A DNA stretch of 64,000 bases. Source: Escherichia phage AV101. The notes under the pieces are model-generated. The model saw only the letters and a list, made by a program, of their open reading frames with translations. It searched no databases and was not told where the DNA came from. The position numbers and the translations under genes are program-made. Positions within the stretch are counted from its first letter, which is position 1, and each line of letters begins with the position of its first letter. The stretch lies in the sequence record OQ973471.1; one strand, written 5' to 3'. Positions 1 through 64,000 of the stretch are shown here, in pieces.

Positions 1-498
1 GGCGCGGGTATTGCCCTGCACATCGGCAACAACTTCCCAGCGCTGCGCGAAGTCGATGCGAACGACCCTCGTGGTCCAGAGCAACGCCTGGGTGGCATGT
101 CCTATGCATTTGACCACAGCACTGGTGTCTGGGGTGCGAACCTCTACACTCAGTTTTATCCAGGTCCGAACGCTCGCATGCCGTCTGTCATCAGTTCTGT
201 TCAGACCCTGTTTGAGCAGGTGCATGAAATTGTGGAAGCAACTAAAGACGAAACTGTCTATGTCGGCCTGCCTGCTATCGGCTGTGGCATTGGTGGCCTG
301 AACCTCTACAGTGTAGTGCGCCATATCAATCGAATCTCTGAAAGCGTGTATGAAGAGACCCGCCGTCGTGTCGTCCCAGTCTTCTATATCAGGGAAGGAG
401 ACGGGTTCGATGATGATCTGATGGAACTTTCTCATCTGGACACAGAAAGTATCATGATTGTCGAAGATGAGCAAGAAATCATCGACGAGGAGGGGTGA
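1..498 (+). CDS. macro-domain-like protein (ADP-ribose binding/hydrolase family), 5' end outside window
   Basis: Frame 1 is open from position 1 (the ORF track's 97..498 is its internal-Met part); motifs GAGIALHIG and VGLPAIGCGIGGL resemble macro-domain glycine loops; acidic C-terminal tail. Confidence 0.35.
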   Translation, partial: GAGIALHIGNNFPALREVDANDPRGPEQRLGGMSYAFDHSTGVWGANLYTQFYPGPNARMPSVISSVQTLFEQVHEIVEATKDETVYVGLPAIGCGIGGLNLYSVVRHINRISESVYEETRRRVVPVFYIREGDGFDDDLMELSHLDTESIMIVEDEQEIIDEEG

Positions 499-501
499 AT
501 A

Positions 502-753
502 ATGATATGCGCGTTTGATCAAGAATTTTATAAAAAGGTCAATATTCTAAAACTTGTCATGTCTGGAACTAGTTCGAAAGAAGTATCAGAAATTTATTGT
601 ATTTCACAGGCCAGGGTGAGCCAGATTTTGAGGGAAACTATAGGGTTACTTTGCCCAGAGATAGAAATTAAGCGCGTCAACAAAAAGTTCATTGATGAAA
701 ATTATTATACAGTAAAAGCCAAAATAAAGTGTTGGGAGAATAAGCATGTATAA
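502..753 (+). CDS. small helix-turn-helix protein
   Basis: ATG at 502 with GAGGAGG RBS; SEIYCISQARVSQILRE resembles sigma region-4/HTH. Confidence 0.4.
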   Translation: MICAFDQEFYKKVNILKLVMSGTSSKEVSEIYCISQARVSQILRETIGLLCPEIEIKRVNKKFIDENYYTVKAKIKCWENKHV

Positions 754-1378
754 ATCAAATTTTTTGGCTGTGGCTGACAGTGAAACCTTGGGGCGCTGGG
801 ATGATGCAGTCATGCTGTCTTGGGCACACACCATCGCTGACTTGACCAAGCGTTATACTCTTCAGCAGCTGGTTGAGGAGCGCACGACGTTCATTAAGCT
901 GAATGTCAAAGAGCAGATCGAACTCGGTCGCGTGAAGGACCAGGGGACGGTAGAATGGTGGTTGGGGGCGGGCAAGCGCAACCCGTGTGATGCGGCTCGC
1001 GCCGTCAGTCTGTATCCCAAGGAAGATGACATCTCTATCTTCCAGCTGGCCGATGAAATCCGCAAGGGTTGTCATCGTCTTGGGGTAGACCCGCGCTCGG
1101 TTGACTGGTGTGACCGTAACTTGTTCGATCTGCGCAAGGCTCAACACATCATTGAGGTGACGTGTAAGCAGGACTCCAACGAGCCATGGGATTACCACCA
1201 CACGTTCGACATCGTGAGCTGGCTGAAGGGTGTCGGACAACAGGATCGCTACGCTGGCATCAAGGCGTGGGAACTGGAAGGTATGGTCTATCATGACCCT
1301 CGTTATGATGCGGCGCTTGACTGGCTGCGTATTCAGAAGACCATGGAAGATCTGATGGGGCTGGAGGTTGTGGGATGA
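746..1378 (+). CDS. dexA: DnaQ-like 3'-5' exonuclease (T4 DexA-like)
   Basis: N-terminal AVADSETLG (Exo I DxE) and C-terminal HDPRYDAALD (Exo III) motifs; size 210 aa. Confidence 0.55.
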   Translation: MYKSNFLAVADSETLGRWDDAVMLSWAHTIADLTKRYTLQQLVEERTTFIKLNVKEQIELGRVKDQGTVEWWLGAGKRNPCDAARAVSLYPKEDDISIFQLADEIRKGCHRLGVDPRSVDWCDRNLFDLRKAQHIIEVTCKQDSNEPWDYHHTFDIVSWLKGVGQQDRYAGIKAWELEGMVYHDPRYDAALDWLRIQKTMEDLMGLEVVG

Positions 1379-1677
1379 TTGTATTCACTGTCATCGGTGT
1401 GATCGTAACAGCTGGGGTGTTCGCAGCCATATTGGGCTACCTGTACTTCATGTTCCTTCATCCGTTATTTCAGGCGTTCAGTCTCACGAATTGGTACTTG
1501 GCCTGCCTAAAGGCCGACGGCGGCGTGAACATGGCCTCTCTTCCTTACTGGCGGCTGGTGGCGCATTACTACTCGGTCGGTGGCTGGCCTGGGGAAAGGA
1601 CATGGAACTCTATCGGTGAGTGGTATGGAATAGGTCGATGGCGTATATTCCCTGATGAAGACGATCAAGCCCCGTGA
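1375..1677 (+). CDS. small membrane protein
   Basis: ATGA overlap with upstream stop; N-terminal hydrophobic helix IVFTVIGVIVTAGVFAAILGYLYF. Confidence 0.45.
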   Translation: MIVFTVIGVIVTAGVFAAILGYLYFMFLHPLFQAFSLTNWYLACLKADGGVNMASLPYWRLVAHYYSVGGWPGERTWNSIGEWYGIGRWRIFPDEDDQAP

Positions 1678-1740
1678 GGGGCTTTTCTATATCCGGGATA
1701 GAGTATCATTGTTCACCAACGAATCCTCGGGAGAGGCGAT

Positions 1741-2082
1741 ATGAAACGTTCGGTTGTTGTAAATGACATCACGAGATTGATAAACCTTGTCAAAGATGTG
1801 TTTCCACAACAGGTGGATGTCGAGTACGTGGGGAAGAACGGGAAGTGTTACCAGGTCGCTCTGTTGTTGAAGCACGTGTACCCTCAAGCAGAGATCCATT
1901 ACAGTCAGATTGAAGGTCATGTGTATACTCTGATTGATGGGCATTACTACGACATCGACGGCATCCACTTCAGTGTCCCACCGGACACGTGTTTGCTCGA
2001 ACACAACAGAGGTCACAAACCACATCGCTGGCATAAAGGGTTTGTGAACGTACCGATTTTAGAATGGTTGAGGAGACCATAA
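1741..2082 (+). CDS. hypothetical protein
   Basis: ORF 113 aa with GGAG-type RBS upstream; no recognisable motif. Confidence 0.4.
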
Positions 2083-2642
2083 TGGCAGGAATTGTAAAGT
2101 ATCTGGGCGACACCCACCTCGGACACAAGAAGATCTTCAAGCCCCGTGGGTTCGATACCCAAGAGACGCATGATGCTGCAGTCATCGACAGTATCTTTCA
2201 GGGGCTGAAGTCTCGAGACGTCCTTGAACTGGCTGGGGACATCTGCTTCATCGGGGCTGAGGGGTTCATTCGCCTGATGCGCGAGGGTGCCAAGCGGAAT
2301 ATTGATGAGTTCAAGCGCCGCCCGGTTCCCGATGACTGGCGACCGAACTTTATCATCAGGGTGGCACAAGGCAACCATGACAGATTCAAGATGTTGATGC
2401 AGCTGTATCAAGAGGGATGGATTAGATCCTTTGGTGCGATGTATGAGCGTGATACTCCAGTTGGTCGTGTATTGACCACTCACGTTCCTTATCAATTAGA
2501 CCGCTGGGTGTATAATATCCATGGTCATCTTCACGAAAATATTCGCGAAGAGCGCGAATACCTGAACTGCAGCTGGGAACAATTCAAGCGTCCTGTAACC
2601 CTGTCTGAGTTGTTATACACAAATTTAGGAATTGTGCTATGA
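2082..2642 (+). CDS. calcineurin-like metallophosphoesterase
   Basis: Motifs GDTHLGH, GNHD, GHLH; ATG at 2082 overlaps upstream stop (TAATG) with GAGGAG RBS. Confidence 0.65.
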
Positions 2643-2971
2643 AAATATTCTTTCCTGGTCAGAAAGTACCCGAAGAAATAGAAAAGGTCGAGTTATTTGG
2701 TTATAAAATCGGTGATCCGTTCCTGCGATTTTCTTCACCATGTATCGTGAAGCGCGATCATGAAGGGTATTATGTGCGCCCAATCATTCTCATGGGTTCT
2801 GTCATGACGCTGAGAGCCAAAACAGACTCCGTCGTTATTACCGGAAGTCCTAACATACCCAATGGGAAGACCACACTCAATGGAAAGCCTATCCTGTCGT
2901 CTTGGGCGTTAATTGGATTTCTGTCTATAATCTTGTTTTATCGTTACCTTACCGACTTGGGGATCTTATGA
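2639..2971 (+). CDS. hypothetical protein with C-terminal transmembrane segment
   Basis: ATGA overlap start; C-terminal [13 protein letters not shown] hydrophobic stretch. Confidence 0.4.
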
Positions 2972-3297
2972 AAAAGCCACGCATCACAGGACATCAACTC
3001 TGCGTCCTTTTAGGAATGTTGAACTTTGAGAAAGGTCATTGCCGTTATGGTGAATGGTACTTTCATCCCAAATCCTGGACCAATGACAAGGGCAACACCG
3101 TCTGGACGTTCCGGGTATGCCCGAACGCTGGTGGTTTCACCTCCGTCAAAGGCAACCCCCGCACTGGGGCTTCCCTGTTGTCCAAAGGGTTAATTGAACC
3201 AGCTGGCTCAATGGTTCATGACGGTTCTTACGTGAACTGGCCGAACACTGAGGTGACGTTCTATCGCCTGACCGAACTCGGTAAATCTTATCTCTGA
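2968..3297 (+). CDS. hypothetical protein
   Basis: ATG at 2968 overlapping upstream stop (ATGA); track ORF 2902..3297 trimmed to this ATG. Confidence 0.4.
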   Translation: MKKPRITGHQLCVLLGMLNFEKGHCRYGEWYFHPKSWTNDKGNTVWTFRVCPNAGGFTSVKGNPRTGASLLSKGLIEPAGSMVHDGSYVNWPNTEVTFYRLTELGKSYL

Positions 3298-3367
3298 ATA
3301 AAGATTCAGCGGTTATTGAAGAAGGGGGAGTATATACTTCCCCTTAGTTTATTAAGAGGAACCGGAA

Positions 3368-3682
3368 ATGACCCCATTAAAAGAAATGTATGAGCGCCTG
3401 TCTGAACTACAGGCGAAGGAAAAGCGCTTCTCAGAAGAAGAGACAGAGCTGTCCGAGCTGAACACTTTGATCGCCACTCGTGAGAAGTACCTGCAGCGCT
3501 ACATTAATCACCCGCCGCGCATGGTAGACCGCGTCAGCACTATCATGGACCTGGATGAAGTTACTCCTGGCAAAGAAATCATTGTCAGGGAAGTCCACCA
3601 GATGGTCGCCATGGGTCAGATCTTTGGTCGTGCAGACCAAGACGACATGATCTTCCTCCTTGAAAAGAAACTGGTGATGTGA
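3368..3682 (+). CDS. hypothetical protein
   Basis: AAGAGGAA RBS before ATG 3368; 104 aa. Confidence 0.45.
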   Translation: MTPLKEMYERLSELQAKEKRFSEEETELSELNTLIATREKYLQRYINHPPRMVDRVSTIMDLDEVTPGKEIIVREVHQMVAMGQIFGRADQDDMIFLLEKKLVM

Positions 3683-4188
3683 TGGCTATCAAACCCCGTA
3701 TGTTGTTTGCGCATATGCGCTCGGCTCATGCATACGCTCTGTCCAGCTATGCACAACGCCTGAAGGTCGGCTGTGTTATCGTTGACCCGCGTGTTGACCA
3801 GCCCCTGTCTATCGGTTGGAACGGGACTGCTCCTGGCGCTCCTAATGTCTGTGAGAAGGAAGTAGACGGTCAACTGGTATCGGTGGGTGTTATCCACGCC
3901 GAGGAGAATGCTCTGAGCAAACTCCCCCAGCACACCGAAGACTGTTGTGGCCTGGTGATGTTTGTCACTCATAGTCCATGCCCAGAGTGCACCCGTCGTA
4001 TTATCGACAGTGGCAAGATCGCTAAAGTATTCTATGACCGACCATATCGTATCATAGACGGTATTATTGAAATGCTGGCTGCTGGGATTGAAGTATATCG
4101 CATGGTCGATCAGATTGTTGTAGTCCAGCATTCTGTGAAGAACGGCGAACTGGTATCCACCCCTGTTTTAGTGAACCCTGACAAATAA
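3682..4188 (+). CDS. cd: dCMP deaminase
   Basis: Zinc-deaminase motifs HAEENA and PCPEC; start ATG overlaps upstream stop (TGATG). Confidence 0.8.
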   Translation: MAIKPRMLFAHMRSAHAYALSSYAQRLKVGCVIVDPRVDQPLSIGWNGTAPGAPNVCEKEVDGQLVSVGVIHAEENALSKLPQHTEDCCGLVMFVTHSPCPECTRRIIDSGKIAKVFYDRPYRIIDGIIEMLAAGIEVYRMVDQIVVVQHSVKNGELVSTPVLVNPDK

Positions 4189-4198
4189 GGAATTTATC

Positions 4199-4606
4199 AT
4201 GCGTTATGTAGATCGTATGCTCGGCAAAGACGAGCACGTTATTGCCTTCACCCGCCCGACTTGGTGGAGCGGTTTTTGGATTTACGTTCTGGTTATTTTA
4301 ACGTTTATTCCAACATTTGGATTCAGCTTGTTATTTCTGATACCAACAATTTTAAATGTATTGACAACTGAATTCGCTGTGACTAACAAGCGCGTCATCG
4401 TCAAACGTGGTTTCATCCGTCGTGATGCTGATGAGTTGCGCATTGGTAAGGTGGAGACAGTGAAGGTTGATCAGTCCATCACAGGCCGCATCTTGGGCTT
4501 CTCAACAATCAGCGTGATCGGTACGGGTGGCACCCGCCTGCTGGCCAAGGGTTGTGCTGGTGGTAATGCTTTCCGTCAGAAGATCTACGATCACCTAGAA
4601 GACTGA
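4199..4606 (+). CDS. membrane protein with bacterial PH-like domain
   Basis: Two N-terminal hydrophobic helices followed by TNKRVIVKRGFIRRD...RILGFSTISVIGTGG pattern. Confidence 0.4.
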   Translation: MRYVDRMLGKDEHVIAFTRPTWWSGFWIYVLVILTFIPTFGFSLLFLIPTILNVLTTEFAVTNKRVIVKRGFIRRDADELRIGKVETVKVDQSITGRILGFSTISVIGTGGTRLLAKGCAGGNAFRQKIYDHLED

Positions 4607-4608
4607 TC

Positions 4609-4821
4609 ATGATCATTTCAGGTTACACCATCGATCTTTATTGTGAATGCTCAGATTGCAAGGCATGCAGTTGGGCTTGGGAAGAGCATCACCCCAAGTG
4701 CGGGTTCAAACAATACACTGGTGAGACTTGGGGTGAGTGTGTCAGGCAGGCTCGGGCTGATGGTTGGAAAATCGGGCGCGACAGACATACCTGTTACGCC
4801 CCTGGCCACAAGAGAAGTTAA
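4609..4821 (+). CDS. small Cys-rich protein
   Basis: 70 aa with CxC...CxxC...C..C pattern; no identified family. Confidence 0.35.
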   Translation: MIISGYTIDLYCECSDCKACSWAWEEHHPKCGFKQYTGETWGECVRQARADGWKIGRDRHTCYAPGHKRS

Positions 4822-5432
4822 GGTAAGAGCAGCCCATCATCCCGCTCCGTTGGGGCGGGTTTAATCTCCTTCCGCATCTGTTCCTTCAGCACCCTGACAC
4901 GTTCGGCATGTCGGCGATCTTGCATCTCCATATCCCGTTTCTTTTTCGACTTCAATTCGAACTGTTTACGAACATCCGGATCTTCACCTGGAACAAGATG
5001 CTCTTCAGTCCAGATAATGAACTTCCAGTTCTTCTTGGCACACAGTTCGCGGGTGGCCTCCCACTTGGCAGAATTGACCAACCAGGTTCGCATCGCATTG
5101 TTGAATGTCGACTCCTTCATGTTCGGAGTCTTCTTCGGCTGCTTGATCTGGTCTTTGGGCTTGATCTCAATGAGGGTGACCTGTAGTTCCTCTTGCCCTT
5201 CACGGCGCGTCCAGACCTTGAGGTCCATGAAGTAACGATGGGTGCGCCCGTCGACTGGGGAAATGTAAGGGATTACGGTCTCCTCACTAGACCACTTCAC
5301 TATCGCGGAGTTCATATCACAGAACTTGAAAGCCACCAACTCCAGCGAAGAGCGGAAGATGATGTTGTTCACATTCCCCTGATACTTCTTGGGATTAACC
5401 GGGGTGTACTTCCCCTGAAGATAGTTGCTCAT
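4818..5432 (-). CDS. head completion / DNA end protector family protein (gp4/gp2-like), tentative
   Basis: N-terminal KYxxVNPKKYQGNxNNIIFRSSLE...VIPYISPVDGRTHRYFMD pattern recalled from T4 gp4/gp2; ATG at 5432. Confidence 0.3.
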   Translation of the reverse strand: MSNYLQGKYTPVNPKKYQGNVNNIIFRSSLELVAFKFCDMNSAIVKWSSEETVIPYISPVDGRTHRYFMDLKVWTRREGQEELQVTLIEIKPKDQIKQPKKTPNMKESTFNNAMRTWLVNSAKWEATRELCAKKNWKFIIWTEEHLVPGEDPDVRKQFELKSKKKRDMEMQDRRHAERVRVLKEQMRKEIKPAPTERDDGLLLP

Positions 5433-5482
5433 AATCTAGTCCTAAATAGCCATAACACTCTATCTATTTAAGGGCTGAGACC

Positions 5483-6451
5483 ATGGCCGACTTCAAGAAG
5501 ACAATCGATAAGATCAAGGTTCTGAACACGAAGGGATTGTCCCAGGCTCAGAAGCAATTGTCTTATCCCCTGGACGTTACTGGGGGTAAAACCTTGGGAC
5601 ACTATGTCCTATTCAACATCAACCGCATCTCCGGTTCATCTTATGGCAACACGGCTACTCAGACTATCGAGAACCCAATACAGAACCCTCTGGGGAATAC
5701 TCCTGTGGTCTATGGGTCCAAGTCTGGTTCCATCACCAAATATGCATGGGCGCGTCACGTTCGTTCAAACGAATCTATTGTTCTGTGTATGCCGGAGTCC
5801 ATTACAACCAACTATGGCGTTGGCTGGAACGGTAGCGAGCTGGGGCTGGCTGGTATGGGGGCACAGTTCCTTTCCCGCGCCGCCCAAGACATGACTCAGT
5901 TTAAACTGGGTGATGCGCTCAACGTCGGGAAGGAGATGGGGCGATTCGCTGCCACCAAGGCTATCCAATCTGCGTCGGAGGCTATTCCATTCCTGCCGAG
6001 CATTAACGCCCATGACACCCTTGAGTTGTTCACAGGCACCATGACCAACCCATATGTGGAGATGATCTTCCAGGGTGTACGCAACCGTGAGATTCCATTT
6101 ACATTCAAATTCACGCCGCGATCTCAGAAGGAAGCCAAGATGGTCCGTGAGATCATCCGCATGTTCAAGATGCACATGTACCCAGAGTACAAGTACAACA
6201 AGAACTCCAGTGCCTTCTATCTGCATCCATCGACCTTTGATATCACGTTCATGGTCAATGGTGAGCGTAACCAATGGCTCCACCGCATCTCCACCTGCGT
6301 GCTGTCCAACATGTTCGTCAACGAAACGCCGGACAGTTCATATGCAGTACACAAGGATGATGGGATCGTGTCTACACAGGTTGACATGACCTTCATCGAA
6401 CTGGAGCCTCTGCATAAAGGGCGCTTTGAAACCGAAGGCGATAGCTTCTAA
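5483..6451 (+). CDS. baseplate/tail-tube-associated structural protein (gp48-like, tentative)
   Basis: 322 aa; beta-rich C-terminus typical of tube-fold proteins; CTAAATA-like motif upstream; precedes tape-measure-like gene. Confidence 0.35.
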   Translation: MADFKKTIDKIKVLNTKGLSQAQKQLSYPLDVTGGKTLGHYVLFNINRISGSSYGNTATQTIENPIQNPLGNTPVVYGSKSGSITKYAWARHVRSNESIVLCMPESITTNYGVGWNGSELGLAGMGAQFLSRAAQDMTQFKLGDALNVGKEMGRFAATKAIQSASEAIPFLPSINAHDTLELFTGTMTNPYVEMIFQGVRNREIPFTFKFTPRSQKEAKMVREIIRMFKMHMYPEYKYNKNSSAFYLHPSTFDITFMVNGERNQWLHRISTCVLSNMFVNETPDSSYAVHKDDGIVSTQVDMTFIELEPLHKGRFETEGDSF

Positions 6452-6462
6452 GAGAGGATGCC

Positions 6463-7017
6463 ATGAAATATTTTGAGAAGTTTCCACTTGTTTGGCATCA
6501 ATTGCAAGATGTCCAAGAGAATGATCAGGTGCTGTTACAGAACTTAACGCGCCGGGTGATGATCTTACAGAAAATTAAGGACATCGAAGGGCTTCTCCTG
6601 CCGTATACGATCCAAGAGGGGGAAACCCCAAGGTCTTTTGCAGAACGCGTTTACGGATCCTTCGAGTTGTTTTGGATACCTTGTCTGATAAATGGCATCA
6701 TGGACATCAATAAGGACTGGCCGAAACCGGAACGCCGTATTATTGAAGAACTGACTGCAGATTATGGCATCGATGGTATGTGGGATACAGCCTATTATGT
6801 CGACCAGTTCAACAATGTGACCGACGCCCGTGCTATCAAATTTGCATATAACCTAGACCTGGATGAGCCGTCCATAATTGCTAACTATGGTCTGACGGCA
6901 GTTTCATACCATGATGATGCAATCAGTAAGAATGAAGCCAAACGGAACATCCAAGTACTCGACCCAGATTATGTGTCTTCGTTTGTCAATCAGCTGGAGC
7001 AGGAGTTGGCGAAATGA
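6463..7017 (+). CDS. structural-module protein, function unknown
   Basis: RBS GAGAGGA upstream; coupled to the following gene (ATGA overlap). Confidence 0.35.
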   Translation: MKYFEKFPLVWHQLQDVQENDQVLLQNLTRRVMILQKIKDIEGLLLPYTIQEGETPRSFAERVYGSFELFWIPCLINGIMDINKDWPKPERRIIEELTADYGIDGMWDTAYYVDQFNNVTDARAIKFAYNLDLDEPSIIANYGLTAVSYHDDAISKNEAKRNIQVLDPDYVSSFVNQLEQELAK

Positions 7018-8402
7018 TCGAAAACAGAGAGACCCAAGACGGTATTGTAACACCGTCAACAACATTTGACCTGAAGTATATGGCGATCCTCCCTCATACG
7101 CCCCAGGGTGGATCACCAACGCCATATGACCTGACGGCGTTGTTTGAGGAGTTCAACGTCTTCCAGGATCTGGGTCTTGAAGGGAAGTCATCTCCATCAC
7201 TTACAGCCAATGTCTTGATAAAAGAGGGGTGGGACATTCTTGACACAATGCCTATCTTGGGTGGTGAAGAAGTTGTGGTGTCATTCAAGAGTCCGGCAGC
7301 CTCGGAATACACCACTCTCTCCCTGCGCGTAGCGCGTGTTGGGCGCGTAGCTGATGAGTCCAACAGCTCGTCCAAGAAAGCATTCTGGTTGCACATGGTG
7401 ACCACCGATGCCTATAAGGACAGCATGATCCGATGCTCCCTCGGTCTTGACGGTTCGTATTCTGACATGGCGAAGACAATCTTCAATCAGCTGGAGTCGC
7501 GCACCAAGTTCGAAGACATCGACCCGTCGTATGGAATTCAAGAGCGGTTCGCCACCCCGCTCTGGCCTGTGCTGCGATCTATTGATTATATGGCGAGCCG
7601 TTCTTATGACGAATTGTTCATGCCATTCGTGTTCTATGAAGACTTCAATGGCTATCACTTCAAGAGCCTGACGACGTTGTTCAACCAGGGCAGCCAGTCA
7701 TTGACAGCAGAAGAGAAGCAGGAACTAGCTCAGCAGAACAAGTTGTTCCGTGATCCTCAGGACGCGCCGCTCATGCAGGATAACAACTTCAACTCTGAGC
7801 GCTTTATGCGCACGATCATCAAGGCAGAGAAGAAGCTGGCGCGTGACCAGTTCATGGCAAACTACCGCGATGTCCTGGCGGTGAACGAGCGCGTCTACGA
7901 CTTTGAGACCAAGACAGTCACCCCAACACAGCGCGTCTACACTGAGTGGTTTGCAGAGACGGCTCACCTTGATCCGTTCCCGATGTTCTCAGATGAATTC
8001 AATCGTCAGAACGTCCGTTACATTGAAGCCCAGCCGGATGGAGCGGAGCAGATTGATTATGCTCGTCGTGTTATCAACTTCAGTCTTGCCAGCACTGTGA
8101 TGCGCGTGTTGCTCGTTGGTGATAACCGCCTGAACGTCGGTCAGGTGTTCTACGTTGAAGACCAGTCCAACCGTCCTAAGAAGAACGAAAACCTGGCAGA
8201 GTTAAGTAAGCTATCGACAGGCCACTATATCGTGACCAAAGTGCGTCACAAGATTTCCCGCCTGACCAAAGATTATCAGTGCATCGCTGAGATTGCCAAG
8301 GACAGTTTGCTGGAGCAGGTGCTTCCACCTCAGACCAATCAGACAACTGCTTCCACCACTACTCCTCAGGCGATTGAGAAAGGCCAAGCACAGAAGGTTT
8401 AA
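7014..8402 (+). CDS. putative baseplate hub protein (gp27-like, tentative)
   Basis: 462 aa; position between structural genes and upstream of tape-measure-like gene. Confidence 0.3.
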   Translation: MIENRETQDGIVTPSTTFDLKYMAILPHTPQGGSPTPYDLTALFEEFNVFQDLGLEGKSSPSLTANVLIKEGWDILDTMPILGGEEVVVSFKSPAASEYTTLSLRVARVGRVADESNSSSKKAFWLHMVTTDAYKDSMIRCSLGLDGSYSDMAKTIFNQLESRTKFEDIDPSYGIQERFATPLWPVLRSIDYMASRSYDELFMPFVFYEDFNGYHFKSLTTLFNQGSQSLTAEEKQELAQQNKLFRDPQDAPLMQDNNFNSERFMRTIIKAEKKLARDQFMANYRDVLAVNERVYDFETKTVTPTQRVYTEWFAETAHLDPFPMFSDEFNRQNVRYIEAQPDGAEQIDYARRVINFSLASTVMRVLLVGDNRLNVGQVFYVEDQSNRPKKNENLAELSKLSTGHYIVTKVRHKISRLTKDYQCIAEIAKDSLLEQVLPPQTNQTTASTTTPQAIEKGQAQKV

Positions 8403-8413
8403 CGAGGTGACCC

Positions 8414-10360
8414 ATGGCACAGGAAGCAACGAACAATGATGTTGTCAAAGTTCTAGACAAGATCAAGGCGGAGATGATGCAGCGCAAACAACTCCGTGCT
8501 CAGAATGAAACCAACAGACAGCTTGACCGGATGAACAAGAATCTGGCCAAGCTGGAATCTGCCACTAAACAGGGCACCAAGGCCGAGTCCAAGCCATTTG
8601 AAATCCGTATCCCGACAGTCAATGAGATCGTCATGGGATTCGCTCGCATGTCTCCGATCTTCACCCGCGACTTCAGCGTATGGATGAAGGATACTGTCGA
8701 TGTGGGTAACGAAGGCAATCGGGAACTGGAGAATATCGCAGGCAAGATTGACCGCCTCGGTGAGATCACCCGCATGCCAACAGATGACACGTCCCTGGAG
8801 TATCTTAACCTGATCTCAGACCAGCTGAAGTCTGCCAATGATGACACCCTCAAGCGCATGGACGAGCAGAGCGTGTCTCTGGTCCGCGTAGGATCATTCT
8901 TGAACATGATCGACGGAGTGATGATCGAGGTTCGTGACGATGTTGCTGAACTGAAAAAGAACTCCGATGACAACCTTACTCGCTTGTCTAGCATTGAAAA
9001 CAAGATTGGGCGCACGGGCGGTCATATCGTTGGAGTTCTGACACGCATCTTTGATGAAGACCAGAAGTGGCGTGAGAAGGACGAGATGCGCCGTGGGGAA
9101 ACCGACAAAGAAACGGGTGGTCACCCTCAGGCGGGTTCTGTTATACCCAAAGACGATGACCAGAAAGACGATTCCTCCGGTATCGGGGCTGCTGTGGCGG
9201 CCATGCTTGGCCTGAATGCACTGAAGGGCTTCTTGCTCAAGCCGTTCAAGATCATCGGTGGTGTTGTCGGGACTTTCCTCGGCATGTTCTCCAAGCTGGG
9301 AGAAGGTATCACCAAACTTCTGGGTCCATTTGGGAAGGTGTTCAAGTTCCTGAAAGTCGGCCCACTGGCTCTCCTGTCTATGATCTGGGACTTCGGTAAA
9401 GGCTTCATTGATGCGAAGGAGATCCTGGGTAAAGGTGCTGTCACGATAGTTGACCGAGTACGGGCGGGGATATCAGAACTGGTTGGTGGATTTGGTGATC
9501 TATTTGACTGGGTGTCCAAGATCTTTGGCTTTGATACCAAGGCGGGAGAAACCCTGCGCAAATACACCCTCATGATCACTGAGGCTCCCGCTCGTTGGCT
9601 GAATGGTATTATCGACTGGATTAGCAACGACTTGTTTGCAGGGATCGGGAGAGACACGTCTCTTACGGATATCCCTGGCAAGTTAGCAGACAACCTACAG
9701 TCCGAGTTGATGAAGCTGGTAGACTGGATCACAGGGGGTATCAGTAGTGTGATCGACGAGGGCATGGGTGTGGCCAACAAGGTTATTGACGAAATCAAGA
9801 AGGGATTTGCCGAAAATGTGAAGAAACCTTTCTTCAACATGCTGAACACAATCACCAATGCGATGTTCGATATCGTTGACAAGTTCGTCAGCATCATCCC
9901 TGACGCTCTGGGTGGACAGGCTGCGAAGCAGAAGATGGATGAGGCTCGCCAGTCTATGCTGATTGACACTGATGAGAATCCGTCTCCTAATGTGACAGAG
10001 ACCCAGCAGCCACAGACGCCAGCACAACCGAACGTTGATCCACAAACGCTGACTCCAATACCTTCTGGTGTGTCTTCAGATTACAAGAATATGACTAATG
10101 ACCGCACCTCTCAGCTGAAAGCCGCGTATGGTTCTATCGGGGGTGGTACTCTGGGCGGGGCCATGCCATCACAAGGGAGGGCGCTGTCTAATATCGAGCA
10201 AGTACAAGGCGGCTATTCACCGCCTCCAGCCAGCGTCGTGATGCCAGTACAGCAGAATGTGGATGCTTCTAAGAGGATCAACACGACCAATAACTTCAAC
10301 AGCTCATCTCTTGAGCCTGAGAACAAAACAGATAATTCCCGCATCCTGTGGGAATGGTAA
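8414..10360 (+). CDS. tail tape-measure-like protein (gp29-like)
   Basis: 648 aa; N-terminal coiled coil, central Gly/hydrophobic repeats (GGVVGTFLGMF, FGKVFKFLKVGPLALL), Gln/Pro-rich C-terminus. Confidence 0.5.
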   Translation: MAQEATNNDVVKVLDKIKAEMMQRKQLRAQNETNRQLDRMNKNLAKLESATKQGTKAESKPFEIRIPTVNEIVMGFARMSPIFTRDFSVWMKDTVDVGNEGNRELENIAGKIDRLGEITRMPTDDTSLEYLNLISDQLKSANDDTLKRMDEQSVSLVRVGSFLNMIDGVMIEVRDDVAELKKNSDDNLTRLSSIENKIGRTGGHIVGVLTRIFDEDQKWREKDEMRRGETDKETGGHPQAGSVIPKDDDQKDDSSGIGAAVAAMLGLNALKGFLLKPFKIIGGVVGTFLGMFSKLGEGITKLLGPFGKVFKFLKVGPLALLSMIWDFGKGFIDAKEILGKGAVTIVDRVRAGISELVGGFGDLFDWVSKIFGFDTKAGETLRKYTLMITEAPARWLNGIIDWISNDLFAGIGRDTSLTDIPGKLADNLQSELMKLVDWITGGISSVIDEGMGVANKVIDEIKKGFAENVKKPFFNMLNTITNAMFDIVDKFVSIIPDALGGQAAKQKMDEARQSMLIDTDENPSPNVTETQQPQTPAQPNVDPQTLTPIPSGVSSDYKNMTNDRTSQLKAAYGSIGGGTLGGAMPSQGRALSNIEQVQGGYSPPPASVVMPVQQNVDASKRINTTNNFNSSSLEPENKTDNSRILWEW

Positions 10361-11020
10361 TCAGATTCCGTGGGCTTGTATTAGCTCACGGAGTCTCTGT
10401 TTTGAATATGTGGTATCCTCATCCGGAACCACAGCATTCGTCTTCCTGAGCAAGAACGCCTCTGAGTTCCAGTAGATGTCATCACGCAGAATCGTATCAT
10501 ATAGATGAATGAAACCAACGATCTTGTTCAGACCGACAAGGAACCAAATCGGGAACTTCTTGATGATGATGTCTGTCAGCAACGGTGGATGGCCTGTACC
10601 CGTCCCCTTGATGTACTCAATGAAGGTGCAGTTGCGCTCCCTTATGGCAGGGATCATCGCCCGCTCGAACTCCTCAAGGAAGTTATATGTGAAGTTCTCG
10701 TACAGCTTACGGTATTCATCATAATTGGCCTGAGCCTGGCGTGTAAGTAATGTCGTCACCCAGGTCTTGGGTGATTTGATGAAGTTGGCAATGATGTAGT
10801 TCTCTACCACTTCACCCTGTGATGACTCGAACCGACGGGCAAGGCGAGCAAACTGTTTGCACACGGCCTCCTTCGCCAAGAACGTCTCGAACTTGTAATT
10901 CATCGGTCCATACAAGCTGTAATCGAAGTCCTTAGTGGTGAAGTGCAGCTTGATCGCCATGAAGACACAGTAAACGTTGAACGCCCGCTCGAACTCCATC
11001 TTCTGCCACTCTGTTAGCAT
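10361..11020 (-). CDS. helicase loader (gp59-like)
   Basis: 219 aa; segment pattern matches the T4 gp59 sequence recalled from memory; AGAGGAA RBS. Confidence 0.45.
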   Translation of the reverse strand: MLTEWQKMEFERAFNVYCVFMAIKLHFTTKDFDYSLYGPMNYKFETFLAKEAVCKQFARLARRFESSQGEVVENYIIANFIKSPKTWVTTLLTRQAQANYDEYRKLYENFTYNFLEEFERAMIPAIRERNCTFIEYIKGTGTGHPPLLTDIIIKKFPIWFLVGLNKIVGFIHLYDTILRDDIYWNSEAFLLRKTNAVVPDEDTTYSKQRLRELIQAHGI

Positions 11021-11268
11021 TTGCGTTCCTCTTCTTTAATAAATTGCAATAACTCTTCCATCAGCCCTTTCTTCTTGATGAACTGTAACACCAGGATGAA
11101 GCGACGGAAGGAGCGGGGGACAACACGATAACCCTTCGCCCAGTAGTTCACAACATTAGAACAATCCAATAAACGAGCCAGCCCAGATTGTGACACCCCG
11201 AGGCTCAGCAGAACCTTGTACATGTACTTCTTGTCATTTACCGGAAGCTCTTTCATTCTTAAACTCAT
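11014..11268 (-). CDS. XRE-type helix-turn-helix protein
   Basis: LLSLGVSQSGLARLLDCSNVVNYWAKG HTH signature. Confidence 0.45.
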   Translation of the reverse strand: MSLRMKELPVNDKKYMYKVLLSLGVSQSGLARLLDCSNVVNYWAKGYRVVPRSFRRFILVLQFIKKKGLMEELLQFIKEEERKC

Positions 11269-11491
11269 GATACTTGTCCGCTAATGTCTTGTAATATTTG
11301 TTAGGATTATACTCCTGTTTGGAATAGTGAAGAGTAAGGGAAGTACTCAGACCTAGGATAATCACGACAACGAGCGCCTTGTGGTTATTGATCTCGGGAA
11401 TAGCTATCCACACCAGCAACAACACGAGCGAGCTGATAATCAAGGACAGCAAGAACGTTAATGTAATCACCAATGCGAATAGCTCGTCCAT
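11234..11491 (-). CDS. small membrane protein
   Basis: Two hydrophobic helices (LVITLTFLLSLIISSLVLLLVWIAI; LVVVIILGLSTSL). Confidence 0.4.
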   Translation of the reverse strand: MDELFALVITLTFLLSLIISSLVLLLVWIAIPEINNHKALVVVIILGLSTSLTLHYSKQEYNPNKYYKTLADKYHEFKNERASGK

Positions 11492-11495
11492 CAGA

Positions 11496-11729
11496 TCACA
11501 CCTCTTTGTGATTCTTCATCTTGCGGACAGTGCCCACAAACCCAAGATCCTTCCCGCAATGGGTGCAGATAGCATGGCAAGCACGGTTCTCACGATAGGT
11601 GCTGTGTTTGCAGCGCCATTGCTTGAACGCCGAACGGGCAACTGGGATCACGGCGATCAAGAAGACGATGCCGGATATCTGAAGTTCAACCAAGAACTTC
11701 GCCCACCAGAAACTTATGTACTCACCCAT
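11496..11729 (-). CDS. small membrane protein with C-terminal Cys cluster
   Basis: Start ATG at 11729 overlaps ligase stop (ATGGGTGA); TM helix then C..H..C.HC. Confidence 0.4.
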   Translation of the reverse strand: MGEYISFWWAKFLVELQISGIVFLIAVIPVARSAFKQWRCKHSTYRENRACHAICTHCGKDLGFVGTVRKMKNHKEV

Positions 11730-13152
11730 TACTCTTCTCCAACAGGAATGCGATGTTTTCGATATACGCTTTCTGTATCGCATAGACTTCATCCAGTGTG
11801 TTGGCCACTTTCTTGTCAATGCGGACTTCTACAAGGCGAGGTAGGAACAAAGACTTCATCGCATCATCTGTCTTATCCTGTACGCCATTGGAGAGCACTG
11901 CGGCGATCTTGCCAATGTAGTCGCCCTGGTTCTCCCACATATGGCGTCTCAGCTCATCTGAGATCCCTGATACACCAACAACAAGCAGGCCGTCGGAAGT
12001 TTTACAAATCAGTGAGCCAAAAGTCTTGGCGTGTTTACCCTTCTTGTCGGCCTCGTTAAAGCCCACGATTTCAAGGTCACACTCAACCTCCATCTTCAGC
12101 TTCAGACCTTCAGAAGAAGTACCATCTTCCCACGGCATGTCTGCGGCCTTACATATCGTGCCTTCTTCTTTGCGAGCCAGCGCGTCTTTGAAGTGGTCGA
12201 CGGCTTCGGCAAATGAGTGAACAACACGAGTTTCCTGAACCTGAACCAGACCGTCGTCTTCATCAAACAGTTGCTGGATGATATCGAAGCGGCGCTCATA
12301 CGGGGTGTCCACGCGCTGGGCGTTGAACCATTGTTCATATGGCACAACATCCCACACCCGGTAGATCACCCGATAACGATCTTCTAGGGGTTCTCCTGTC
12401 TGAATCACGCTGTTGAGTTTACCGTTACCGACAGCACGAGGCAGGATGGTATTCGACTTGAGGTCAACAACGAGAAGTTCACCATGGAACACACTCTCAC
12501 CAATCCCCGCATCGTAGATCAGGTCTTTGAACACCAGTGAAAGGTTATCAACCGAACCACCTGCGATAAGGGAACCGGAGCGAGAGCGAATCTCAGGCTC
12601 TTTATTGTAACGACAGATGATGTTGGCGAACATACCGTCTGACTTCAGCTGGCTGTAGACACCACGCTTGAAGTCCATCTTCTTCAGCAGGTCAATCGTC
12701 ATGTTGTCATAACGATGATATGGAAGGATGTTGATCAGGCGTCCAGTACCTCCGGCGGCGTTGAATGCAGCGTTGATGCCCTTCTCAGCGATACCCGCCT
12801 TGATATCACGGTCTAGGATCATCTGAATGAGTTCGTGGTATTGGGGATCCATCTTCAGGGCGACAGAGGCCAACAGGGCATCAGCCTTTTGGCCACCGAC
12901 AAGGCGCTGCGCCATCTGGTCGAGGACGTCATAGACTTCGCTGATGTCATCAGTCTTCTCACGGACGAGCATGCGAGGATACGCGCTGAGTTTCAACTCA
13001 GTCCGATAGAACGACATCATTGGGTCATAGACATACTGCAGGAAGTCTGCCAAGTCTGGGTTGTTCTTGAATGCTTCGGTCAGCACGGCTTTCTTCGCAT
13101 TGCTGCCTTTGGTTTCGCGAAGTCGGTGGACTGTTTCAAGGATAGGGATCAT
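11722..13152 (-). CDS. ATP-dependent DNA ligase
   Basis: Adenylation motif KSDG (..QLKSDGMF..), 476 aa; GGAG RBS. Confidence 0.8.
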   Translation of the reverse strand: MIPILETVHRLRETKGSNAKKAVLTEAFKNNPDLADFLQYVYDPMMSFYRTELKLSAYPRMLVREKTDDISEVYDVLDQMAQRLVGGQKADALLASVALKMDPQYHELIQMILDRDIKAGIAEKGINAAFNAAGGTGRLINILPYHRYDNMTIDLLKKMDFKRGVYSQLKSDGMFANIICRYNKEPEIRSRSGSLIAGGSVDNLSLVFKDLIYDAGIGESVFHGELLVVDLKSNTILPRAVGNGKLNSVIQTGEPLEDRYRVIYRVWDVVPYEQWFNAQRVDTPYERRFDIIQQLFDEDDGLVQVQETRVVHSFAEAVDHFKDALARKEEGTICKAADMPWEDGTSSEGLKLKMEVECDLEIVGFNEADKKGKHAKTFGSLICKTSDGLLVVGVSGISDELRRHMWENQGDYIGKIAAVLSNGVQDKTDDAMKSLFLPRLVEVRIDKKVANTLDEVYAIQKAYIENIAFLLEKSNG

Positions 13153-13265
13153 GTGGTGTCTCCAGGGTTATATGTGCTGCTATTATAACCCTGGGGACTT
13201 CAATAGATTATTGGCGGGTACGGGATCTTGCCTGGCCGATAATGAGGTCAGTGTGTAGTCCTCGG

Positions 13266-13607
13266 TTATTTCTTCGGGGGTTCAATTGAGGTGAAAGAAT
13301 CCTTCCAACTCTTGAATTTTTCAACCAGAGCTTCTTTACCCAGCTCGTCATTTGACACGCTGTGAATATAGGCGAATGCTCCATAGCCGGATCCTGACAT
13401 AGCCTTGCAGATGCGCAGACTGACCAAAGAATCTCCTACGGAAACAAGATAGTGGTCACGACGATTGTTCAGGGCATAATGGTTGTCGTGAAACTTGTCA
13501 ACAATAACACAGTTCTGAGGTTCGACGTCAATCGGTAGCCCGTTGGCTTCGGATCCGCCGCGCCCAAGTACGCAGCCTGGGAATAATGTTTCTACGAGTG
13601 TGGTCAT
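13266..13607 (-). CDS. hypothetical protein
   Basis: 113 aa; AGGAA RBS; TATAAT -10 element upstream. Confidence 0.4.
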   Translation of the reverse strand: MTTLVETLFPGCVLGRGGSEANGLPIDVEPQNCVIVDKFHDNHYALNNRRDHYLVSVGDSLVSLRICKAMSGSGYGAFAYIHSVSNDELGKEALVEKFKSWKDSFTSIEPPKK

Positions 13608-13859
13608 GGTATGTTCCTTCTGTAAGTTCCCATGTATTATATGGGTGAATCGTTTAATGAATTATTTGTTATGGAAACCCAGAGCCTTGTGGACTTCTTC
13701 ACGATTTTAATTTCGGCCTGAGCCTCTGTGTGATTATCCGGTGCTTGTGATGTCAGACGAGGACTTTGTAAACAGCATTGGCGTCAATGGCATCGATTAG
13801 ACAACGGATCTCAGCGCATCAGGGGCTTACCCAACAGCCAGTTGAAATACTTGCGCATG

Positions 13860-14072
13860 TCACTTCCTCATCAGTGAGAGCAGGTTGACCGTAGCCGGGC
13901 GCGCATCAGGGGCGTAGAAGACGTCCTGAGAGTGCCTCTTACAGCACGGGCAATCCTTCGTGGCGATTACACAGGGAGCCTTGTCCACGGCAAATCCAGC
14001 GGCTTCGGCTTCCTTCACAGTGGTGAACGGCAGGTAAGCACTTGTGCCCTGCCCTCCGCATGAACATTCCAT
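13860..14072 (-). CDS. small Cys-rich protein
   Basis: ATG at 14072 after AAGAGGAAA RBS; C.CGG...C....C.CC pattern. Confidence 0.4.
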   Translation of the reverse strand: MECSCGGQGTSAYLPFTTVKEAEAAGFAVDKAPCVIATKDCPCCKRHSQDVFYAPDARPATVNLLSLMRK

Positions 14073-14188
14073 CAACGTTTCCTCTTAAAGGGGATGACCA
14101 GGGCTATGATGAGAAGCATAGCTGTAATCATCCCACATGCTATCAGACCGAAGGCGAACGACTTCAGAACAAACTCAATCAAATTCAT
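14072..14188 (-). CDS. 38-aa hydrophobic peptide (not in ORF track)
   Basis: ATG overlaps stop of upstream gene (ATGA) and its own stop overlaps next ATG (TGATG); translation MNLIEFVLKSFAFGLIACGMITAMLLIIALVIPFKRKR. Confidence 0.35.
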   Translation of the reverse strand: MNLIEFVLKSFAFGLIACGMITAMLLIIALVIPFKRKR

Positions 14189-15378
14189 AATTTCCTCAAT
14201 TTGGCTCTGGTGACCTGAGTTTGTTTAACGCCGTTGTACTCAGTCAGTTCTTTGACACGACCACGGATGATCATATCGCCCTGCAAGAACTCTGTATCCA
14301 TATAAGAGGTCTTCCAGGTAATTGTATTACCTTCTGCTGTTTTGAAAGTAAACAGGTAGCTATCACCATATTCATTGGAGAAGAGGAAGGTGCGCTTGTC
14401 GAACCTGACTTGCACTTCCAGCATTTCACCGACTTCACCCACCCATTTGTTCTCCGCCTTGCGGTCAGCACGAGGACGATGGATGTAATCGTAATACTTC
14501 TTGGCACCCCAGCGGACTGTGTTGTTATCCTTGATGAGGTGATAACCGGGTTCACACATGCGTTTCAGGCGAACATTGAACTCATTAGATTCGGACAGCG
14601 CACTGATGAAAAGCTTCATATGGTACATTTCCGACTCGGCGTCTTCACAGTATTCGTGTGCCTTGTTTACGAAATACTCTTCATCGGAACCTGCTTTTGG
14701 TTTCTGATGAGACCGGACATAGCCCAGTACTTTGTCAAACAGTTCAGACTTGATATCCACGCCTGCCAGCATCACCTGGAAGCATGCACGCAGGAAACTG
14801 TGGGTGTCAGTGAAGCGCTCATTTTGGACGCGATATATACCCTCTGGGTCGTCCTCGTCTGGCATGAAGAACTCTTGGATTTCCAGATAGTAAGACATAA
14901 TCGCGTCAAGCGATTTCTGATGAGGTACATAATGATGCATACAGGTGCTACCAATCAGCATCTGGGCATGCGTTTCCTCATTTTCAATCACATACGTGTT
15001 CTTGCGACGGATGACTAGATTGCAATGCTGACACCAAGAGACGTTCTCTGTCTCGAAGCGACGGATGAATTCTGGGTTGATGTTGTCAACCAGTTTGTTC
15101 AGAATGACCTTTGGATATTCATGATTGAACTGACCGATGATCTTCCAGCCACCATAAGAGACGGGGCGGTCAATGCCTTCGCCTTCGAGAGTAACAGGTT
15201 TCCACCAGTGAGTAAGGATCTCACCAGTGAAGTCGCGGGTGTGGGTTTTGAAGGGTTCACCATAAGTCACAGTCGGAAACGGAACACCCAACCTTTCGGC
15301 AGTGCGCTCGAGCTTCTTCAGTCGCTCAACTACCAACCCTTCATTGTCGATCGGAATATTGAATGTTTTGACGTTCAT
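14185..15378 (-). CDS. hypothetical protein with putative zinc-binding Cys/His cluster
   Basis: Start refined to ATG 15378 (GAGG RBS); WCQHCN...STCMHH cluster; own promoter and terminator. Confidence 0.45.
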   Translation of the reverse strand: MNVKTFNIPIDNEGLVVERLKKLERTAERLGVPFPTVTYGEPFKTHTRDFTGEILTHWWKPVTLEGEGIDRPVSYGGWKIIGQFNHEYPKVILNKLVDNINPEFIRRFETENVSWCQHCNLVIRRKNTYVIENEETHAQMLIGSTCMHHYVPHQKSLDAIMSYYLEIQEFFMPDEDDPEGIYRVQNERFTDTHSFLRACFQVMLAGVDIKSELFDKVLGYVRSHQKPKAGSDEEYFVNKAHEYCEDAESEMYHMKLFISALSESNEFNVRLKRMCEPGYHLIKDNNTVRWGAKKYYDYIHRPRADRKAENKWVGEVGEMLEVQVRFDKRTFLFSNEYGDSYLFTFKTAEGNTITWKTSYMDTEFLQGDMIIRGRVKELTEYNGVKQTQVTRAKLRKL

Positions 15379-15421
15379 TTCCAGCCTCATGATGTAGTTG
15401 TAACTCTTCAATACAGATTAA

Positions 15422-15450
15422 ATATTAGGCGATTATTTCTTGAAAGTAAA
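15422..15450 (-). promoter_or_regulatory. putative sigma70-type promoter TTTACT-17-TAATAT
   Basis: Minus-strand hexamers with 17-nt spacer upstream of gene starting at 15378. Confidence 0.4.
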
Positions 15451-15462
15451 GTTATTGAAGTT

Positions 15463-15486
15463 AAAAAGCCCAGTACTTGACTGGGC
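15463..15486 (-). terminator. intrinsic terminator
   Basis: Stem GCCCAGT/ACTGGGC with 5-nt loop followed by T-run on minus strand. Confidence 0.6.
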
Positions 15487-15505
15487 TTCTTGGTGTTCTA
15501 TTGAC

Positions 15506-15820
15506 TTATTCGCCACTGGCATTCGGATCTCGATCGGGCTTGGCGTTCGGGAATAGAGACTCGTATAAGTCTTGATATTTCTCGCTCGTTTCGATCGTCT
15601 TATGGTAAGTTCCATTGGCGCGGTCGGATACAACCTTGCGCAAGTCGCTGGCCTTGATACCCGTGTCTTTCGCCAGCTCGGCCAGAGTCTCAGTAATGAA
15701 AGTCTGTTCTGACTTGATGCGGACCTGGGCGGCACGACAGTTTTCAATTGCACCTATCAGCTTGCGACGGGATTCAGGATCAGATGGTAGTACATAAAAG
15801 CCGATTTGTTCTACAGACAT
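15506..15820 (-). CDS. hypothetical protein
   Basis: AGAGGAA RBS; 104 aa; followed by intrinsic terminator. Confidence 0.45.
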   Translation of the reverse strand: MSVEQIGFYVLPSDPESRRKLIGAIENCRAAQVRIKSEQTFITETLAELAKDTGIKASDLRKVVSDRANGTYHKTIETSEKYQDLYESLFPNAKPDRDPNASGE

Positions 15821-15835
15821 TTGGTGTTCCTCTTG

Positions 15836-16171
15836 TTAAGATCTCATACCTTGTGGGATCAGATTAGTCCCGCAACGGCGTAAAAAGAAGTTTACGATTG
15901 AGTGATACTGGAACTTCGGGATGATCTCTACACCATCTTCCGTCGTATACCATTCCACTGTGTTGGTGCGCACTGGAAGGGGAAATGACGGCAGATCCAG
16001 CTGTACGAGTTCACCCTCTTGGCATATCATACCAATTCCATATTCCTCCCAGATTTTACGATTGTTGAAGAACTCCAGAGTCTGCTCCGGACTCAGCTCA
16101 ATCGCTTGTTTGGTGTGGCACACCTGTTTGGCGGCCTGCACCAGGCCAGCCATAAAATCATTGTGTGACAT
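15836..16171 (-). CDS. hypothetical protein
   Basis: AGGAG RBS; TTCAAT-16-TATAAT promoter upstream. Confidence 0.45.
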   Translation of the reverse strand: MSHNDFMAGLVQAAKQVCHTKQAIELSPEQTLEFFNNRKIWEEYGIGMICQEGELVQLDLPSFPLPVRTNTVEWYTTEDGVEIIPKFQYHSIVNFFLRRCGTNLIPQGMRS

Positions 16172-16203
16172 GATGTGCTCCTGGTTTACATTCAGATCAT
16201 AGA

Positions 16204-16231
16204 ATTATACCCTATGACCTGCTTTATTGAA
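16204..16231 (-). promoter_or_regulatory. putative sigma70-type promoter TTCAAT-16-TATAAT
   Basis: Minus-strand hexamers with 16-nt spacer upstream of gene starting at 16171. Confidence 0.4.
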
Positions 16232-16235
16232 TTGC

Positions 16236-17660
16236 CTAGAATTTCCAATTATTGACTGTTTGGGCTTTCTGCTCATCACTGGCAGTAGCCCCGGACTTGT
16301 TGAGGTCATGTTTGATGTGTACGTTTTCGACATATTTGGCCTCAGCCTCAGTCAGGTCCTTCTTAACTTCGTTCCAGTCCAGGTCAAACAGGATCTGTTT
16401 GTCTTGGTCCATACCAAACAGGAATGATTTCAGCTTCTGCTTGTTGGCATAACGGTTCTTGAGTATTGAGGCTCGGGCTTTCTTGACCGCCGCCAGTTCG
16501 TCAGGAGCATAGAATGCCATGATGAAGTCGGCCACCTTCGGAATACCGATAGCATCTGCCAAATCACTGATTCCACCATCAGTGCTATTCTGATTCTCAC
16601 GATTGAACTGCATACCAGTCCATACAGGGACATCAAACTCAAATCCCAGCGCACGAAACTCACGAGCCACAGACGTGTAATAGACGTTCGTGTTCTGCAT
16701 CAGGTGGGCAGGCAGGCGCGAGGAAGCAGCTTCGCCAAGATAGTCAATAACGATAACATCAGGAGCACGACCAGTTGCCTGGATGTACTCAAGGATATCG
16801 CGGCGGAATAAACCTGTGTGTCCGGTACCGGAAGGATATTCCTTGATGACGATATCACCCTTGGGCGCACCATCTTGGCGACTGCGGAGCTTCTCTATCG
16901 TTGCAATATACTCGTGCCTTGTGAGTTTCTCTAAAGACTCAAAGTCACGACGCATGATACGGGCATCAAGACGGTGTCGCCAGACGTTCTCGGCCACTTC
17001 AAGGGTGAAGACAAAGACGTTCAGCCCCTGCTCCGAGTACCCTGCGGTCAGGTCAATCAGCGTTGTGGTCTTACCTGCGTTGATCGCACCTGTTACGATG
17101 TTCAGTGTCTTCTTACCAACGCCACCACGTGTCGCCTTATTGAATATCTCAACTGCGAACGGGATCTTGGCCTCGTTGGAGTTCATGTGGTCATACTGCT
17201 CTGCCGCCATCTCCCAATAGATGTGACCGAGGTATGAATCAAACCGGATCGCCAGGGCTTCCTGCAACATGGTCGGGATGTTGTTCATCTCGTCCTTGCG
17301 CTTCTCGTCACCGTAGATGTTAACGGCGGTCTTGATTGCGTTGTGTACGGCCTTTTGCCGCGCCCAAGCCTCGGTTTCCTTCGCCAGCCACTCTTCATTG
17401 AAGGTGTTGTCGTTGATGTTCTCCAGGGCAGATACCGCCTGGTCAAACACATATTCGTTCAGCTTTGTCCGTTCAAGAATTATAGATAGTGCTTCGACAG
17501 ACGGGCGGGCATTGTACTCTGAGGTATAACTGTCAATCAGACCAAAGATGACCTTTTCGCCTTCGTTGTCAAAATAATCGGCTTTCAGGTACGGCAGGAT
17601 CTTTCTTTGGTAATCTTCATTGTAAATCAACTGTGAAAGCACGACAGATTCGAGTAACAT
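16236..17660 (-). CDS. replicative DNA helicase (DnaB family, gp41-like)
   Basis: Walker A GAINAGKTT, DnaB-like architecture, 474 aa. Confidence 0.85.
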   Translation of the reverse strand: MLLESVVLSQLIYNEDYQRKILPYLKADYFDNEGEKVIFGLIDSYTSEYNARPSVEALSIILERTKLNEYVFDQAVSALENINDNTFNEEWLAKETEAWARQKAVHNAIKTAVNIYGDEKRKDEMNNIPTMLQEALAIRFDSYLGHIYWEMAAEQYDHMNSNEAKIPFAVEIFNKATRGGVGKKTLNIVTGAINAGKTTTLIDLTAGYSEQGLNVFVFTLEVAENVWRHRLDARIMRRDFESLEKLTRHEYIATIEKLRSRQDGAPKGDIVIKEYPSGTGHTGLFRRDILEYIQATGRAPDVIVIDYLGEAASSRLPAHLMQNTNVYYTSVAREFRALGFEFDVPVWTGMQFNRENQNSTDGGISDLADAIGIPKVADFIMAFYAPDELAAVKKARASILKNRYANKQKLKSFLFGMDQDKQILFDLDWNEVKKDLTEAEAKYVENVHIKHDLNKSGATASDEQKAQTVNNWKF

Positions 17661-17666
17661 TGGCCA

Positions 17667-17996
17667 CTACCCCACCAAAAATTTATTATATTCCTGAGCA
17701 TTACGCTGCATGAGGTCTACAAGGATATCCCCTGACACCTCAGTGAACAAGTCATTTTCTTTCAAATTCACAAACATCAGACGCAATGGTTTCTTCAATA
17801 TATCAGTCACGAAAGACAGGCGGGGTTCGCCGTCCACTTCGTTGATGGCCACCTTGCCGAACCGGAATTGAACACCACGGAATTTGCCAGAAGTGATCTT
17901 GATGATCGCCAGCTGTTCAGCACCAGGGTCGATGATTGTGTAGTTATTGGGGGAGTCTCCTCCCCCTCCACTGTTATTCGCTTGTGTTGATAACAT
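17667..17996 (-). CDS. hypothetical protein (position equivalent to T4 gene 40)
   Basis: Between uvsX and helicase; ATG at 17996 (track start 18047 is GTG). Confidence 0.35.
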   Translation of the reverse strand: MLSTQANNSGGGGDSPNNYTIIDPGAEQLAIIKITSGKFRGVQFRFGKVAINEVDGEPRLSFVTDILKKPLRLMFVNLKENDLFTEVSGDILVDLMQRNAQEYNKFLVG

Positions 17997-19059
17997 GGTC
18001 CATTTGCTCCAGCATGTTCGCAGGCATAACAGTACCGTTAGAAACACCGAACATCTTCTTCACGTCATTGGCGAAGTCAACATTCTCCAGTAGCGGATAC
18101 CAGAAATCATCGCCCATCTGGCGCTTCTGATATTTCTTTTCCTTCTCGGGATCGAAACCACCCTTGGCTGTACGCACATACCAGCCGGAAGACGGCATAT
18201 CAACATAACCCAGAGCACGAGCGATCTCAAGCAGGCCGCTCCAGCGATCAATACCGCCGTTGTACAGTACCGTCACAGGGAGCTTGGCTTTCTCTTTGAC
18301 ATGGCGACCTTTCATGATGCTTATGTTGAAGTTCCAGCCCAGCAGATCTTTGTCTTCCTTCACCTGAGAACGGGTGATAAACCAGATCAAGTTGGATGAT
18401 AAGAAGCCCTGCTTGCCGCCTTTGATGTTAGGCTCGGCATACTGGTTGCCGATCTCATCGTAATAGGAGTTGATCCAAACACACACGAGATTTTTGCTGT
18501 TGATTTCAGGAGTCATGACACGCCAGAAGCTGTTGAGGGCACGGGCGCGGGTCATGTCTTGAGTGTCGTTCCCTTTGATCGCATCTTCAACTTCCTTGGT
18601 GGAGGGAAGTTGGCTGATAGAGTCGATGAAGATTATAACATGGTCGCCTTTCTTGACTTCCTGTAGGATCTGCAGCAAGCGGATCTTGGTCTGTTCAACG
18701 TTGTCGATCGGTACGTACAGGACGCGGTCCATGTCAATGCCCATAGAGGTCCAGTAATCAGCGTTGGCACCCTTTTCCGAGTCAGCAAATACACAGATAG
18801 CATCAGGGAACTTGTCCATATAAGCCTTGACGTCCACCAGACCGAACATCGTTTTGAAGGTACGGGAATCACCCACCATCATCTTGATACCGGAGATCAG
18901 GCCGCCGTCAATACGCCCAGACCATGCGATGTCGATCAGGGGAATACCAGTAGAACATATGATAGACGGTTCCAGAGCGTCTGATTGGGACAGTACTGAA
19001 GCCTGGTCGTCATGTTTCTTGGCAACCTTCAGCATGCGGTCCATTAATGAACTGGCCAT
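17974..19059 (-). CDS. uvsX: UvsX recombinase (RecA-like)
   Basis: RecA-fold motifs (MMVGDSRTFKT, IIFIDSISQL); 361 aa; AGAGGAAG RBS. Confidence 0.85.
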   Translation of the reverse strand: MASSLMDRMLKVAKKHDDQASVLSQSDALEPSIICSTGIPLIDIAWSGRIDGGLISGIKMMVGDSRTFKTMFGLVDVKAYMDKFPDAICVFADSEKGANADYWTSMGIDMDRVLYVPIDNVEQTKIRLLQILQEVKKGDHVIIFIDSISQLPSTKEVEDAIKGNDTQDMTRARALNSFWRVMTPEINSKNLVCVWINSYYDEIGNQYAEPNIKGGKQGFLSSNLIWFITRSQVKEDKDLLGWNFNISIMKGRHVKEKAKLPVTVLYNGGIDRWSGLLEIARALGYVDMPSSGWYVRTAKGGFDPEKEKKYQKRQMGDDFWYPLLENVDFANDVKKMFGVSNGTVMPANMLEQMDHVINTSE

Positions 19060-19586
19060 TTCACTTCCTCTTTGTTGTTAATCGTCGTTAGTAAGTCTAC
19101 ACCCATAACCTTCTGGGACAAAATGTTAACCGCCTCTTGGATGCTCTTCAGGGACATTGTCTCAACAAGCGACGATGCGTCATTATGCCGGTCGGTTAGG
19201 TACATATTGCGCAGATTGTTGTAGTTCGTGCGGTTGATGCACGCAGTGTTCAGTGCTATATTCAGGATATACATTATCTGTTCAATGGTTACATCCTTTG
19301 GCATAGCGTGGATGTAATAGATCGAGCCTTCAAAATAGACGTCTACCAGTTCATCTGGTATCTTGATGCCACCACTGGCATACTCTTCGATCATTCTGAA
19401 CAGAGACTCTGGTTGCTCGCTGGCGATCTTATGCGTAACAGTCGCCGAAAGACCGTCGCCCGGTTTAACAGGCCTGTTGTATTCAGTAAGGAATACATTA
19501 TGTCCGCCGCCGATGATGTGCTCGGCGAATTTGGAAGATGCCTGAGCAGCGTTCTCCGCATGGTATGAAACGACGACTGTAAACAT
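19044..19586 (-). CDS. hypothetical protein (last gene of nucleotide-modification operon)
   Basis: Start ATG overlaps upstream stop (TAATG). Confidence 0.4.
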   Translation of the reverse strand: MFTVVVSYHAENAAQASSKFAEHIIGGGHNVFLTEYNRPVKPGDGLSATVTHKIASEQPESLFRMIEEYASGGIKIPDELVDVYFEGSIYYIHAMPKDVTIEQIMYILNIALNTACINRTNYNNLRNMYLTDRHNDASSLVETMSLKSIQEAVNILSQKVMGVDLLTTINNKEEVKWPVH

Positions 19587-20140
19587 TAGAACTCCAGGGT
19601 CAGAGGGGTTTCTGCGGACTTATCGTAATCCGCGCCACCAGCAGCACGCAGGCGATTGCGATCGTTCTTGCGTTTGTGTGCCAGTATGTAAGTCTCAATG
19701 TCGATCTCCATATAAGAACACGCAGACGACAGGAAGAACATGAGAGTCTCAACGCAAGGATCGTTCATGAATTGCCCAAGGCGGTACGTAACATTGCGAT
19801 GCCCTACAACACCCAAAGCAGGTGGGGTGAATTCGCGATTACTAAGGACTTCAAATTCTTCTTCGATCTCACCTTTGGTGCGGTCCACAAGGATGAAGCA
19901 CAACATGAAGTGTACCACGTCCACCAGTTCATAAACTGCGTTCGTATGGTCAAACCCGATGTCGTTGCCATAGACCTTCCAGTCACGGGTGGTTTCATCA
20001 AGGAACTCTGCCCACTCACGATAGATAGAGTTGATGACTGCGTTCTGACTCCATACATTCTTCCACTCTTCCCCAAAGTAGGCCACGTTAGTGGCCTTTT
20101 GGAGTTCGAGCAGGCTTTTGATATGCCCTGCTGTGATCAT
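19586..20140 (-). CDS. MazG-like all-alpha NTP pyrophosphatase (dCTPase gp56-like)
   Basis: REWAEFLDE and YELVDVVHFML motifs resemble MazG/gp56 acidic helices; ATGA coupling. Confidence 0.45.
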   Translation of the reverse strand: MITAGHIKSLLELQKATNVAYFGEEWKNVWSQNAVINSIYREWAEFLDETTRDWKVYGNDIGFDHTNAVYELVDVVHFMLCFILVDRTKGEIEEEFEVLSNREFTPPALGVVGHRNVTYRLGQFMNDPCVETLMFFLSSACSYMEIDIETYILAHKRKNDRNRLRAAGGADYDKSAETPLTLEF

Positions 20141-20706
20141 TTACGTTCTCCGTAGAATTTAACGAACGGCTCCCAACCATCAAATGGATTGAGGAATTCG
20201 TAGTCCACTTTCATTTGGTCAATGAAAGCCTCTATATCGTCCTCTATGATACCAGCACGGTCGGCCTTTGAAATACGGGTGATAGGACATTTCGTACTCA
20301 GCGCCCATTCATATTCCTGAGGGGTACGCAGATCGCTCACGATATAATGGACGTGGGGGTTCTGCTCTACCAGAGGAAGCTGGAAACGCTTGAAGAATGC
20401 CAGGAACAGATCGGGTTGTACGTAACGCAAGCCCGTATCGCTGCCTAGATGAAGCCAGATCTGCCGGGGAGTTAAGCCCTTGGGGTTATCAGGGTGCACG
20501 TAAGGAACGTCCTTCACGGCATCCTCTACCTCCGCTGGCAGCCATGGATAGATGAAGTTGGCAACCCGGCGCAGTTCATCTGAGAACGAAAGGCGCTGGA
20601 TGTCCATATCACCCTGTAGTTGGTGATAGCTGATGAGGGACTCCAAACAGAAGTCCTTGCCGGAACGCTTGCGCCCCGTAAAGAATTCAAGATTTGGGTA
20701 CATCAT
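20137..20706 (-). CDS. deoxynucleoside monophosphate kinase (gp1-like)
   Basis: N-terminal FFTGRKRSGKD P-loop matching T4 gp1 FLSGVKRSGKD; coupled to neighbours. Confidence 0.65.
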   Translation of the reverse strand: MMYPNLEFFTGRKRSGKDFCLESLISYHQLQGDMDIQRLSFSDELRRVANFIYPWLPAEVEDAVKDVPYVHPDNPKGLTPRQIWLHLGSDTGLRYVQPDLFLAFFKRFQLPLVEQNPHVHYIVSDLRTPQEYEWALSTKCPITRISKADRAGIIEDDIEAFIDQMKVDYEFLNPFDGWEPFVKFYGERK

Positions 20707-21749
20707 ACTACACCTTCCAGGAACTTAGGATCAACGATCTTGCGGTCAACCGGAGAATGGGTGAGCGCGGTGTTCAATCCATGATCCTGAATCAGGTCCA
20801 GGTTAATGAGCTTGTTATTCAATTTGCAGTGCAGGCAGTATGCCATCTGCACAATCAGACCGCGATCCGCATCATACTCCTTCAGGAAGGCAACAACAGT
20901 TTCCCAAGGACTACCGAAGTCACAATGAACAAGCACGCCAGTGAACAGATCGCGGATATGGTTCTGGTTGGTCACGTTCGTGAAGTGGATCATGGAGTTG
21001 ATGAACCCAGCTTCTACTTTGGTGTCCTTCGTGATCTTGCCCAGCTGCTTCTGGCTGACTTCATTGTTGTAGTAATGAAGATTGTTGGAGAAGAGCTTGT
21101 ACTGGCCGACGTCAACATCCAACACCCGAGCAATCACTTCCTGAAGAATAGAGAACTCAATGAAGTTGATTGAACTCATACCCCACAGAACATCCTGTGA
21201 GCGATTGATAACCGTCAGGTTCAGGCGACCTTCAACGATGGCGAACAACAGAGCCAGGTTACACACCATGTCCTTGGTCTTTGCTTCGCCACTCTCACTG
21301 AACTTCGCCAGACCAGCATCTGAATCCAGAGCCGGATCATAGATGGTGAGGTACGCCTGGCGAGTGTTTGGATTCTTGCGCAGGCGGTTGATGACGCTAT
21401 CCAGCTGGCCATGGGCGTACAGACGCGGACCATAAGCGGCTCGCCATGTGTGGCCGTTGTCGGAAAAGTTGGCGGCGCGGGGCAACACGCGGGACAGGAA
21501 GCGAACGTCATCGCGCCCGGACAGAACCCAGAAGGTCTCGCCGATGGCGGCGATAGCCGATGAGTTACGACCTTCAACGGATAGCCAGCGGTCACGGATG
21601 TCGGCGACGGTTATGGTCACGCCATCAAGGAAGCGGGTGCTATCAGTATTGATTTCAGCATTACCAGGATCAGATTCGATCCCGAATTCACGGATAGCCA
21701 AGACAGCCTGTTTCAGCATGTCATTGTTGTTTATTGCTTTGATTTCCAT
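20703..21749 (-). CDS. thymidylate-synthase-family pyrimidine hydroxymethylase (gp42-like, divergent)
   Basis: TS-fold motifs: catalytic Cys in DMVCN, NRSQDV matching TS QRSCDV / gp42 MRSNDV; 348 aa, about 100 aa longer than T4 gp42. Confidence 0.7.
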   Translation of the reverse strand: MEIKAINNNDMLKQAVLAIREFGIESDPGNAEINTDSTRFLDGVTITVADIRDRWLSVEGRNSSAIAAIGETFWVLSGRDDVRFLSRVLPRAANFSDNGHTWRAAYGPRLYAHGQLDSVINRLRKNPNTRQAYLTIYDPALDSDAGLAKFSESGEAKTKDMVCNLALLFAIVEGRLNLTVINRSQDVLWGMSSINFIEFSILQEVIARVLDVDVGQYKLFSNNLHYYNNEVSQKQLGKITKDTKVEAGFINSMIHFTNVTNQNHIRDLFTGVLVHCDFGSPWETVVAFLKEYDADRGLIVQMAYCLHCKLNNKLINLDLIQDHGLNTALTHSPVDRKIVDPKFLEGVV

Positions 21750-22408
21750 CAGATACTCCCAAAATCACGACAGAGGAATGCCATCACAGCCTGGTCTACT
21801 GTTAGGCCGTGAGACTTCATCATACCCGCAGCCACCGTAGGGAACAAGTCTTTATGTCGTTGACGATGGTCATGAACTCTCTCCCACTTCTCGACCACCA
21901 GACTTTCATTGAAATCCACACCGCCGTTGCGTGATTTAACGCGGGTGATACACGTTTCAAGAGGAGTGTCCATAAAGAGCACAACCAATTCACGTGGTGG
22001 GCGTGTCAGGCGGGGGATCCAAGAACTCAATAATGTGGATGGAATGATACCTTCGAAAATCACATCATATTTCAAGTATTCTGGTTGGTCAGCAATAGAC
22101 AACGCGAACAACATCTGCTCAGTGTCCTTCAGGGAATCAACCCCCTTGGACTTCGACTTGTCATATTTACCGATACAGACCACGTTGAACGAAGGACAGA
22201 CAGTCAGCATGACCTTGCCGTTATGGGTCACGACATACGCCTGAGGATCCCTCTCCGCCAGCTGAGACGGCACAGTGGATTTACCGCTACCATTGGAGCC
22301 TTTGACGTAGTAGATTTGCCCTCGTGCTGGGTAGATCCCCTTTACGACGGGTGGTTTAAAGAATGTGTGGACGGGGCGCTTCATCAGCCCCTTCAGGGAG
22401 TAGGACAT
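21749..22408 (-). CDS. P-loop kinase, polynucleotide-kinase-like
   Basis: Walker A GSNGSGKST and downstream LFMDTPLETCITRVKSRNGG resembling T4 Pnk kinase domain FDVPWTELVKRNSKRG; no phosphatase domain. Confidence 0.5.
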   Translation of the reverse strand: MSYSLKGLMKRPVHTFFKPPVVKGIYPARGQIYYVKGSNGSGKSTVPSQLAERDPQAYVVTHNGKVMLTVCPSFNVVCIGKYDKSKSKGVDSLKDTEQMLFALSIADQPEYLKYDVIFEGIIPSTLLSSWIPRLTRPPRELVVLFMDTPLETCITRVKSRNGGVDFNESLVVEKWERVHDHRQRHKDLFPTVAAGMMKSHGLTVDQAVMAFLCRDFGSI

Positions 22409-22443
22409 AAACTGCTCCGATAAACAAAAGGAGCTGCTATTAT

Positions 22444-22474
22444 AGCAACCCCTTCATCTATTGAACAGTTTCTG
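22444..22474 (-). promoter_or_regulatory. putative early promoter (TTCAAT ... TGCTATAAT) overlapping 13-bp palindrome TGCTATTATAGCA
   Basis: Minus-strand extended -10 TGCTATAAT; perfect palindrome 22444-22456; sits before the modification operon. Confidence 0.4.
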
Positions 22475-22483
22475 AACTTAAAT

Positions 22484-23323
22484 TTACACAGCTTTCGCTT
22501 CAGCCAGAGCCTGTGGAAGCCATTCATTGATCGCCTTAACCAGAGACTCAGCATCAGACTCTTTGATCTTCTGACGTTTGGTGAAGGACTTGCCGTTCAC
22601 GTACAGACTGAAGCCCCAGCCACCGGAAACGATAGGCGCAACGTCGACATACGTATTGGTGCGGGCGTGAAGGTTTTCAGGGTTAGCCAGTTCGGTGACC
22701 GGGAACTGGAACCAACGCATGTCTGGGTTCACGTAGCTCAGGAACACGCCGGGGACAACACCAGCTTCAATCGCCGCCAAGACCGGACCGTGATTAGAAG
22801 CGCGAGCCACGTCAACCATTTCCTCACGTTTGGTGTGACGGCGTTTACGCTCTACCAGCGCCGCCTGCGGGGTCAGGGTCTTACCCTTCGATGCTTCTTT
22901 CAGCATAGAAGACGCCAAGGAACCGATTTTCGCGTCGGACGGCTGATTGCCTTCTTCCAGCGCCGCGTTGACTGCATCTTTAACTGCGTCTACCGGGGCG
23001 TCGGACACTACTGGGGCTTCACATGCATCGGCAGAGATCGGTGCTTCAGCATCAACGGTTTCAGCGACTTTCAGGGATACTTCAGCTTGGGCTTGCTCTT
23101 GGGCTTGCGCCAGAGCCTGCTGAGTTTCTTCCTTCTCTTCGGCGCTCAGACCTTCAATCAGTTCGAAGCCGTTGGCAGCCTGAAGAACACCTTCAACCAT
23201 ACGGCGCAGGGTAACGTTTCCGATGATCAGACCTGCTTCTTTGATTTCAGCCTGGATAGCCGCAACGTCTTTGCCTTCAATTTCAATTTTGGTTCCAGAA
23301 TCCACATGAAGAATATATGACAT
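22484..23323 (-). CDS. hypothetical protein with Ala/Glu-rich linker
   Basis: 279 aa; low-complexity acidic middle; no identified motif. Confidence 0.4.
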   Translation of the reverse strand: MSYILHVDSGTKIEIEGKDVAAIQAEIKEAGLIIGNVTLRRMVEGVLQAANGFELIEGLSAEEKEETQQALAQAQEQAQAEVSLKVAETVDAEAPISADACEAPVVSDAPVDAVKDAVNAALEEGNQPSDAKIGSLASSMLKEASKGKTLTPQAALVERKRRHTKREEMVDVARASNHGPVLAAIEAGVVPGVFLSYVNPDMRWFQFPVTELANPENLHARTNTYVDVAPIVSGGWGFSLYVNGKSFTKRQKIKESDAESLVKAINEWLPQALAEAKAV

Positions 23324-23512
23324 AATAAAAACCCTTTCGTTATTAAGACCGTATCCGCAGCATATTGTTGTTCTGACTGTGTAGTGAGAACATAATATAC
23401 TGCATTTTCATAGATGTAAACTACTTTTTATTGAAAAGAAAGTTAACACCTTAGTGTTATAAGGTGCGCGACCAAGCGGAGCGCGAACTTGCGTGAATAT
23501 TAACTTTCTACG

Positions 23513-23788
23513 TCAATATAGAAAAACCATTTCCGGTGGCCAACAATTTGTTAGCTCGACTTTTGCGAACCGTGGTTGGCAGTACGCATCAACCGACTCA
23601 TCAAACAGACAGTGTTCTACATTTGCAATCATCAGATCATCATCCACCACTTCAACAGAATGGACAATGATCTTGTGGTCATACGTCAGGCAACCGTCTA
23701 AATGCATGTTGTCAGCGCGGAGGTGTTGCATGATGAAATACTCTATGATCGACTCAAGGACAGTCGTCAGCTTCAGATAACGTTTCAT
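23513..23788 (-). CDS. hypothetical protein
   Basis: ATG at 23788 after GAGAGG RBS; overlaps a plus-strand ORF judged less likely. Confidence 0.3.
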   Translation of the reverse strand: MKRYLKLTTVLESIIEYFIMQHLRADNMHLDGCLTYDHKIIVHSVEVVDDDLMIANVEHCLFDESVDAYCQPRFAKVELTNCWPPEMVFLY

Positions 23789-23808
23789 ACACACCTCTCA
23801 CAGTGGAG

Positions 23809-24558
23809 TTATTTGGACAGATAGAAGTTTGGAACTTCAGGGAAATGCTCTGGTAGATATCCCACCAGAACATCCTGTTTCACCTTCCCTTCGATATCTT
23901 CGCGGATACGACGAATCACATCTTCCTGTTGTTCTGCTGCCATCACTTCTTCCATGGCTGAGTACAAGTTTTCTAGAATGACACCTACGTAGTTGTGGAT
24001 GGCACGACAGGAGTTCTGATCATACTCCATATCCGGATGAATCGCCAGGTCGACCTGATCACGCCCTACCAGCAGATGTCCAGACACCAGATTTATCGGG
24101 TATTTGAATACTTCACTAGATTTGACAGCAACTCCGTCGGCTTGCTCCAGCAGGAATTCGGTTTCAGAGAAGCGTTCAAGTAGTTCCGATGGGAATACCA
24201 TATCGAGATTCTGACGCTTGCGACCAAAGAAGTATAGACAATGCGCCAGCTTCAGGCAAGCCTCTGTCGCCATCTTCATATGCGCTTTGGCATGTTCATA
24301 TCCAGCGATCACATCACGGACATAATCGTACAGGTCGGCATGACCAAAACGAATGTCTTCGCTGAACTGAATTGCGGTTTCGCTGTCTTCTTTCAGACCC
24401 AGCACGTCGAAGATATTGTGTTCACGGACAGATCTGCCGTTTCGATCGAAACCCAGAACGCAACCGACTTCGAATCCACTCTTTTCAAAATTTGGGAGTT
24501 TCATATCAAGGCGAGCTGGGGTAAACTCTAACCCGAACATACGATAAATTTGTGACAT
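23809..24558 (-). CDS. hypothetical protein
   Basis: 249 aa; GAGG RBS. Confidence 0.45.
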   Translation of the reverse strand: MSQIYRMFGLEFTPARLDMKLPNFEKSGFEVGCVLGFDRNGRSVREHNIFDVLGLKEDSETAIQFSEDIRFGHADLYDYVRDVIAGYEHAKAHMKMATEACLKLAHCLYFFGRKRQNLDMVFPSELLERFSETEFLLEQADGVAVKSSEVFKYPINLVSGHLLVGRDQVDLAIHPDMEYDQNSCRAIHNYVGVILENLYSAMEEVMAAEQQEDVIRRIREDIEGKVKQDVLVGYLPEHFPEVPNFYLSK

Positions 24559-24620
24559 GTTATAGCCTCATCATTTAGGATTACCTGTTCACGAATTATC
24601 CCTCGGAACGGGTTATAGAA

Positions 24621-25325
24621 CTATTTCTTCTTATGCATACGACGTGCATCTTTCCACACAGACATCTGGCTCTGTTTCTGGAAGCGGGCAGTGCGCATGA
24701 AGAGAACGATCTCCCAGTACTGTGGCTCAATCTCGTAAAGCTGTGAACGGAACTGATCGGCGCGGTACAGCTTCACACAGTGATTGTACAGCGGATGGTT
24801 GGCGAAGCGCTTCAGGGCTTCCCAGGTGAGCTTCAGACGCGTCTTTGAGCGGTATGCCCGTTCGTTACGCAACTTGATCAGATCCTCAAACACCAACAGC
24901 CTGAGCTTCGGTGGCAGGTAGTGCATGTTGAGTCCCCAGAGGTATGTCACACCCTTCTCTCCAAAGGTGATACCATCACCCTTGACAAAGTTGAAGAAGA
25001 ACACCAGAGGGTACATATCCCAGTAGGGTAGTTCATTCTTCGTCAGAGCATCATATTTGAAATAGAACATACGCCCGACTATATACCGCACACCTTGTAC
25101 CGGACGTTTATGATCAGCGAATGCCTGTTTCATATGGTTGGGGCTCAGGTTGGCGTCCTTAGACACACGCTCCATGAACCACACATGCGAACGGCGGATG
25201 TTACGCTTCGCCTCTGGGCCGAAGTGTTGACGGTACTTGCGGATGTAACGCTTGACCAGCTCGGGGGCGTCCATCTCGGCCGGAAACAGCAACGGATCTT
25301 CTTCGCCAGCTGCATTCTTTGCCAT
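24621..25325 (-). CDS. hypothetical basic protein
   Basis: 234 aa, Lys/Arg-rich; AGGAG RBS; divergent from gp54-like gene. Confidence 0.45.
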   Translation of the reverse strand: MAKNAAGEEDPLLFPAEMDAPELVKRYIRKYRQHFGPEAKRNIRRSHVWFMERVSKDANLSPNHMKQAFADHKRPVQGVRYIVGRMFYFKYDALTKNELPYWDMYPLVFFFNFVKGDGITFGEKGVTYLWGLNMHYLPPKLRLLVFEDLIKLRNERAYRSKTRLKLTWEALKRFANHPLYNHCVKLYRADQFRSQLYEIEPQYWEIVLFMRTARFQKQSQMSVWKDARRMHKKK

Positions 25326-25336
25326 TTGTCAACTCC

Positions 25337-25344
25337 TATAAATA
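25337..25344 (+). promoter_or_regulatory. T4-type late promoter motif TATAAATA upstream of gp54-like gene
   Basis: Exact TATAAATA 35 nt before start codon. Confidence 0.55.
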
Positions 25345-25378
25345 ATAACAGTTATTTTATTTAAGTGGAGTCCTCATC

Positions 25379-26323
25379 GTGGAAGACTATCGCAATTTTA
25401 TCACACAGATGTTACATCGGGGCTTGTCGCGCAAAAACCGCTTCAGAGTGACCATCCCTCTACCACCAGGGATCTTTGACTCCAATGCCACTCTGGCTAA
25501 TGACGGAAAGGCGTACAGAACCAATTCATCTTTTGGTGACTTGTTTAAGCAGTCAGCCCGTATTGTAAACGCTTTCTTTGGAGGGACAAACCAGACGTCC
25601 CGTTCCCTTCAGATGATGTGTATGGTTGCCTCATTGCCAGGGGTTGGTATCGACACCACTCCAATGACAAGCAACGGTAATCACATCAAGATGCCGAACA
25701 ACAAGTCCAACGTCGACCTCGACTTGTCATTCTTATTAGCCAATGACTATTATGAGAAGTCTGTGATGGACAAGTGGAAGAGTCTGATCTTTGATCCACA
25801 CACCACCAAAATGGGATATTACGAAGACTTCGTGACTGACATATGCATTGAACAGCTTGATACCGAAGATCAAGTGGTCCACCGCGTCTACATCGTCGAG
25901 GCTCACCCAATAAATTTCAGTTCTATTGAGCTGGATAAAGGTGCCACAGACCAGTTCAACCAGTACAACATTTCTTTCTCTTACAACAAAGTGCTTTCGG
26001 AGACAGAATATGAAACACGCAGCCTTTCCAGCGATTTTCTTCCTCTCGGCATTGCTGACGCTCTTACCAGTGGTGACTGGGAAACTGCGGCCTCAAAAGC
26101 CGGACAACTTTATCGCAAGGTGAAAGAAGGGAACTTCACAGGAGAGGCTCTCCTGGCTTACAAACAGCTTGACCAACTTGTAAACAACCTGGCTGGGATA
26201 AGCATACAGGACTTCGAGCGCATCTCGGTAGGTATCTCTCGTGACATCATGGGTAACGATAACCTGACGGCGGCGGAGAAGACAAGCCTGTTGGGGTTAT
26301 TGAAAGACGTGATGGGAAAATAA
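25379..26323 (+). CDS. baseplate tail-tube initiator (gp54-like)
   Basis: N-terminus and tube-fold C-terminal strands resemble T4 gp54 as recalled; GTG start with GGAG RBS; TATAAATA at 25337-25344. Confidence 0.5.
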   Translation: MEDYRNFITQMLHRGLSRKNRFRVTIPLPPGIFDSNATLANDGKAYRTNSSFGDLFKQSARIVNAFFGGTNQTSRSLQMMCMVASLPGVGIDTTPMTSNGNHIKMPNNKSNVDLDLSFLLANDYYEKSVMDKWKSLIFDPHTTKMGYYEDFVTDICIEQLDTEDQVVHRVYIVEAHPINFSSIELDKGATDQFNQYNISFSYNKVLSETEYETRSLSSDFLPLGIADALTSGDWETAASKAGQLYRKVKEGNFTGEALLAYKQLDQLVNNLAGISIQDFERISVGISRDIMGNDNLTAAEKTSLLGLLKDVMGK

Positions 26324-26325
26324 AA

Positions 26326-26343
26326 AGCCATCCGAAGATGGCT
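26326..26343. terminator. bidirectional terminator hairpin between convergent gp54-like and gp32 genes
   Basis: Stem AGCCATC/GATGGCT, 4-nt loop, A-run on one side and T-rich on the other. Confidence 0.55.
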
Positions 26344-26349
26344 TGTTGA

Positions 26350-27360
26350 TCAGTTAGACTTGAGATACTGCTCGAATTCGTCAATGGAAGCCGTGTTTCT
26401 GGCATTCGGTTGAGCCTGAGCCTGAGACGGCGCGGCCTGTTGCTGTTTCAGGCTATCTTGAGCAGTTGGCTGATGCGTAGTCTGGGTGCTAGGAGCATGA
26501 GCCATCGTGGCTGCACCACCTTCAACCAGAGGCTGGTCATCAGGGATTGCCAGAACTTTGCGCAGGCGCTTTTCCAGGGAGTCGTAGTCTTTGAAGTTAG
26601 CCGGATTGAAGAATTCAAACAGGCTGTGCTCGCGAGACCAGACGTCTTCCATATACGCTTCGTCATCACTCAGCGGGGCAGGGTTCTCCCACACCACCTT
26701 ACTGAAGTTTGCCACCAGACCTTCCCAGTTCCCAAACTTCTTCTGCTCGCCAAAGAGCTTCAGGTTCAGGTTGGCACCTTCCCACAGATCGAACGGATCG
26801 AATTTAGGGTCGGTTGGGAACTTAGGATTCTGCGCCTGATCCAGGATTTTCTTGATGGCGTTACCAAATTCCAGCAGGAAGACCTTGCCGTTGTTTTCCG
26901 GTACGTTGACATCTTTGATCACCAGAATGTTAGCGTAGTATTTGGTGTCGGGTAGACGTTTCTTCAGGATGTCCTTCAGCTTTTCGTCGTTCGTTTCTTT
27001 CTGCTGCGCCCACAGCGGACGGTCATGGTCGCGCACCGGATCGTCGTTACCGAACGTCTGAGGTGAGTTCTCAATATACCAACCACCAGGTCCCTGGAAC
27101 TGATGCTTCATGATCATGGCACAAGGGGTAAGGATCTGATCTTTATCGATCGTTCCTTCTTCCTGTGCCTTGAGGTCTACCAGCGGGACTGGCAGGAAGC
27201 GGATGATGTTCTCAGAGATACCATCTTTGTTCCAAGTCCATTTCCAGATGCGAGGATCCTTCTGGAAACCGGACTTCTGGCCTTGCTGTGCAAGACGAGC
27301 CTGCATTGCTTCAGTTTGCTGGCCGCGAGACGCTTTCAGACGATCGAATAAATTACCCAT
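26350..27360 (-). CDS. single-stranded DNA-binding protein gp32
   Basis: IRFLP, YYANILVIKD, PENNGKVF, WEGANLNLK match T4 gp32 core; acidic/Gln-rich C-terminal tail. Confidence 0.85.
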   Translation of the reverse strand: MGNLFDRLKASRGQQTEAMQARLAQQGQKSGFQKDPRIWKWTWNKDGISENIIRFLPVPLVDLKAQEEGTIDKDQILTPCAMIMKHQFQGPGGWYIENSPQTFGNDDPVRDHDRPLWAQQKETNDEKLKDILKKRLPDTKYYANILVIKDVNVPENNGKVFLLEFGNAIKKILDQAQNPKFPTDPKFDPFDLWEGANLNLKLFGEQKKFGNWEGLVANFSKVVWENPAPLSDDEAYMEDVWSREHSLFEFFNPANFKDYDSLEKRLRKVLAIPDDQPLVEGGAATMAHAPSTQTTHQPTAQDSLKQQQAAPSQAQAQPNARNTASIDEFEQYLKSN

Positions 27361-27428
27361 TTCTTAATTTCCTCTGTTTCCGCCCCTCAGGGCTATTCTG
27401 TTACATGTATTTTCAGTTTGCTACAAAG

Positions 27429-27446
27429 CGGGGTAATTATACCCCG
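27429..27446 (-). repeat. third copy of CGGGGTAAT(T/C)ATACCCCG hairpin in gp32 leader region
   Basis: CGGGGTA-ATTA-TACCCCG between upstream gene and gp32. Confidence 0.5.
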
Positions 27447-27459
27447 ATCTTACATTGAA

Positions 27460-27699
27460 TTAACCTTTAAGCACTTGATTTGCTGGGTCAATTTCAATAA
27501 TGTCGAACACGTCCGAAAACGTCTTCTTGCCTTCGTCGTGCGTGTGATACTCAACGACATATGAGCGACCATCAGGGGTAACGTAACGAATACGATCCGT
27601 CTGGTCGGCATTCTCGTTCAGACTACCCACACGCCAGCGCATTGCGCCAGGAAGAAACTCGGCAGCTTTCATTGCGCTGTAAATTGATTCTTTGCTCAT
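27460..27699 (-). CDS. hypothetical protein
   Basis: 79 aa. Confidence 0.4.
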   Translation of the reverse strand: MSKESIYSAMKAAEFLPGAMRWRVGSLNENADQTDRIRYVTPDGRSYVVEYHTHDEGKKTFSDVFDIIEIDPANQVLKG

Positions 27700-27706
27700 A
27701 ATAGAC

Positions 27707-27952
27707 CTACACTAATTTCTTAGACTTTAGCGCGTCTTTGATCAGGCGCGCATCGGAGCACTCAGCTGTCAGTCGTGACAACAATGGTGCTGTAATCATC
27801 TTTTTGACTTTGGTCTCGTCTATGTCGTTCTCTTCACAGACAGCTGCCAGAGTCTCAAGGATACTATCCTTGGTTTGGGCGGCGCGTAGTAGGACGATTT
27901 CAGAAAATAATTCTGGTGTCATCACAAGCGCTGGCTGTTTTTCGTCAGACAT
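27707..27952 (-). CDS. hypothetical protein
   Basis: 81 aa; overlaps upstream gene end. Confidence 0.4.
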   Translation of the reverse strand: MSDEKQPALVMTPELFSEIVLLRAAQTKDSILETLAAVCEENDIDETKVKKMITAPLLSRLTAECSDARLIKDALKSKKLV

Positions 27953-28190
27953 CGATTGTGTTCCCCTTACCCGAACCCTTCTTTATCGTACGCAAGACGT
28001 CCTTGAAGCCGTCTGGAGCTGATTGTGGTCCCTTCACCCCAGAGACAATCTTGGGAGCACCCACGATCATTTTAATCTCCCCTCCGCACTCAGTGCAGGG
28101 GTTGGATTCAGGCTCATGGCGATCTGCAATAGATTTACGCAGTGTCATCGCGTTACCACAGCCCTTGCATTGATAATCATACAGCGGCAT
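27945..28190 (-). CDS. zinc-ribbon protein
   Basis: CKGCG...CTECGG two CxxC pairs. Confidence 0.45.
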   Translation of the reverse strand: MPLYDYQCKGCGNAMTLRKSIADRHEPESNPCTECGGEIKMIVGAPKIVSGVKGPQSAPDGFKDVLRTIKKGSGKGNTIDV

Positions 28191-28491
28191 GGAACACCCC
28201 CACGGTTGTCAGCACGAAACGAACCATAATGATAACCAGCAACATCACTGTAGAAAACACTACACGCTTGATCATTTTATCGCGCATGTGGATGAACTGA
28301 TATGAGAGGATAGCCTCGGCCTGTTGATCGGCACGAACGTTCGTGTCACGATGTGGGGACAGTGTGTAGAAGTTGATCTGGTACACATACGCATGAACCA
28401 GAGTGAAGAACGACTTCACCCAGACCAAGACAACCACTAACAACAAAGCGAACGTCAGGAAGTTCGCCAACAACCAATAATCGACCATCAT
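28177..28491 (-). CDS. membrane protein
   Basis: Three hydrophobic helices; 104 aa. Confidence 0.4.
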   Translation of the reverse strand: MMVDYWLLANFLTFALLLVVVLVWVKSFFTLVHAYVYQINFYTLSPHRDTNVRADQQAEAILSYQFIHMRDKMIKRVVFSTVMLLVIIMVRFVLTTVGVFHAAV

Positions 28492-29078
28492 ATACCTCTG
28501 TTGAAGTCTGGATTATTCTCAATGAAGTAAGAGCCACAAGCCATTATCGCAAACGAATCCACGAGGTCATCGATTGGCTTGGGATCCTTAACTTCCAACA
28601 TATCCATTATACCGCGCATGCTAACATTGAACAGTGACTCGAAGTGAGCGATCATGGCATGTTTATCCGCGTTGCCCTTGTCGGTGAACATCTTCTTCAC
28701 GTGTGATGGCGTGACGATCTGGAAGTCGAAATTGTTACGGCGCAGGGCTTGCTTCAACAGTGAGGTATTCTCTGCGGTCTGGCATATGTTGTTGGAGTTC
28801 TTAGAGTTACCCATAGCATACCCTTCAAGAGTGATCGCATCCGGCTTCTCAGTCAACAGGACAGCCTCAGCCCATTTACAGATGTTATAGAAGCGTTCTT
28901 CTGGGGTCTCCCATTTCGGTTGCTTCATGATAAGGATGTTCTGACGAATCTGAGTGCAGTACTTCTCCACAGTATAATATGCGTAGAAGCGCAGATGATC
29001 AAAATCAAGAGGGTCTTTATCATCCCAGAAGCACAGGGATGGACAGCCATAGGAGTAGTCGATTCCGCAATATTTCAT
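28488..29078 (-). CDS. RuvC-like Holliday junction resolvase, tentative
   Basis: N-terminal CGIDYS, central ITLEGYAMG, C-terminal DDLVDSFAIMACG resembling RuvC catalytic acidic residues. Confidence 0.4.
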   Translation of the reverse strand: MKYCGIDYSYGCPSLCFWDDKDPLDFDHLRFYAYYTVEKYCTQIRQNILIMKQPKWETPEERFYNICKWAEAVLLTEKPDAITLEGYAMGNSKNSNNICQTAENTSLLKQALRRNNFDFQIVTPSHVKKMFTDKGNADKHAMIAHFESLFNVSMRGIMDMLEVKDPKPIDDLVDSFAIMACGSYFIENNPDFNRGI

Positions 29079-29129
29079 GTAAATAGCCCATAACGAAGTT
29101 TCATTGGTGTATGGGCTATTTACGCCGGG

Positions 29130-29621
29130 TTAACGGGTGATGATTTTGCTGTCAGGCAGGATCAGACCAGGGTGGTCCAGGTTCTTCTGCATCTGTTGGA
29201 TACTCTGCAGGATCACGGTAGTGTCGATGTGGCGTTTCACTTTGCGCGCTTCATCACCGTAGGAGATCTGCCCCTGAGGATCGATGTAGTGGGCTGTCAC
29301 AACCTGCAGATCATAACCACACTTGATCAGGTACTTAGCAATGTTGCTAACTTCGAGAGACAGGGACTCACCGTCCACACCGATGTTGGCTGAGTAGACG
29401 ATTACGCCATTTTCTACTGCTTTTGGTTCAAACAAAACCATACCAGCGATCGTCTGGATCAAAGGAACTCCCTCGGTATCGAAAGCCACCTGATCGAACG
29501 CACCGATGAACTCATCCGGCACTTTACCTTCGGCATCAGAAACTGTGTGTTTCATAAGGTCCAGGACGTGTTGTTGTACTTCCTCAATCGGAGCACGTTC
29601 AACGGGTTTTTCGTTTTGCAT
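29130..29621 (-). CDS. hypothetical protein
   Basis: Start refined to ATG 29621 with GGAG RBS. Confidence 0.4.
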   Translation of the reverse strand: MQNEKPVERAPIEEVQQHVLDLMKHTVSDAEGKVPDEFIGAFDQVAFDTEGVPLIQTIAGMVLFEPKAVENGVIVYSANIGVDGESLSLEVSNIAKYLIKCGYDLQVVTAHYIDPQGQISYGDEARKVKRHIDTTVILQSIQQMQKNLDHPGLILPDSKIITR

Positions 29622-30123
29622 TACTTTTCTCCAGTTCATAATCGCGCTCCACAACGTATTGGTAGACACGCATCTTAATATAGTCAGCACTGCCTGATGA
29701 AGACAGCACCATCCATCCACTACTAAGGGCATTCATCTTATATTGACCAACACCCTCTTGAAAATAACTTTTAATCTGTTCCAGCTTTCGCACACGATGA
29801 TAATACGAAATGAGTTCGCCGATGACAATACAATCTGGATAATGCTTTTCCAATGTATTGATGTTGCGGTGAACATATACGGGTAGAACTTCTTCATCGT
29901 CGATAGGGCTGTAGTATGGGTCTACGATGACCACTTGTAGACCATAACGCAGCAGGTCTTTGACACCCAGCCGACAGAACTTATAATCTTCGTGTTTCAT
30001 TGCCACATGGAGGATATTCTCTTTCTTGGCATAATCGGTCAGGAAGATAAAGAAGTCTGTGTTGGGATCGGGATATTGTATAGACAGTTCTTTGCCTATT
30101 TCACTAAAACAAAATCCGCGCAT
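29599..30123 (-). CDS. hypothetical protein
   Basis: 174 aa; GAGGA RBS. Confidence 0.4.
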   Translation of the reverse strand: MRGFCFSEIGKELSIQYPDPNTDFFIFLTDYAKKENILHVAMKHEDYKFCRLGVKDLLRYGLQVVIVDPYYSPIDDEEVLPVYVHRNINTLEKHYPDCIVIGELISYYHRVRKLEQIKSYFQEGVGQYKMNALSSGWMVLSSSGSADYIKMRVYQYVVERDYELEKSNAKRKTR

Positions 30124-30172
30124 TTTCATTCCTCGTTATAATTACTCTTACAATATACCGTGGAGATACATT

Positions 30173-30979
30173 ATGAATTTACCATCATTGCCCAGAACAG
30201 AAAAGACATATAAAAGCGACTTTTGGCCTACTGTGATCAAATATCGCGCCTTTACTGCGGGGCAACAAACTTTATTACTTCAGGTGTCAGATCCGCAAAC
30301 GCCGATTGAAGAACGCGCAGCCATGATGGAGAGTCTCTTTAGCGAATGTGTAAATGCAGGCGCACCTTTCAGCAAACTGCCAATCGGCGTTGTTGAAGAA
30401 GTGTTCATCCGCATGCGCATGATATCCATCGGTGAATTGATGAAGATTCGTTATAAGTGCAATAATCAGATTGAAGAAACGATCGATCTGGGAGATGGTC
30501 AAGAAAAGCGTCAGATGGTTCCCTGTGAGCAGGAACTGACTCTACCTATCCCGTTGAACAATGTCAAATGCATTGCTCAGGACGGCTTCCGGGAAACGTT
30601 TGACCTGCCAGGTGGATATCACCTCAAGATGCGCCAACCTTCCTTCTCGGACGCTACGGCACTGTCTGATGCTGCAAGCGTTGAGATGATGCTGGCCACC
30701 TTTATCGACTGTCTGTACGATGATGACGGTCAGGTGTGGAAGGTTGAGAATCCTGAAGAAATCGGAATCACTCCGGAAGAGGCTACTGAGCGCCGCCGTG
30801 TGAAAGAAGCGTTTGGTGGGTGGGTGAAGGATAACATCGAATCAGATGTTATTGACAGCATTACGAAGAACTTCTTCCACAAAATACCGCGCATCCACTA
30901 CAAGAGTTCGATCAAGTGTCCGAAATGTGGTAAGGAGCACAAAATCGAATTCAATAGTATTAATGAAATTTTCATTTAA
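30173..30979 (+). CDS. hypothetical protein with C-terminal CxxC zinc ribbon, upstream of gp5
   Basis: ATG 30173 after GTGGAG RBS; C-terminal CPKCGKEH; followed by intrinsic terminator. Confidence 0.45.
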   Translation: MNLPSLPRTEKTYKSDFWPTVIKYRAFTAGQQTLLLQVSDPQTPIEERAAMMESLFSECVNAGAPFSKLPIGVVEEVFIRMRMISIGELMKIRYKCNNQIEETIDLGDGQEKRQMVPCEQELTLPIPLNNVKCIAQDGFRETFDLPGGYHLKMRQPSFSDATALSDAASVEMMLATFIDCLYDDDGQVWKVENPEEIGITPEEATERRRVKEAFGGWVKDNIESDVIDSITKNFFHKIPRIHYKSSIKCPKCGKEHKIEFNSINEIFI

Positions 30980-31127
30980 TGTTTGAAACTGATTTATTAT
31001 CCTACTTCGTGATGTGTGATGAATTGAAGTTACACGGCTATAGCATATTTGAAATCAACGAGTCGATGCCATGGCATCTTGACTTGTTAACCGAAGCCCT
31101 CAAGGTCAGGTTGTCTAAGAAACAGTA

Positions 31128-31149
31128 ATCCCGCTTCGGCGGGATTTTT
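31128..31149 (+). terminator. intrinsic terminator
   Basis: ATCCCGC-TTCG-GCGGGAT followed by TTTTTA. Confidence 0.65.
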
Positions 31150-31169
31150 ATTGGCTTAACTGTAAAATC

Positions 31170-31207
31170 GGTTAACACGTACTCTCTTTACCTGAAATTG
31201 CTATAAT
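31170..31207 (+). promoter_or_regulatory. putative sigma70-type early promoter with extended -10 (TGcTATAAT)
   Basis: TTGCTATAAT at 31198-31207 in the long intergenic region. Confidence 0.4.
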
Positions 31208-31449
31208 GGGCTTGTTCCCGAGTCATTTGTTGGTGTTTGTCTGTTTTGAATCAGATTGCCAGTAAAATACCATTTTTCAAGGAGTGTTCTGGGGTGTACA
31301 GTTATTGCCTCGCCCTTATGCCTCCATGGCATTGGAATGGTGCTGCCCGCATAGGGCGGTTTGATGAGCGAAGCGAATAGGATCGAATAAAACAAATAAA
31401 ATGAACGGAAGCAGAGCTTCCTATAGTATATAAGGCAAAATCAGCTGCG

Positions 31450-31457
31450 CATAAATA
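31450..31457 (+). promoter_or_regulatory. putative late promoter (CATAAATA) upstream of gp5
   Basis: Near-consensus late motif about 35 nt before ATG 31492. Confidence 0.35.
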
Positions 31458-31491
31458 CCTTCAAATCCTTGTTTGACAACCGGAACTCAAT

Positions 31492-33102
31492 ATGTTAGAC
31501 AATATGAGATGGTTTTACGGCACCGTTGAAGATGTCAACGATCCAGACCAAAACGGGCGCGTCGCCGTCCGCATCTATGGCGTACACACCGACGATCCCG
31601 TCCTCCTGCCTACGGACAAACTCCCATGGGCGAAGGTACTGATGCCTGCTTCAAACGCCTCCTCTGCTGGTTTAGGTTGGTCTCCAACGGGTATCATTCC
31701 TGGCACTGAGGTTATGGGGTTCGCCCTTGACGAAGCATACCAGAATTTACGCATCACCTGGACTTGGACTGGTTCAAGTCCTACTGATGGTGCCGACACA
31801 AACCCACTGGCCCTCGGGCAGGTCGTTCAATCTGTGGAACGTCAGGCGTACAACGCCGTCACTGACGTTCCTGTGAAACAAGAAGACGAACCACAACCAG
31901 ATCCACAACCACCTGTTGGCGGGTATGATCCAGAGAAGTGGATGACAATCGCTCGTGGTGAATTGGGTATCAAGGAGTACGCCGGAAAGTTCAACAACAA
32001 CCCGCGCATTATAGAATATCACAAGACAACCTCCCTTGGTGCTTCTGAAGATGAAGTGTCGTGGTGTGCGGCGTTCGTGGGTTGGGTTATGATACAGGCT
32101 GGATACACGTCTACACGCTCCGCTCTTGCCCGATCTTACCTTACATGGGGCACTCCACTGTCAGCACCACAATATGGCGCTATCGTAGTCTTCCGGCGTG
32201 GTAACAACCCCACATTTGGACACGTAGCGTTTGTGCAGAAGTTCGATGCAAACTATGTCTGGTGTATTGGTGGCAACCAATCCGATTCAGTGAAGGTTAG
32301 TCGTTTCAGACGTTCTTCGGTCTTGGGATATCGTTGGCCTGGTCCTGCTAACACAGCCACAGCCGCGCCTGCGCAGCAGAATGGTAAATGGTCAGAACCT
32401 ATCCCAGATCGTACTCCAAAGGAACAACCGACTCCGGCTCCTACTGGGCGAGTACAGGATATTGACAACACTGGAGAAACCATGGTTCCGGCTGCGGGTG
32501 GATCTAAATACCCGTACAATAACGTCATGGTGTCCCGAGCTGGGCATATTATGGAAGTGGATGACACCCCTGGCGGTGAACGTCTTCACTGGATGCATAA
32601 GTCTGGGTCTTACAAGCAAATGTTGCCGGATGGTGATGTGGTCAACAAGTCCGTCAAAGACCACTATGACCTGACGATGTTCAACAAGCGTTATTATGTC
32701 GGCGGGGACCACAACCTGACGGTCAAAGGAACTGAAGTTCAGCGCAAGACAGGTGAGGTCTATCATTTGCATTCCAACAATTACTCCAACGTGGTTGCGG
32801 GCACAGCGCTGATGAAATTCAGTGACCTAGCGGAAATGCAAGCGCAGAATATTCTGCGCATTATCTGCGAGACTCTGGAGGTCGGTGGGACATTGAAGGT
32901 TCCTAAGATTCTAACGACTGAGATCATCGCTGACAAACTGACGGTTGCTCAGACGATCAATGGTAACATTATATATGCCGAAGGTGCTGGTCGTGCTTCT
33001 TCTCTGTCAGGTGCAACCCCTGCATCCCCTACGGGTCCGGGTGAGATTGACATCAAGGCAGAATTAAAAGACAATGGTGGTAATTTCGGCACCAAAGAGT
33101 AA
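31492..33102 (+). CDS. baseplate hub / tail-spike protein gp5 with NlpC/P60-type peptidase domain
   Basis: N-terminal OB-fold RWFYGTVEDVNDPDQNGRVAVRIYGVH as in T4 gp5; central Cys/His domain (WCAAFVGW...GHVAFV); C-terminal beta-helix-like region. Confidence 0.75.
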   Translation: MLDNMRWFYGTVEDVNDPDQNGRVAVRIYGVHTDDPVLLPTDKLPWAKVLMPASNASSAGLGWSPTGIIPGTEVMGFALDEAYQNLRITWTWTGSSPTDGADTNPLALGQVVQSVERQAYNAVTDVPVKQEDEPQPDPQPPVGGYDPEKWMTIARGELGIKEYAGKFNNNPRIIEYHKTTSLGASEDEVSWCAAFVGWVMIQAGYTSTRSALARSYLTWGTPLSAPQYGAIVVFRRGNNPTFGHVAFVQKFDANYVWCIGGNQSDSVKVSRFRRSSVLGYRWPGPANTATAAPAQQNGKWSEPIPDRTPKEQPTPAPTGRVQDIDNTGETMVPAAGGSKYPYNNVMVSRAGHIMEVDDTPGGERLHWMHKSGSYKQMLPDGDVVNKSVKDHYDLTMFNKRYYVGGDHNLTVKGTEVQRKTGEVYHLHSNNYSNVVAGTALMKFSDLAEMQAQNILRIICETLEVGGTLKVPKILTTEIIADKLTVAQTINGNIIYAEGAGRASSLSGATPASPTGPGEIDIKAELKDNGGNFGTKE

Positions 33103-33174
33103 GTTGGTATAAGTTTAGTGGCAGAGGGCAGCACGTCTCTCTGCTCCTTATAGGCATCCTGAGAGGATCGCGAA

Positions 33175-33555
33175 ATGAAAGAGTACAAAGATGTCGATCT
33201 GAAGTTCGGCATGCATCCGGTGACCAAAGATGTCACCATGAAATCAGGTGTATATGCTGTCTTACAATCCGTGCGGAATATCGTCATGTCTTCAGTCGGG
33301 GACTGGCCCACTTATCCTGGGATCGGCGCAGGGTTGTATAATCTCCTCGGAGAGAACACCACCCCAACGATTCAGGTAGATGTGAAGAACAAAGTAGAGG
33401 ACGCTATCGCCCTGTATGAACCCAGAGCAGAGGTAGAAGAAGTCACGGTGAGTCTGTCAGAGGATTACCATTCTCTGGGTGTGACCATCACATTCTATGT
33501 GGTCAACAATCCAGATCCAATAACAGACACCGTGTGGTTGAAAAGGACGAATTAG
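33175..33555 (+). CDS. baseplate wedge protein gp25-like
   Basis: YEPR motif and overall match to the T4 gp25 pattern as recalled; 126 aa. Confidence 0.65.
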   Translation: MKEYKDVDLKFGMHPVTKDVTMKSGVYAVLQSVRNIVMSSVGDWPTYPGIGAGLYNLLGENTTPTIQVDVKNKVEDAIALYEPRAEVEEVTVSLSEDYHSLGVTITFYVVNNPDPITDTVWLKRTN

Positions 33556-33902
33556 AGTTTCGTCCTGAATGCCGGAGCCACGACTAACATGAAGTGGCTC
33601 AATAACCTGAACATTTCTTTGCCGTTGAAGTAGTAGAGGATAATCATCGGCCTGACGTCAACCACTGATCCCTCCAGCTTCTTGTTCAACATAAATCTGG
33701 AACCGACACTGACCTTCCCGCGCTCTTCGTCTCCTGGTTTGTCGTAGACCACGCAACTGGTGGCATAACCGATCTGAGATCCATCCTCAGACCGCAAGGG
33801 CAGCATATGCCCTTCAGACATCAGATGATGCAGGTTTTGGTATAAACCTTTGTCTGGTATGGGGACTGCCAGCTGCATTCTCAACTCTTTGTAATCTTGC
33901 AT
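33552..33902 (-). CDS. hypothetical protein
   Basis: 116 aa. Confidence 0.4.
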   Translation of the reverse strand: MQDYKELRMQLAVPIPDKGLYQNLHHLMSEGHMLPLRSEDGSQIGYATSCVVYDKPGDEERGKVSVGSRFMLNKKLEGSVVDVRPMIILYYFNGKEMFRLLSHFMLVVAPAFRTKL

Positions 33903-33907
33903 GAGGA

Positions 33908-34368
33908 CTACTCCGCCAGGGTGATCACAACCATATTTAAGACTGTGTCGATAGCTCGGCCTGTTTCCTCTTCATGGAGGGTTTCGGCGCGGAGGTGCAC
34001 GTCGGTGATGAAATTGTCGATGTGCATTGAAGTCAGATACGGGCGGTGTTGACTGACCGGGCGGTTGACCAGAACATAATTGCGCAATGTGTTGAAGTCC
34101 TGATGAGAGCACCCCGTTGTATCGATACGAAGGAAGCGTTCGTTGTGGCTTGTCTTCAACTCAGTCACCTTGCCGAGGTAGGCCAGAGGTCCATTGCGAC
34201 CGATACGGAACATGACATCAACAACAGACTTGAAGATTTCGCGTTCAATCAGTGCGGTGGGTGACCAGCAGATCTCTTCTTTGTCGTCGGCGTACAGGGT
34301 GTCGATCACCAGAGGAAGTTGAATGTAACCGAAGTTGTGCAGTGGGTTGGTGAGTACTTTGTTTGTCA
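33908..34368 (-). CDS. hypothetical protein
   Basis: Start refined to ATG 34368 preceded by conserved AGGAACTATATC cassette. Confidence 0.4.
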
Positions 34369-34467
34369 TGATATAGTTCCTGCTTTCAATTTGTGGCGAA
34401 TGCCAATGAATTACTGGGAAGTATAGGGGAGGGCGTTTCAAAAGTAAAGCCCCTCATTGAGGGGCTT
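34369..34467 (-). repeat. conserved intergenic cassette copy: GC hairpin + CCCTATACTTC + TTGAAAGCAGGAACTATATC-ATG
   Basis: Near-identical in 3' part to copy at 47284-47378. Confidence 0.6.
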
Positions 34468-34474
34468 TGACAGA

Positions 34475-34699
34475 TCAGCGTTTGAGGCTGGCGGCGAGTC
34501 CATTAACGTCGGTCACGGTCTGGTCAGCGAGGACGATTACAGGCATCGACACGCGCGGCTTACCCGTCAACTGCTGAAGTTCTTCCAGCCGGTAATCTTT
34601 GTCCAGCTTGAGGATCTTGTGCTCCAGCCCTTTCATTTTGCACAGATTTTCGGCTGTTACACACTGAGCGCAACCTTGTTTGGAATAGATCGTAATCAT
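34475..34699 (-). CDS. glutaredoxin/NrdH-like redoxin
   Basis: 74 aa with CAQC active-site motif, immediately downstream of nrdB. Confidence 0.6.
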   Translation of the reverse strand: MITIYSKQGCAQCVTAENLCKMKGLEHKILKLDKDYRLEELQQLTGKPRVSMPVIVLADQTVTDVNGLAASLKR

Positions 34700-34708
34700 T
34701 TCTCACCT

Positions 34709-35812
34709 TTAAGCGAATTTGAGGCCATCGGATACCGAACCAGTCAGTACACCCATTAGATAATCAGGAGCTTCCGCTTCCTGCAACGCGTACTGCATTG
34801 CCTTATTATCTAGCCAGTCATTAATCCATGGGACTGGGTTCTCCTTGCGAGGTTCACCGGGATATGGGTGCCCGATAGCGCCCATCCGGTGGGTTGCCAG
34901 CCAGTCTACCATCTGATGAAGGATCTTGGCGTTCAGCCCCAGGATGGAACCGTCTTTGAATAGGTAGTTCGCCCACTCCTTCTCTTGATGAACCACGTCC
35001 AGGAACATCTGGGTCATCTCACCACGCAGTTCCTCACGGATGATTGCAAAGTCGGGGTCCATACCAGGCAGGCGGTTTAGCAGCGTCTGGGTCAGGATCA
35101 GGTGATCCTGCTCATCACGGGCGATCTGTCGAATGATTTTGGCATTGCCTTCCATTTTCTTCTGGAACTGTGTGAATGCCCAAGAGCATGCAAAGGACAC
35201 GTAGAAGCGGATGCCTTCCAGTGTGTTGGCAGCAAACAGAGCACGCCAGAATGCGCGTTTGGCATTCATCAGATCTTCTCGGGTGAAGATGCGTCCGGCC
35301 ATACGCATGCCACTGTACTGTACCATGTCATCGTAGTACACACTGATCTGGTGAGCGCAGTCCACGATCTCTGCAACATCCAGTACGTGGTCAAACACGA
35401 TACCTGGATCGTTCACAGTGTTGCGCAAAATGTGGGTGTACGATAAAGAGTGAATGGCTTCTTGGCGCGTCCATTCAAGGACAGCAAACTGCATTTCAGG
35501 GGTAGACGCCCATGGACCAAACGCCTCGAACGGAGCCGCACCCTGGATAGAGTCCAGCATGGTCTGGCGCTTCAGGTTGCTGAAGTAGACATGTTTCTCT
35601 GCTTCGTTCAGAGTAGCGAAGTCTGCCTTGTCCTTGGTGATGTCCACCTCTTCAGGACGCCAGAACTGGCTGAGACCTTTCTCATACCACTTCTGTACGA
35701 ATGGCCAGGCCACGACATCGTAACGCTGGATGCTCACTGGGTCACCGAAGAACGGTAGACCAGTGTTGTCCGAGCTTGGGTCGAATACGGAGAATTGTTT
35801 CTGTTCGCTCAT
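34709..35812 (-). CDS. nrdB: ribonucleotide reductase class Ia beta subunit
   Basis: Ferritin-like di-iron fold pattern, 367 aa, adjacent to nrdA. Confidence 0.85.
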   Translation of the reverse strand: MSEQKQFSVFDPSSDNTGLPFFGDPVSIQRYDVVAWPFVQKWYEKGLSQFWRPEEVDITKDKADFATLNEAEKHVYFSNLKRQTMLDSIQGAAPFEAFGPWASTPEMQFAVLEWTRQEAIHSLSYTHILRNTVNDPGIVFDHVLDVAEIVDCAHQISVYYDDMVQYSGMRMAGRIFTREDLMNAKRAFWRALFAANTLEGIRFYVSFACSWAFTQFQKKMEGNAKIIRQIARDEQDHLILTQTLLNRLPGMDPDFAIIREELRGEMTQMFLDVVHQEKEWANYLFKDGSILGLNAKILHQMVDWLATHRMGAIGHPYPGEPRKENPVPWINDWLDNKAMQYALQEAEAPDYLMGVLTGSVSDGLKFA

Positions 35813-35882
35813 GTTTCTTTCCTGATTAATAAGGGGTGATCTCTCACCCCTGATGATATAACGGTAGTAGGTTTAGACCAAT

Positions 35883-38165
35883 TTATACAACACAGCTGTC
35901 GCACTGAGTTTCCTCAGCCTGCTTCAGCTCTTCGTCTTCCTTGGCGTCCTTGTTTGTGTTGTAATATAGAGTCTTGCCACCCCACATATAGAACGACAGG
36001 ATATCCTGCATCATCTTGGCGCGAGGGATCTTGCTGTCAGGGTACTTCTCTGGGTCATACCACGTGTTGGTACTAATGGACTGGTCAACCCAGCGCTGGA
36101 TGACAGCAGCGGTCTTCAGGTACTCAATACAGTCCAGATCCCACTTGAGGTCATACATCGGTCCAAGGGTCTCAACGTCCGGGACGACCTGCTTATAAGT
36201 GCCGTCCTTGCTACCCTTGATGCTCACCAAGCCCTTCGGTGGCTCAATGCCGTTCGTTGCGTTGAGGACCTGTGAGGAGCTTTCGGTAGGGGCTACTGCC
36301 AGCAGGGTGGCGTTGCGGATACCATAGGTCTTCAGATTATCCTTCAACTCATCCCAATCCAGCCCATATGCCATCCCTTCCGGCTTCTTGCCATTTGGTA
36401 GGATATCAAGTGGAAGCGGCTGAAGGTCGGCGGTGACCTGCCCATTATTGTGGATGGTTCCGCGTTTACACGCCCCGAACTTCATAGCCAGACGGTTGGA
36501 TGCCTTGACCAGATAGAAGTGCAGGTGTGCCATCCACGCATCCAACATTTCAAGACCAGCTGGTGAGCCATAGCCCGTGAAGTTCTTGGCCAAGAAGTGA
36601 GCCACGTTCACGATACCAACACCCAGAGGACGATAGTCTTCAACAGCTTTACGAGCCTGAATCGCTGGATAGTCCTGATATTCCAACAGCATGTCCAGCG
36701 CAGACACCAACACGAACGCCACGTCTTCCATTTCGGTCGGGTCTTCGAATGCTGTCAGGTTGAAGGAAGCCAGGGTGCACAGAGCCACGCGCCCGTTTTC
36801 ATCGTTGTACTGCTCAAACTCACGGGTCGGCAGGGCGATTTCTAAACAAAGATTTGAAGAATAAATCGTGTCTAGGTTGAACGGGCTGTATTCATTCATG
36901 TGATCGACAAATGCGATGTAGATGCGGCCTGTGTCTGAACGCTGGTCTAACAGCATCTGGAACACCTCTTCTGCCTGCAACTTTTTAGCACGAACCAAAC
37001 CAGCATCAGCGGCCTTGATCATGTTCTCATACAGAGTACGGAACTTGTCAACGTCAGCGAAGTATGCTTCATACATTTCGCGGTTGTCTTTCGGGTCGAA
37101 CAGATACAGAGGCTGCTTGGCAACAAGGCGCTCAAACATCACGCGGTTGATCTGAATGCCATAGTCGATACGGCGTTCGCGGTTTTCTTCAGTACCACGG
37201 TTGTTCTTCAGAACAACGACGTCATCGAACTGGTAATGCCACAGAGGGATGTACGCTGTTGCTGCACCACCACGAATGCCGCCCTGAGAGCACGATTTGA
37301 GTGCCCCAGTGAGATACTTGATGAACGGGATCAGGCCTGTGTGAACCATCTCTCCGCCGCGAATAGGACTACCAATCCCACGGATTGCCCCGACGTCGAA
37401 GCCGATACCCGCACGTTTGGACACATAGTCAACGATGGTCTTGGCTGTTGCGTTGATAGAGTTCAGGGTGTCACCAGTTTTGATCAGAACACAAGAGCTG
37501 AACTGGCGGGTTGGTGTACGAACACCAGCCATGATAGGCGTTGGAAGACTGAACTTGCCTGTGCTGGCGTATTCATAGAACTTCTTGACCATATCCAGGC
37601 GGCTTTCTTTGTCCCAGTTGGAGAACAACGCCATGGCGATTGCCATGTACATGACCTGAGGAGTTTCGTAGAAGATCTTGCTATCCTTCTTGGAACGGTC
37701 ACGCAGCAGATACTTCTCTGTCAACTGGCCCATGGCCGCCCAGGTGAAGTTCTTGTCACGTTTGTGGTTGATGACATCGTTCAGCTCGTTGAACTCTTCA
37801 GTCGTGTAAAGGTCGAGGAACTCACGATCATACACGCGTTGCTTGATGTTCTTGACGAAGATATCCAGCAGGTGAGGTGGCTTGTACTGGCCATAGACAG
37901 CCTTGCGCAGATCATATGACTTCAGGCGAGCAGCCACATACTGGTAATTGGGTTTCTCTACGGAGATCAGTGAAGCCGCAGCCTGGATGAGGATATCCTG
38001 AATGCGATCTGTTCTCATGTTGTCGGTGAACTGAATCTTCGATGCAGCGATCACCTCTGACATTGATACGCCAACCAGTCCGTCACATGCGCGGTCTACG
38101 ACTTCGTGTGGTTTCTCAATATCAAAGGGGACAGAAGATCCGTCCCGCTTAATGACGTTAATCAT
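35883..38165 (-). CDS. nrdA: ribonucleotide reductase class Ia alpha subunit
   Basis: N-terminal ATP-cone (VIKRDGSSVPFD), 760 aa, C-terminal CxxC tail. Confidence 0.9.
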   Translation of the reverse strand: MINVIKRDGSSVPFDIEKPHEVVDRACDGLVGVSMSEVIAASKIQFTDNMRTDRIQDILIQAAASLISVEKPNYQYVAARLKSYDLRKAVYGQYKPPHLLDIFVKNIKQRVYDREFLDLYTTEEFNELNDVINHKRDKNFTWAAMGQLTEKYLLRDRSKKDSKIFYETPQVMYMAIAMALFSNWDKESRLDMVKKFYEYASTGKFSLPTPIMAGVRTPTRQFSSCVLIKTGDTLNSINATAKTIVDYVSKRAGIGFDVGAIRGIGSPIRGGEMVHTGLIPFIKYLTGALKSCSQGGIRGGAATAYIPLWHYQFDDVVVLKNNRGTEENRERRIDYGIQINRVMFERLVAKQPLYLFDPKDNREMYEAYFADVDKFRTLYENMIKAADAGLVRAKKLQAEEVFQMLLDQRSDTGRIYIAFVDHMNEYSPFNLDTIYSSNLCLEIALPTREFEQYNDENGRVALCTLASFNLTAFEDPTEMEDVAFVLVSALDMLLEYQDYPAIQARKAVEDYRPLGVGIVNVAHFLAKNFTGYGSPAGLEMLDAWMAHLHFYLVKASNRLAMKFGACKRGTIHNNGQVTADLQPLPLDILPNGKKPEGMAYGLDWDELKDNLKTYGIRNATLLAVAPTESSSQVLNATNGIEPPKGLVSIKGSKDGTYKQVVPDVETLGPMYDLKWDLDCIEYLKTAAVIQRWVDQSISTNTWYDPEKYPDSKIPRAKMMQDILSFYMWGGKTLYYNTNKDAKEDEELKQAEETQCDSCVV

Positions 38166-38250
38166 AGCGATCCTCGGTTTGTGTTATAAGCAGGTTTTAT
38201 TATACGCCGCCCTCGTAGATTGAAGGCGGCGGGGAGTGTTGGTGAGTTAC

Positions 38251-39093
38251 TTAAATGTCGTACAGATCGTTGACTTCCAGCATCAGGCGGGTGAAGTCGC
38301 CGCGCCCGTTGCGGTCAGACTTGTCGAACTCGATGACACTGAACGGCTGAACCCATTCAGGGTACTCATCACCGACGCCAACACCATCGATCTTCAGGGT
38401 TCCGGCCTCCAGCTTGGCGTTGAAGTCGCGGAAGGAACTGACGTACTTTTCAAGGGCGCTGTCGCGCAGGCGCTTGTTGGACTGTTTGATGTCACCGTTG
38501 ACAAAGATGTAAGTCGAGTCGGATGCGCGGGTCAGTAGGTTCTTCAGCTGCTCCATATCACATTCCTGCGCTTCTTCAATGATCAGGAAGGTGTCGTCGA
38601 AGGTCATCCCCTTGATGGTCTCCAGATCCTGGATCTCAATGATCCGCTTCTCCCACAGATAGTTGAAGAAACCGTCGCTACCTGTGTCAGTCTTCAGCAC
38701 CTTCTTCAGCGTCTGAATCAGGGGCATCAGATATGGCATCAGCTTTTCGTATGTGTCGCCAGGGCGGAAGCCTGCAGTCTGGCCTGTTGGCAGCGGAGAG
38801 CGCGTGATGACGATCTTGCTGACCACTTTATCGATCAGGAGCTTGGCGGCGGCTGAGGCACCACAGTACGATTTACCTGTGCCTGCCGGACCGATTGCGA
38901 TGGTGAGGTTTTCTTCAAGAGCAGATTGATACGCGAGGTTCTGATTTTCTGAGAGGCCATTGAACGGAGCGATTCTGAAGTCACCTTTAGAGAACTTCAT
39001 CCAGTCATCTTCTTTCTGGATTGTCTCTTTCTTACGTGCTGACTTGGTCTTGCCCGCTGGCTTCTTACTTACAACTTTGGTGGCAGATTGCAT
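38251..39093 (-). CDS. phoH: PhoH-like ATPase
   Basis: Walker A GPAGTGKS and PhoH-like architecture. Confidence 0.75.
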   Translation of the reverse strand: MQSATKVVSKKPAGKTKSARKKETIQKEDDWMKFSKGDFRIAPFNGLSENQNLAYQSALEENLTIAIGPAGTGKSYCGASAAAKLLIDKVVSKIVITRSPLPTGQTAGFRPGDTYEKLMPYLMPLIQTLKKVLKTDTGSDGFFNYLWEKRIIEIQDLETIKGMTFDDTFLIIEEAQECDMEQLKNLLTRASDSTYIFVNGDIKQSNKRLRDSALEKYVSSFRDFNAKLEAGTLKIDGVGVGDEYPEWVQPFSVIEFDKSDRNGRGDFTRLMLEVNDLYDI

Positions 39094-39195
39094 GGGAACC
39101 TTCCTATATCTCAGGGTGTCATCACCTCTAATTAAGGTGACAACCCCAGCATACCTGGGGATTGGATAAAGAAAAGGCCGTTTCCGGCCTTTGAG

Positions 39196-39990
39196 TTAAC
39201 TGAAACTCTTGTATGCTGCTGCGAGCTTCGCGTCGTACTGGTTCTTGGCATACGCCGGACCATTATAGCGCCGTGCAAACTCAGCCCAGTTCTTGTCCTT
39301 CAGAGCCTGCCAGAGCTTGGCGTCAGCCTTGATGAACTTCACGAATGCCATCAAATGAGCACGTTCTCCTGTCAGGAAGTCGTTGAACATCTCCTTGGCG
39401 TTGGCATATCCACAGACCTGGCAGTTGAATCCCATGATCTGGAAGAGACCGTAAGAGGCGCTCTCGTACGCACAATCCTCATCGATGTTGATCGCTGCAT
39501 GAAGTCGATCCAACTCCGCGTCGCCTCCCGTGTACCCGCCTGCGGAAGGACTGACCAACGTCGGGTACATATGTCCCATGGCATTCGCCCGAGCCTGTCC
39601 GAACTTCGCCATCAGCTTCTTATACATGATGTGGCGCTCAAACAATGTCTTGATCTTACCTGACTTGGTGAAGCCCGTGCCGCGCGACTCAACCTGATTC
39701 ACCGCCTTGACAGAGGCAAGGTCAACACCCAGATCATTAGCAGCATCAATCAGGTCTGACTCAGTTAGATGATCCTGATGGGCGTCTCCGGCGTTGCGAA
39801 TAGCATAGGAGGTCTTTGGACCCACGATACCATCAATGACAAGTCCCGCACCCGCCTGAACCGTCTTGACGGCGTTCTCTGTTGCCTTACCAAAGATACC
39901 ATCAGCGACGAGGGTGAAGCCGATTTTGTTGAGGCTATTCTGAAGTGCCTTCACTTCAGTGCCACGGTTGCCAAGTTTTAGAATGGCCAT
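39196..39990 (-). CDS. endolysin: peptidoglycan-binding domain plus muramidase-like catalytic domain
   Basis: N-terminal PG-binding repeat (LQNSLNKIGF...DGIFGKATENAV...DGIVGPKTSYAI), C-terminal YGLFQIMGFN motif; GGAGG RBS. Confidence 0.65.
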   Translation of the reverse strand: MAILKLGNRGTEVKALQNSLNKIGFTLVADGIFGKATENAVKTVQAGAGLVIDGIVGPKTSYAIRNAGDAHQDHLTESDLIDAANDLGVDLASVKAVNQVESRGTGFTKSGKIKTLFERHIMYKKLMAKFGQARANAMGHMYPTLVSPSAGGYTGGDAELDRLHAAINIDEDCAYESASYGLFQIMGFNCQVCGYANAKEMFNDFLTGERAHLMAFVKFIKADAKLWQALKDKNWAEFARRYNGPAYAKNQYDAKLAAAYKSFS

Positions 39991-39993
39991 AAG

Positions 39994-40024
39994 AAATACC
40001 TCCACAATGAATGCAGAGGTATTT
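39994..40024 (-). promoter_or_regulatory. stem-loop sequestering endolysin RBS
   Basis: 9-bp stem AAATACCTC/GAGGTATTT; the 3' arm on the mRNA contains GGAGG RBS, ATG 4 nt downstream. Confidence 0.4.
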
Positions 40025-40175
40025 AAAGTGAAAGTGAACTACTCGAGAAACTGAGGGAAAACTTTGTTCGGAATGTGGTCAGCAACCCAGAGAGCGCCTA
40101 AAGAGGATTGAATGGCTGCGATCTCCTCCCAAGACCTGATAGGGGGAGTTGTCTCCCCTATGTTACACGTCGGGA

Positions 40176-40664
40176 TTAGGCCAGTTTGCTCACCAGAGCT
40201 TCAACTGCGTCGGCGCTCAGTTTACCCATTTTGACGTATTGAGCTTTTGCTTCGCCGCCAACTGCTTTCACGATGTCGGTGTTGTCGTACCCCTTCTTAG
40301 GGAAGACCATCACAGAGAAGGAACCGTTGTTCAGCGGGTTCAGCTGGATGCGACCTTTACCGACTACGATGGTGCCGTAAGTTTCGGTGTTTGCTTCGAC
40401 AATGTGGATGTCGTGACCCAGGTTTTTCAGCATACCAACTTTGTCGGCAGTCTTAGCAACCACAGCTTTATCAACCACAACCTGCTCTACCAGGGTGAAG
40501 CCGTTAGTCGCTTTCACTTTACCGTTCAGCAGGTTCATGAAGGAAGTTTTGCCACCAGTGAAGCCAGCTGCCTGAGCGATGCGGAACATTTCAACTTTAG
40601 CAACTTCGGTGTTCAGTTCGAAAGAGATGGTGCCGTTGGTGATCAGAGTTTTGGTAGTAGCCAT
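40176..40664 (-). CDS. hypothetical protein, likely abundant
   Basis: Strong GAGGA RBS, structured leader, terminator on both sides; Thr/Val/Gly/Lys-rich. Confidence 0.45.
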   Translation of the reverse strand: MATTKTLITNGTISFELNTEVAKVEMFRIAQAAGFTGGKTSFMNLLNGKVKATNGFTLVEQVVVDKAVVAKTADKVGMLKNLGHDIHIVEANTETYGTIVVGKGRIQLNPLNNGSFSVMVFPKKGYDNTDIVKAVGGEAKAQYVKMGKLSADAVEALVSKLA

Positions 40665-40802
40665 GATGTAATTCCTCATAATGTAGTTGGTTCATTTCAC
40701 TTTTCATTCGGCGGTGTGTTACCGCCCTATGTGAACTATAATAGTGTATCATTATTGAAGAGTAAAGTCTTTTTCAATAAATTTTTAAATAATTTTGAAG
40801 TA

Positions 40803-40829
40803 TTTTAAAAGGCCTCATTCGACGAGGCC
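40803..40829 (-). terminator. intrinsic terminator
   Basis: Stem GGCCTC/GAGGCC with 7-nt loop; T-run on minus strand. Confidence 0.55.
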
Positions 40830-40858
40830 TGGAGGGAGGTGATGTGAAGTAAAAAGTT

Positions 40859-41065
40859 TTAGCTCGGGCGAAATCTTACAAACTCGCGAGCCAATTCGGC
40901 CTGCTCAGCACTGATAGGAACTCCATGGAAGTCCACCTGACCATTCTTCCAGCCGTGGATGAAACTCGGAGACTCTTCCCCAGATAAGACATACCCCTCA
41001 CGAGATTTCAAGTACCCCCGCAAGATCTCTCCGTCGTCCAGTTTGTTCAGTTCTTCTAACGTCAT
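40859..41065 (-). CDS. hypothetical protein
   Basis: 68 aa; coupled to primase gene (ATGA). Confidence 0.4.
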   Translation of the reverse strand: MTLEELNKLDDGEILRGYLKSREGYVLSGEESPSFIHGWKNGQVDFHGVPISAEQAELAREFVRFRPS

Positions 41066-42120
41066 CGCACTTTCCTCAGTTCAGCGAATTGTAATGATGC
41101 GGCCATACCTTGGTAAACGTTCTTGGCGATCAGCTTCAGGAGGTCTTGTATGGACATGTTGCCCTTTGATGGCATGACCATGTCGTTGATATCCTTCCAA
41201 GGAACGTCTGGTGGGAACAGTACAACCTTGACACCTTTATCTATCATCTTCTGAATACCGTCACACACCTGCGGGTTCCGGTACTGATTATCAGGGATAT
41301 AAATGTCGCCCTTCACGCTCAGTAGATCAGCATCGGCCGATGCAAGACAGTTGGGTAGGAACAGGCTGTCAATCGGACCTTCCACAACCAGCTTGGTCTT
41401 GTGAATGTTCACCCGGTCTTCACCATACACCTTAGTGTCTTCATCCTTGGGCTTGACTGTTGCGTAGCGCAGTGTCGCACTCTTGTCGAATGCACGCCCC
41501 TGAACGATCTTCATGCGACCATCCTGAGTCCAGAACGGAATCACCAGCCGCTCATCGTCGGGGATCTTCAGCTGCTTCTCAGGGTTCGTTTCGAACTGGA
41601 GTAGATCCTGGCGGAAGTGCTGTGTGTAATACAGGAGGGTCAAAGTGCTCTCCGGCAGTCCACGCCACTGTACGTACTGTCGAGCCTTATGGTCAGGCGG
41701 TAATAGATCAAGCCGTAGCATATTGCCGAGGAGGCTCTCGTCGCGTTTCGCCGCCACTGAGCCAATACGGGCGGTCTGTGTTAGCTTTGGTAACGGCTTC
41801 AGGGAAGGAAGTGGTCTGCCCGACGTATCACCCAGCAGACGGAACTTCTCCATGTTGTACTCTGTTGAGAGGCGTTCGTCGAACTTCTTCAGCCAGAACT
41901 CAAATGACCAGCCATTCATCTGGTTGCAGTTATGGCACTTGAACCGGAAGCAGTCATGATCCCGATCATAGAAGAAGTATCCACGGCGCTTGTTAGCAGA
42001 CTTCGTGGAGTCACCGCACAGAGGGCAACGGAAGTTCGCAACAGAACCCACGCGCTCCCACTTGAACTTGTCAAGGCGGGGCGACAAGTTGTTGATAAAT
42101 TGCTCGTCAAGAAATTTCAT
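41062..42120 (-). CDS. DNA primase (gp61-like)
   Basis: Zinc ribbon FRCPLCGDS...CHNCN matching T4 gp61 FRCPVCGDS...CYNCN; Toprim VVEGPIDSLFL. Confidence 0.85.
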   Translation of the reverse strand: MKFLDEQFINNLSPRLDKFKWERVGSVANFRCPLCGDSTKSANKRRGYFFYDRDHDCFRFKCHNCNQMNGWSFEFWLKKFDERLSTEYNMEKFRLLGDTSGRPLPSLKPLPKLTQTARIGSVAAKRDESLLGNMLRLDLLPPDHKARQYVQWRGLPESTLTLLYYTQHFRQDLLQFETNPEKQLKIPDDERLVIPFWTQDGRMKIVQGRAFDKSATLRYATVKPKDEDTKVYGEDRVNIHKTKLVVEGPIDSLFLPNCLASADADLLSVKGDIYIPDNQYRNPQVCDGIQKMIDKGVKVVLFPPDVPWKDINDMVMPSKGNMSIQDLLKLIAKNVYQGMAASLQFAELRKVR

Positions 42121-42391
42121 TTACCCACCCGGTACGGAAAAGGATAGATTTATACTCTTCCACCATGTCCTGGTCGTAATCAGTTTGACGGGAATACGAT
42201 TGGGCTTCAGCACAATCAGCGCCAAGTTCCACAGAAGCCATAGCGGCTTGCATGTTCAATTTATTTTTGTACTCAGAAACCATCCCATGTCTTTCCAAAT
42301 ATTCACTTGCCTGGATAAATCGTTTTTCTCTGGCGAACATTAGACCATAGTTGATTTCTGAAAACTCTCTGTTGTATGCTTTTAATGACAT
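42107..42391 (-). CDS. hypothetical protein
   Basis: 94 aa. Confidence 0.4.
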   Translation of the reverse strand: MSLKAYNREFSEINYGLMFAREKRFIQASEYLERHGMVSEYKNKLNMQAAMASVELGADCAEAQSYSRQTDYDQDMVEEYKSILFRTGWVNEIS

Positions 42392-42400
42392 AATGACCTC

Positions 42401-43012
42401 TTAAATCGCTGGTCTCTGGAACACTTCGGTCACAGTATAGTCTACACCACGACTTTGAGCTATACACAGTTGACGCCAAGCCCCATACAGGATATTCTGT
42501 TCCCCAGCCATGTTGCGCTCAAAGTGGGCGAAGCCGTCGAGGAGTTCCATGTAGCTGCGCATATGCCGGGTAATGGTTCTTCCTCTCTTGATCTGTTCAT
42601 CAAGGTACTTCTGATAATGCTCTGGTGATGACAATAAAGAGTACTTCATGTCTGGCACATGAACTGGCATCAGGGACTTGCGGGGTGTGAAATAGAACAG
42701 CCCCCACTTCGGCGGTAGGTCTTCAACCCTGATCACGTCCTGAGGGCAGACATAAAAGCGGTATGCGCCCATGCCCGTCGTCGGATCCATGCGATGAGGC
42801 TTCTTCTTGTCGGTAAGGAAATCAGAGCGAGACACCTTCACTTCCATCAGGATAGAGCAACCGCCGGAACGGAACCCGATGGCATCAGGTGATTCTTTGT
42901 TGTCAAACGAATTTGGCTCGATGAAGACAGCGCCGCAGTTCATGCGACCGCGCAGGTAGTTGGCCGCGATCTCACATCCTTCGCGGTGTGACGGGATAAA
43001 GATTTTGCTCAT
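42401..43012 (-). CDS. PD-(D/E)xK-like nuclease, tentative
   Basis: D...ILMEVKVSRSD pattern; start ATG 43012 after AAGGAAAGGA RBS. Confidence 0.35.
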   Translation of the reverse strand: MSKIFIPSHREGCEIAANYLRGRMNCGAVFIEPNSFDNKESPDAIGFRSGGCSILMEVKVSRSDFLTDKKKPHRMDPTTGMGAYRFYVCPQDVIRVEDLPPKWGLFYFTPRKSLMPVHVPDMKYSLLSSPEHYQKYLDEQIKRGRTITRHMRSYMELLDGFAHFERNMAGEQNILYGAWRQLCIAQSRGVDYTVTEVFQRPAI

Positions 43013-43069
43013 TGTCCTTTCCTTTTGGTGAATAATGAGCAAAATTATATGCCTTTATTTCGTATTGAC

Positions 43070-43423
43070 TTACGACAGCTGCTTCAGTTTGTAGATCGTC
43101 TGATAGCACAGTGTCTTGATTTCATCAAGCGTGTTCTGAAGGTGGGAGTCACACTGCTTGTAGATGCCATCGACGTCTATCACCACACTGTTGACATAGG
43201 CAATTGGGTCTGGGTTGTAGAGCTTGATGTTCTCGAATGATGGAACATACTGACCACCCGCACCGATGTATGCTTCGGTAAACGTGTCCAGCAAGTCCTC
43301 TAGATCCCCGTAGAACTCCCCGAGTGCCTTGTGCTTGGCATAGGATGTTGTAACGAAGTGCAAGGCATGAGAGTGGGCTATAGCAAGCAGTCCACGGTTG
43401 ATGAAAATACTCGCATTGACCAT
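43070..43423 (-). CDS. hypothetical protein
   Basis: GAGGA RBS; 117 aa. Confidence 0.4.
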   Translation of the reverse strand: MVNASIFINRGLLAIAHSHALHFVTTSYAKHKALGEFYGDLEDLLDTFTEAYIGAGGQYVPSFENIKLYNPDPIAYVNSVVIDVDGIYKQCDSHLQNTLDEIKTLCYQTIYKLKQLS

Positions 43424-43516
43424 GATGTTGTCCTCAGAAAAAGAAATCCCCCTGTATTTAGGGGGATCCAGTTACAGACCAAGTTCTTTCGTCGTGGCGT
43501 CGTCTAGTGCAACCTC

Positions 43517-44095
43517 CTAGACAGGCTTAACACCGAGGAACTTGGCAATGTCAGCAGCCAGGTTTTTACCCTTGCTGATGTCGTGTTCTTTACCGCCGAC
43601 AGTAACGATAACATACGGGTCATCTTCACCACCGAAGTTCACGGTGATCGCCTTGCCGATGCCAGGGATGCCAGGGATGCCAGAGTATTCGAACTCAGTA
43701 CGACCACTCTTGCGAGACTTGCCAGCACCCAGTGCTTTACCGATCATCTTGTCCATGTTCGCCAGTTCCTGAGCATAGGATTCGGTCACCTGGCCTTTGT
43801 CGGCAGACTTGCCAAAGAAGAATTCGAAGCCGTCATGGACAGCAACGACTTCCTGACCTTGGGAAATACCGTGAGTCTGGTCTGGGGTCAGCTTCACCTT
43901 GATGGTGTTGCCGTTGGTTAACTCCAGGTTGTAGACATCCGCCTGATTGTCAGGAGTGATCTGGGTCACGGTAGCGCCGGAACACCACTGGGTGCCGTCA
44001 GCTTGCTTGGTGATGGATACGGTCTTACCCTGGACACCAGCATGTGTCTGAGGTTTAGCGGCTTGTTCTTTAAAGTATTGAAGGAACGGTTTCAT
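43517..44095 (-). CDS. late protein of unknown function (likely virion-associated)
   Basis: TATAAATA late-promoter motif on minus strand (44110-44117) and GAGGAGA RBS. Confidence 0.5.
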   Translation of the reverse strand: MKPFLQYFKEQAAKPQTHAGVQGKTVSITKQADGTQWCSGATVTQITPDNQADVYNLELTNGNTIKVKLTPDQTHGISQGQEVVAVHDGFEFFFGKSADKGQVTESYAQELANMDKMIGKALGAGKSRKSGRTEFEYSGIPGIPGIGKAITVNFGGEDDPYVIVTVGGKEHDISKGKNLAADIAKFLGVKPV

Positions 44096-44109
44096 CTTGA
44101 ATCTCCTCG

Positions 44110-44117
44110 GGATTTCA
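44110..44117 (-). promoter_or_regulatory. T4-type late promoter motif TATAAATA
   Basis: Minus-strand TATAAATA immediately after terminator hairpin, before gene starting at 44095. Confidence 0.55.
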
Positions 44118-44118
44118 G

Positions 44119-44132
44119 TTATTTATAAGCCC
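44119..44132 (-). terminator. stem-loop (GCCCC-CGAA-GGGGC) separating large gene from late gene
   Basis: 5-bp GC stem with tetraloop, immediately before late promoter. Confidence 0.45.
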
Positions 44133-44151
44133 CCGAAGGGGCTTTAGATGA

Positions 44152-46872
44152 TCAGATTTTAATCTGCATGTTGCCGCCCAGGGACTGCTCATACTCACTG
44201 TATGCGCTCTCCCCGTTGCTTGCAGCCCATTCGTCCGACTGCTGAGCACGAGCCAGAGTCATCAGGTTTGGTTCAGTCGGGTTGTATCCCTTGGACTTCG
44301 CATCCTGATACACGGTCTGCAGGTACTGGTTGGCACGGTCGATCTGCCCTTTGAACTCGCGGAAAGCCCCTTCGGTTGTGTTGCGGCGGAAGGTGATATC
44401 CCAATCGACGTTCAGGGTTTGCCCATCACGGCTTGCATAGATCTGCCAATCCAGGTCGCGACCTTTTGGAGCATTGTCGCGGATGGATCCGGCGTATGTC
44501 GCAAGGTCAACGCCAGTCTTCTTCGCAGTACTCGACTCTTTCTCCAGTCTCTCGGTTTCTTTGGACAGGATACCCAACATAAATTCATTAGTGCGGCGAT
44601 CCGCCATGTCGTACCCGCGCCAAAGGACTGAACCGTTGTCGTCAACAGAAATGTCGTCCAAGAATACTTGTTTCGGATTATGCGACGTGCTTTTCAGAGT
44701 TTGCATATTCCGAGATATCATTTCCATTTTAGAAGAAATTTCATCGATCACGGCCTGAACAATATCTTTCTTCAAAGTAAGTTCATATGTCTTCGGATTG
44801 TTCAGGGTACGACCTTTATTGGATACCATAGGCGTGATCGCCACTTTGCCTTTGTCGTAGTAATAGGTCACATTCGTGGTCAATACAGCACCATCATACT
44901 TCCCAGTTTTCGGGAAATTGACGCCAGACCAAGTGATGGACATACCGTTGACAGTCTCACCAAACACCATGGCGTTGCGTGGCATCTTCAGGGTTCCAGA
45001 GTTGACCAGATCAGCGCCTTGGGCATTCAGGTCGATAGAACCATAGATGGCCCCGGTAATACGATCTTTCAGCATCAGGGTCTTGTCGCCCTTCTCTGGG
45101 ATGATTTCCAGCGGGTGCTTGCCACGCGGAGGCTCTTTGATGAGTTCCAGCAGAGCAGTGTTCCCAGGCTTCACACGATTCAGGACAGCGTCGGACACTG
45201 TCAGAGTCCAGTTTGCGGTTTCCACATAACCCCAGCCCCGAGAACGGCGAATGGCTTTGATAGGATATGGAGCGCTTGTTGGCACTGCGCTAATTTCCCA
45301 TTTGCCAGTGTACTGGGTCTTGGCAACCTCAAAGATGGACGCAATTACCGCATTGGCGACGTCACGGGCGCTACCTTTGGCCACGTTCTCCTCTTCAGCA
45401 ATTTCGCTGAAAACTGAGTATTGAACGAAACCAGCGAGGACGTTTGTGAAGTTGACAACGATAACCAACCCGCCTGCCGTCGTGTAACGACCAGCGCCCA
45501 CGCGACGGATGTTTTCACCAGGAAGAATAGAAGTGTCCAGCCCAACGTTGGTATCAATGATACCCAGAACACGAGCGATGAAACCGCTGTCACGTAATTG
45601 ATCAACACTGGTTGCACTCTCGGTCGAATCCGATGCGGATTTAGACACTTTGTTCAACTTGATAGAGACAAGGGTTTCCCCGTTGACACCGATGATATCC
45701 CATTCAGTACCCTGCTCGTTCGAGGTGCGGGCAATCTTGCGCTTTGAATTGATGGCACCTTCGTAACGCCCGTTCTTGACCACAACAGAGGCAGTAGCAG
45801 CATCAGTAGCACTTGCTGCATTTGAAAAGTCTGGGTCAGAAATACTGATGTCGACGTCACCGTTTTGAGAACGCATGCGAACACCGTTTTTGAATCGTTC
45901 CACGTTTACTTCTCGAGCACCAAGTCGTTTGGCATCAATAACAGCAGTTCCAGAACCGATAATGTTGGCTGGGTTATTTCTGTCTGAACTGTTTTGAGAA
46001 CCTTTCCAAAATTTTGTGGACGCCGTGGTGAAATCATTCAGGATACTGATAGGGACTTGCGGTAATTTCAACTGACGAGCAATGAAATCAGCACTTTGCC
46101 CACGCACAGGTTTCTCATTCATGTATGCGCCAACATACACGCCCGGCTCATTGTAGTGGGGAGCGATATTTGCCGTGTTCATGCGGCCTCTCTCCTTACC
46201 AGCCCATAACAACATGGGCTGATCCCCGTTTGAAGTTAATTTCCATCCGTTGGAATTATCAACAGAAGATGACACACCCACATCCGGAGTATTGTTCTGA
46301 ACCGGAACGTCACCGACCTTGTCTGGATCATCCCAGGTGATACCCTGCATCTTCGGACCGTCGAATACCTGAGCCGGATCTTTACCCTTGCGGACCAGCC
46401 ACACATAACCACGGTCAGGGACAGGCGCGTAGGTCAGGTCCATGACATTCAGTTTCTGTTTCAGGCCGGACTGGCGGATGATCTTAGGAATCAGGGTCAT
46501 ACCGCGATCCAGCGCTTTCTTAGAGAAGTTGACAGCAAAGCCATCGATGGTCTTACCCAGAGGAGTCGCCATGAATTGTTTGGTCGCTTCGATCATGGAA
46601 GCGATAACGCGCATTGGGTTCTTGAAGCGAGCGATGGCGTCAGGATAGACGGAGCCGCGCTTCTGGCCGATGAAAACCTGACGAACACTCTTACCCAGCC
46701 CCTGAGGGGTATAGAACTGAATACGGTATTCCTTTTCATCTTCGTCGATGAAGGTGAAGAACACATCGCCTGCGTTCTTCTTGCCCATGGTCAGCTCATA
46801 CGGAGCGGAGTTGAACGCTTCGTCCAACTGATCTCTTTCCTGCATGAACTGGAGGAAACTTAGCTTTGACAT
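44152..46872 (-). CDS. large hypothetical protein (907 aa)
   Basis: Start refined to ATG 46872 with GGAG RBS; no clear catalytic motif. Confidence 0.5.
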   Translation of the reverse strand: MSKLSFLQFMQERDQLDEAFNSAPYELTMGKKNAGDVFFTFIDEDEKEYRIQFYTPQGLGKSVRQVFIGQKRGSVYPDAIARFKNPMRVIASMIEATKQFMATPLGKTIDGFAVNFSKKALDRGMTLIPKIIRQSGLKQKLNVMDLTYAPVPDRGYVWLVRKGKDPAQVFDGPKMQGITWDDPDKVGDVPVQNNTPDVGVSSSVDNSNGWKLTSNGDQPMLLWAGKERGRMNTANIAPHYNEPGVYVGAYMNEKPVRGQSADFIARQLKLPQVPISILNDFTTASTKFWKGSQNSSDRNNPANIIGSGTAVIDAKRLGAREVNVERFKNGVRMRSQNGDVDISISDPDFSNAASATDAATASVVVKNGRYEGAINSKRKIARTSNEQGTEWDIIGVNGETLVSIKLNKVSKSASDSTESATSVDQLRDSGFIARVLGIIDTNVGLDTSILPGENIRRVGAGRYTTAGGLVIVVNFTNVLAGFVQYSVFSEIAEEENVAKGSARDVANAVIASIFEVAKTQYTGKWEISAVPTSAPYPIKAIRRSRGWGYVETANWTLTVSDAVLNRVKPGNTALLELIKEPPRGKHPLEIIPEKGDKTLMLKDRITGAIYGSIDLNAQGADLVNSGTLKMPRNAMVFGETVNGMSITWSGVNFPKTGKYDGAVLTTNVTYYYDKGKVAITPMVSNKGRTLNNPKTYELTLKKDIVQAVIDEISSKMEMISRNMQTLKSTSHNPKQVFLDDISVDDNGSVLWRGYDMADRRTNEFMLGILSKETERLEKESSTAKKTGVDLATYAGSIRDNAPKGRDLDWQIYASRDGQTLNVDWDITFRRNTTEGAFREFKGQIDRANQYLQTVYQDAKSKGYNPTEPNLMTLARAQQSDEWAASNGESAYSEYEQSLGGNMQIKI

Positions 46873-46947
46873 TTTATATCTCCTGATGGAATTATGACGG
46901 TTTCTTCTAATTAGCGAAACCAAAAGAGAGCCGAAGCTCCCCTTATC

Positions 46948-47283
46948 TTATTTTTGAACTTGGGCTACAGACATCGCCCAGAGCGGGAGGGTGTGGGGGT
47001 CCAGGGCTTCCAGTAGATATTCGACGCGCTCTGACATGATACCTTCAGGGAAGTTTACTTCTTCTGGTTCGTTGTTGGCCGTCCAACCCAAGGTCAGTCC
47101 TTCAGCGTGATGGATGATATAAACGAAGTCGCCCGATTCGTAGTCCTTTTCCATCAGGTCGAAGAAATGGAAGATTTCTTCGTCGGAGAAGTAGTAGATG
47201 CGAGGTACAGAGCCGTCAGCAAAGTGCTCAGCACCCTGGAAGGCAAACATGTCATCGGCAGTGAAGTTCTTGAGTTGTGTCAT
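46948..47283 (-). CDS. hypothetical acidic protein
   Basis: Start ATG 47283 preceded by AGGAACTATATC cassette. Confidence 0.4.
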   Translation of the reverse strand: MTQLKNFTADDMFAFQGAEHFADGSVPRIYYFSDEEIFHFFDLMEKDYESGDFVYIIHHAEGLTLGWTANNEPEEVNFPEGIMSERVEYLLEALDPHTLPLWAMSVAQVQK

Positions 47284-47378
47284 GATATAGTTCCTGCTTT
47301 TCAAGTTGGTGTCGTACTGCTTATGGAATGAAGTATAGGGAAGGATATTGAAGAAGTAAAGGGGCGTTTGCCCCTTTT
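47284..47378 (-). repeat. conserved intergenic cassette copy
   Basis: Shares CCCTATACTTC and TTGAAAAGCAGGAACTATATC-ATG with copy at 34369. Confidence 0.6.
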
Positions 47379-47389
47379 ATTGAATTATT

Positions 47390-48025
47390 TTACGGCGTTG
47401 TAACCACCGGGATATGAGACCGAATTCCAGCGATGATGTCCTTCAGCTGAGGCTTCCATCCATCCACCAAACGGGGTAGAGCGATAGCACCAGGCTGGAC
47501 CAAAATGATGTCGCTGCCTGTGATATTGTGCTGAGGGAACTGGGCAAGGTACTGCTCCATGGTGACACCCTCATCAATCAGAACCGCACCGACGTCAGAC
47601 GATGCGTAGGTCGCACCCAGACCGTCAACGCCCCATGCCAAGATACCCCAGTCAGGGATGTTGGCTTCAGATGTGATGGTGAATCCAAACACAGTGTTCA
47701 GGGAGGTGAAGGAATAGACATCGTGAGTTATGTCATACACCAGATACCCCTTGGCCAGCATATCGGCAAATATCGCGTCCGTATCGCCAGCAGCCGGAGT
47801 CGGTACAGTAAACAACAGCTCACCCTCAGGAGGAGCAGGATACGTGCCGAGGGCATAGAGGCACCACGCATCGATGCACTTCTTGATAAATGCCTCCGGT
47901 GCGACATAATCAGCAAGGCGAACCGTACCTGAGTACTCTGATACGATAATGCCTTCCTTCGCACCCTGTAGAGCAATGAAGACCAAGATATGTTCATATC
48001 CGGCCTGAGATGGAGTGATGTTCAT
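47390..48025 (-). CDS. hypothetical protein
   Basis: Start ATG 48025 overlaps stop of upstream gene (TAATG). Confidence 0.4.
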   Translation of the reverse strand: MNITPSQAGYEHILVFIALQGAKEGIIVSEYSGTVRLADYVAPEAFIKKCIDAWCLYALGTYPAPPEGELLFTVPTPAAGDTDAIFADMLAKGYLVYDITHDVYSFTSLNTVFGFTITSEANIPDWGILAWGVDGLGATYASSDVGAVLIDEGVTMEQYLAQFPQHNITGSDIILVQPGAIALPRLVDGWKPQLKDIIAGIRSHIPVVTTP

Positions 48026-48639
48026 TATCTTGTCCTCTTCAGTTTCTCTATTGTGTGCCTGTTCATGGCGATCACCTGAGGATCTACCTCGGAGATGGTC
48101 CGGCCTTCGAAGGACACACATTTCTGAAGATATTTAGCTTTCTTCACGACGTCGGCAGCATAAGCGTTCGATGCAGGATTACGGGCGAAGCCAGCATTGT
48201 AAGAGGAGAGGGATTTGCGGATATTCTGATTGTGATAGGTCAGCCAGAACTGCATCTCATCGAGGGCGGCTTGCGCGGCATATTCTTGGTCGGTCAGCAA
48301 CTTTATGGCGACATTGGCATAGCACTTGCGATTCTTACAACCTTCGCGATCACCAACTGTCTTCACCTTGTTCTGAAAGGCTCCCATGTTGGCCGCCTTG
48401 AGGCCGTATCGCATTGACACTACATCTTCGCCAGCGCGGCTCTCACGCCAAGATATGGCGGCCAGAGTGTAGCCAAGATCTTGTGTCTTGCCCACGTGAT
48501 AGGCGGTTGCCATCGTATTAAGTTGTTGCTCAGAGAAATTATAAACACATTGACTTGTATTTTGGGAAGCGTGCACATTCCCGCTGGCAATGGTAAAGGT
48601 CACGGACAAGGCCATGGCCTTCAACGTTGTCATCGTCAT
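48025..48639 (-). CDS. secreted lytic-transglycosylase-like protein
   Basis: N-terminal signal peptide MTMTTLKAMALSVTFTIASGNVHA; SLT-like ISWRESR...GAFQ...YNAGF. Confidence 0.45.
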   Translation of the reverse strand: MTMTTLKAMALSVTFTIASGNVHASQNTSQCVYNFSEQQLNTMATAYHVGKTQDLGYTLAAISWRESRAGEDVVSMRYGLKAANMGAFQNKVKTVGDREGCKNRKCYANVAIKLLTDQEYAAQAALDEMQFWLTYHNQNIRKSLSSYNAGFARNPASNAYAADVVKKAKYLQKCVSFEGRTISEVDPQVIAMNRHTIEKLKRTR

Positions 48640-48735
48640 GATGGCGTTCCTTATGTTTGTCGACTTGCAGCTCGATTGAGCCTCCTGACAGGGGTTAAAA
48701 GATAAAGGGCACGTGATATTTAGTGCCCTTCAGCC

Positions 48736-49020
48736 TCATTCGTAGATGAGGTGGTAGGATTCCTCGATGCACTCCAGCCAGCCGTAGACGAACTGTAGAG
48801 GGTCATCCCATGCCGTCTTGGTCGCGACGGTAAAGTTGCCGTCCAGGATCTGCATATCTTGGTACTTGTTGAAAGCGAGTACAGCATCAACCACAATCAG
48901 GCCACCCTGCTCAAGATAACGATTCGGAGTGACGGTCACTTGGTAATGAGGATTCCTGCGATTCCATATCTCCACAGCAATGTCACAGGATTCCTGAATT
49001 TCATCTTTGTTTTCTGACAT
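48736..49020 (-). CDS. hypothetical protein
   Basis: 94 aa. Confidence 0.4.
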   Translation of the reverse strand: MSENKDEIQESCDIAVEIWNRRNPHYQVTVTPNRYLEQGGLIVVDAVLAFNKYQDMQILDGNFTVATKTAWDDPLQFVYGWLECIEESYHLIYE

Positions 49021-49331
49021 ACGTTTGTCTCAGATGTTCGGTAAAGGATTTACCCAGCTTGCGGAATAGTTTAATACGACCAATGACTTTGACGTAAACA
49101 TCTCCGTGGCAGGGGCGCGGCTTACACCAGCACCCCAATACCTTCCCGTCAAGATCAAGGAGTTCATCCTCAGTGATATCCCCCTTCAATCAGGCGCACA
49201 TACAGGTCGTCCTCAAACAGTTCGATACAGACGCCTCGTCCATGGTCTTTGACCTCAAACGGGTTTCCCCATTTACCAGGCCGACCAATGTAAACGTCAT
49301 ATGGCTCCTTCTTGAAGTGGACGACTTTCAT
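49001..49331 (-). pseudogene. DUF4326-like gene interrupted by a 1-nt frameshift in a C5/G5 homopolymer
   Basis: N-terminal half (MKVVHFKKEPYDVYIGRPGKWGNPF...) in one frame stops at 49170-49172; C-terminal half (LDLDGKVLGCWCKPRPCHGDV) in the +1 frame; shift at homopolymer 49180-49184. Confidence 0.5.
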
Positions 49332-49492
49332 TTCAGGATTTGACCTGCAAGTAGATAACAGAACCAGACAGAGAACCCGAGATACCCCAGTGCTTTCAGG
49401 TAGTTTTTCCTTTCGACTTCACGAGAAAACGCAACGATGTCAATGATGCATGCAAAGACCAGGATTGCGAGTTTAATTTGTTCGTAGTTCAT
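49328..49492 (-). CDS. 54-aa small hydrophobic protein (not in ORF track)
   Basis: ATG just downstream of gp46 stop; stop overlaps next ATG (ATGA); translation MNYEQIKLAILVFACIIDIVAF... Confidence 0.35.
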   Translation of the reverse strand: MNYEQIKLAILVFACIIDIVAFSREVERKNYLKALGYLGFSVWFCYLLAGQILK

Positions 49493-49494
49493 GA

Positions 49495-51840
49495 TCAATC
49501 CTTCTTGATAACTTCAGTCAGGCCGTTTCGCAGGCCGTAGCGAATGTTGTGTTGGAAGTATTCCTGGAACTCCTGCTCACGCTGGCTGATGACAAACAGG
49601 TTGTTCCCACCGAACTTATGCTTCAACATCTCAACCGATTCCTGCACCCCGCGCTCGCTCATGTTCTCAAGGATCTCGTCCAACACGAACAGGTTACATT
49701 GTACAGACGCCTTGAGGTTAGCCACATCGCGCAGAGCTAATGTCACAGCCAGGTTCAGACGACTGCGCTGACCAGTAGACAGGGAGAAGATGCTCTGTCC
49801 TTTGCGGCCTGCTGCGCTCATGGTGATCTCAAAGGTATCGTCAACAACGATGTCCAAGAACATGTTGAGGGCTTCAAGATACTCGTTGATCTTGCTATTG
49901 AGGAATGGAAGATACAGGGCGATGATACGCGCCTTGGTCTGGTCATCTTTCAAGAAGAACAGCAGGTGCTGTAAGTCCTGGAGTTCCTGGTCGGCATCCT
50001 CGCGGCGCTGGTATAGATCCTCCAGTTCACCCTCCAACGCAGCGATAGAGTTCTCTAGGTCGGTGGTAGGTGTTGGCTGTACAGCCAGTTTACGCTCCAG
50101 ATCGGCAATAGACGCCACGAGAAGAGCACGACGGGCTTTCAGCTCGGCGATCTTATCATCGACGGCTTTAATCCCGCTGACGGCATTCTCTCGCTTCTGT
50201 TGCAGCGACGCAGTGATGTCTTCAAAACGAACGTTCAGCGCCTTGCGGATGTCAAGGATCTTCTGTTGACATTCACGGTTCAGGGAGTTGCATTCAATCG
50301 TGGCAGCGTCATGGAACCCCTGAATATCACGACGCAGCTGCTTGATGTTGTCAACGATTTCGTCGGCCTTCTTGCGCATTGCATCCAGTTCAGCATCCAA
50401 CACAGCAATGTCAGCAACCAGCTTGTCGTCCTGGGCTTTGTGGTCATCGATCAGGACATTGATATCGGCGGTAACTTTGTCCAGTTGATCTAACTTCGAC
50501 TGTAGTTCCTGGATCTGAGGATTGTACTCACTCTCAATCCGCGCCTTGGTGTCATCAGACACCAGTTGGGTACATGTTGGGCAAGTCCCCATGTCGTGGA
50601 AGCGCTTGATGGCCGACTGATGTCCATCCATTTCGGTCTGGAACTTGATGCGGAAGTTCTCACCCTGCTGGCGGCGCTGAATAGCAGCGTTCAGGGCGTC
50701 CAGGTTTGTGTTGCGCTCGGTGAGCAGGGTGTTCTTGCGTTCGGCCACTGTAAAGGCGCGGTCACGCAAGACCTGAAGATCATGCTCCGCAGTAGACACT
50801 TCGATGCGCTCATAATCATCGGCCTTTTCCTGAGCGACATCCTTCACCGCCTGGATCTTGGCATCAAAGTCTTTCTTGACAGCCTCGATTTCCACCATGG
50901 ATTCATCATGCAGGCGGCTTTCTACCGTCTTCATTTCCTGGCTGGCTTCGAACTCAACCGCAGTGAGGCGGGTGCGCTCTTCGTTCTGGGCGGCGATGTC
51001 AGCATCCAAGGAATTCAGGGCTTCCTGTTGCTGTACAAGGATATCGGCCGATTGCTGTTGGATCAGGGCGTTGGATTGCTCGATCTGCTGAAGCTGCGTC
51101 TTCTTGTTGGTGTGGTCAACAACCTTCAACGCACATTCATTCGCGATCGTGTCCAGCTTTTCGTTCGCTTTCTTGATGGATGCCTTGACATCTTCGTTCA
51201 TCAGGCTGAAGAAGCCCAAGTCCCAGATAGTCTCCACCATGGCGCGGCGGTCGGCTGTGTACATCTCCGTGAACGGAATGAACTTCTCTTTGCCCAGCAC
51301 CAGAGAGTTCTCAAACATCTTCTGGTCCACGCCGATGAGGTTCACGATGTACTTGTTCATGTCGGCTTTGGCTGCTTCGTTATCGATCTGCAACCACTTG
51401 CCGTCCACCATCTGGTAGACTTCAACAAAGTCAGGTTTAATACCACGGCGAACCTTCCATTCGTTACCACGGCAGGCAAACTCCACCTCACCCACACATT
51501 CCTTGCGGCTTTGTGAGTTTACCAGGCCTGCCTTCTTCTCCTTCTTACTGTACGTGTCGTTGTACAGTACGAAAAACAGCAGCCATACCAGCATCGTGGA
51601 TTTACCCGCGCCGTTGTCATCAGACGTAACAAGGGTGGCCGGGTTGCGCTGATAATCAATCTCCATGAACTGATTGCCGATGGAGCGGAAGTTCTTGGCG
51701 CGGCCTTTGCGGAAGGTCAGTTTGTGTGTAACAACGTTACGCACTTCAAATGGGACTTCAACCTCGACCGGGGCGTCGGCTTCCTTCAAAAGATTACCAA
51801 ATTTGGTCAAGATATCTGTGCTCTGAGTCATGTTATGCAT
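49495..51840 (-). CDS. recombination endonuclease subunit gp46 (Rad50/SbcC-like)
   Basis: Walker A DDNGAGKST, long coiled coil with zinc hook CPTC, signature SLSTGQRSRL, Walker B LFVLDE. Confidence 0.85.
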   Translation of the reverse strand: MHNMTQSTDILTKFGNLLKEADAPVEVEVPFEVRNVVTHKLTFRKGRAKNFRSIGNQFMEIDYQRNPATLVTSDDNGAGKSTMLVWLLFFVLYNDTYSKKEKKAGLVNSQSRKECVGEVEFACRGNEWKVRRGIKPDFVEVYQMVDGKWLQIDNEAAKADMNKYIVNLIGVDQKMFENSLVLGKEKFIPFTEMYTADRRAMVETIWDLGFFSLMNEDVKASIKKANEKLDTIANECALKVVDHTNKKTQLQQIEQSNALIQQQSADILVQQQEALNSLDADIAAQNEERTRLTAVEFEASQEMKTVESRLHDESMVEIEAVKKDFDAKIQAVKDVAQEKADDYERIEVSTAEHDLQVLRDRAFTVAERKNTLLTERNTNLDALNAAIQRRQQGENFRIKFQTEMDGHQSAIKRFHDMGTCPTCTQLVSDDTKARIESEYNPQIQELQSKLDQLDKVTADINVLIDDHKAQDDKLVADIAVLDAELDAMRKKADEIVDNIKQLRRDIQGFHDAATIECNSLNRECQQKILDIRKALNVRFEDITASLQQKRENAVSGIKAVDDKIAELKARRALLVASIADLERKLAVQPTPTTDLENSIAALEGELEDLYQRREDADQELQDLQHLLFFLKDDQTKARIIALYLPFLNSKINEYLEALNMFLDIVVDDTFEITMSAAGRKGQSIFSLSTGQRSRLNLAVTLALRDVANLKASVQCNLFVLDEILENMSERGVQESVEMLKHKFGGNNLFVISQREQEFQEYFQHNIRYGLRNGLTEVIKKD

Positions 51841-52948
51841 CCAGTTTGTTCAGGCGTTGTTGGGCAGCATTATAGAAGTGCTCTGCTAGTTTACAGACGT
51901 TGTCGGGGCGCTGAATGTTGTTCCCTGCGCGGATATCCTTCTTCAGGACTTCCACCGCATCGGTCGCCACCATCTCTTCGGTGACCTCAACCTTCTCGGC
52001 AGCAACAGTAATCGTCCGGTCGATGAAGTTGTAGTCAATACACTTGCATCGCTTCATCGCATCACAGAACTTTTCATAATGCTTAGCATTGTCACGGTTC
52101 TGTACAATAACCTTAACAATTTGCCCTTCAATACCCAAGCCTGTGTTCAGCCATTCCGGGTCGATCCAATTACCTTCTTCATCAGAGGACAACTTGGTGT
52201 AATCATATTCCACATAGCGGAACAGCGTCTGGTGCTCGGCGTTCGGGATAAAGATCTCACCACCACGCATGTCGTCTACATAGAAACCACGATTGGTGCC
52301 GTCTTTGTAGTCTTCCCAGTTCAGGTGATATGGAGTCCCAATATATTGAATGTTACCTTCCATCGAACGGGTATGGAAATGCCCCGTGTCGACCCTGGTA
52401 AACTTGGAAAGCAGAGCAACGTCGATCTGACCGTGATCACAAGTAGAAGACTGGTACATTTTGAACCCCGCCAGCTCCAGATGCGCAAAACAGTACTCGG
52501 CGTCTGTATCTTGTATCGCTTTAATAGACGCATCATAGTTCTCCTTGTTGATCCAAGGCAGCAGCAGAGTCTTGACACCCTCGATCATCACTTCGGTCGG
52601 TTCGCTGTAATAGCAGTACACATCCGGGTCGAGTTCGTTCAGGTAGGATGGCCAGTTGATGCGGTTGGACTCTTCCAGGGTGATGTCATGGTTGCCCACG
52701 ATGCCATTCCACTTGATACCAGCCGCTTTCAACGCAGGGGTGAGTTCATCCTTCAGCCAGTCTTTGTCGCGCCCGTACATGAATTTGCGGACATCAAACG
52801 TATCACCGAACTGCCAGACCTCTTTGATATCAGAGTCGGCAAGTTCAGGAATGAAATAATTGATGAGATAGTTCTTGATGAAGTCGCGAACGTATCGAGA
52901 ACCATTACGGCTCCCGATATGCAGATCACCAATTTTAGCAATCGCCAT
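51833..52948 (-). CDS. recombination nuclease subunit gp47 (Mre11/SbcD-like)
   Basis: Phosphoesterase motifs GDLHIG, GDTFD, GNHD, GHFH. Confidence 0.85.
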   Translation of the reverse strand: MAIAKIGDLHIGSRNGSRYVRDFIKNYLINYFIPELADSDIKEVWQFGDTFDVRKFMYGRDKDWLKDELTPALKAAGIKWNGIVGNHDITLEESNRINWPSYLNELDPDVYCYYSEPTEVMIEGVKTLLLPWINKENYDASIKAIQDTDAEYCFAHLELAGFKMYQSSTCDHGQIDVALLSKFTRVDTGHFHTRSMEGNIQYIGTPYHLNWEDYKDGTNRGFYVDDMRGGEIFIPNAEHQTLFRYVEYDYTKLSSDEEGNWIDPEWLNTGLGIEGQIVKVIVQNRDNAKHYEKFCDAMKRCKCIDYNFIDRTITVAAEKVEVTEEMVATDAVEVLKKDIRAGNNIQRPDNVCKLAEHFYNAAQQRLNKLDA

Positions 52949-53726
52949 TATTCTGTTTCTCCCGTTCTTCTAATCTTTGTTTGAGGGCTTCCCAATCTGG
53001 TTCCATCGCACAGATATCATCTTCCAGATTGAATTGGGTTTTGCCGAAGTCTTGATCTGAATTGTCTTCGGCCTGCGCTGTTACCGTATTCTTAGCCTGC
53101 GCCATGTATTGAAGTATGCCTTTCGCAATCTTTTTATTCGATTCTGCGAGACGAGCTGCCTCCACCTTCTCTCGCTCCTTCTGCCTTTGAGCGTCCTTTT
53201 TGTTCTCAAAGTTGCCGATACGTTCACGGAAGTCCATGCCAATTCCTGTAGCATCAACAAAGACCTCTTGTTGGAAGTCGGGATCGTCTGCCAGGCCTGC
53301 GAACCCACCCGCCTCTTCAAATGAGCGCAATTTAATGTACGTGTGCTCTTCTTCGATATTCAGTTTACGAGCGAATGATCGATCAGCACACATGGTCACC
53401 CAAGAGAAGAAGTTGATCTTCCCTTTCTTTCCAATGTGTTCGACGTCAAATGTGTGGAGGTAGCGCAAGATGTTGACTATTGCTTCAGAGACCATGTCTT
53501 CACGGAAGGGATAGTCGCGATAGTTGTAGCGGGTGCTCATCTTGGTGATGATGCGCTGGACCTGTAGAGCAACATAGTTGGGGATCTTTGGAAGCCTGGT
53601 GCCTTCAGCCAGAGCCTTCTTACGAGCAGGGATCCAATCACGAAGGATACTGATGACACGCTCGTTATCTTCGTCTGTGAAATATTTGACGACATTCTCC
53701 CCTCTGTCCACGAAGTTCATTCCCAT
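52935..53726 (-). CDS. late-transcription sigma factor gp55-like with C-terminal extension
   Basis: N-terminal 150 aa follow the T4 gp55 pattern as recalled; extra charged C-terminal region of about 80 aa. Confidence 0.55.
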   Translation of the reverse strand: MGMNFVDRGENVVKYFTDEDNERVISILRDWIPARKKALAEGTRLPKIPNYVALQVQRIITKMSTRYNYRDYPFREDMVSEAIVNILRYLHTFDVEHIGKKGKINFFSWVTMCADRSFARKLNIEEEHTYIKLRSFEEAGGFAGLADDPDFQQEVFVDATGIGMDFRERIGNFENKKDAQRQKEREKVEAARLAESNKKIAKGILQYMAQAKNTVTAQAEDNSDQDFGKTQFNLEDDICAMEPDWEALKQRLEEREKQNNGDC

Positions 53727-53737
53727 TATGAAATCCC

Positions 53738-54265
53738 TCAGATACCGATAAATTCATCAAAAGATCCAACAACCTTCTTCACCGAGATCTTGTCATTCTC
53801 AATCAGGAAGTTGCTGTCGTTTTTGGCTGCTGTGGCCCAGTCATCGGCAAGTTCGTTGCCTTCGTGCCCCGCATGACCCTTAACCCATTTTAGTTCAACA
53901 TCACAAATTGAACAAACGAGATCATAGATTCTGAACAGATCTTTGATGAGTTCAACGTTCTTTTCTGGGAAACCCTGATACTCCCACTTCGCTCGCCATT
54001 CGGTGACGCTCTTGATAGCATATTGGCTGTCAGACCAAATTGTTGCCTTTGGTATTCTGCGCTCACCCTTTCCTGAGAATGCCCACAGTAGCTTCAATGC
54101 GTTGGTCACACCCAACAACTCGGCGATATTGTTAGTGGACGGGGGAGGTAGATGACCGAAGAACACCTTCCATTGCATACCCGTTATTGGCCTGATGACA
54201 AATGCCCATCCTGCGGCCTGGTTGGTCTTCGGGTTAGAACCCCCGTCAGAATAAATTTCTATCAT
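53738..54265 (-). CDS. rnhA: ribonuclease HI (bacterial type)
   Basis: IYSDGGS, GWAFV, NNIAEL, IWSDSQY, VKGHAGHEGNELAD motifs; start refined to ATG 54265. Confidence 0.8.
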   Translation of the reverse strand: MIEIYSDGGSNPKTNQAAGWAFVIRPITGMQWKVFFGHLPPPSTNNIAELLGVTNALKLLWAFSGKGERRIPKATIWSDSQYAIKSVTEWRAKWEYQGFPEKNVELIKDLFRIYDLVCSICDVELKWVKGHAGHEGNELADDWATAAKNDSNFLIENDKISVKKVVGSFDEFIGI

Positions 54266-54267
54266 GA

Positions 54268-54275
54268 TATAAATA
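54268..54275 (+). promoter_or_regulatory. T4-type late promoter motif TATAAATA
   Basis: Exact TATAAATA 36 nt before ATG 54311. Confidence 0.55.
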
Positions 54276-54310
54276 TCCCAAACTGGTTTTATAGAAAGAG
54301 GAATGAAACT

Positions 54311-55078
54311 ATGGCACCCCGCGCATATCGTTTCAGTCTCACCGCCCCGCAGATTGAGCAATTGCTCCTCTCTATCTATGATGCTATCAAGTCAGAAGAT
54401 ATCATCTATGATTATGCTGCAGGTGGGACTGCTGGACAAGTCGCAGCAGCTTCTGCTGTCAAGAACATGTGGTTGAAGCTCAACGAGATGGTGACAGGCC
54501 AAGGTCTCAAAGATGCCATCAACGATGCAGAAGACAGCAACGTGTTCACCGACTATTATAAGTCTTTACTGGATCGCGAAGGTTGGAAATTTATTGGATC
54601 TCCAGCAGATGAACTTCAGCGAGGCGACATCGATACCTCGAACTTCAAAGGTGGTGAGGTCATTCTACTTCAGAAGAACGCTTCGGGCAACCCAGAATTC
54701 CAATACTGGAAGCGAACCCCTGTTGCTGGGGGTGATCCTACCTTTGCATGGGCTTCGGTCTATGAAGGGAACTCCAATGATTCCAGCATAGAGATTCCCG
54801 TGGTTGGCACCAGCGTACTCAAGGACATCCCCAAGGCACTCTTCCATATGATCGAGTTCAGAGTGCATGTCTACGATGAGACACTGGGTCATTGGCAAGA
54901 CACCGACGGGAAGGTAGGGTATCGTGGCGAGGATCTGATCTACAGTGTCTACAACCATATTCAGACCAAACCTCTCGCCACCATTGACTTCAGCCAAGAT
55001 ACGGACAATATGACGGTTTCTGTGACGTCGTTGGAACCGAATGTCAAGTGCCATCTGTCCTTCGTTGCGGGTTACTAA
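54311..55078 (+). CDS. late protein of unknown function
   Basis: TATAAATA at 54268-54275 and GAGGA RBS precede ATG 54311; only plus-strand gene in a minus-strand block. Confidence 0.5.
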   Translation: MAPRAYRFSLTAPQIEQLLLSIYDAIKSEDIIYDYAAGGTAGQVAAASAVKNMWLKLNEMVTGQGLKDAINDAEDSNVFTDYYKSLLDREGWKFIGSPADELQRGDIDTSNFKGGEVILLQKNASGNPEFQYWKRTPVAGGDPTFAWASVYEGNSNDSSIEIPVVGTSVLKDIPKALFHMIEFRVHVYDETLGHWQDTDGKVGYRGEDLIYSVYNHIQTKPLATIDFSQDTDNMTVSVTSLEPNVKCHLSFVAGY

Positions 55079-56793
55079 ACCTCAAACACGGCATCAGTGA
55101 ACCAAGCGGGGAAGAACTCTGGGTTGCGCATCATCAGTGATTCGAAAGAAGAATCAAGGATGTACGTCGCAGCCCAGTCATTCACGCCCCTGACCGAACG
55201 CCCACACATCTGAACGATACGCAGTACCGCCATCCTGAAGTACGCCGATGGGTCCACACTGTTGACGTGGGCCACCAGAGGATCACCAAGGTAATCGTAT
55301 GGCACCTTGATCAAGATCTGAAATCGACTATAATCGCCTTTGAAGTCATACCCCTCTTCCATGGCCGGACTGGCGATGACACAAGGTGTCTTCGTCCTGA
55401 ACGCGTGTTCCATGATGTCCATCAGAGCCTTACGAGTACGAGGAACGTGAATCATATTCCGGTACTTACTGAACTTTTGTAGAGCCAGGGCGCGGTCATA
55501 ACTGACTGTGTGAATGATGCCAGACTGCCCAGGGTGGAATGCGATGATTTCATCCACGTATTCAGCCAGCTTCTTCATCTCGTAGTCACCCATGTTCGCC
55601 GTCATCTTCATGATGGGCATGTAGTTGACTTTCCGGTTCTCAATCGGGATAGGGTTGCCGATCTGAATCTTGTGGTACTCACCCTCGCGGATACCCAGTG
55701 ACCTGGCGTACGAGTCAATCCCACAAATGGTCGCCGACATGTGGACGTGGTAGTCACCCTTGCGGAAAAGACCGAACTGGGATACATCAGAGGCGATGAC
55801 AGGCTTGAACTGAATCATACCCTTGTCCTTCTCCTGTACGATGAAAGTGCTGGCGTTGGTCTGCCCCATGATACCACAGTAGTCGCTGAGGTTGTGAAGA
55901 GTATCAATAATATCAGACAGCTTCATCACCTGGGCTTCAGTCAGGCGCTCGTCTTCTACCAGTTCCTCAAGAGTTTCCAGCAGAGATTCAACCTTGCCGT
56001 GTAGTTCATCAAATATCGCATGCATCTCACCAGACAGGGAATACAGCTTGCCCAATTCATAGTTCTCTGTGCGGATGATGATATCCTTGATGGTCTCCAC
56101 GATAGGCACTCCCTCGGGGATCGTAAGCAGCCCTTCCACAGCCTTTGTGCTGTATTCCATGATAGTATGCTCTAGGAGCGTAGAGGGCATTTTATGACAC
56201 TCGTCAAGGATCAGCATATCGGCGCGGTTTTCCGGCTTCATACAGATCGTCGTGCACATCTCCACCATCATGGCGGCGTTGGTGCAGCGCAGGGAGGAGA
56301 CGTCGGTCCACTGTCGACGCGCCTGAACATATGGGCAACGATTCTTACTACAGTGGCCATCACGGCATGCCATACGACACTGAATGGCGTTGTAGTATAG
56401 GTCGGGACTGATGTGGCAACGATAGTTCTTCTTGCCCTTCAGGATGTCTATCGCCACGGCTTTCTCTGCTGCATACTGATCCTGTAAACCTTTGGTCGGC
56501 GTCGTGATAGACGTGCGAAACTGACCATACGGGTTGTGCTCAAGAACCAAATGGCGAAGCACGTTATGGATGGTAGTGCCGATGAGGGATTTACCCACAC
56601 CAGTCGGAGCCTCGATGATCACGTGTTTGAATTTCTTATTCACAAGGGCATCAATGGCTTCAACGATGCACTCCATCTGGCCGGGGTTGGCGGTGTCATA
56701 CGGGAAGAACTCAGTGGCAAGAGACTTGATGCGGTCTATGCTGACTGGTCCGACGCCGCCAAGCGCCTTGGTATATTGGTTGAATGCTGTCAC
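55075..56793 (-). CDS. DinG/XPD-family Fe-S DNA helicase
   Basis: Walker A APTGVGKS, DECH box, four-Cys cluster (C..C..C..C between helicase motifs); GTG start with AGGAGGAAG RBS. Confidence 0.65.
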   Translation of the reverse strand: MTAFNQYTKALGGVGPVSIDRIKSLATEFFPYDTANPGQMECIVEAIDALVNKKFKHVIIEAPTGVGKSLIGTTIHNVLRHLVLEHNPYGQFRTSITTPTKGLQDQYAAEKAVAIDILKGKKNYRCHISPDLYYNAIQCRMACRDGHCSKNRCPYVQARRQWTDVSSLRCTNAAMMVEMCTTICMKPENRADMLILDECHKMPSTLLEHTIMEYSTKAVEGLLTIPEGVPIVETIKDIIIRTENYELGKLYSLSGEMHAIFDELHGKVESLLETLEELVEDERLTEAQVMKLSDIIDTLHNLSDYCGIMGQTNASTFIVQEKDKGMIQFKPVIASDVSQFGLFRKGDYHVHMSATICGIDSYARSLGIREGEYHKIQIGNPIPIENRKVNYMPIMKMTANMGDYEMKKLAEYVDEIIAFHPGQSGIIHTVSYDRALALQKFSKYRNMIHVPRTRKALMDIMEHAFRTKTPCVIASPAMEEGYDFKGDYSRFQILIKVPYDYLGDPLVAHVNSVDPSAYFRMAVLRIVQMCGRSVRGVNDWAATYILDSSFESLMMRNPEFFPAWFTDAVFEV

Positions 56794-56843
56794 TTTCTTC
56801 CTCCTATGGGATTCGCCTATAGTTTACCCGATCCCCAAGAACG

Positions 56844-56879
56844 AAAAAGCCGGAGTACAATGCTCCGGCTTTCTCTTTT
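56844..56879. terminator. bidirectional terminator hairpin between HU and helicase genes
   Basis: Stem GCCGGAG/CTCCGGC, 7-nt loop, A-run upstream and T-run downstream. Confidence 0.6.
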
Positions 56880-56922
56880 GCCATGCCCTGTATTGCAGAG
56901 TCTGGCCGCGCGTCAGATAGAA

Positions 56923-57201
56923 TTACTTGCCGTTGGCAGCGTTCTTCAGACCTTCGCCCACTTTGAATTTCACAACGTTTTTCGCCGCGATCTGAATGGT
57001 CTGGCCGTTCAGAGGGTTGCGGCCTTCACGCGCTTCTTGGTGTTTCACTTCGAACGCACCGAAGCCGACCAGCTGTACAGATGCGCCTGCAGCAACTGCA
57101 GTTTTAACACCGTCGATAAAGGATGCCACTACTTTCTCCGCTTCGCCTTTGGTGATATTCTGGGTCGAAGCAATGTGGGCAACAAATTCAGTACGATTCA
57201 T
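56923..57201 (-). CDS. HU/IHF-family DNA-binding protein
   Basis: Strong HU signature (VQLVGFGAFEV...GRNPLNGQTIQIAAKNVVKFK), 92 aa. Confidence 0.85.
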   Translation of the reverse strand: MNRTEFVAHIASTQNITKGEAEKVVASFIDGVKTAVAAGASVQLVGFGAFEVKHQEAREGRNPLNGQTIQIAAKNVVKFKVGEGLKNAANGK

Positions 57202-57326
57202 CTGGATTTCTCCGTTGGGTTAATGTTTACTTTCATGTTCACTACAAGAGGGCTACAGTTTAACTAACAAATTTTATTGAATAAAGCGGAATTAATAGCC
57301 TTTCACCACGATTACAGTCTTTGTGC

Positions 57327-57767
57327 TCATATTTGCTCCGTTTGTTTCTCAACGCCCAGTGCGGCGGCATAGATACCACGAGCCATGCGATCATCACAAA
57401 ATCCATGCGTGAATAATCCAGCAATGGCATCAAGGCGTTCCTGTGTTGGTGTGACAGGCACAGACGCCGTTTGAACTTCAGTCTTTTCGGTGCCTTCCGG
57501 TTTCATCAAGACCTCCATTTCTTGACGGCTAACAATAATGGTTTCTACCTTATCTTCATCGATCAACATTTCGTTCAGAAGATCGTATCCCAACACTTGT
57601 GTATCGCCGATATATGTTTTCGCGTTCAGTTCTGCTTCGATACTTAACACCCTCTGAGCTGTAAGGCCACCAGAGGAGAACGGTACTGGATAGAAGGCGG
57701 AACGCACTTGGGCACACCCATTTACGCTGTAACGAACCAGCAAGACATCACACCATACGCCAGCCAT
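57327..57767 (-). CDS. hypothetical protein
   Basis: GGAGG RBS; 146 aa. Confidence 0.4.
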   Translation of the reverse strand: MAGVWCDVLLVRYSVNGCAQVRSAFYPVPFSSGGLTAQRVLSIEAELNAKTYIGDTQVLGYDLLNEMLIDEDKVETIIVSRQEMEVLMKPEGTEKTEVQTASVPVTPTQERLDAIAGLFTHGFCDDRMARGIYAAALGVEKQTEQI

Positions 57768-57768
57768 A

Positions 57769-58431
57769 TTACACCTCCACCGCGTGAGACTTCAGGAGTT
57801 CATCAATCTCTTTCTGTCCCATGTATGAGAACGGGGTGCGCTGGTAGAACGCCCAGAGTACTAACTGGACAACAGCACGGGAACGGGTTTCGGCCGTCAT
57901 CACCAGGCCACTGAAATGAGGAGACTCAGCTGTCCATTGTATCTCTTCGCCCAGGTCTTGATTACAGGTCACCGAGATGCGGAACTTGTTGCACAGATTG
58001 TCGACTTCTTTGTACGCATCGGTAGACACACGAAGTTGTTCCGCATGCACCCACGGAGTTGTGATGATTCTTTCACCCATCACTTTATCAGAGATAAACC
58101 AATCAATACATTCGGTAAACTCACTAAAATGGTCGATACGATAAATGCAGTCTCCCCCTTCCATAGAACGCATGGCATGATAGCGAGCGTCAATTTCGTT
58201 GTTATGCATAGCGTTGAAGTCGATGAACACGCGACGCGCCAGCACAACATCTTCTGGTTGAAGTGCCAGGAAATCGTTCAGGCGGCTATAATGGAGGACA
58301 TTGGAACCGTCGTGGCCACGTGTGCAATATGCGTAATGGCTACCGATACGGGCGTGGGCAATATAAGACAACGGGGCGAAGAATAATCCGTCAGGATCAG
58401 GACCGACGATAATAGAATAAAGTTTTTCCAT
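57769..58431 (-). CDS. hypothetical protein
   Basis: Start ATG 58431 preceded by GAGACTATATC cassette. Confidence 0.4.
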   Translation of the reverse strand: MEKLYSIIVGPDPDGLFFAPLSYIAHARIGSHYAYCTRGHDGSNVLHYSRLNDFLALQPEDVVLARRVFIDFNAMHNNEIDARYHAMRSMEGGDCIYRIDHFSEFTECIDWFISDKVMGERIITTPWVHAEQLRVSTDAYKEVDNLCNKFRISVTCNQDLGEEIQWTAESPHFSGLVMTAETRSRAVVQLVLWAFYQRTPFSYMGQKEIDELLKSHAVEV

Positions 58432-58487
58432 GATATAGTCTCTCAAATGAAAGGGTAGCTTTATGATAAGCCGCCCGAGGTTATTGA

Positions 58488-59354
58488 TTATTGGAAATCG
58501 CCAACATACATGTTCAGCTTGTCATCCCAATTCAGAACAACACGGATCGTTCCGGTATCTTCTGGGAAGGTCAGTTTGTCACACATGGCGCGATTAACAT
58601 AAGTCCCGCTCTGGTTGACGTTGTAGTCCTTGCCTTGCATGATACCAAAACGCTTGAAGTCGCGAGTGACCATCATGTTCAACGTGGTCCACGGAATGAT
58701 GTCACGCAAGGCTTTGCACAGGATGATCTTGCCATCCGACCTGAACGACACAAACAGCTCGTTGGCGACACGACGGCGAGTAGGCGGTTCAAGTTCACGC
58801 AGGGAAATGAATTGTGAATTCTTTACCTTTTCTGCCAGCGCCTGTACTTCTGCTGGATCCGGCTTGAACGGCTCCACTGAAGAGTCAGACTTCATCACAA
58901 CGTCACCCTTGCGCTTCTCAACCAATTGCTCCACAGCCTTTTGACTCACGGGAGGGAGGTATTTGGACTTAGGAACAACCGCTGGCTTGATGACAGGGCT
59001 TGCATCTGGTTTCGCCTTTGGAGTACTCCGTGCCGCACGCAGCTTTTCCTGGGCTTGTAGAATGCGCTCTTGACGAGAAAGCGGAGCCTTTGGGGTGATC
59101 TTCGTACTGAAGTCAGAAACGCCGACCCAGTCACCCTGGTCATTACGCTTGGCTACCAGAGTCAGTTTGTGGATGATACCCTGAAGTTTGCTCTCACGCA
59201 AGTTGTCAGCATACCAGAACTTCGCGCCCATCTCGAACTTCTCGGCGAAGATCACGCGAGCGTCTTCGTGTACCAACATAACTTTGGCTGCGTTGGGGGC
59301 AAAAGCCTTATTCTTTTCGATAATCGCCGCAGCGATTGTTTTGGTCAGGAGCAT
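58488..59354 (-). CDS. hypothetical protein with Lys/Pro-rich central linker
   Basis: ATG 59354 after GAAGGAA RBS. Confidence 0.4.
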   Translation of the reverse strand: MLLTKTIAAAIIEKNKAFAPNAAKVMLVHEDARVIFAEKFEMGAKFWYADNLRESKLQGIIHKLTLVAKRNDQGDWVGVSDFSTKITPKAPLSRQERILQAQEKLRAARSTPKAKPDASPVIKPAVVPKSKYLPPVSQKAVEQLVEKRKGDVVMKSDSSVEPFKPDPAEVQALAEKVKNSQFISLRELEPPTRRRVANELFVSFRSDGKIILCKALRDIIPWTTLNMMVTRDFKRFGIMQGKDYNVNQSGTYVNRAMCDKLTFPEDTGTIRVVLNWDDKLNMYVGDFQ

Positions 59355-59393
59355 CACAGTGTATTCCTTCAGTTCACAATGTAGGGCTAAATT

Positions 59394-59720
59394 TTAACCC
59401 GAAACTTTATTTTGAAATCCGACAAAGTCCTGGGCAATCCCCCGGCAATACATCAGGTCTTTCTTCGTTTGTGGACTGTTGTCAGCCGCAGTCAGCATCA
59501 TGGGAAGATCCAGCGCATTCTCTATCTGATCAACACTGAACAGATCAAGGCGCTTCAGCTCTCCCTCAAAGTCAGACAGGAGGATAGATGTGTCTTTGTC
59601 ATCTGGGTGGAACTGCTGATACGTCTCCATCCATGCCACACATGTGTTCAGTTTGGACGGTGGCGCAGCGTTTACACACCCGGCTATCAGTACCAACAAG
59701 AGCAGGATTTTACATTTCAT
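59394..59720 (-). CDS. putative lipoprotein
   Basis: Signal peptide with lipobox-like LIAGC (MKCKILLLLVLIAGCVNA); coupled to upstream gene (TGATG). Confidence 0.5.
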   Translation of the reverse strand: MKCKILLLLVLIAGCVNAAPPSKLNTCVAWMETYQQFHPDDKDTSILLSDFEGELKRLDLFSVDQIENALDLPMMLTAADNSPQTKKDLMYCRGIAQDFVGFQNKVSG

Positions 59721-60406
59721 CACTCGTTCTCCTTCATCATATTGTCGCAGTCAACACGAGTCTGCTGGAGTTCGCGCGACATGCGAGGATCATCAAGGTT
59801 CACGCTCAGATTCGTGGACAGGTCTTTCAGACCGTTCTGAACCCTGTCTTCAAAGTAATAATCGTTCTCAACCAACCAGGCTCTGAGACCGAGAGCGCGA
59901 GTGCGCCATTCCTTCTTCAGGACGCGATCAGAGGTCTGCGTAGCGCTGTATTCGAATACTTTGATGCACTGGTTGCCATCGTTGATGAGGTTCAGGTGAC
60001 GGCGGCCTATCTGCACACCCTTCTGTAATGCCGGAGAAGGGAGCGAACGGCACTGTCTTACGGTCATTCGGCCTTGGGTGCCCATACGCCCAGTCATGAT
60101 TAAATCGCCAGCCTCCATGCCTCCACGGTTAAATTCGTCGTCATTGAGGTAGCCCTTGAGGTTATAGGCTCCCTGTTTGTAACGGTTGAACTCAATTCCG
60201 GCATTGACGACAGCGGTGAAGACGTTGCCTGTGTTCCAGAGTTCAGCGAAGTTCTCTATGGAACCGGACTTGTCGATGGCAACCGCCTGGGAGAACCCAG
60301 CACAATAGGAAAGGTCGGACCACAGTTTATCACCTGTGGAGTTCAGCTTGGCAGCGGCGGGTAATGCCAGACCAGCCAGCACAACCCCGAGGATTAAACG
60401 TTTCAT
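59720..60406 (-). CDS. secreted (periplasmic) protein
   Basis: ATG 60406 after AAGGAGA RBS; signal peptide MKRLILGVVLAGLALPAAA. Confidence 0.5.
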   Translation of the reverse strand: MKRLILGVVLAGLALPAAAKLNSTGDKLWSDLSYCAGFSQAVAIDKSGSIENFAELWNTGNVFTAVVNAGIEFNRYKQGAYNLKGYLNDDEFNRGGMEAGDLIMTGRMGTQGRMTVRQCRSLPSPALQKGVQIGRRHLNLINDGNQCIKVFEYSATQTSDRVLKKEWRTRALGLRAWLVENDYYFEDRVQNGLKDLSTNLSVNLDDPRMSRELQQTRVDCDNMMKENE

Positions 60407-60485
60407 GGTGATTCTCCTTATTTCATTGGATGAAATGATAGGCGGCTCACCATGTTGAGTAAAGGGATTCAATAAACTATCGTAT

Positions 60486-60935
60486 TCAGAAACGGGTATC
60501 GCTGACCGTTCTGTATCGCACACCCTGAAACTGTTTAGCGAGTTTAACAAATTCCATCGCTGGCAAATCAACTTTGTAGACCTTCATGCGCTGTTTGCCG
60601 TCCATGTTCAACGCAGCGACAAATCGGTGAGAACCGTCAACAACGTAATTGTCAGAAGATACCCAAACTCGACCCATAGGTTTCTTATTTCTGATCTGCT
60701 TCATAATCTTCCAGACCTTCATTTTATTGATTTCGTTCTGGGTAAGACGAAGTATTTTGATGGGCACTTGCACAGCATCTATGGACACGCCGTTGTCTTC
60801 AAGATATTTGTGAAAATCTTCTTGTTTGTCGGCATCGATTTGTGGCATAGAAGAACGCGAAAGCCCGAGGTTCCCAACAGGAATCCTCAGGCCGTTAATG
60901 ATGTTCAACCAGTCAATAAAAGATGTAAGGAACAT
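60486..60935 (-). CDS. ParB/sulfiredoxin-like nuclease-domain protein, tentative
   Basis: VPIKILRLTQNEIN and VVDGSHRFVAA resemble the ParB N-terminal domain DGHHR motif. Confidence 0.35.
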   Translation of the reverse strand: MFLTSFIDWLNIINGLRIPVGNLGLSRSSMPQIDADKQEDFHKYLEDNGVSIDAVQVPIKILRLTQNEINKMKVWKIMKQIRNKKPMGRVWVSSDNYVVDGSHRFVAALNMDGKQRMKVYKVDLPAMEFVKLAKQFQGVRYRTVSDTRF

Positions 60936-60967
60936 GACACACCTCGGGATATAGGGTTATCCCTTAG

Positions 60968-61159
60968 TTAGCGCATCCATCGATCCTTTCTCTCTTTCTC
61001 CTTGCGTTCGCGACGTTTCTGGTCGGATCGGAATAACCAATAGAAGAAGTTCCCACCCAAGATGAAAACCACCGCGATTATTACTAGGACACCCTTCACA
61101 ATTTCCCAAACCAATTCTTTATCCAAATTATACCTCGTCTTCTTCAGGTCCACCGTCAA
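60968..61159 (-). CDS. small single-pass membrane protein with basic C-terminus
   Basis: TM helix IVKGVLVIIAVVFILGGNFFYWLF then KRRERKEKERK; non-ATG (TTG) start so uncertain. Confidence 0.3.
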   Translation of the reverse strand: MTVDLKKTRYNLDKELVWEIVKGVLVIIAVVFILGGNFFYWLFRSDQKRRERKEKERKDRWMR

Positions 61160-61415
61160 TCAGGATACGAGCGGTGTCGAAAGTTTCCCCGCCCGTGTTC
61201 AGCAGCTTAGTCAGATCGTCAAGATATCGAACCGTGCCAAGATCAGATGACCGCGATATAAACTCCAGCATACCATACAACGCTGTTTGGAATCGGCTGT
61301 TATCGATATCGTTCTTTATTACCATCAGGCGCAAGATGTTCTCTGACTGAGTATGGCCAACACACGCCTTGTCTCTGATCATCTCCTTGATAGAACTTCT
61401 CTCTGATGGTGTCAT
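61128..61415 (-). CDS. hypothetical protein
   Basis: ATGA coupling with upstream gene. Confidence 0.4.
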   Translation of the reverse strand: MTPSERSSIKEMIRDKACVGHTQSENILRLMVIKNDIDNSRFQTALYGMLEFISRSSDLGTVRYLDDLTKLLNTGGETFDTARILIDGGPEEDEV

Positions 61416-61785
61416 AACGTACCCCCGACAGAGATCAAGAACTCTTCTTGCATGGTCTTGACCGGGTGGTGGTTGCGGGTTTCGATCATGAAGCCCCAGC
61501 CGCCGTCGGCGACGTTGCCAAAGGTCTTGACGCCAAAGGACTTCGTCCCGTTGGAGCAGGAATAGATGTCCAGGACGTATGGGCTACCCTGATTGTCGAT
61601 CCCACGATTCACGTCGTCTGATACGCAGCGCTCAATCATCTTCCCGTTCTTATACAGAACGAGGTCTTGGCCATACGCCTTGAAAGCATAAACACCGTTG
61701 GTAGACACTCCGGTGATGACAGGAGGGGCGGAAACAGCAGCAAAGGAAGCGCCTAGCAGGGCAACAGCGAGGATTAACTTTTTCA
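61412..61785 (-). CDS. secreted protein
   Basis: Start ATG about 61785; signal peptide MKKLILAVALLGASFAAVSA; two Cys pairs. Confidence 0.45.
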
Positions 61786-61832
61786 TGATATAGTCTCTTG
61801 GTTTCAAATGGGCGGGGTAATCATACCCCGCC
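61786..61832 (-). repeat. cassette variant with GGCGGGGTA-ATCA-TACCCCGCC hairpin + CATTTGAAA + GAGACTATATC-ATG
   Basis: Hairpin and flanks repeated at 62346-62392. Confidence 0.6.
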
Positions 61833-61838
61833 GTGGGT

Positions 61839-62345
61839 TTATAGAGTAACAAGTGATACGGTAAAAACCATCGTCCCGTCTGTTGCCATTTTTCTTGAAA
61901 CTGGTATGACGCGAGGCTGGCAGAATATCCATTCTTTCTCCATGGACGCCAAGTCCAGCATATCCATTTCTGATTCATCGCCTTTGTTCACAAATTTTTC
62001 TAGAGAACCATAGACATTAAGCCCCTCCGGGAGTCTGTTTCGATGTTTGTAACAAATGCGGGCAACAGCTTTGGTTCCGTACGATTTAGAAAATTTTTTG
62101 GCCACATGCTTCAGTTCACTGAAGCTAAGACAAGAGTCCCATGTCTGGAACATGTCGCCTCGTTCAAACATTATCTCTAAACGCGCAACGTCCTCTTTAG
62201 GCAACCCACGATAAAGTGTGGTCGTCTGTGGTTCGCGCAATTCTTGCACCAGATCGCGGACGGCAGGGGAAACAGTACCGGGGCGCATGATGTGGGACTT
62301 ATCATGGACGAGGTAAAATAAATCTTGAATTTGTTGATCGGTCAT
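61839..62345 (-). CDS. candidate mono-ADP-ribosyltransferase (R-S-E type), tentative
   Basis: Spaced TLYRG (Arg), SCLSFS (S-x-S) and DESEMD (E-x-E) in order and spacing reminiscent of T4 Alt/Mod-type ARTs. Confidence 0.3.
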   Translation of the reverse strand: MTDQQIQDLFYLVHDKSHIMRPGTVSPAVRDLVQELREPQTTTLYRGLPKEDVARLEIMFERGDMFQTWDSCLSFSELKHVAKKFSKSYGTKAVARICYKHRNRLPEGLNVYGSLEKFVNKGDESEMDMLDLASMEKEWIFCQPRVIPVSRKMATDGTMVFTVSLVTL

Positions 62346-62392
62346 GGTATAGTTCCTGCATTTCAAATAGACGGGGTAATCATACCCCGCCC
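62346..62392 (-). repeat. cassette variant copy
   Basis: GACGGGGTAATCATACCCCGCC hairpin + TATTTGAAATGCAGGAACTATACC-ATG. Confidence 0.6.
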
Positions 62393-62404
62393 AAAGTTAT
62401 AGAA

Positions 62405-62644
62405 TTAACTGATGTGCTTCAGAAGAGCGAAGAGGATCGCGGCCTTGGCCTTTACCTTTCCCACGATGCCTGTCTCGACATCAACTTCTTCAGCAACCCA
62501 CTCTTTTCCCTTCTTGCTGATGATAACGTCACGGCGCTGTGCGTAGACTTCTTTGGTCGCATACACACGGCGGAACCCTTTAGCGCGGAGCAATCCCCAA
62601 TTGCGATCAATTTCTACTGAGGTTTCTACCATTTTGTTCTTCAT
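62405..62644 (-). CDS. hypothetical protein
   Basis: 79 aa. Confidence 0.4.
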   Translation of the reverse strand: MKNKMVETSVEIDRNWGLLRAKGFRRVYATKEVYAQRRDVIISKKGKEWVAEEVDVETGIVGKVKAKAAILFALLKHIS

Positions 62645-62766
62645 GTTATAATCTTACCTTTCAACCCGGTGAACCCATCGTTCGCCAGTTATTGAATAAT
62701 AGGACATTCCTTAGAGGAAGTAAACCCCTAAAAGTAAAAATCCCCAACGTTTGTTGGGGACTTCTG

Positions 62767-63090
62767 TTATTTGCGCAGGGCAACCACGAGTTCAGAGAGT
62801 TCACCCATGGTCGGGTCATCGCCTTTACTACCTAGCCACCCGTCGTCGATTTCGACCTGAAACTCTTCTTCGAGGTCCATTACAATTTCGATAGCGTCCA
62901 GTTCATCACCGCCGAGGTCTTTCTTGGTACGGAGGCCAGCCAGCTTGTCCAGGGCGTCCTCGTTCTGAGATGCCACGTCGTCCAGCAATTTGCGCTTGTC
63001 ATCGTCACGCCACAGATCCATATTCAGATTGTCGGTGGCGTACTGAGCCAGATGACGCATGACTTCAACATATGTTGGTTTACTGCTCAT
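62767..63090 (-). CDS. acyl-carrier-protein-like protein with Glu replacing the phosphopantetheine-attachment Ser
   Basis: KDLGGDELDAIEIVMDLEEEFQVEIDD aligns to ACP [27 protein letters not shown]; GGAG RBS. Confidence 0.55.
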   Translation of the reverse strand: MSSKPTYVEVMRHLAQYATDNLNMDLWRDDDKRKLLDDVASQNEDALDKLAGLRTKKDLGGDELDAIEIVMDLEEEFQVEIDDGWLGSKGDDPTMGELSELVVALRK

Positions 63091-63132
63091 GCTACTTCTC
63101 CCAAAGAAAGGCGGGTTGCCCCGCCCGTTGGA

Positions 63133-64000
63133 TTAGATTTTGATTTCTTTCTCTGTCAGTTCGGCAGTGACCTTGTACTTCACGCCATCCACTTCAACTT
63201 CCATGGTGGACTCTTCCAGGTCGAGGTCGGTGAACCAGCCGTGGCCAGCAACGATACCATACACCACTTTAGACAGTGTCTTGTTCAGGGCACGGACTTC
63301 GGTGATGGCCGCCTTGGCAGCAGCGTCGATCCAGTTTTCGATCAGCTGTTTCTGTAAGGCTTCAGGCACGGCAGTGATCATAGGAGACTTCACGAATGCT
63401 TCGTACTCTTTCAGAGCATTGGCGATGAACAAGTCACCAGCATTGAGTTTCTTGTTCTCGGCAATCTTCTTCTGTACCGCTGCGATAGACGGTAGAGATG
63501 AAGCGCCAGCGATCTTCACGTTCAGCTCACGGCTCATGTAGAAGTCGGTAGACTCTTTGGTCTCAGTCTTCGGTGAGAAGCCGTAATCGCGGATGCCGTA
63601 GGAGGACAGGAACTCGGCCGCCTCAGCGCCGTACTGTACTGCCAGGCCTTTGGCGTTACCCTTACCAACCAGGGCGTCTCGATAGAACTTCAGCACCTTC
63701 TGCTTGCCTTTCAGGGCTTCCAGACGGACATTATCCGCAAAGAACTGAGCAGCACTGATGTTCTTGACCATGGCGCGGTTGACCAGCGGTACGCTTTCCA
63801 GGTTCAGGACAAACACTTCCGGACCACCAAACACGTGGACGCCCATTTCGATCAGCTTTTGTACAACTTCGATATCAGCCTTGAACGGCAGAGTCTTCAC
63901 GTTAATGATACCGTCTTTGACGATGGTGTAGTTGCGCCACTGGAAGGTGTCCAGTTCTTCAGGTAGACCAAACTTCTTCTGTGCGAATTCAGGCACAGCC
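63133..64000 (-). CDS. hypothetical protein, N-terminus outside window
   Basis: Frame open to window edge; track's apparent start is GTG at 63996. Confidence 0.45.
   Translation of the reverse strand, partial: AVPEFAQKKFGLPEELDTFQWRNYTIVKDGIINVKTLPFKADIEVVQKLIEMGVHVFGGPEVFVLNLESVPLVNRAMVKNISAAQFFADNVRLEALKGKQKVLKFYRDALVGKGNAKGLAVQYGAEAAEFLSSYGIRDYGFSPKTETKESTDFYMSRELNVKIAGASSLPSIAAVQKKIAENKKLNAGDLFIANALKEYEAFVKSPMITAVPEALQKQLIENWIDAAAKAAITEVRALNKTLSKVVYGIVAGHGWFTDLDLEESTMEVEVDGVKYKVTAELTEKEIKI

Follow-up and report, generated by a model that had tools for sequence, protein, structure and literature searches.

A ViI-type thymidine-hypermodification operon in an Agtrevirus phage

Hypermodification of thymidine was described for ViI, CBA120, and their relatives between 2018 and 2021. 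The product 5-(2-aminoethoxy)methyl-dU (5-NeOmdU) has been measured in ViI, CBA120, CBA6, and Vibrio phage 1.255.O, and also in a Taipeivirus; the level of substitution differs by genus (∼40% in ViI vs. 16.4% in a Taipeivirus). ViI gp67 phosphorylates 5-hydroxymethyl-dU (5-hmdU) in DNA in vitro (PMC8989533), a role for dCMP deaminase in hmU phages has been described (PMC8989533), and a review reports the hypermodification genes to be conserved family-wide. An earlier note on the 64-kb stretch of phage DNA analyzed here (the window) had proposed a candidate noncanonical pathway combining a TS-family hydroxymethylase with a 5-HMUDK-type kinase. Such a hypermodified-base pathway is supported by the HMUDK profile, orthology to gp67, and the accessory enzymes; its novelty is not, as this is the system already described, a known ViI-type thymidine-hypermodification operon considered family-wide.

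The window comes from an Agtrevirus (Ackermannviridae) phage and has ∼97% DNA identity to sequenced isolates over the whole region (269 phage records matched). Its operon is orthologous to, and has the same gene order as, orf69–gp67–thyA–dnk–dUTPase–orf62–uvsX of Salmonella phage ViI, with protein identities of 57, 88, 75, 91, 61, 56, and 70%, in that order; the same gene array is found in five distant contigs (metagenomic or isolate) and in Vibrio phage 1.255.O. The minus-strand ORFs of 219, 348, 189, 184, 180, and 279 aa lie where they had previously been placed (Table 1). The stop/start overlaps reported for five coupled genes are present (TGATG, 1 nt; ATGA, 4 nt; ATGA, 4 nt; TAATG, 1 nt, in order from the 219-aa to the 180-aa gene), and a 16-nt overlap between the 180-aa gene and uvsX carries the coupling past position 19044, so the chain is one of six genes. 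UvsX is a member of this chain and lies outside the base pathway.

Table 1. Features of the hypermodification locus and associated genes in the window
Feature	Coordinates	Strand	Basis
dCMP deaminase	3682..4188	+	PF00383, E = 4e-16; HAEENA...PCPEC zinc motif; start 3679/3682
UvsX/RecA-like recombinase	17974..19059	-	PF00154 and PF21134; same coupled chain
180-aa ACT-like protein (Pfam ACT_phage)	19044..19586	-	Lineage-restricted; always between dUTPase-like gene and uvsX
All-alpha (dimeric-dUTPase/MazG-like) NTP pyrophosphohydrolase, 184 aa	19586..20140	-	PF08761 dUTPase_2, E = 9e-9, 36.3 bits, cutoff 22.9
T4 gp1-like deoxynucleoside monophosphate kinase, 189 aa	20137..20706	-	PHROG 139, E = 1.8e-47; 91% identity to ViI orf65 "dnk"
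TS-superfamily protein, best read as dUMP 5-hydroxymethylase, MilA-type C-terminal helical domain, 348 aa	20703..21749	-	PF00303, active-site residues, and fold
5-hydroxymethyl-dU DNA kinase (5-HMUDK, P-loop), ViI gp67 ortholog, 219 aa	21749..22408	-	PF18748 HMUDK_HMUD1
Terminator-type hairpin GAAGGGGTTGC-TATAATA-GCAGCTCCTTT, then TGTTTAT	22427..22455	-	RNA fold -21.1 kcal/mol, z = -5.1
279-aa protein, ViI orf69 ortholog	22484..23323	-	PHROG 3905, E = 3e-135; 57% identity to ViI orf69
Sigma70-like promoter candidate TTTACA-17-TATTAT	23392..23420	-	10/12 consensus matches; upstream of 279-aa gene

In profile searches the 219-aa protein matches the 5-hmdU DNA kinases (PF18748 in Pfam; E = 1.6e-108) with 361 bits, where the cutoff is 27, and it shares 87.7% identity with ViI gp67, which occupies the corresponding place in the ViI gene order. 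The standalone 5-HMUDK-type kinase postulated next to a TS-like enzyme is thereby borne out. The label "PNK-like" is loose. Both motifs cited for the protein are present: the Walker A motif GSNGSGKST (residues 37 through 45) and LFMDTPLETCITRVKSR at 144.

The 348-aa protein matches PF00303 (Pfam; E = 1.5e-15, residues 67 through 235), contains DMVCN at 160 and NRSQDV at 182, and is 75% identical to ViI orf66. E71, Y106, C163 (the catalytic Cys), R183, D186, N195, H225, and Y227 are invariant in 48 homologs. A hand alignment giving Ile-Asn at the specificity position had left the substrate uncertain; this ambiguity stems from a one-residue insertion that shifts the offset, and the HMMER alignment places the invariant N195, rather than an Asp, opposite TS Asn177/gp42 Asp179. 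R130 and S184 are of the deoxyribose type by the determinants of the MilA paper (PMC5175136), and with N195 they point to dUMP rather than dCMP. At Cys-3, where TS has Leu, the protein has D160, and Asp at this position is a published hydroxymethylase signature (PMC6400193); the Ser/Thr-x-Tyr half of that signature, which was defined on dCMP hydroxymethylases, is absent (A104-A105-Y106). The AF2 model (pLDDT 94) has as its best PDB match, over the full length, the hydroxymethylase MilA (5jnh; TM 0.72/0.78) rather than a TS, and MilA is also the best sequence match (E = 8e-18). The additional ∼100 aa noted previously are real and are explained by the known C-terminal five-helix domain of MilA-type hydroxymethylases. 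C163, N195, and D160, together with the MilA fold match, uphold the assignment to the TS-family hydroxymethylases, and active-site residues, predicted fold, and orthology are best read as those of a dUMP hydroxymethylase.

The accompanying nucleotide-metabolism genes also agree with their first descriptions. PHROG 139, to which the gp1-like protein belongs, is annotated "deoxynucleoside monophosphate kinase"; its P-loop reads GRKRSGKD (vs. GVKRSGKD in T4 gp1), the BLASTP match being collinear but weak, and it would convert 5-hmdUMP to 5-hmdUDP. The MazG-like NTPase proves dimeric-dUTPase-like by its Pfam match; it belongs to PHROG 173 (E = 3e-40), aligns to C. jejuni dUTPase 1w2y, and retains an intact metal-binding site (E42xxE45...E71xxD74), which makes it a candidate dUTPase/dTTPase. 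The dCMP deaminase is confirmed by family and zinc motif. The HU-like gene is likewise present (56923-57201; PF00216, E = 6e-30), although an HU-like protein provides no evidence of base modification.

The 279-aa gene is the conserved upstream neighbor of the kinase gene. Its product is conserved at both ends, with a linker rich in Ala and Glu between them, is without a match in Pfam, NCBIfam, or the PDB, and shares 33% identity with its positional counterpart in Vibrio phage 1.255.O; it occurs in 344 phage records, essentially all of them from Ackermannviridae. The extended -10 element TGCTATAAT is present (22447-22439), but the single promoter assigned to it is not established, because it lies in the apex of a strong terminator-type hairpin and a second sigma70-like site precedes the 279-aa gene. 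Judged by its sequence, the latter may be the true operon promoter; in LIMEstone1 the corresponding site is annotated as a "putative early promoter" and the hairpin as a factor-independent terminator. Across six loci GCTATAAT is invariant and the stem arms covary, such that a conserved TGCTATAAT is enclosed by a conserved, covarying hairpin of terminator type.

The region very probably encodes the prereplicative half and the first postreplicative enzyme of ViI-type thymidine hypermodification in an Agtrevirus phage. The dCMP deaminase would supply dUMP, which the 348-aa enzyme, using methylene-THF and water, would convert to 5-hydroxymethyl-dUMP, as its active-site residues, fold, and orthology suggest. 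Following the hmU-phage paradigm, the gp1-like kinase would then yield 5-hmdUDP and host NDP kinase 5-hmdUTP, while the pyrophosphatase would cleave dUTP, and probably dTTP, feeding back dUMP and keeping T and U out of DNA. Once 5-hmdU is built into DNA by the phage polymerase, the 219-aa kinase would phosphorylate its 5-hydroxymethyl group, an activity known from the 88%-identical ViI gp67. Enzymes encoded outside the window would complete the pathway: an amino-acid:DNA transferase (ADDT) adding serine and a PLP decarboxylase producing 5-NeOmdU, with leftover 5-hmdU presumably converted to thymine in the end. Expression would proceed through translationally coupled genes behind the conserved hairpin with its TGnTATAAT, with the second promoter candidate upstream of the 279-aa gene.

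The second kinase, Ser:DNA transferase, and PLP decarboxylase genes lie beyond the 64-kb window. In the nearest complete genome (PQ306799), whose HMUDK is 100% identical to that of the window, ViI gp243, gp247, gp226, and gp160 have counterparts (HMUD2, ADDT, PLP enzyme, and HMUDK_hel, respectively) at 48 to 92% identity to ViI: the transferase is 89% identical to gp247, the decarboxylase 92% to gp226, and the second kinase, fused to a homing-endonuclease-like domain, 48% to gp243. By analogy with this relative of ∼97% DNA identity, we infer that the window's own genome carries the second kinase, ADDT, and PLP decarboxylase, and the expected product is 5-NeOmdU, replacing T in part.

A shared 5-hmdU precursor module might nonetheless serve a different Agtrevirus end product or extent, through another amino-acid adduct, residual 5-hmdU, or much lower substitution. 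A literature search turned up no Agtrevirus whose nucleosides had been measured directly, and both the diverged, fused second kinase and the variation in substitution between genera would fit such a difference; the high conservation of the product-determining transferase and decarboxylase and the fact that Vibrio phage 1.255.O, although much more distantly related, still makes 5-NeOmdU make it unlikely.

Ordinary nucleotide salvage, in which a canonical thymidylate synthase, a thymidylate/thymidine kinase, a dNMP kinase, and a dUTPase would provide normal dTTP, is what many GenBank records imply ("thymidylate synthase", "tk", "putative thymidylate kinase"), and in Pfam and NCBIfam the 348-aa protein matches TS models only. 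We consider it very unlikely: the NCBIfam TS equivalog scores all fall far under their cutoffs (57 vs. 327), Cys-3 carries Asp where TS has Leu, the MilA-type domain stands in place of the C-terminal tail of TS, both the profile match of "tk" and its orthology to gp67, which has been assayed, identify it as a 5-hmdU DNA kinase, and 5-NeOmdU is present in relatives. The set of hydroxymethylase, gp1-like kinase, and gp56-like pyrophosphatase, and the sequence and fold match to a cytidylate hydroxymethylase, also recall a T4-like hydroxymethyl-cytosine pathway with gp42/gp1/gp56 analogs acting on dCMP. That reading is scarcely credible against the Asn at a specificity position that is Asp in gp42 and MilA, an encoded dCMP deaminase that would destroy the substrate, a neighboring kinase specific for 5-hmdU DNA, and unmodified dC in relatives.

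The ViI-type reading places the locus closest to ViI itself (Lee et al. 2018, PMC5889632; Lee et al. 2021, PMC8989533), with which it shares an identical order of orf69, 5-HMUDK, dUMP hydroxymethylase, dNMP kinase, dUTPase-like, orf62, and uvsX genes and, in the nearest complete genome, the four further counterparts. ViI belongs to Cvivirinae/Kuttervirus and the window to Aglimvirinae/Agtrevirus; identity is just 55 to 61% for the dUTPase-like, ACT-like, and orf69-like proteins, the second kinase of the nearest relative differs by its divergence and endonuclease-like fusion, and the product was measured in ViI whereas in Agtrevirus it is predicted from the genes. The Bacillus hmU phages SPO1, SP8, and phi-e likewise use a dCMP deaminase, dUMP hydroxymethylase, dNMP kinase, and dTTP/dUTP hydrolase, with 5-hmdUTP replacing dTTP (PMC8989533), but end at 5-hmdU; in the window a DNA kinase gene directly upstream overlaps the hydroxymethylase gene, an arrangement that would commit 5-hmdU to further modification. 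T4 likewise combines a hydroxymethylase of the TS family, in which Cys-3 is Asp, with a gp1-like kinase that has a GxKRSGKD P-loop and with an all-alpha NTP pyrophosphatase, and differs in its base specificity residue (Asp179 in gp42 vs. Asn195), in lacking the extra C-terminal domain, and in glucosylation rather than phosphorylation and amino-acid transfer. MilA, the CMP 5-hydroxymethylase of Streptomyces rimofaciens (5jnh/5b6d; PMC5175136), also has Asp at Cys-3 and the five-helix domain that is the source of the extra length, yet at ∼21% identity its Lys133'/Ala176/Asp186 (ribo, cytosine) contrast with Arg130/Ser184/Asn195 (deoxyribo, uracil) in the window.

The operon examined here belongs to an already described system, the ViI-type thymidine hypermodification pathway, and its phage is nearly identical to sequenced isolates. 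ViI is the Salmonella phage (Kuttervirus) with a characterized pathway to 5-(2-aminoethoxy)methyl-dU (5-NeOmdU). The earlier note had read the locus as a candidate hypermodified-base pathway; that reading is supported and the observation as a whole confirmed, all of its minus-strand open reading frames being found in the region and its quoted peptide motifs lying at the positions given. The 4.3-kb region is 96.5 to 97.2% identical over its full length to phages A221, RPN242, YX22, and vB_CECAV_050 (hosts Escherichia, Salmonella, and Enterobacter) and ∼91% identical to Shigella phage Ag3 and SKML-39; 269 phage records match it. The nearest complete genome, Salmonella phage vB_CECAV_050 (PQ306799), is classified as Ackermannviridae, Aglimvirinae, Agtrevirus, and the window as a whole is collinear with its 13.9 to 79.2 kb.

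The overlapping junctions proposed for a coupled chain of five genes are real, reading TGATG, ATGA, ATGA, and TAATG from the kinase gene to the 180-aa gene, but the chain runs past 19044 into a uvsX-like gene. Two proteins encoded elsewhere in the window, previously linked to a modified-base lifestyle, are also real: a dCMP deaminase (PF00383, E = 4e-16; HAE...PCPEC motif) and an HU-like protein (PF00216, E = 6e-30), although nothing ties the latter to base modification. It is a standalone, phage-encoded DNA-binding protein of the HU/IHF family (56923-57201, minus strand).

Features of the operon, sequence determinants of the 348-aa protein, and counterparts of the remaining ViI pathway genes in vB_CECAV_050
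Feature	Position	Strand	Identity	Basis or remark
279-aa orf69-like protein	23323-22484	minus		ORF
219-aa 5-hmdU DNA kinase	22408-21749	minus		ORF
348-aa TS-like protein	21749-20703	minus		ORF
189-aa gp1-like dNMP kinase	20706-20137	minus		ORF
184-aa dUTPase_2-type pyrophosphatase	20140-19586	minus		ORF
180-aa ACT-like protein	19586-19044	minus		ORF
uvsX-like recombinase gene	19059-17974	minus		begins 16 nt within 180-aa gene
Terminator-type hairpin	22427-22455	minus		upstream of kinase gene; fold and covariation
Sigma70-like candidate promoter	23420-23392	minus		10/12 match; place corresponding to LIMEstone1 early promoter
Cytosine/uracil determinant	348-aa protein, N195			HMMER alignment; uracil type
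Ribose/deoxyribose determinant	348-aa protein, S184 (in NRSQDV)			HMMER alignment to MilA; deoxyribose type
Ribose/deoxyribose determinant	348-aa protein, R130 (in NTRQ)			HMMER alignment to MilA; deoxyribose type
gp160 counterpart	PQ306799, 84.6 kb		83%	Pfam HMUDK_hel (aGPT-Pplase1/HMUDK_hel)
gp226 counterpart	PQ306799, 136.7 kb		92%	Pfam PALP (PLP decarboxylase)
gp243 counterpart	PQ306799, 145.3 kb		48%	Pfam HMUD2 (second kinase)
gp247 counterpart	PQ306799, 146.8 kb		89%	Pfam ADDT (Ser:DNA transferase)

The 219-aa protein is, by sequence, a member of the 5-hmdU DNA kinase (5-HMUDK) family. It matches the PF18748 HMUDK_HMUD1 profile at 361.1 bits (E = 1.6e-108; gathering cutoff 27), with residues 14 through 208 aligned to positions 1 through 195 of 196, and carries a Walker A P-loop (GSNGSGKST, residues 37 through 45). 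It is 87.7% identical to ViI gp67 and syntenic with it, its gene lying directly upstream of the TS-like gene. Purified gp67, the only protein for which ATP-dependent activity on 5-hmdU in double-stranded DNA has been shown, phosphorylates 5-hmdU in DNA (PMC8989533) and is one of five ViI proteins that rebuild 5-NeOmdU from 5-hmdU DNA (PMC5889632). The phages with 5-HMUDK in Lee et al. 2018 already include Ag3, SKML-39, and LIMEstone, and the kinase gene co-associates there with a dUMP hydroxymethyltransferase gene (PMC5889632). The family reaches beyond Ackermannviridae to phages of Pseudomonas, Bordetella, and Bacillus. Of the two labels previously attached to this kinase, "5-HMUDK-type" is correct, but "PNK-like" is only loosely right, given the PF18748 match, the Walker A motif, and a PDB sequence search that found no solved structural relative.

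For the 348-aa protein the Pfam thymidylate synthase (TS) match spans residues 67 through 235 only, and every NCBIfam TS equivalog scores far under its cutoff. Among proteins of solved structure, the closest in sequence is MilA, the CMP 5-hydroxymethylase of Streptomyces rimofaciens (E = 8e-18); all thymidylate synthases rank lower. Eight residues (E71, Y106, C163, R183, D186, N195, H225, and Y227) are invariant across 48 homologs. The specificity position had earlier been read as an ambiguous Ile-Asn. There is indeed no Asp there, but the ambiguity is gone: HMMER pairs ...GMSSINFIEF with ...GVP-FNIASY of TS, placing a one-residue insertion in the 348-aa protein and making N195 the counterpart of TS Asn177. 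Cytosine enzymes have Asp at this position (Asp186 in MilA, Asp179 in T4 gp42) and uracil enzymes Asn; Ala176 and Lys133' of MilA, which acts on CMP, are replaced by Ser and Arg in deoxyribo enzymes (PMC5175136). With N195, S184, and R130 at the three positions, the predicted substrate is dUMP.

The reaction can be read in a similar way. In the ternary complex of T4 dCH, the water-activating hydroxymethylase signature is an acidic residue (Asp/Glu) at position -3 from the catalytic Cys, where TS has Leu (PMC6400193); the 348-aa protein has D160-M-V-C163, and at least 90% of homologs retain D160. A second hydroxymethylase signature, Ser/Thr two residues ahead of the catalytic-base Tyr, is lacking, the sequence there being A104-A105-Y106. 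This signature comes from dCMP hydroxymethylases, in which the Tyr contacts the C4 amino group (PMC6400193), so it may not carry over to uracil enzymes. We predict that the protein is a TS-superfamily dUMP 5-hydroxymethylase. An Asp exactly at the gp42 D179 position, which the earlier note had named as evidence against its own reading, is absent; a T4 gp42-type dCMP hydroxymethylase, and with it a T4-type hmC pathway, is rejected because Asn195 occupies the base-specificity position. Canonical thymidylate synthase is likewise rejected as its identity.

The hydroxymethylase had been described as about 100 residues longer, and this is real. Its AlphaFold2 (AF2) model is of high confidence (pLDDT 94) and has the TS fold; it matches MilA over its whole length (TM 0.72/0.78, 348 aligned columns), whereas TS structures cover only ∼260 columns. 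The extra ∼100 residues thus form a MilA-type C-terminal five-helix domain. In the model, the C terminus is a helical domain (helices 262 through 338) that superposes on the extra domain of MilA, and the TS C-terminal tail, which closes off the folate site to allow hydride transfer, is absent. The five-helix domain of MilA lies away from the active site, in place of that tail (PMC5175136).

The next two genes encode putative nucleotide-pool enzymes. The 189-aa protein is, by profile and P-loop, a T4 gp1-type dNMP kinase: its profile hit is PHROG 139 ("deoxynucleoside monophosphate kinase"; E = 1.8e-47), and it shares the GxKRSGKD pattern (GRKRSGKD versus GVKRSGKD in T4 gp1). Pairwise BLASTP against gp1 is weak (E = 0.003) and collinear past the P-loop; Pfam, NCBIfam, and PDB gave no sequence match. 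The 184-aa protein matches PF08761 dUTPase_2 (36.3 bits; gathering score 22.9) and can be aligned to the dimeric dUTPase of Campylobacter jejuni with metal-binding E42, E45, E71, and D74 (ExxE...ExxD) intact. In the paradigm for hmU phages, a dTTPase/dUTPase removes dTTP and gives back dUMP (PMC8989533); by analogy, we infer that this pyrophosphatase would act on dUTP and dTTP and spare 5-hmdUTP.

Expression of the operon had been attributed to one putative extended -10 promoter. Ahead of the kinase gene, the 75-nt spacer does carry TGCTATAAT, and TGnTATAAT sites occur 4 times in the window versus 1.2 expected; TGCTATAATAGCA with mismatches shows no enrichment there (13 versus 10.8 expected). 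The TGCTATAAT element, however, sits at the apex of a long terminator-type hairpin followed by a T-run (-21.1 kcal/mol, z = -5.1). Across six Ackermannviridae loci GCTATAAT is invariant at the apex while the stem arms covary through compensatory changes, and the hairpin folds in all five sequences taken at correct coordinates, with energies from -19.6 to -27.7 kcal/mol; the misplaced L014 extract is left out. With GCTATAAT invariant and the stem arms covarying, these 30 nt seem to combine a conserved -10 element with a conserved terminator. A looser scan found five hairpins in the window with TATAAT in the apex versus ∼0.9 expected in shuffles; two of them, at about 27441 and about 16209 on the minus strand, precede the ssb gene and closely follow the DnaB-like helicase gene.

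Three ways of driving the operon are candidates. Transcription could start from the embedded -10, which is present and invariant but lies inside the hairpin. It could instead arrive by read-through: the annotation of LIMEstone1 treats the hairpin as a terminator and puts an early promoter ahead of the orf69-like gene, and the corresponding place in the window holds a second candidate promoter. The embedded -10 and read-through could also operate together.

The flanking 279-aa protein belongs to PHROG 3905, a family without assigned function; like the kinase and the dNMP kinase, it gave no usable PDB sequence match. By tblastn against phages its family, unlike the kinase, is restricted to Ackermannviridae-type phages, and its C-terminal half as query returned only two close matches. 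Vibrio phage 1.255.O conserves the protein at the equivalent place in its array (33% identity, E = 9e-32). For the ACT-like family an exhaustive profile search returned no more than 19 representatives; every one that was checked sits in this same gene array, which therefore offers no independent context for function. The C-terminal residues of the ACT-like protein (…KEEVKWPVH, encoded at 19044-19059) are invariant across the family, and the start codon and ribosome-binding site of uvsX lie in the same 16-nt overlap (AAAGAGGAAGTGAAATGG), so constraint on translation signals may explain part of this conservation. In 1.255.O the gene that separates the dUTPase-like gene from uvsX encodes a 196-aa "coil containing protein" (L015, the locus of that phage, 7163-7753), which matches neither Pfam nor PHROG and shows no ACT_phage similarity by hhalign (probability 0.1%); on this comparison the position is fixed but its occupant is a non-orthologous replacement.

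It is a long shot that the 279-aa and 180-aa proteins take part in 5-hmdU fate choice or in control of the pool enzymes. Either might choose which 5-hmdU become 5-NeOmdU and which thymine, or might exert ligand-dependent control (by serine or a nucleotide, for example) over the enzymes of the nucleotide pool. Of the two, the orf69-like protein is the stronger candidate, staying beside the kinase even in 1.255.O, whereas the ACT-like slot there is occupied by an unrelated protein.

Public records misannotate this system systematically. In RefSeq (ViI gp67, LIMEstone1, and others), as in PHROG 800, 5-hmdU DNA kinase orthologs go under "terminase small subunit", an identity we reject for the 219-aa protein; other labels are "baseplate hub", "tk", and "polynucleotide kinase". 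Orthologs of the dUMP hydroxymethylase carry the label "thymidylate synthase"; one source already gives a 69%-identical homolog the name "deoxyuridylate hydroxymethyltransferase". Residues N195, S184, R130, and D160 and the MilA-type C-terminal domain back correction of these labels. What is new here is the residue-level reading of the hydroxymethylase, the explanation of its extra domain, and the note on misannotation; there is little new biology, and the practical value lies in annotation.

By tblastn, counterparts of ViI gp160, gp226, gp243, and gp247 are absent from the 64-kb window; vB_CECAV_050 has all four, outside the stretch that the window matches. Its second kinase is a single annotated 532-aa ORF (record 144644-146242; 36962-38560 in L007, our locus from that record), with HMUD2 at residues 236 through 531 and a homing-endonuclease-like N-terminal 235 residues (PHROG 15209/314). 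ViI gp243 differs in being 304 aa long without the endonuclease-like part, and the kinase parts are only 48% identical. According to a review, the modification genes are kept throughout the family. 5-NeOmdU (301 Da nucleoside) has been measured only in Kuttervirus, Taipeivirus, and the Vibrio relative 1.255.O, reaching ∼40% in ViI (PMC5889632) and 16.4% of dT in Taipeivirus (2026 preprint); for Agtrevirus our searches turned up no direct measurement. The phage of the window almost certainly carries 5-NeOmdU-hypermodified DNA. Such DNA resists many restriction enzymes and causes trouble with some sequencing and cloning methods, and it bears on Ackermannviridae candidates for phage therapy.

The gene array is shared well beyond the closest relatives. 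Five contigs with remote ACT-like members keep the order gp2, x, orf69-like, HMUDK, TS-like, dNMP kinase, dUTPase_2, ACT_phage, UvsX, x, and DnaB, as does Vibrio phage 1.255.O. ViI itself has the same array as the window, namely orf69, orf67 (gp67), orf66 thyA, orf65 dnk, orf63 dUTPase, orf62, and uvsX, continuing with orf60 and a gp41-like helicase. Identity between ViI and the window (tblastn) is 57% for orf69, 88% for gp67, 75% for thyA, 91% for dnk, 61% for the dUTPase, 56% for orf62, and 70% for uvsX.

Follow-up and report, generated by a model that had tools for sequence, protein, structure and literature searches.

A predicted TIGR02594-family cysteine peptidase in the gp5-type central spike protein of Escherichia phage AV101

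Structures of hub-borne papain-like peptidases have been solved for diffocin and for Staphylococcus phage phi812, both directed at Gram-positive targets. For the virions of phages of Gram-negative hosts, a 2017 review lists endopeptidase activity as demonstrated for phi6 P5 only (PMC5380687), and biochemistry of the peptidase domain described here would therefore fill a gap. The TIGR02594 family, to which we assign that domain, includes annotated phage endolysins and a type VI secretion (T6SS) effector of Stenotrophomonas. Deletion of this effector together with a second one strongly impaired the killing of E. coli, and complementation with the TIGR02594 effector restored it.

Within the Ackermannviridae, a gp5-borne peptidase is a family-wide trait that is already known as an annotation. 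The PhiSH19 genome paper (2011) lists the ortholog as 'Tail-associated lysozyme' with 'Gp5 OB family & CHAP domain'. Some GenBank records call the protein 'cell wall-associated hydrolase', and one relative (P0125, 84% identical) stands at NCBI as 'TIGR02594 family protein'. The family review of 2024 mentions neither gp5 nor lysozyme nor peptidoglycan. Our search of the open-access literature turned up no activity assay, no mutant and no structure for an Ackermannviridae gp5, no cryo-EM of an Ackermannviridae baseplate or spike, and no TIGR02594 biochemistry. Most of the approximately 280 deposited Ackermannviridae genomes name the protein 'tail lysozyme', a misleading label that has spread to unrelated proteins sharing the CHAP domain, such as ICP1 ORF207.

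Here we analyse a window of 64,000 nucleotides from Escherichia phage AV101 (OQ973471.1). Its gp5 very probably corresponds to T4 gp5 but has a TIGR02594-family peptidase in the place of the GH24 lysozyme, and we extend the same confidence to the entry mechanism proposed below.

The gp5 gene and its surroundings

The features of the window outside the gp5 domains are the following.

7014..8402, + strand: candidate gp27-type hub protein, 462 aa, 52.7 kDa (phrog_350 'tail protein', 7.7e-99)
30173..30979, + strand: gp26-type baseplate hub subunit (Pfam T4_baseplate, 2.7e-45), equivalent to LIMEstone1 ORF059, a confirmed structural protein
31450..31457, + strand: CATAAATA, a box resembling a late promoter, 35 nt ahead of the gp5 start
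31492..33102, + strand: gp5-type baseplate central spike/hub protein, an ATG-started open reading frame of 536 aa, 58.4 kDa
33175..33555, + strand: gp25-type baseplate wedge subunit (Pfam GPW_gp25, 6.6e-09), equivalent to LIMEstone1 ORF062, a confirmed structural protein
39196..40005, - strand: endolysin, PG_binding_1 plus N-acetylmuramidase (DUF3380/PF11860) by Pfam
48025..48639, - strand: SLT-like protein of 204 aa, T4 vs.1 homolog (PF01464 sub-threshold, signal peptide)

AV101 is a ViI-like phage of the Ackermannviridae. Its gp5 protein shows 100% amino-acid identity to gp068 of Escherichia phage vB_EcoM-RPN242 (Ackermannviridae, Aglimvirinae), 93.5% to the ortholog ORF061 of Dickeya phage LIMEstone1 and approximately 84-85% to the proteins of Kuttervirus phages of Salmonella. 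At the DNA level several deposited Escherichia and Enterobacter phages match the gene at 98-99% identity, and a protein search of the phage collection retrieved 279 records at a coverage of at least 80%. Some of the Serratia and Erwinia members have an extra C-terminal extension of about 80 aa.

The genes run in the order gp26-type hub, a 49-aa open reading frame, a terminator, gp5, gp25, glutaredoxin, NrdB, NrdA, PhoH and endolysin, and this order matches the one published for the Ackermannviridae. The box upstream of gp5 agrees at seven of eight positions with TATAAATA, the T4 late consensus. LIMEstone1 has the same sequence throughout the stretch 31445-31494, which contains the box, and its record marks a 'putative late promoter' at this place. 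An Rfam search of the 340-nt gap upstream of gp5 for non-coding RNA gave only sub-threshold noise.

The likely partner of gp5 is encoded far upstream, at 7014-8402. A search for a gp27 homolog gave no match by Pfam or by PDB sequence, so this candidate is assigned from its PHROG, its size, its position and the published annotation: it fits LIMEstone1 ORF26, 'baseplate hub subunit (T4 gp27)', 52.61 kDa, in both size and position.

Mass spectrometry of LIMEstone1 virions recovered two unique peptides of ORF061 ('T4 gp5', 58.18 kDa), which the GenBank record of that phage flags as 'confirmed structural protein'; gp26, gp25 and the gp27-type hub were recovered as well. A 'tail associated lysozyme', matched here by name only, is also among the proteins detected by mass spectrometry in Vi01-like phages.

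Domain organisation of gp5 and its predicted catalytic residues

The protein divides into five segments, listed with the codons of the predicted catalytic residues.

31492..31776, + strand: OB-fold domain (aa 1-95), Pfam Gp5_OB
31777..31926, + strand: Pro/Gln-rich linker 1 (aa 96-145), from low pLDDT and composition
31927..32340, + strand: TIGR02594/CHAP (NlpC/P60 clan) cysteine peptidase domain (aa 146-283), pI 9.6, from Pfam and NCBIfam
32065..32067, + strand: codon of predicted catalytic Cys192
32221..32223, + strand: codon of predicted catalytic His244
32275..32280, + strand: codons of Asn262-Gln263, candidate third polar residue of the triad
32341..32496, + strand: Pro/Ala/Thr-rich linker 2 (aa 284-335), from low model confidence and composition
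32497..32796, + strand: gp5C-like region (aa 336-435), predicted start of the spike beta-helix, from homology to T4-type gp5
32797..33099, + strand: C-terminal region (aa 436-536), unlike T4 gp5, without Gp5_C or Gp5_trimer_C

Comparison by phmmer aligns the T4 gp5 structures 1k28 and 1pdl to residues 3-93 and 338-432 only and leaves the middle of the AV101 protein unmatched. An OB fold like that of T4 gp5 had been claimed from the letters alone, and it is borne out: Gp5_OB is found by Pfam at 1.9e-12 (48.1 bits against a cut-off of 25), covering profile positions 15-72 of 144, and BLASTP gives 41% identity over 97 aa to residues 6-102 of T4-type gp5 (E=3e-18). An AlphaFold model of the full-length monomer, built from a 23-sequence ortholog alignment, has a mean pLDDT of 49 and recovers only the OB and CHAP units, so that it is uninformative for the C-terminal spike. 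The OB domain is modelled as beta-strands with block-mean pLDDT mostly of 76-82, its loop 52-66 being of low confidence.

In linker 1 the pLDDT is low across residues 94-142, and proline accounts for 8 of the 52 residues from 94 to 145. Linker 2 contains a conserved motif that runs from N297 to P309 (N297-GKWSEPIPDRTP-309), and lies at the same position as the T4 gp5 linker with the maturation cleavage site. Both linkers are less conserved than the CHAP domain in the 23 Ackermannviridae orthologs. Beyond them, residues 339-435 are 36% identical to T4-type gp5 386-480 (E=8e-17), with only two consecutive VxGxxxxx repeats (403-418) against about eleven in T4-type gp5. Neither Gp5_C nor Gp5_trimer_C was matched in the Pfam search of the protein. 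The region from residue 436 onward is its least conserved segment; in the monomer model, residues 451-465 form a helix and the rest of that region is of low confidence. As the C-terminal spike differs from that of T4, the mode of membrane penetration may differ too.

The middle domain had been read as an NlpC/P60-type or CHAP-like peptidase, and the domain search of gp5 confirms this identity with two families, both above their curated cut-offs. CHAP (PF05257, clan CL0125) scores 43.2 bits against 26 over residues 187-262 (profile 4-81 of 81), and TIGR02594 (NCBIfam) scores 129.6 bits against 70.55 over residues 150-282 (profile 2-132 of 132). Both scores lie far above anything expected by chance. 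No lysozyme family is found in AV101 gp5 by Pfam at E<=1, while the control T4-type protein does score Phage_lysozyme. The placement of the peptidase between the OB domain and the predicted beta-helix, the slot of the T4 lysozyme, supports the replacement reading.

The two motifs on which the sequence-only reading rested its Cys/His pair are both located, WCAAFVGW at residues 191-198 (nt 32062-32085) and GHVAFV at residues 243-248 (nt 32218-32235), and the pair itself holds. Residues 141-303, searched against 5.8 billion proteins, gave 188 significant relatives, most of them stand-alone proteins of about 140-260 aa that are frequently joined to peptidoglycan-binding domains. In an alignment of 119 of these, Cys192 is a cysteine in 118 and His244 a histidine in all 119; Asp187, Trp191, Asn262 and Gln263 are likewise kept in 119 of 119. 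Profile alignment to E. coli MepS places Cys192 on Cys94 and His244 on His145 (precursor numbering; hhalign probability 46%), the catalytic pair that is Cys68 and His119 in mature numbering. In the model, Cys192 sits at the N-terminus of a helix and His244 at the start of a beta-strand; such secondary-structure positions and the alignments would fit the geometry of a catalytic triad. Asn262-Gln263 follow His244 by 18-19 residues, in keeping with CHAP-type spacing, and one of them may supply the third residue.

The predicted fold of the domain is alpha+beta and papain-like. Its neighbours in the fold comparison are, with their scores, Acd24020 (13.4), LytE (12.9), CwlO (11.9), the diffocin Hub-Hydrolase (11.5), MepS (11.4), the CHAP domain of LysGH15 (10.4), Tae3 (9.0) and Tse1 (8.1). 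All neighbours are NlpC/P60 or CHAP proteins, a lysozyme fold is absent from among them, and comparison with a viral structure library agrees. The CHAP-domain profile gave only marginal matches to PDB sequences near the His motif (E 0.19-0.9); hence no close sequence relative has a solved structure.

Across the 23 orthologs (58-99% identity) the peptidase domain is better conserved than any other segment of the protein, with a mean identity of 84% and 63 invariant columns out of 138; the OB domain averages 71%, and the linkers and the C-terminus 64-68%. This conservation argues for a working enzyme. The comparison with related gp5 proteins that had been proposed as a check shows the peptidase domain to be kept throughout and the catalytic residues to vary little or not at all. 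We looked also for a lysozyme fold and for a dyad without conservation and found neither.

Proposed entry mechanism and alternative readings

The clan spans DL- and DD-endopeptidases, LD-carboxypeptidases and amidases, so sequence alone does not fix the bond that is cut. The scissile bond most likely lies within or between stem peptides, as for an endopeptidase. The proteins nearest to the domain in structure carry the description DL-endopeptidase or cell-wall endopeptidase; such enzymes cut inside the stem peptide. MepS is annotated as both endopeptidase and L,D-carboxypeptidase. That the tail cuts peptide cross-links, as had been suggested from the motifs, is upheld as regards a peptidase-type domain, while cleavage of the cross-links themselves is one of three possibilities.

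In the mechanism that we propose, gp5 would be transcribed late from its own promoter and then built into the baseplate, as the mass spectrometry of the 93.5%-identical LIMEstone1 ortholog indicates. By analogy with T4, the protein probably trimerises, its OB domains would dock on the gp27-type hub, and its C-terminal region would be the needle; the trimeric state, the docking and any proteolytic maturation are extrapolated from that phage, whose gp5 binds a gp27 trimer and cleaves itself into gp5* and gp5C. Contraction of the sheath would drive the needle through the outer membrane, and three basic peptidase domains on their Pro-rich linkers could then reach the peptidoglycan. There Cys192 and His244, with Asn262/Gln263, would cleave an amide bond in the stem peptide by hydrolysis, and the tail tube could pass through the local hole so formed.

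The same delivery is compatible with another bond. CHAP domains can also be MurNAc-L-Ala amidases, and the AV101 domain as an N-acetylmuramoyl-L-alanine amidase would strip whole stem peptides off the glycan. We regard this as unlikely.

An active enzyme might, alternatively, be dispensable for DNA entry and serve at another stage, in lysis from without at high multiplicity, as a help in lysis or only on certain states of the wall, for instance in stationary phase. The wall-degrading functions of the phage are redundant in this respect, since it also encodes a muramidase endolysin and a secreted SLT-like protein. Moreover, short Gp5_OB+CHAP proteins without a spike shaft occur in other myoviruses, so the module is not bound to a needle. 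But throughout the family the module keeps its place in the central spike and is strongly conserved, which fits a role in penetration, and the LIMEstone1 ortholog is physically in the virion; we consider a non-entry role improbable.

Of these two further enzymes, the separate muramidase endolysin foreseen from the sequence is indeed present, with PG_binding_1 and PF11860 at 39196-40005. The endolysin Gp110 of Salmonella phage 10, likewise with DUF3380, has lysozyme-type cleavage (PMC5674055). The accompanying idea that glycan cleavage is left to the endolysin does not stand as a true division of labour, as this enzyme is expected to act at lysis and not at entry. The proposed secreted SLT-like protein fares less clearly. 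It has a convincing signal peptide (MTMTTLKAMALSVTFTIASGNVHA, followed by S) together with WRES and YNAG motifs, while its match to PF01464 (E=4.4e-4, 20.2 bits) falls below the cut-off of 21.3. A regex scan detected no canonical SLT motif, and the gene surfaced only through Pfam, below threshold. Its homologs are annotated as vs.1 or 'transglycosylase SLT domain protein' and are often mis-named RegB.

The mass of the SLT-like protein (22.76 kDa) had suggested a virion component, LIMEstone1 structural ORF085 having 22.75 kDa. The protein corresponds, however, to ORF086, which is not flagged as structural, and ORF085 to the neighbouring DUF7270 gene; a virion role was thus rejected, and the SLT-like protein is absent among the proteins recovered from LIMEstone1 virions. 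Had the virion location held, the particle would have carried both glycan-cleaving and peptide-cleaving enzymes.

A more elaborate reading, which we hold to be distinctly improbable, has the peptidase latent in the virion and activated in the periplasm, where it would cut a bond that no tail enzyme of a phage with a Gram-negative host is known to cut, for example gamma-D-Glu-mDAP or a 3-3/4-3 cross-link. The latch could be the linker-2 motif or a disulfide between Cys258 and the catalytic Cys192. The disulfide idea derives only from Cys258 being lineage-specific: 90% or more of the 23 orthologs have it, and the consensus of the wider family has no cysteine there. If the latency reading were true, gp5 would be the first biochemically defined cysteine-peptidase entry enzyme of a myovirus with a Gram-negative host.

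That the spike keeps the domain as a module without catalysis, structural or for binding peptidoglycan, is barely credible. The activity of an AV101-type domain is predicted from sequence, and the 2017 review has phi6 P5 as the only demonstrated endopeptidase among the virion lysins of phages with Gram-negative hosts, but the four residues Cys, His, Asn and Gln show next to no variation in the 119 relatives and in all 23 orthologs, dead domains usually lose their catalytic residues, and this one is the most conserved part of the protein.

We therefore return to a working, spike-borne endopeptidase as the preferred reading. In practical terms, the domain might serve to engineer enzymes against Gram-negative bacteria, as a lytic module that is compact (about 140 aa) and basic.

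Comparison with known systems

The closest system is T4 gp5 (PDB 1K28, 1PDL, 5IV5), which shares with AV101 gp5 the OB domain (41%), a region homologous to the start of the beta-helix (36%), an enzymatic insert flanked by linkers, the baseplate gene neighbourhood and the location in the virion. The two differ in the enzyme, a GH24 lysozyme in T4 and a papain-like cysteine peptidase (TIGR02594/CHAP) in AV101. The AV101 protein has in addition a shorter OB domain, two VxGxxxxx repeats instead of about eleven, and an unrelated stretch of about 100 residues at its end. Nothing substantive separates it from the RPN242, LIMEstone1 and Kuttervirus orthologs.

Stand-alone TIGR02594 proteins (Pseudomonas phage ZC01 gp075, the phage 73/Kakheti25 type and ICP1 ORF207) have a domain 34-60% identical to that of AV101 and share with it the invariant D, W-C, H and G-N-Q residues. 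They are about 140-310 aa long, occur alone or fused to PG_binding_1 and lack both the OB fold and the spike; unlike gp5, they are presumably freed at lysis and not carried by the tail. The 'gp5' of ICP1 was considered as a separate case of a CHAP domain on a hub and was rejected, as it consists of PG_binding_1 and CHAP without an OB fold.

The T6SS effectors, which comprise the TIGR02594 protein of the Stenotrophomonas VgrG4/VgrG5 operon and the Tae families (Tse1, Tae2, Tae3, Tae4), are separate cargo with immunity proteins and serve to kill rivals, whereas the AV101 domain is joined covalently to the spike and would presumably breach the wall only locally. The diffocin Hub-Hydrolase CD1368 (8V3W), the lytic domain of the phi812 hub (9EUF/9EUM) and Andhra gp10 also attach an NlpC/P60 or CHAP domain to a hub, but these Gram-positive-targeting hubs use other scaffold proteins against thick-walled targets and have only 12-18% sequence identity to the AV101 domain.

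The combinations in which Gp5_OB is found are the following.

Gp5_OB with GH24 lysozyme: T4-type gp5
Gp5_OB with TIGR02594/CHAP and a spike shaft: Ackermannviridae
Gp5_OB with TIGR02594/CHAP and no spike shaft: Agrobacterium phage OLIVR6 (304 aa) and the metagenomic proteins P0144 and P0145
Gp5_OB with NlpC/P60 (PF00877): P0147
Gp5_OB with a VgrG3-like hydrolase: P0149

The Gp5_OB scaffold is thus a modular carrier of wall hydrolases. Conceptually this is nothing new, as gp5-type scaffolds were already known to carry different wall hydrolases in this manner, and a specialist would not be surprised to find a TIGR02594-family peptidase on that of AV101.

C-terminal region of gp5 and its orthologs

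The C-terminal third of the gp5 spike (aa 436-536; window 32797-33099) differs from T4 gp5. The spike contains two VxGxxxxx repeats only, a helix is predicted at aa 451-465, and a DNGGNF motif near the C-terminal end is invariant; the C-terminal region gave no Gp5_C match. Nine orthologs in the gp5 alignment A2 (P0134-P0140, P0142 and P0143) present an additional C-terminal extension of ~80 aa (columns ~545-629), in which a spacer rich in Ser, Thr and Ala is combined with a terminal block that is conserved (...G.KP....S.G..WE). Among the Ackermannviridae orthologs with the extension are the gp5 proteins from Serratia phage 3M and from Erwinia phage phiEa2809; the gp5 of the window lacks it.

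CHAP proteins of other phages

Three further CHAP proteins are considered:
L003 2752-3468 (MH310936 108875-109591): PG_binding_1 + CHAP protein of Vibrio phage ICP1_2012_A, 238 aa
L004 2572-3486: short Gp5_OB + CHAP protein, gp220 of Agrobacterium phage OLIVR6, 304 aa
L005 6001-6960: short Gp5_OB + CHAP protein of JGI contig Ga0495607_0000017, 319 aa

The Gp5 OB domain is absent from the 238-aa ICP1_2012_A protein, whose gene adjoins phoH. Its architecture is of the endolysin type, and so its "tail lysozyme" label was probably carried over from Ackermannviridae gp5, whose CHAP domain it resembles. OLIVR6 gp220 and the protein of the JGI contig both lack the C-terminal spike region, and on the contig a gp25 gene directly follows the Gp5_OB + CHAP gene. 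The needle in the phages with these short proteins must be made from another protein.

The SLT-like gene and its neighbor

48025-48639, minus strand: SLT-like secreted protein
47390-48025, minus strand: DUF7270 protein, ~211 aa and 22.65 kDa as counted from an internal ATG

The SLT-like protein has a signal peptide, WRES and YNAG motifs and a sub-threshold SLT match. T4 vs.1 is its homolog, and in many phage records its homologs are wrongly annotated as the RegB endoribonuclease. The LIMEstone1 record does not flag it as a "confirmed structural protein", while ORF085 of the same phage, the counterpart of the DUF7270 protein, is a virion protein confirmed by mass spectrometry.

Other features of the window

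31127-31491: non-coding gap of 340 nt upstream of gp5, from an intrinsic terminator (AATCCCGCTTCGGCGGGATTTTT) to the gp5 late promoter
21752-22408, minus strand: 5-hmdU DNA kinase (PF18748, E=1.6e-108)

The gap holds a TATAAT-like box at ~31203, and gave no Rfam match above threshold. The kinase implies a thymidine-hypermodification pathway in AV101. A related HMUDK_hel gene (L005 580-1647) lies near the Gp5_OB + CHAP gene of the metagenomic phage.

Between nrdB and nrdA, RPN242 (L001 24324-24617) and LIMEstone1 (L007 5754-6047) carry an ORF of 294 nt that is missing from the window (35812-35883). The nrdA gene itself is ~1 kb longer in LIMEstone1 (3303 nt vs 2283 nt in the window). This difference suggests that LIMEstone1 has an inserted element there, for example an intein or an intron.

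Follow-up and report, generated by a model that had tools for sequence, protein, structure and literature searches.

The closest described counterparts of the units analyzed here are the PeSL (promoter-early stem-loop) cassettes of T4-like myoviruses, known in RB49/phi1, T4/PST, and KVP40/nt-1 (Arbiol et al. 2010, PMC2839356; Comeau et al. 2014, PMC4122927). A PeSL is defined as an intergenic unit in which the upstream stop codon, set in A/T-rich sequence, is followed by a stem-loop and a sigma-70-like early promoter, and which has an SD and start codon at its 3' end; promoter and terminator activity, and mini-circles formed when two cassettes recombine, also belong to the PeSL description. 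The promoter consensus in T4/PST is TTTACW-N17-TAYWAT, 'half' elements exist, and crossovers have been mapped between the -10 and the ATG (PMC2839356, PMC4122927). Conserved boundary or 'linker' sequences have also been described at the internal-protein locus of the T-even phages (Repoila et al. 1994, as cited in PMC4122927), and RegA operators, known from ∼30 early/middle mRNAs, are A+U-rich, unstructured sites overlapping the AUG or immediately 5' to it (Uzan and Miller 2010, PMC3014915). For the Ackermannviridae, the CBA120 paper gives early promoters as not findable by informatics and the 2024 family review does not mention promoters. No paper linking PeSLs, defined early promoters, or the start-region family described below to this family was found, and the searchable literature held no transcript-start, reporter, or recombination report for any Ackermannviridae phage.

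The DNA under study, referred to as the window, is a stretch of 64,000 nucleotides from Escherichia phage AV101 (OQ973471.1). Judged on its 33-36 kb stretch, it shares ∼98% identity with Salmonella phage vB_CECAV_050 (Ackermannviridae, Agtrevirus) and 91-94% with the Shigella phages AG3 and MK-13, with farther matches in Kuttervirus, Limestonevirus, and Klebsiella-infecting relatives; by this similarity, the window is from an Agtrevirus-like phage of the Ackermannviridae. Minus-strand genes for replication and nucleotide metabolism, together with small unknown genes, make up most of it as a block, which a few plus-strand baseplate/tail genes interrupt. Recombination proteins of the UvsX-like and RecT-like kinds are encoded by the phage. 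As a member of a different subfamily, CBA120 was also used for comparison. The comparisons set out below lead us to conclude, with a probability of about 0.7, that the motif units of the window are PeSL-type early-gene expression and shuffling cassettes of an Ackermannviridae phage.

The sequence ACTATATC-ATG, or a one-base variant of it, was found upstream of five unrelated minus-strand genes, with the A of the ATG at 34369, 47283, 58431, 61786, and 62345. The extended form ACTATATCATG is present in four exact minus-strand copies (34367-34377, 47281-47291, 58429-58439, and 61784-61794), and a fifth copy, ACTATACCATG at 62343-62353 on the same strand, differs from it by one mismatch. An earlier note on this DNA had proposed a near-identical initiation region ahead of five minus-strand genes, and this was borne out; its start positions were right for 47283, 58431, and 62345, but 34368 and 61785 were each off by one. 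The shared stretch of ∼20 nt that it described is present, but proved longer, extending from TTGAAA onward as TTGAAA-N2-4-AG(G/A)(A/G)(A)CTATATC-ATG. Every copy ends in AGGA or GAGA followed by ACTAYAYC and the ATG of a gene start. A degenerate sixth copy, TTGAAAGGTAAGATTATAAC-ATG, precedes the gene starting at 62644, and a weaker one, AGGAATTACATC-ATG, precedes the gene starting at 40664. With up to one mismatch allowed, ACTATATCATG has 7 matches in the window against 0.96 expected, a number reached in 0 of 100 shuffles, and the 15-mer AGGAACTATATCATG has 8 matches against 1.59 expected.

These counts bear on the simplest explanation, that the motif is the general RBS consensus. A match to ACTATATC at 7 or more of its 8 positions was seen at only 5 of the 95 predicted starts; column-preserving shuffles of the starts averaged 0.47 over 2000 trials, with a maximum of 3. 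A motif found at 5 of 95 starts where ∼0.5 would be expected is therefore not a general RBS, and this explanation was rejected, with ∼90% of the genes lacking the motif; the pattern search of the window and its relatives, suggested in the earlier note, gave the same answer. When 32 copies are aligned, T95, A98, and the ATG show no variation, conservation of at least 90% is seen at A93, C94, A96, C100, and one T of TTGAAA, and the two variable positions of the spacer are mostly T/C. The segment from TTGAAA to approximately +15 is predicted to be unpaired in every copy folded. As far as the alignment shows, the best conserved part of the cassette is the predicted translation start region and not the promoter. 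The fixed 8-nt spacer could reflect a ribosome optimum, recombination homology, or the operator of a RegA-type repressor.

The first of the units (cassette A) lies on the minus strand behind a glutaredoxin-like gene. Directly after the stop codon of that gene (34475-34477) is a putative terminator hairpin, AAAGCCCCTC-AAT-GAGGGGCTTT (34446-34468), with a folding energy of -17.2 kcal/mol (z = -3.8), the stem of which is retained in AG3, MK-13, CBA120, and Kamild, with changes confined to the loop. A candidate sigma-70-type early promoter, TTTACT-N17-TATACT (34420-34448), was located by promoter scan and pattern search, with a predicted transcript start near 34414. The resulting 5'UTR (34367-34413, from sequence and folding) leads to the ATG of a 153-aa gene and contains a small UGGC-N4-GCCA hairpin (34394-34405), TTGAAA (34384-34389), the SD AGGA (34378-34381), the spacer ACTATATC (34370-34377), and the ATG (34367-34369), the start region being predicted to be unstructured. 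This intergenic region is 92% identical to its counterpart in CBA120, where it stands ahead of a different gene, orf096.

Cassette B, also on the minus strand, has the same layout. Its putative terminator hairpin, AAAGGGGC-AAAC-GCCCCTTT (47358-47377; -13.6 kcal/mol, z = -4.8), sits downstream of the stop codon at 47390-47392 and is followed by a candidate TTTACT-N17-TATACT promoter (47332-47360; promoter scan and pattern search). The 5'UTR to the ATG of the 111-aa gene (47281-47325) appears from sequence and folding to be unstructured, with TTGAAA at 47299-47304, the SD AGGA at 47292-47295, and ACTATATC at 47284-47291. In CBA120 the -10 of cassette B is TATAAT and the flanking cassette is otherwise near-identical. 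The promoter and UTR of cassette B stand ahead of a different gene (orf00112) in AG3 and are also found at a second locus in vB_CECAV_050 and CBA120. The upstream element that the earlier note had seen in common between cassettes A and B is CCCTATACTTC, present in exactly two copies (34418-34428 and 47330-47340); both lie behind stable GC-rich hairpins, those of -17.2 and -13.6 kcal/mol, in line with the GC-rich hairpin that had been described for these two copies. CCCTATACTTC corresponds to the -10 region of TTTACT-N17-TATACT, placed right behind the terminator hairpin of the upstream gene.

The remaining minus-strand units vary in completeness. Cassette C (61784-61865), upstream of a 124-aa lipoprotein-like gene, has a promoter-like site consisting of TTTACC (61860-61865), N16, and TATAAA (61838-61843), the latter overlapping the upstream stop codon, then a 5' stem-loop (61811-61832; -19.2 kcal/mol), TTGAAA (61802-61807), and AAGAG-ACTATATC before the ATG (61784-61786). 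Its predicted transcript would start right at the stem-loop, in which AG3 shows one compensatory change from G-C to A-U and one from U-A to U-G. Cassette D (62642-62765), with the degenerate start region TTGAAAGGTAAGATTATAAC-ATG of a 79-aa gene, includes a putative terminator (62736-62765), the candidate promoter TTTACT-N17-TATTAT (62696-62724), and a 5'UTR stem-loop (62666-62688), and is 92% identical to its CBA120 counterpart. A related complete cassette (40662-40766; sequence and promoter pattern) precedes a 162-aa gene with the weaker start region AGGAATTACATC-ATG and has an AT-rich upstream stretch, TTTACT-N17-TATTAT at 40738-40766, and a 5'UTR hairpin. Two units are 'half' cassettes, comprised of a stem-loop and start region only. 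Half cassette E (58429-58476) reads TTTCATTTGAGAG-ACTATATC-ATG ahead of a 220-aa gene; its stem-loop (58453-58476; -10.4 kcal/mol) is imperfect in the window and perfect in the AG3 copy, and no convincing -35 element was found at this site. Half cassette C2 (62343-62393) is 84% identical over 50 nt to cassette C and reads AGGA-ACTATACC-ATG ahead of a 168-aa ADP-ribosylase-like gene, with a stem-loop at 62368-62393 (-18.8 kcal/mol), TTGAAA at 62361-62366, and the ATG at 62343-62345; upstream of it, TATAAC makes a poor -10, and no convincing promoter was found. A full terminator and promoter are thus confined, among the motif copies, to those at 34369, 47283, and 62644, and the absence of a recognizable promoter from two of the five motif copies counts against the cassette reading.

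The promoter pattern itself is strongly over-represented. TTTACW-N17-TAYWNT has five matches in the window (23392, 34420, 40738, 47332, and 62696) against 0.08 expected, all intergenic and on the minus strand, and four of the five have a conserved or degenerate start region 40-70 nt downstream. We infer that these sites are probably host sigma-70-type early promoters. The predicted hairpins range from -10 to -19 kcal/mol, with z-scores of -2.1 to -6.9, and those at 34446-34468, 47358-47377, and 62736-62765, which have T-rich tails downstream containing the -35 element, probably act as terminators. The hairpins change in their loops, by compensatory substitution or through G-U pairs, and a role in the sense-strand RNA therefore fits. 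A search of the whole window against Rfam returned zero matches at the gathering score and one sub-threshold chance match at the locus, so that a known RNA family was set aside.

The genes behind these start regions encode proteins of 79-220 aa, mostly of unknown function. Six of them fall into six different PHROG families, no Pfam domain was found in any of the six, and the best E-value in an all-against-all BLASTP was 0.26; paralogy was rejected on these grounds, in agreement with the earlier description of the proteins as dissimilar. Also discarded was a link to RegB, considered because the gene at 48025-48639 is annotated as 'RegB family' in Dickeya phage Kamild, Pfam giving only a weak sub-threshold SLT match for it.

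Comparison with CBA120 sets the cassettes apart from their surroundings. Five of the six cassettes are 87-92% identical to CBA120 at the DNA level, with half cassette E at 77%, whereas most flanking genes are 56-80% identical (the 168-aa and 79-aa genes, at 92-95%, are exceptions) and ordinary intergenic regions 69-81%. The identity jumps at the gene boundary, and a ∼970-nt block sharing 87-98% identity stops precisely at cassettes D and C. Between genera and subfamilies, most cassettes retain 87-100% identity, and the cross-genus conservation of the 5'UTRs exceeds what a promoter and an RBS would need, which hints at an additional constraint.

Among close relatives, genes have come and gone at these sites. 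At the 34369 junction, two extra genes separate the glutaredoxin gene of MK-13 from the 153-aa gene: the first comes with a terminator of its own, a TTTACT-N17-TATAGT promoter, a hairpin, and AGGACTATATC-ATG, and the second is driven by cassette A, the 153-aa gene keeping only TAAGGAACTATATC-ATG. From this arrangement it follows that a crossover within GGAACTATATCATGAC would separate the window from MK-13. The gene behind cassette A is the 153-aa gene in the window, in AG3, and in Kamild, a 79-aa gene in MK-13, and the related 77-aa orf096 in CBA120; in most Kuttervirus records, ∼235 additional nt holding an orf096-type gene separate cassette A from the 153-aa gene, and a few are without this insert. 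In AG3 and vB_CECAV_050, the 111-aa gene (47283) is preceded by an additional gene of 276 nt, with cassette B ahead of the extra gene and a bare start region left to the 111-aa gene; the junction falls in AGGAACTA, which BLAST shows as a 16-nt repeat.

Similar events are visible at the other sites. AG3 lacks the 168-aa gene (62345), and a 62-nt AG3 stretch aligns to both copies in the window, which places the junction in the hairpin/start-region repeat. Upstream of 62644, AG3 and vB_CECAV_050 have an extra small ORF between direct terminator-promoter repeats, and the 79-aa gene at this site is preceded by cassette D in the window, vB_CECAV_050, and CBA120 and by a different cassette, ending in AGGACTATATC-ATG, in AG3. 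CBA120 is without the 111-aa gene (47283) and the 124-aa gene (61786), and its cassette C is joined to the orthologue of the next gene. The comparison of flanking gene content among MK-13, AG3, vB_CECAV_050, and CBA120 that the earlier note called for was thus positive, and its suggestion that these small genes were moved as units is supported by gains and losses that break within the repeats. Measured against AG3 and CBA120 together, five of six junctions with the motif are variable, as are 11 of 32 others (Fisher one-sided p = 0.038), the enrichment being modest because the whole region is plastic. Several indels of the region occur without the motif, for example at the homing endonuclease and at AG3 orf00091, orf00098, orf00099, and orf00105. 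We infer from the junction sequences that recombination, and not selection after random breaks, probably produced them; junctions in the start region could reflect the survival only of those recombinants that kept a working start region.

The motif extends across the family. In vB_CECAV_050 it occurs, with up to one mismatch, at ∼11-12 gene starts among 199 annotated features, all in early regions, and the late-gene segments of that phage have zero matches. CBA120 has it at ∼12 annotated starts among 210 features; the three matches in its late-gene segment (the accessory start orf232, one intergenic, and one intragenic) are not above chance. Seven motif sites were found in the AG3 segment and three in the Dickeya Limestonevirus segment, next to the 5-7 copies of the window, which lie among early-strand genes. 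A 34-nt probe matched at 722 places, spread over 280 phage records that come almost entirely from the Ackermannviridae. The motif is retained across genera at orthologous sites, and in MK13_198, AG3_111, and PQ_134 it occurs without promoter or hairpin.

These observations can be drawn together in a model for the PeSL-type cassettes. In a full cassette, an intrinsic terminator hairpin would end transcription of the upstream gene, a sigma-70-type early promoter, with its -35 within the T-tail of the terminator, would start a new transcript, and a short 5'UTR, often opening with a stable stem-loop, would lead to a fixed unstructured start region of TTGAAA, N2-4, AGGA, ACUAYAYC, and AUG. Some copies would be reduced to the stem-loop and start region, or to the start region alone. 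Homologous recombination between cassettes would delete, insert, or swap whole ORFs, an exchange that the UvsX-like and RecT-like proteins may carry out. Since the same ∼15-25 nt abut the ATG in every cassette, recombination would leave each ORF fused to a working SD-spacer-ATG, and with ORFs swapped so precisely the small accessory early genes would become plug-in modules.

The resemblance to T4-type promoter/stem-loop cassettes raised in the earlier note is well supported, as the layout fits the published PeSL definition. The composite unit is the same, with a stop codon, putative stem-loop terminator, candidate sigma-70-like promoter, and the SD and ATG of a small accessory gene, and the promoter consensus is that of T4/PST. 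As with PeSLs, there are many copies per genome between small genes of unknown function, including half or degraded ones, and close relatives differ by indels and replacements with junctions between the -10 and the ATG. At one locus (vB_CECAV_050 gene _132 and CBA120 orf176), the -35 and spacer lie within the stem-loop, an arrangement also seen in RB49. The differences are that the host family is the Ackermannviridae, which are only distantly T4-related; that the start region, with its fixed 8-nt spacer from SD to AUG and TTGAAA, is the best conserved part and also stands alone; that the UTR of several cassettes has another stem-loop at its 5' end; and that the identity across genera and subfamilies is so high. 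The T-even linkers, insofar as the secondary account describes them, are likewise short conserved non-coding sequences at gene borders that supply homology for swapping unrelated genes, whereas the linker here is a complete expression signal, present at a dozen dispersed sites and not at one locus.

Integron gene cassettes depend on an attC/attI system, with an integrase and an attC-type folded site. They too are single-ORF modules gained and lost at a repeat, each correctly expressed. In the phage, however, there is no integrase or attC-type folded site, the modules bring or share their own promoter, and ORFs would presumably be exchanged through general homologous or annealing recombination rather than at specific sites.

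Three other readings of the start region were weighed against the cassette model. ACUAYAYC-AUG might be the RNA operator of a RegA-family translational repressor, the genes forming an early regulon that would be jointly silenced later in infection and the cassette layout being incidental, a reading that we consider possible, if somewhat doubtful. The Ackermannviridae have a clear RegA homologue beside the clamp-loader genes, as in T4 (AG3 orf00162 matches PF01818 with E = 1.9e-34), and although the regA gene lies outside the window, vB_CECAV_050 annotates a 'translation repressor' next to its clamp loader. Like the operators of T4 and RB69, the motif is short, unstructured (ACUAUAUC-AUG is predicted to be unpaired), and A/U-rich in a genome of ∼50% GC; it lies at or just 5' of the AUG, between it and the SD, and marks a subset of early mRNAs, being confined to genes of the early strand. 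Its occurrence without promoter or hairpin points the same way, and the U/C exchanges that predominate at the two variable positions suggest constraint at the level of RNA. Against this, though not decisively, the start regions of the AG3 and CBA120 homologues of the classical T4 RegA targets (genes 44, 45, 62, regA, rIIB, and dexA) are without the motif, and in T4 and RB69 the operators are loose stretches of A/U rather than a sharply defined, fixed 8-mer (PMC3014915). If there is a RegA recognition RNA here, it may be ACUAUAUCAUG. Operator and shuffling can coexist, and a combined version, in which ACUAYAYC-AUG would be a RegA-family operator within mobile expression cassettes, such that recombined genes would gain early transcription, translation, and timed shut-off, strikes us as unlikely.

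The same predicted lack of structure from TTGAAA to approximately +15 would also suit a very efficient start region, open, A/U-rich, with fixed spacing and an A at -3, that selection for strong early translation would maintain; the indel junctions would then be by-products, recombinants that lose the region not being viable. Over-representation of 'ATC ATG' among all window starts, partial matches at many other genes (e.g. AGGAACATACC-ATG and AACGCCATC-ATG), and the retention of the motif at orthologous sites across genera agree with this proposal, but translation efficiency rarely fixes all eight bases of a spacer, and highly expressed replication genes are among the ∼90% that do without the motif. 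Moreover, the similarity reaches the whole UTRs and promoters of unrelated genes, which indicates common descent or cassette copying and not convergence, and efficiency by itself is in our view an improbable explanation. A further possibility was that the plus-strand sequence CATGATATAGT (TGnTATAGT) is an extended -10 promoter producing antisense transcripts across the upstream intergenic region. The reverse complement does fit TGnTAnnnT in the canonical copies, the 62345 variant alters only the 'n' position, and the 62644 variant is TGTTATAAT; however, the equivalent of the -11 A is changed in 6 of the 32 aligned copies (ACTACATC to TGTAGT), other aligned copies are without the TG or the final T (-7 T), and every copy lies exactly at a sense-strand start codon. 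The G-U pairs and compensatory changes of the adjacent hairpins, including G-U pairs in half cassette C2 that fit sense-strand RNA only, also disagree with an antisense role. This conservation pattern and these pairs led us to reject the antisense promoter, which we hold to be extremely improbable.

With PeSLs already known, the kind of element is not new; what is unusual, as judged from the alignments, is the fixed SD-AUG spacer, which is also found alone, and the very high conservation across genera. The Ackermannviridae are ViI-like phages widely used in biocontrol, and the control of their early and middle genes is essentially undescribed. The cassettes supply a concrete early-promoter consensus and predicted transcription units for them, and at ∼100 nt would offer family-conserved insertion and expression sites for phage engineering. 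If the RegA reading were true, they would amount to a portable and complete regulatory programme for new genes and would contain the first sharply defined RegA recognition sequence. Read as PeSL-type cassettes, they offer an explanation for the turnover of small accessory genes between genera of the family and would extend the idea of PeSL shuffling past the T4-like phages proper.

The initiation motif shared by five unrelated minus-strand early genes, an ACTAYAYC-type 8-nt spacer between the Shine-Dalgarno sequence and the ATG, also occurs at the gene for a RecT-like annealing protein, where ACTACATC-ATG lies in frame 12 nt 5' of the annotated ATG at 15378 (15378-15398, minus strand). This upstream ATG may be the true start of the gene and, if so, the motif would gain a seventh copy. 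CBA120 retains the same motif at its RecT-like gene, but 13 nt 5' of the annotated start (L008 30449-30470), with which it may be out of frame. The trinucleotide ATC directly 5' of the start codon is over-represented in the window, at about 11 of 95 predicted starts, including starts outside the motif family.

The promoter and UTR of cassette B, the unit preceding the 111-aa gene, recur at a second locus, at gene _132 of vB_CECAV_050 (L003 25944-26058) and orf176 of CBA120 (L009 47399-47513). Here the -35 element and spacer are enclosed by an inverted repeat, ACGGGG...CCCCGT, placing the stem-loop in the position described for RB49-type PeSLs. Structural and lysis genes in the window are preceded by T4-like late-promoter motifs, TATAAATA or the variants CTAAATA and TTAAATA, upstream of 25379 (+), 44095 (-), 5483 (+), and 39990 (-). 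One CTAAATAC lies within the loop of a terminator-like hairpin at 43444-43469.

The database entries for vB_CECAV_050 and CBA120 leave small ORFs behind cassettes without annotation: in vB_CECAV_050 on the minus strand at about L003 7315-7531, in the position of AG3 orf00139, and in CBA120 at about L010 43398-43408. The Kamild orthologue of the minus-strand gene at 48025-48639 is annotated as an "endoribonuclease RegB family protein," which looks doubtful because the sole Pfam match of the gene is a weak, sub-threshold one to SLT transglycosylase.

The 79-aa gene and the 168-aa ADP-ribosylase-like gene (61790-62760) share 87-98% DNA identity with the Kuttervirus CBA120 (L011 29300-30280), and the adjoining genes either reach no more than 75% identity or fail to align. 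Shigella phage AG3 lacks the 168-aa gene. This two-gene block may represent a recent inter-subfamily transfer with the cassettes as its borders. In Dickeya phage Kamild (L012 19100-19960), cassette A, which precedes the 153-aa gene in the window, is interrupted immediately 3' of the terminator by a homing-endonuclease gene, with duplicate copies of TTTACTTT flanking the insert on either side and the promoter restored downstream of it. Homing endonucleases, too, may use the cassettes as landing sites.
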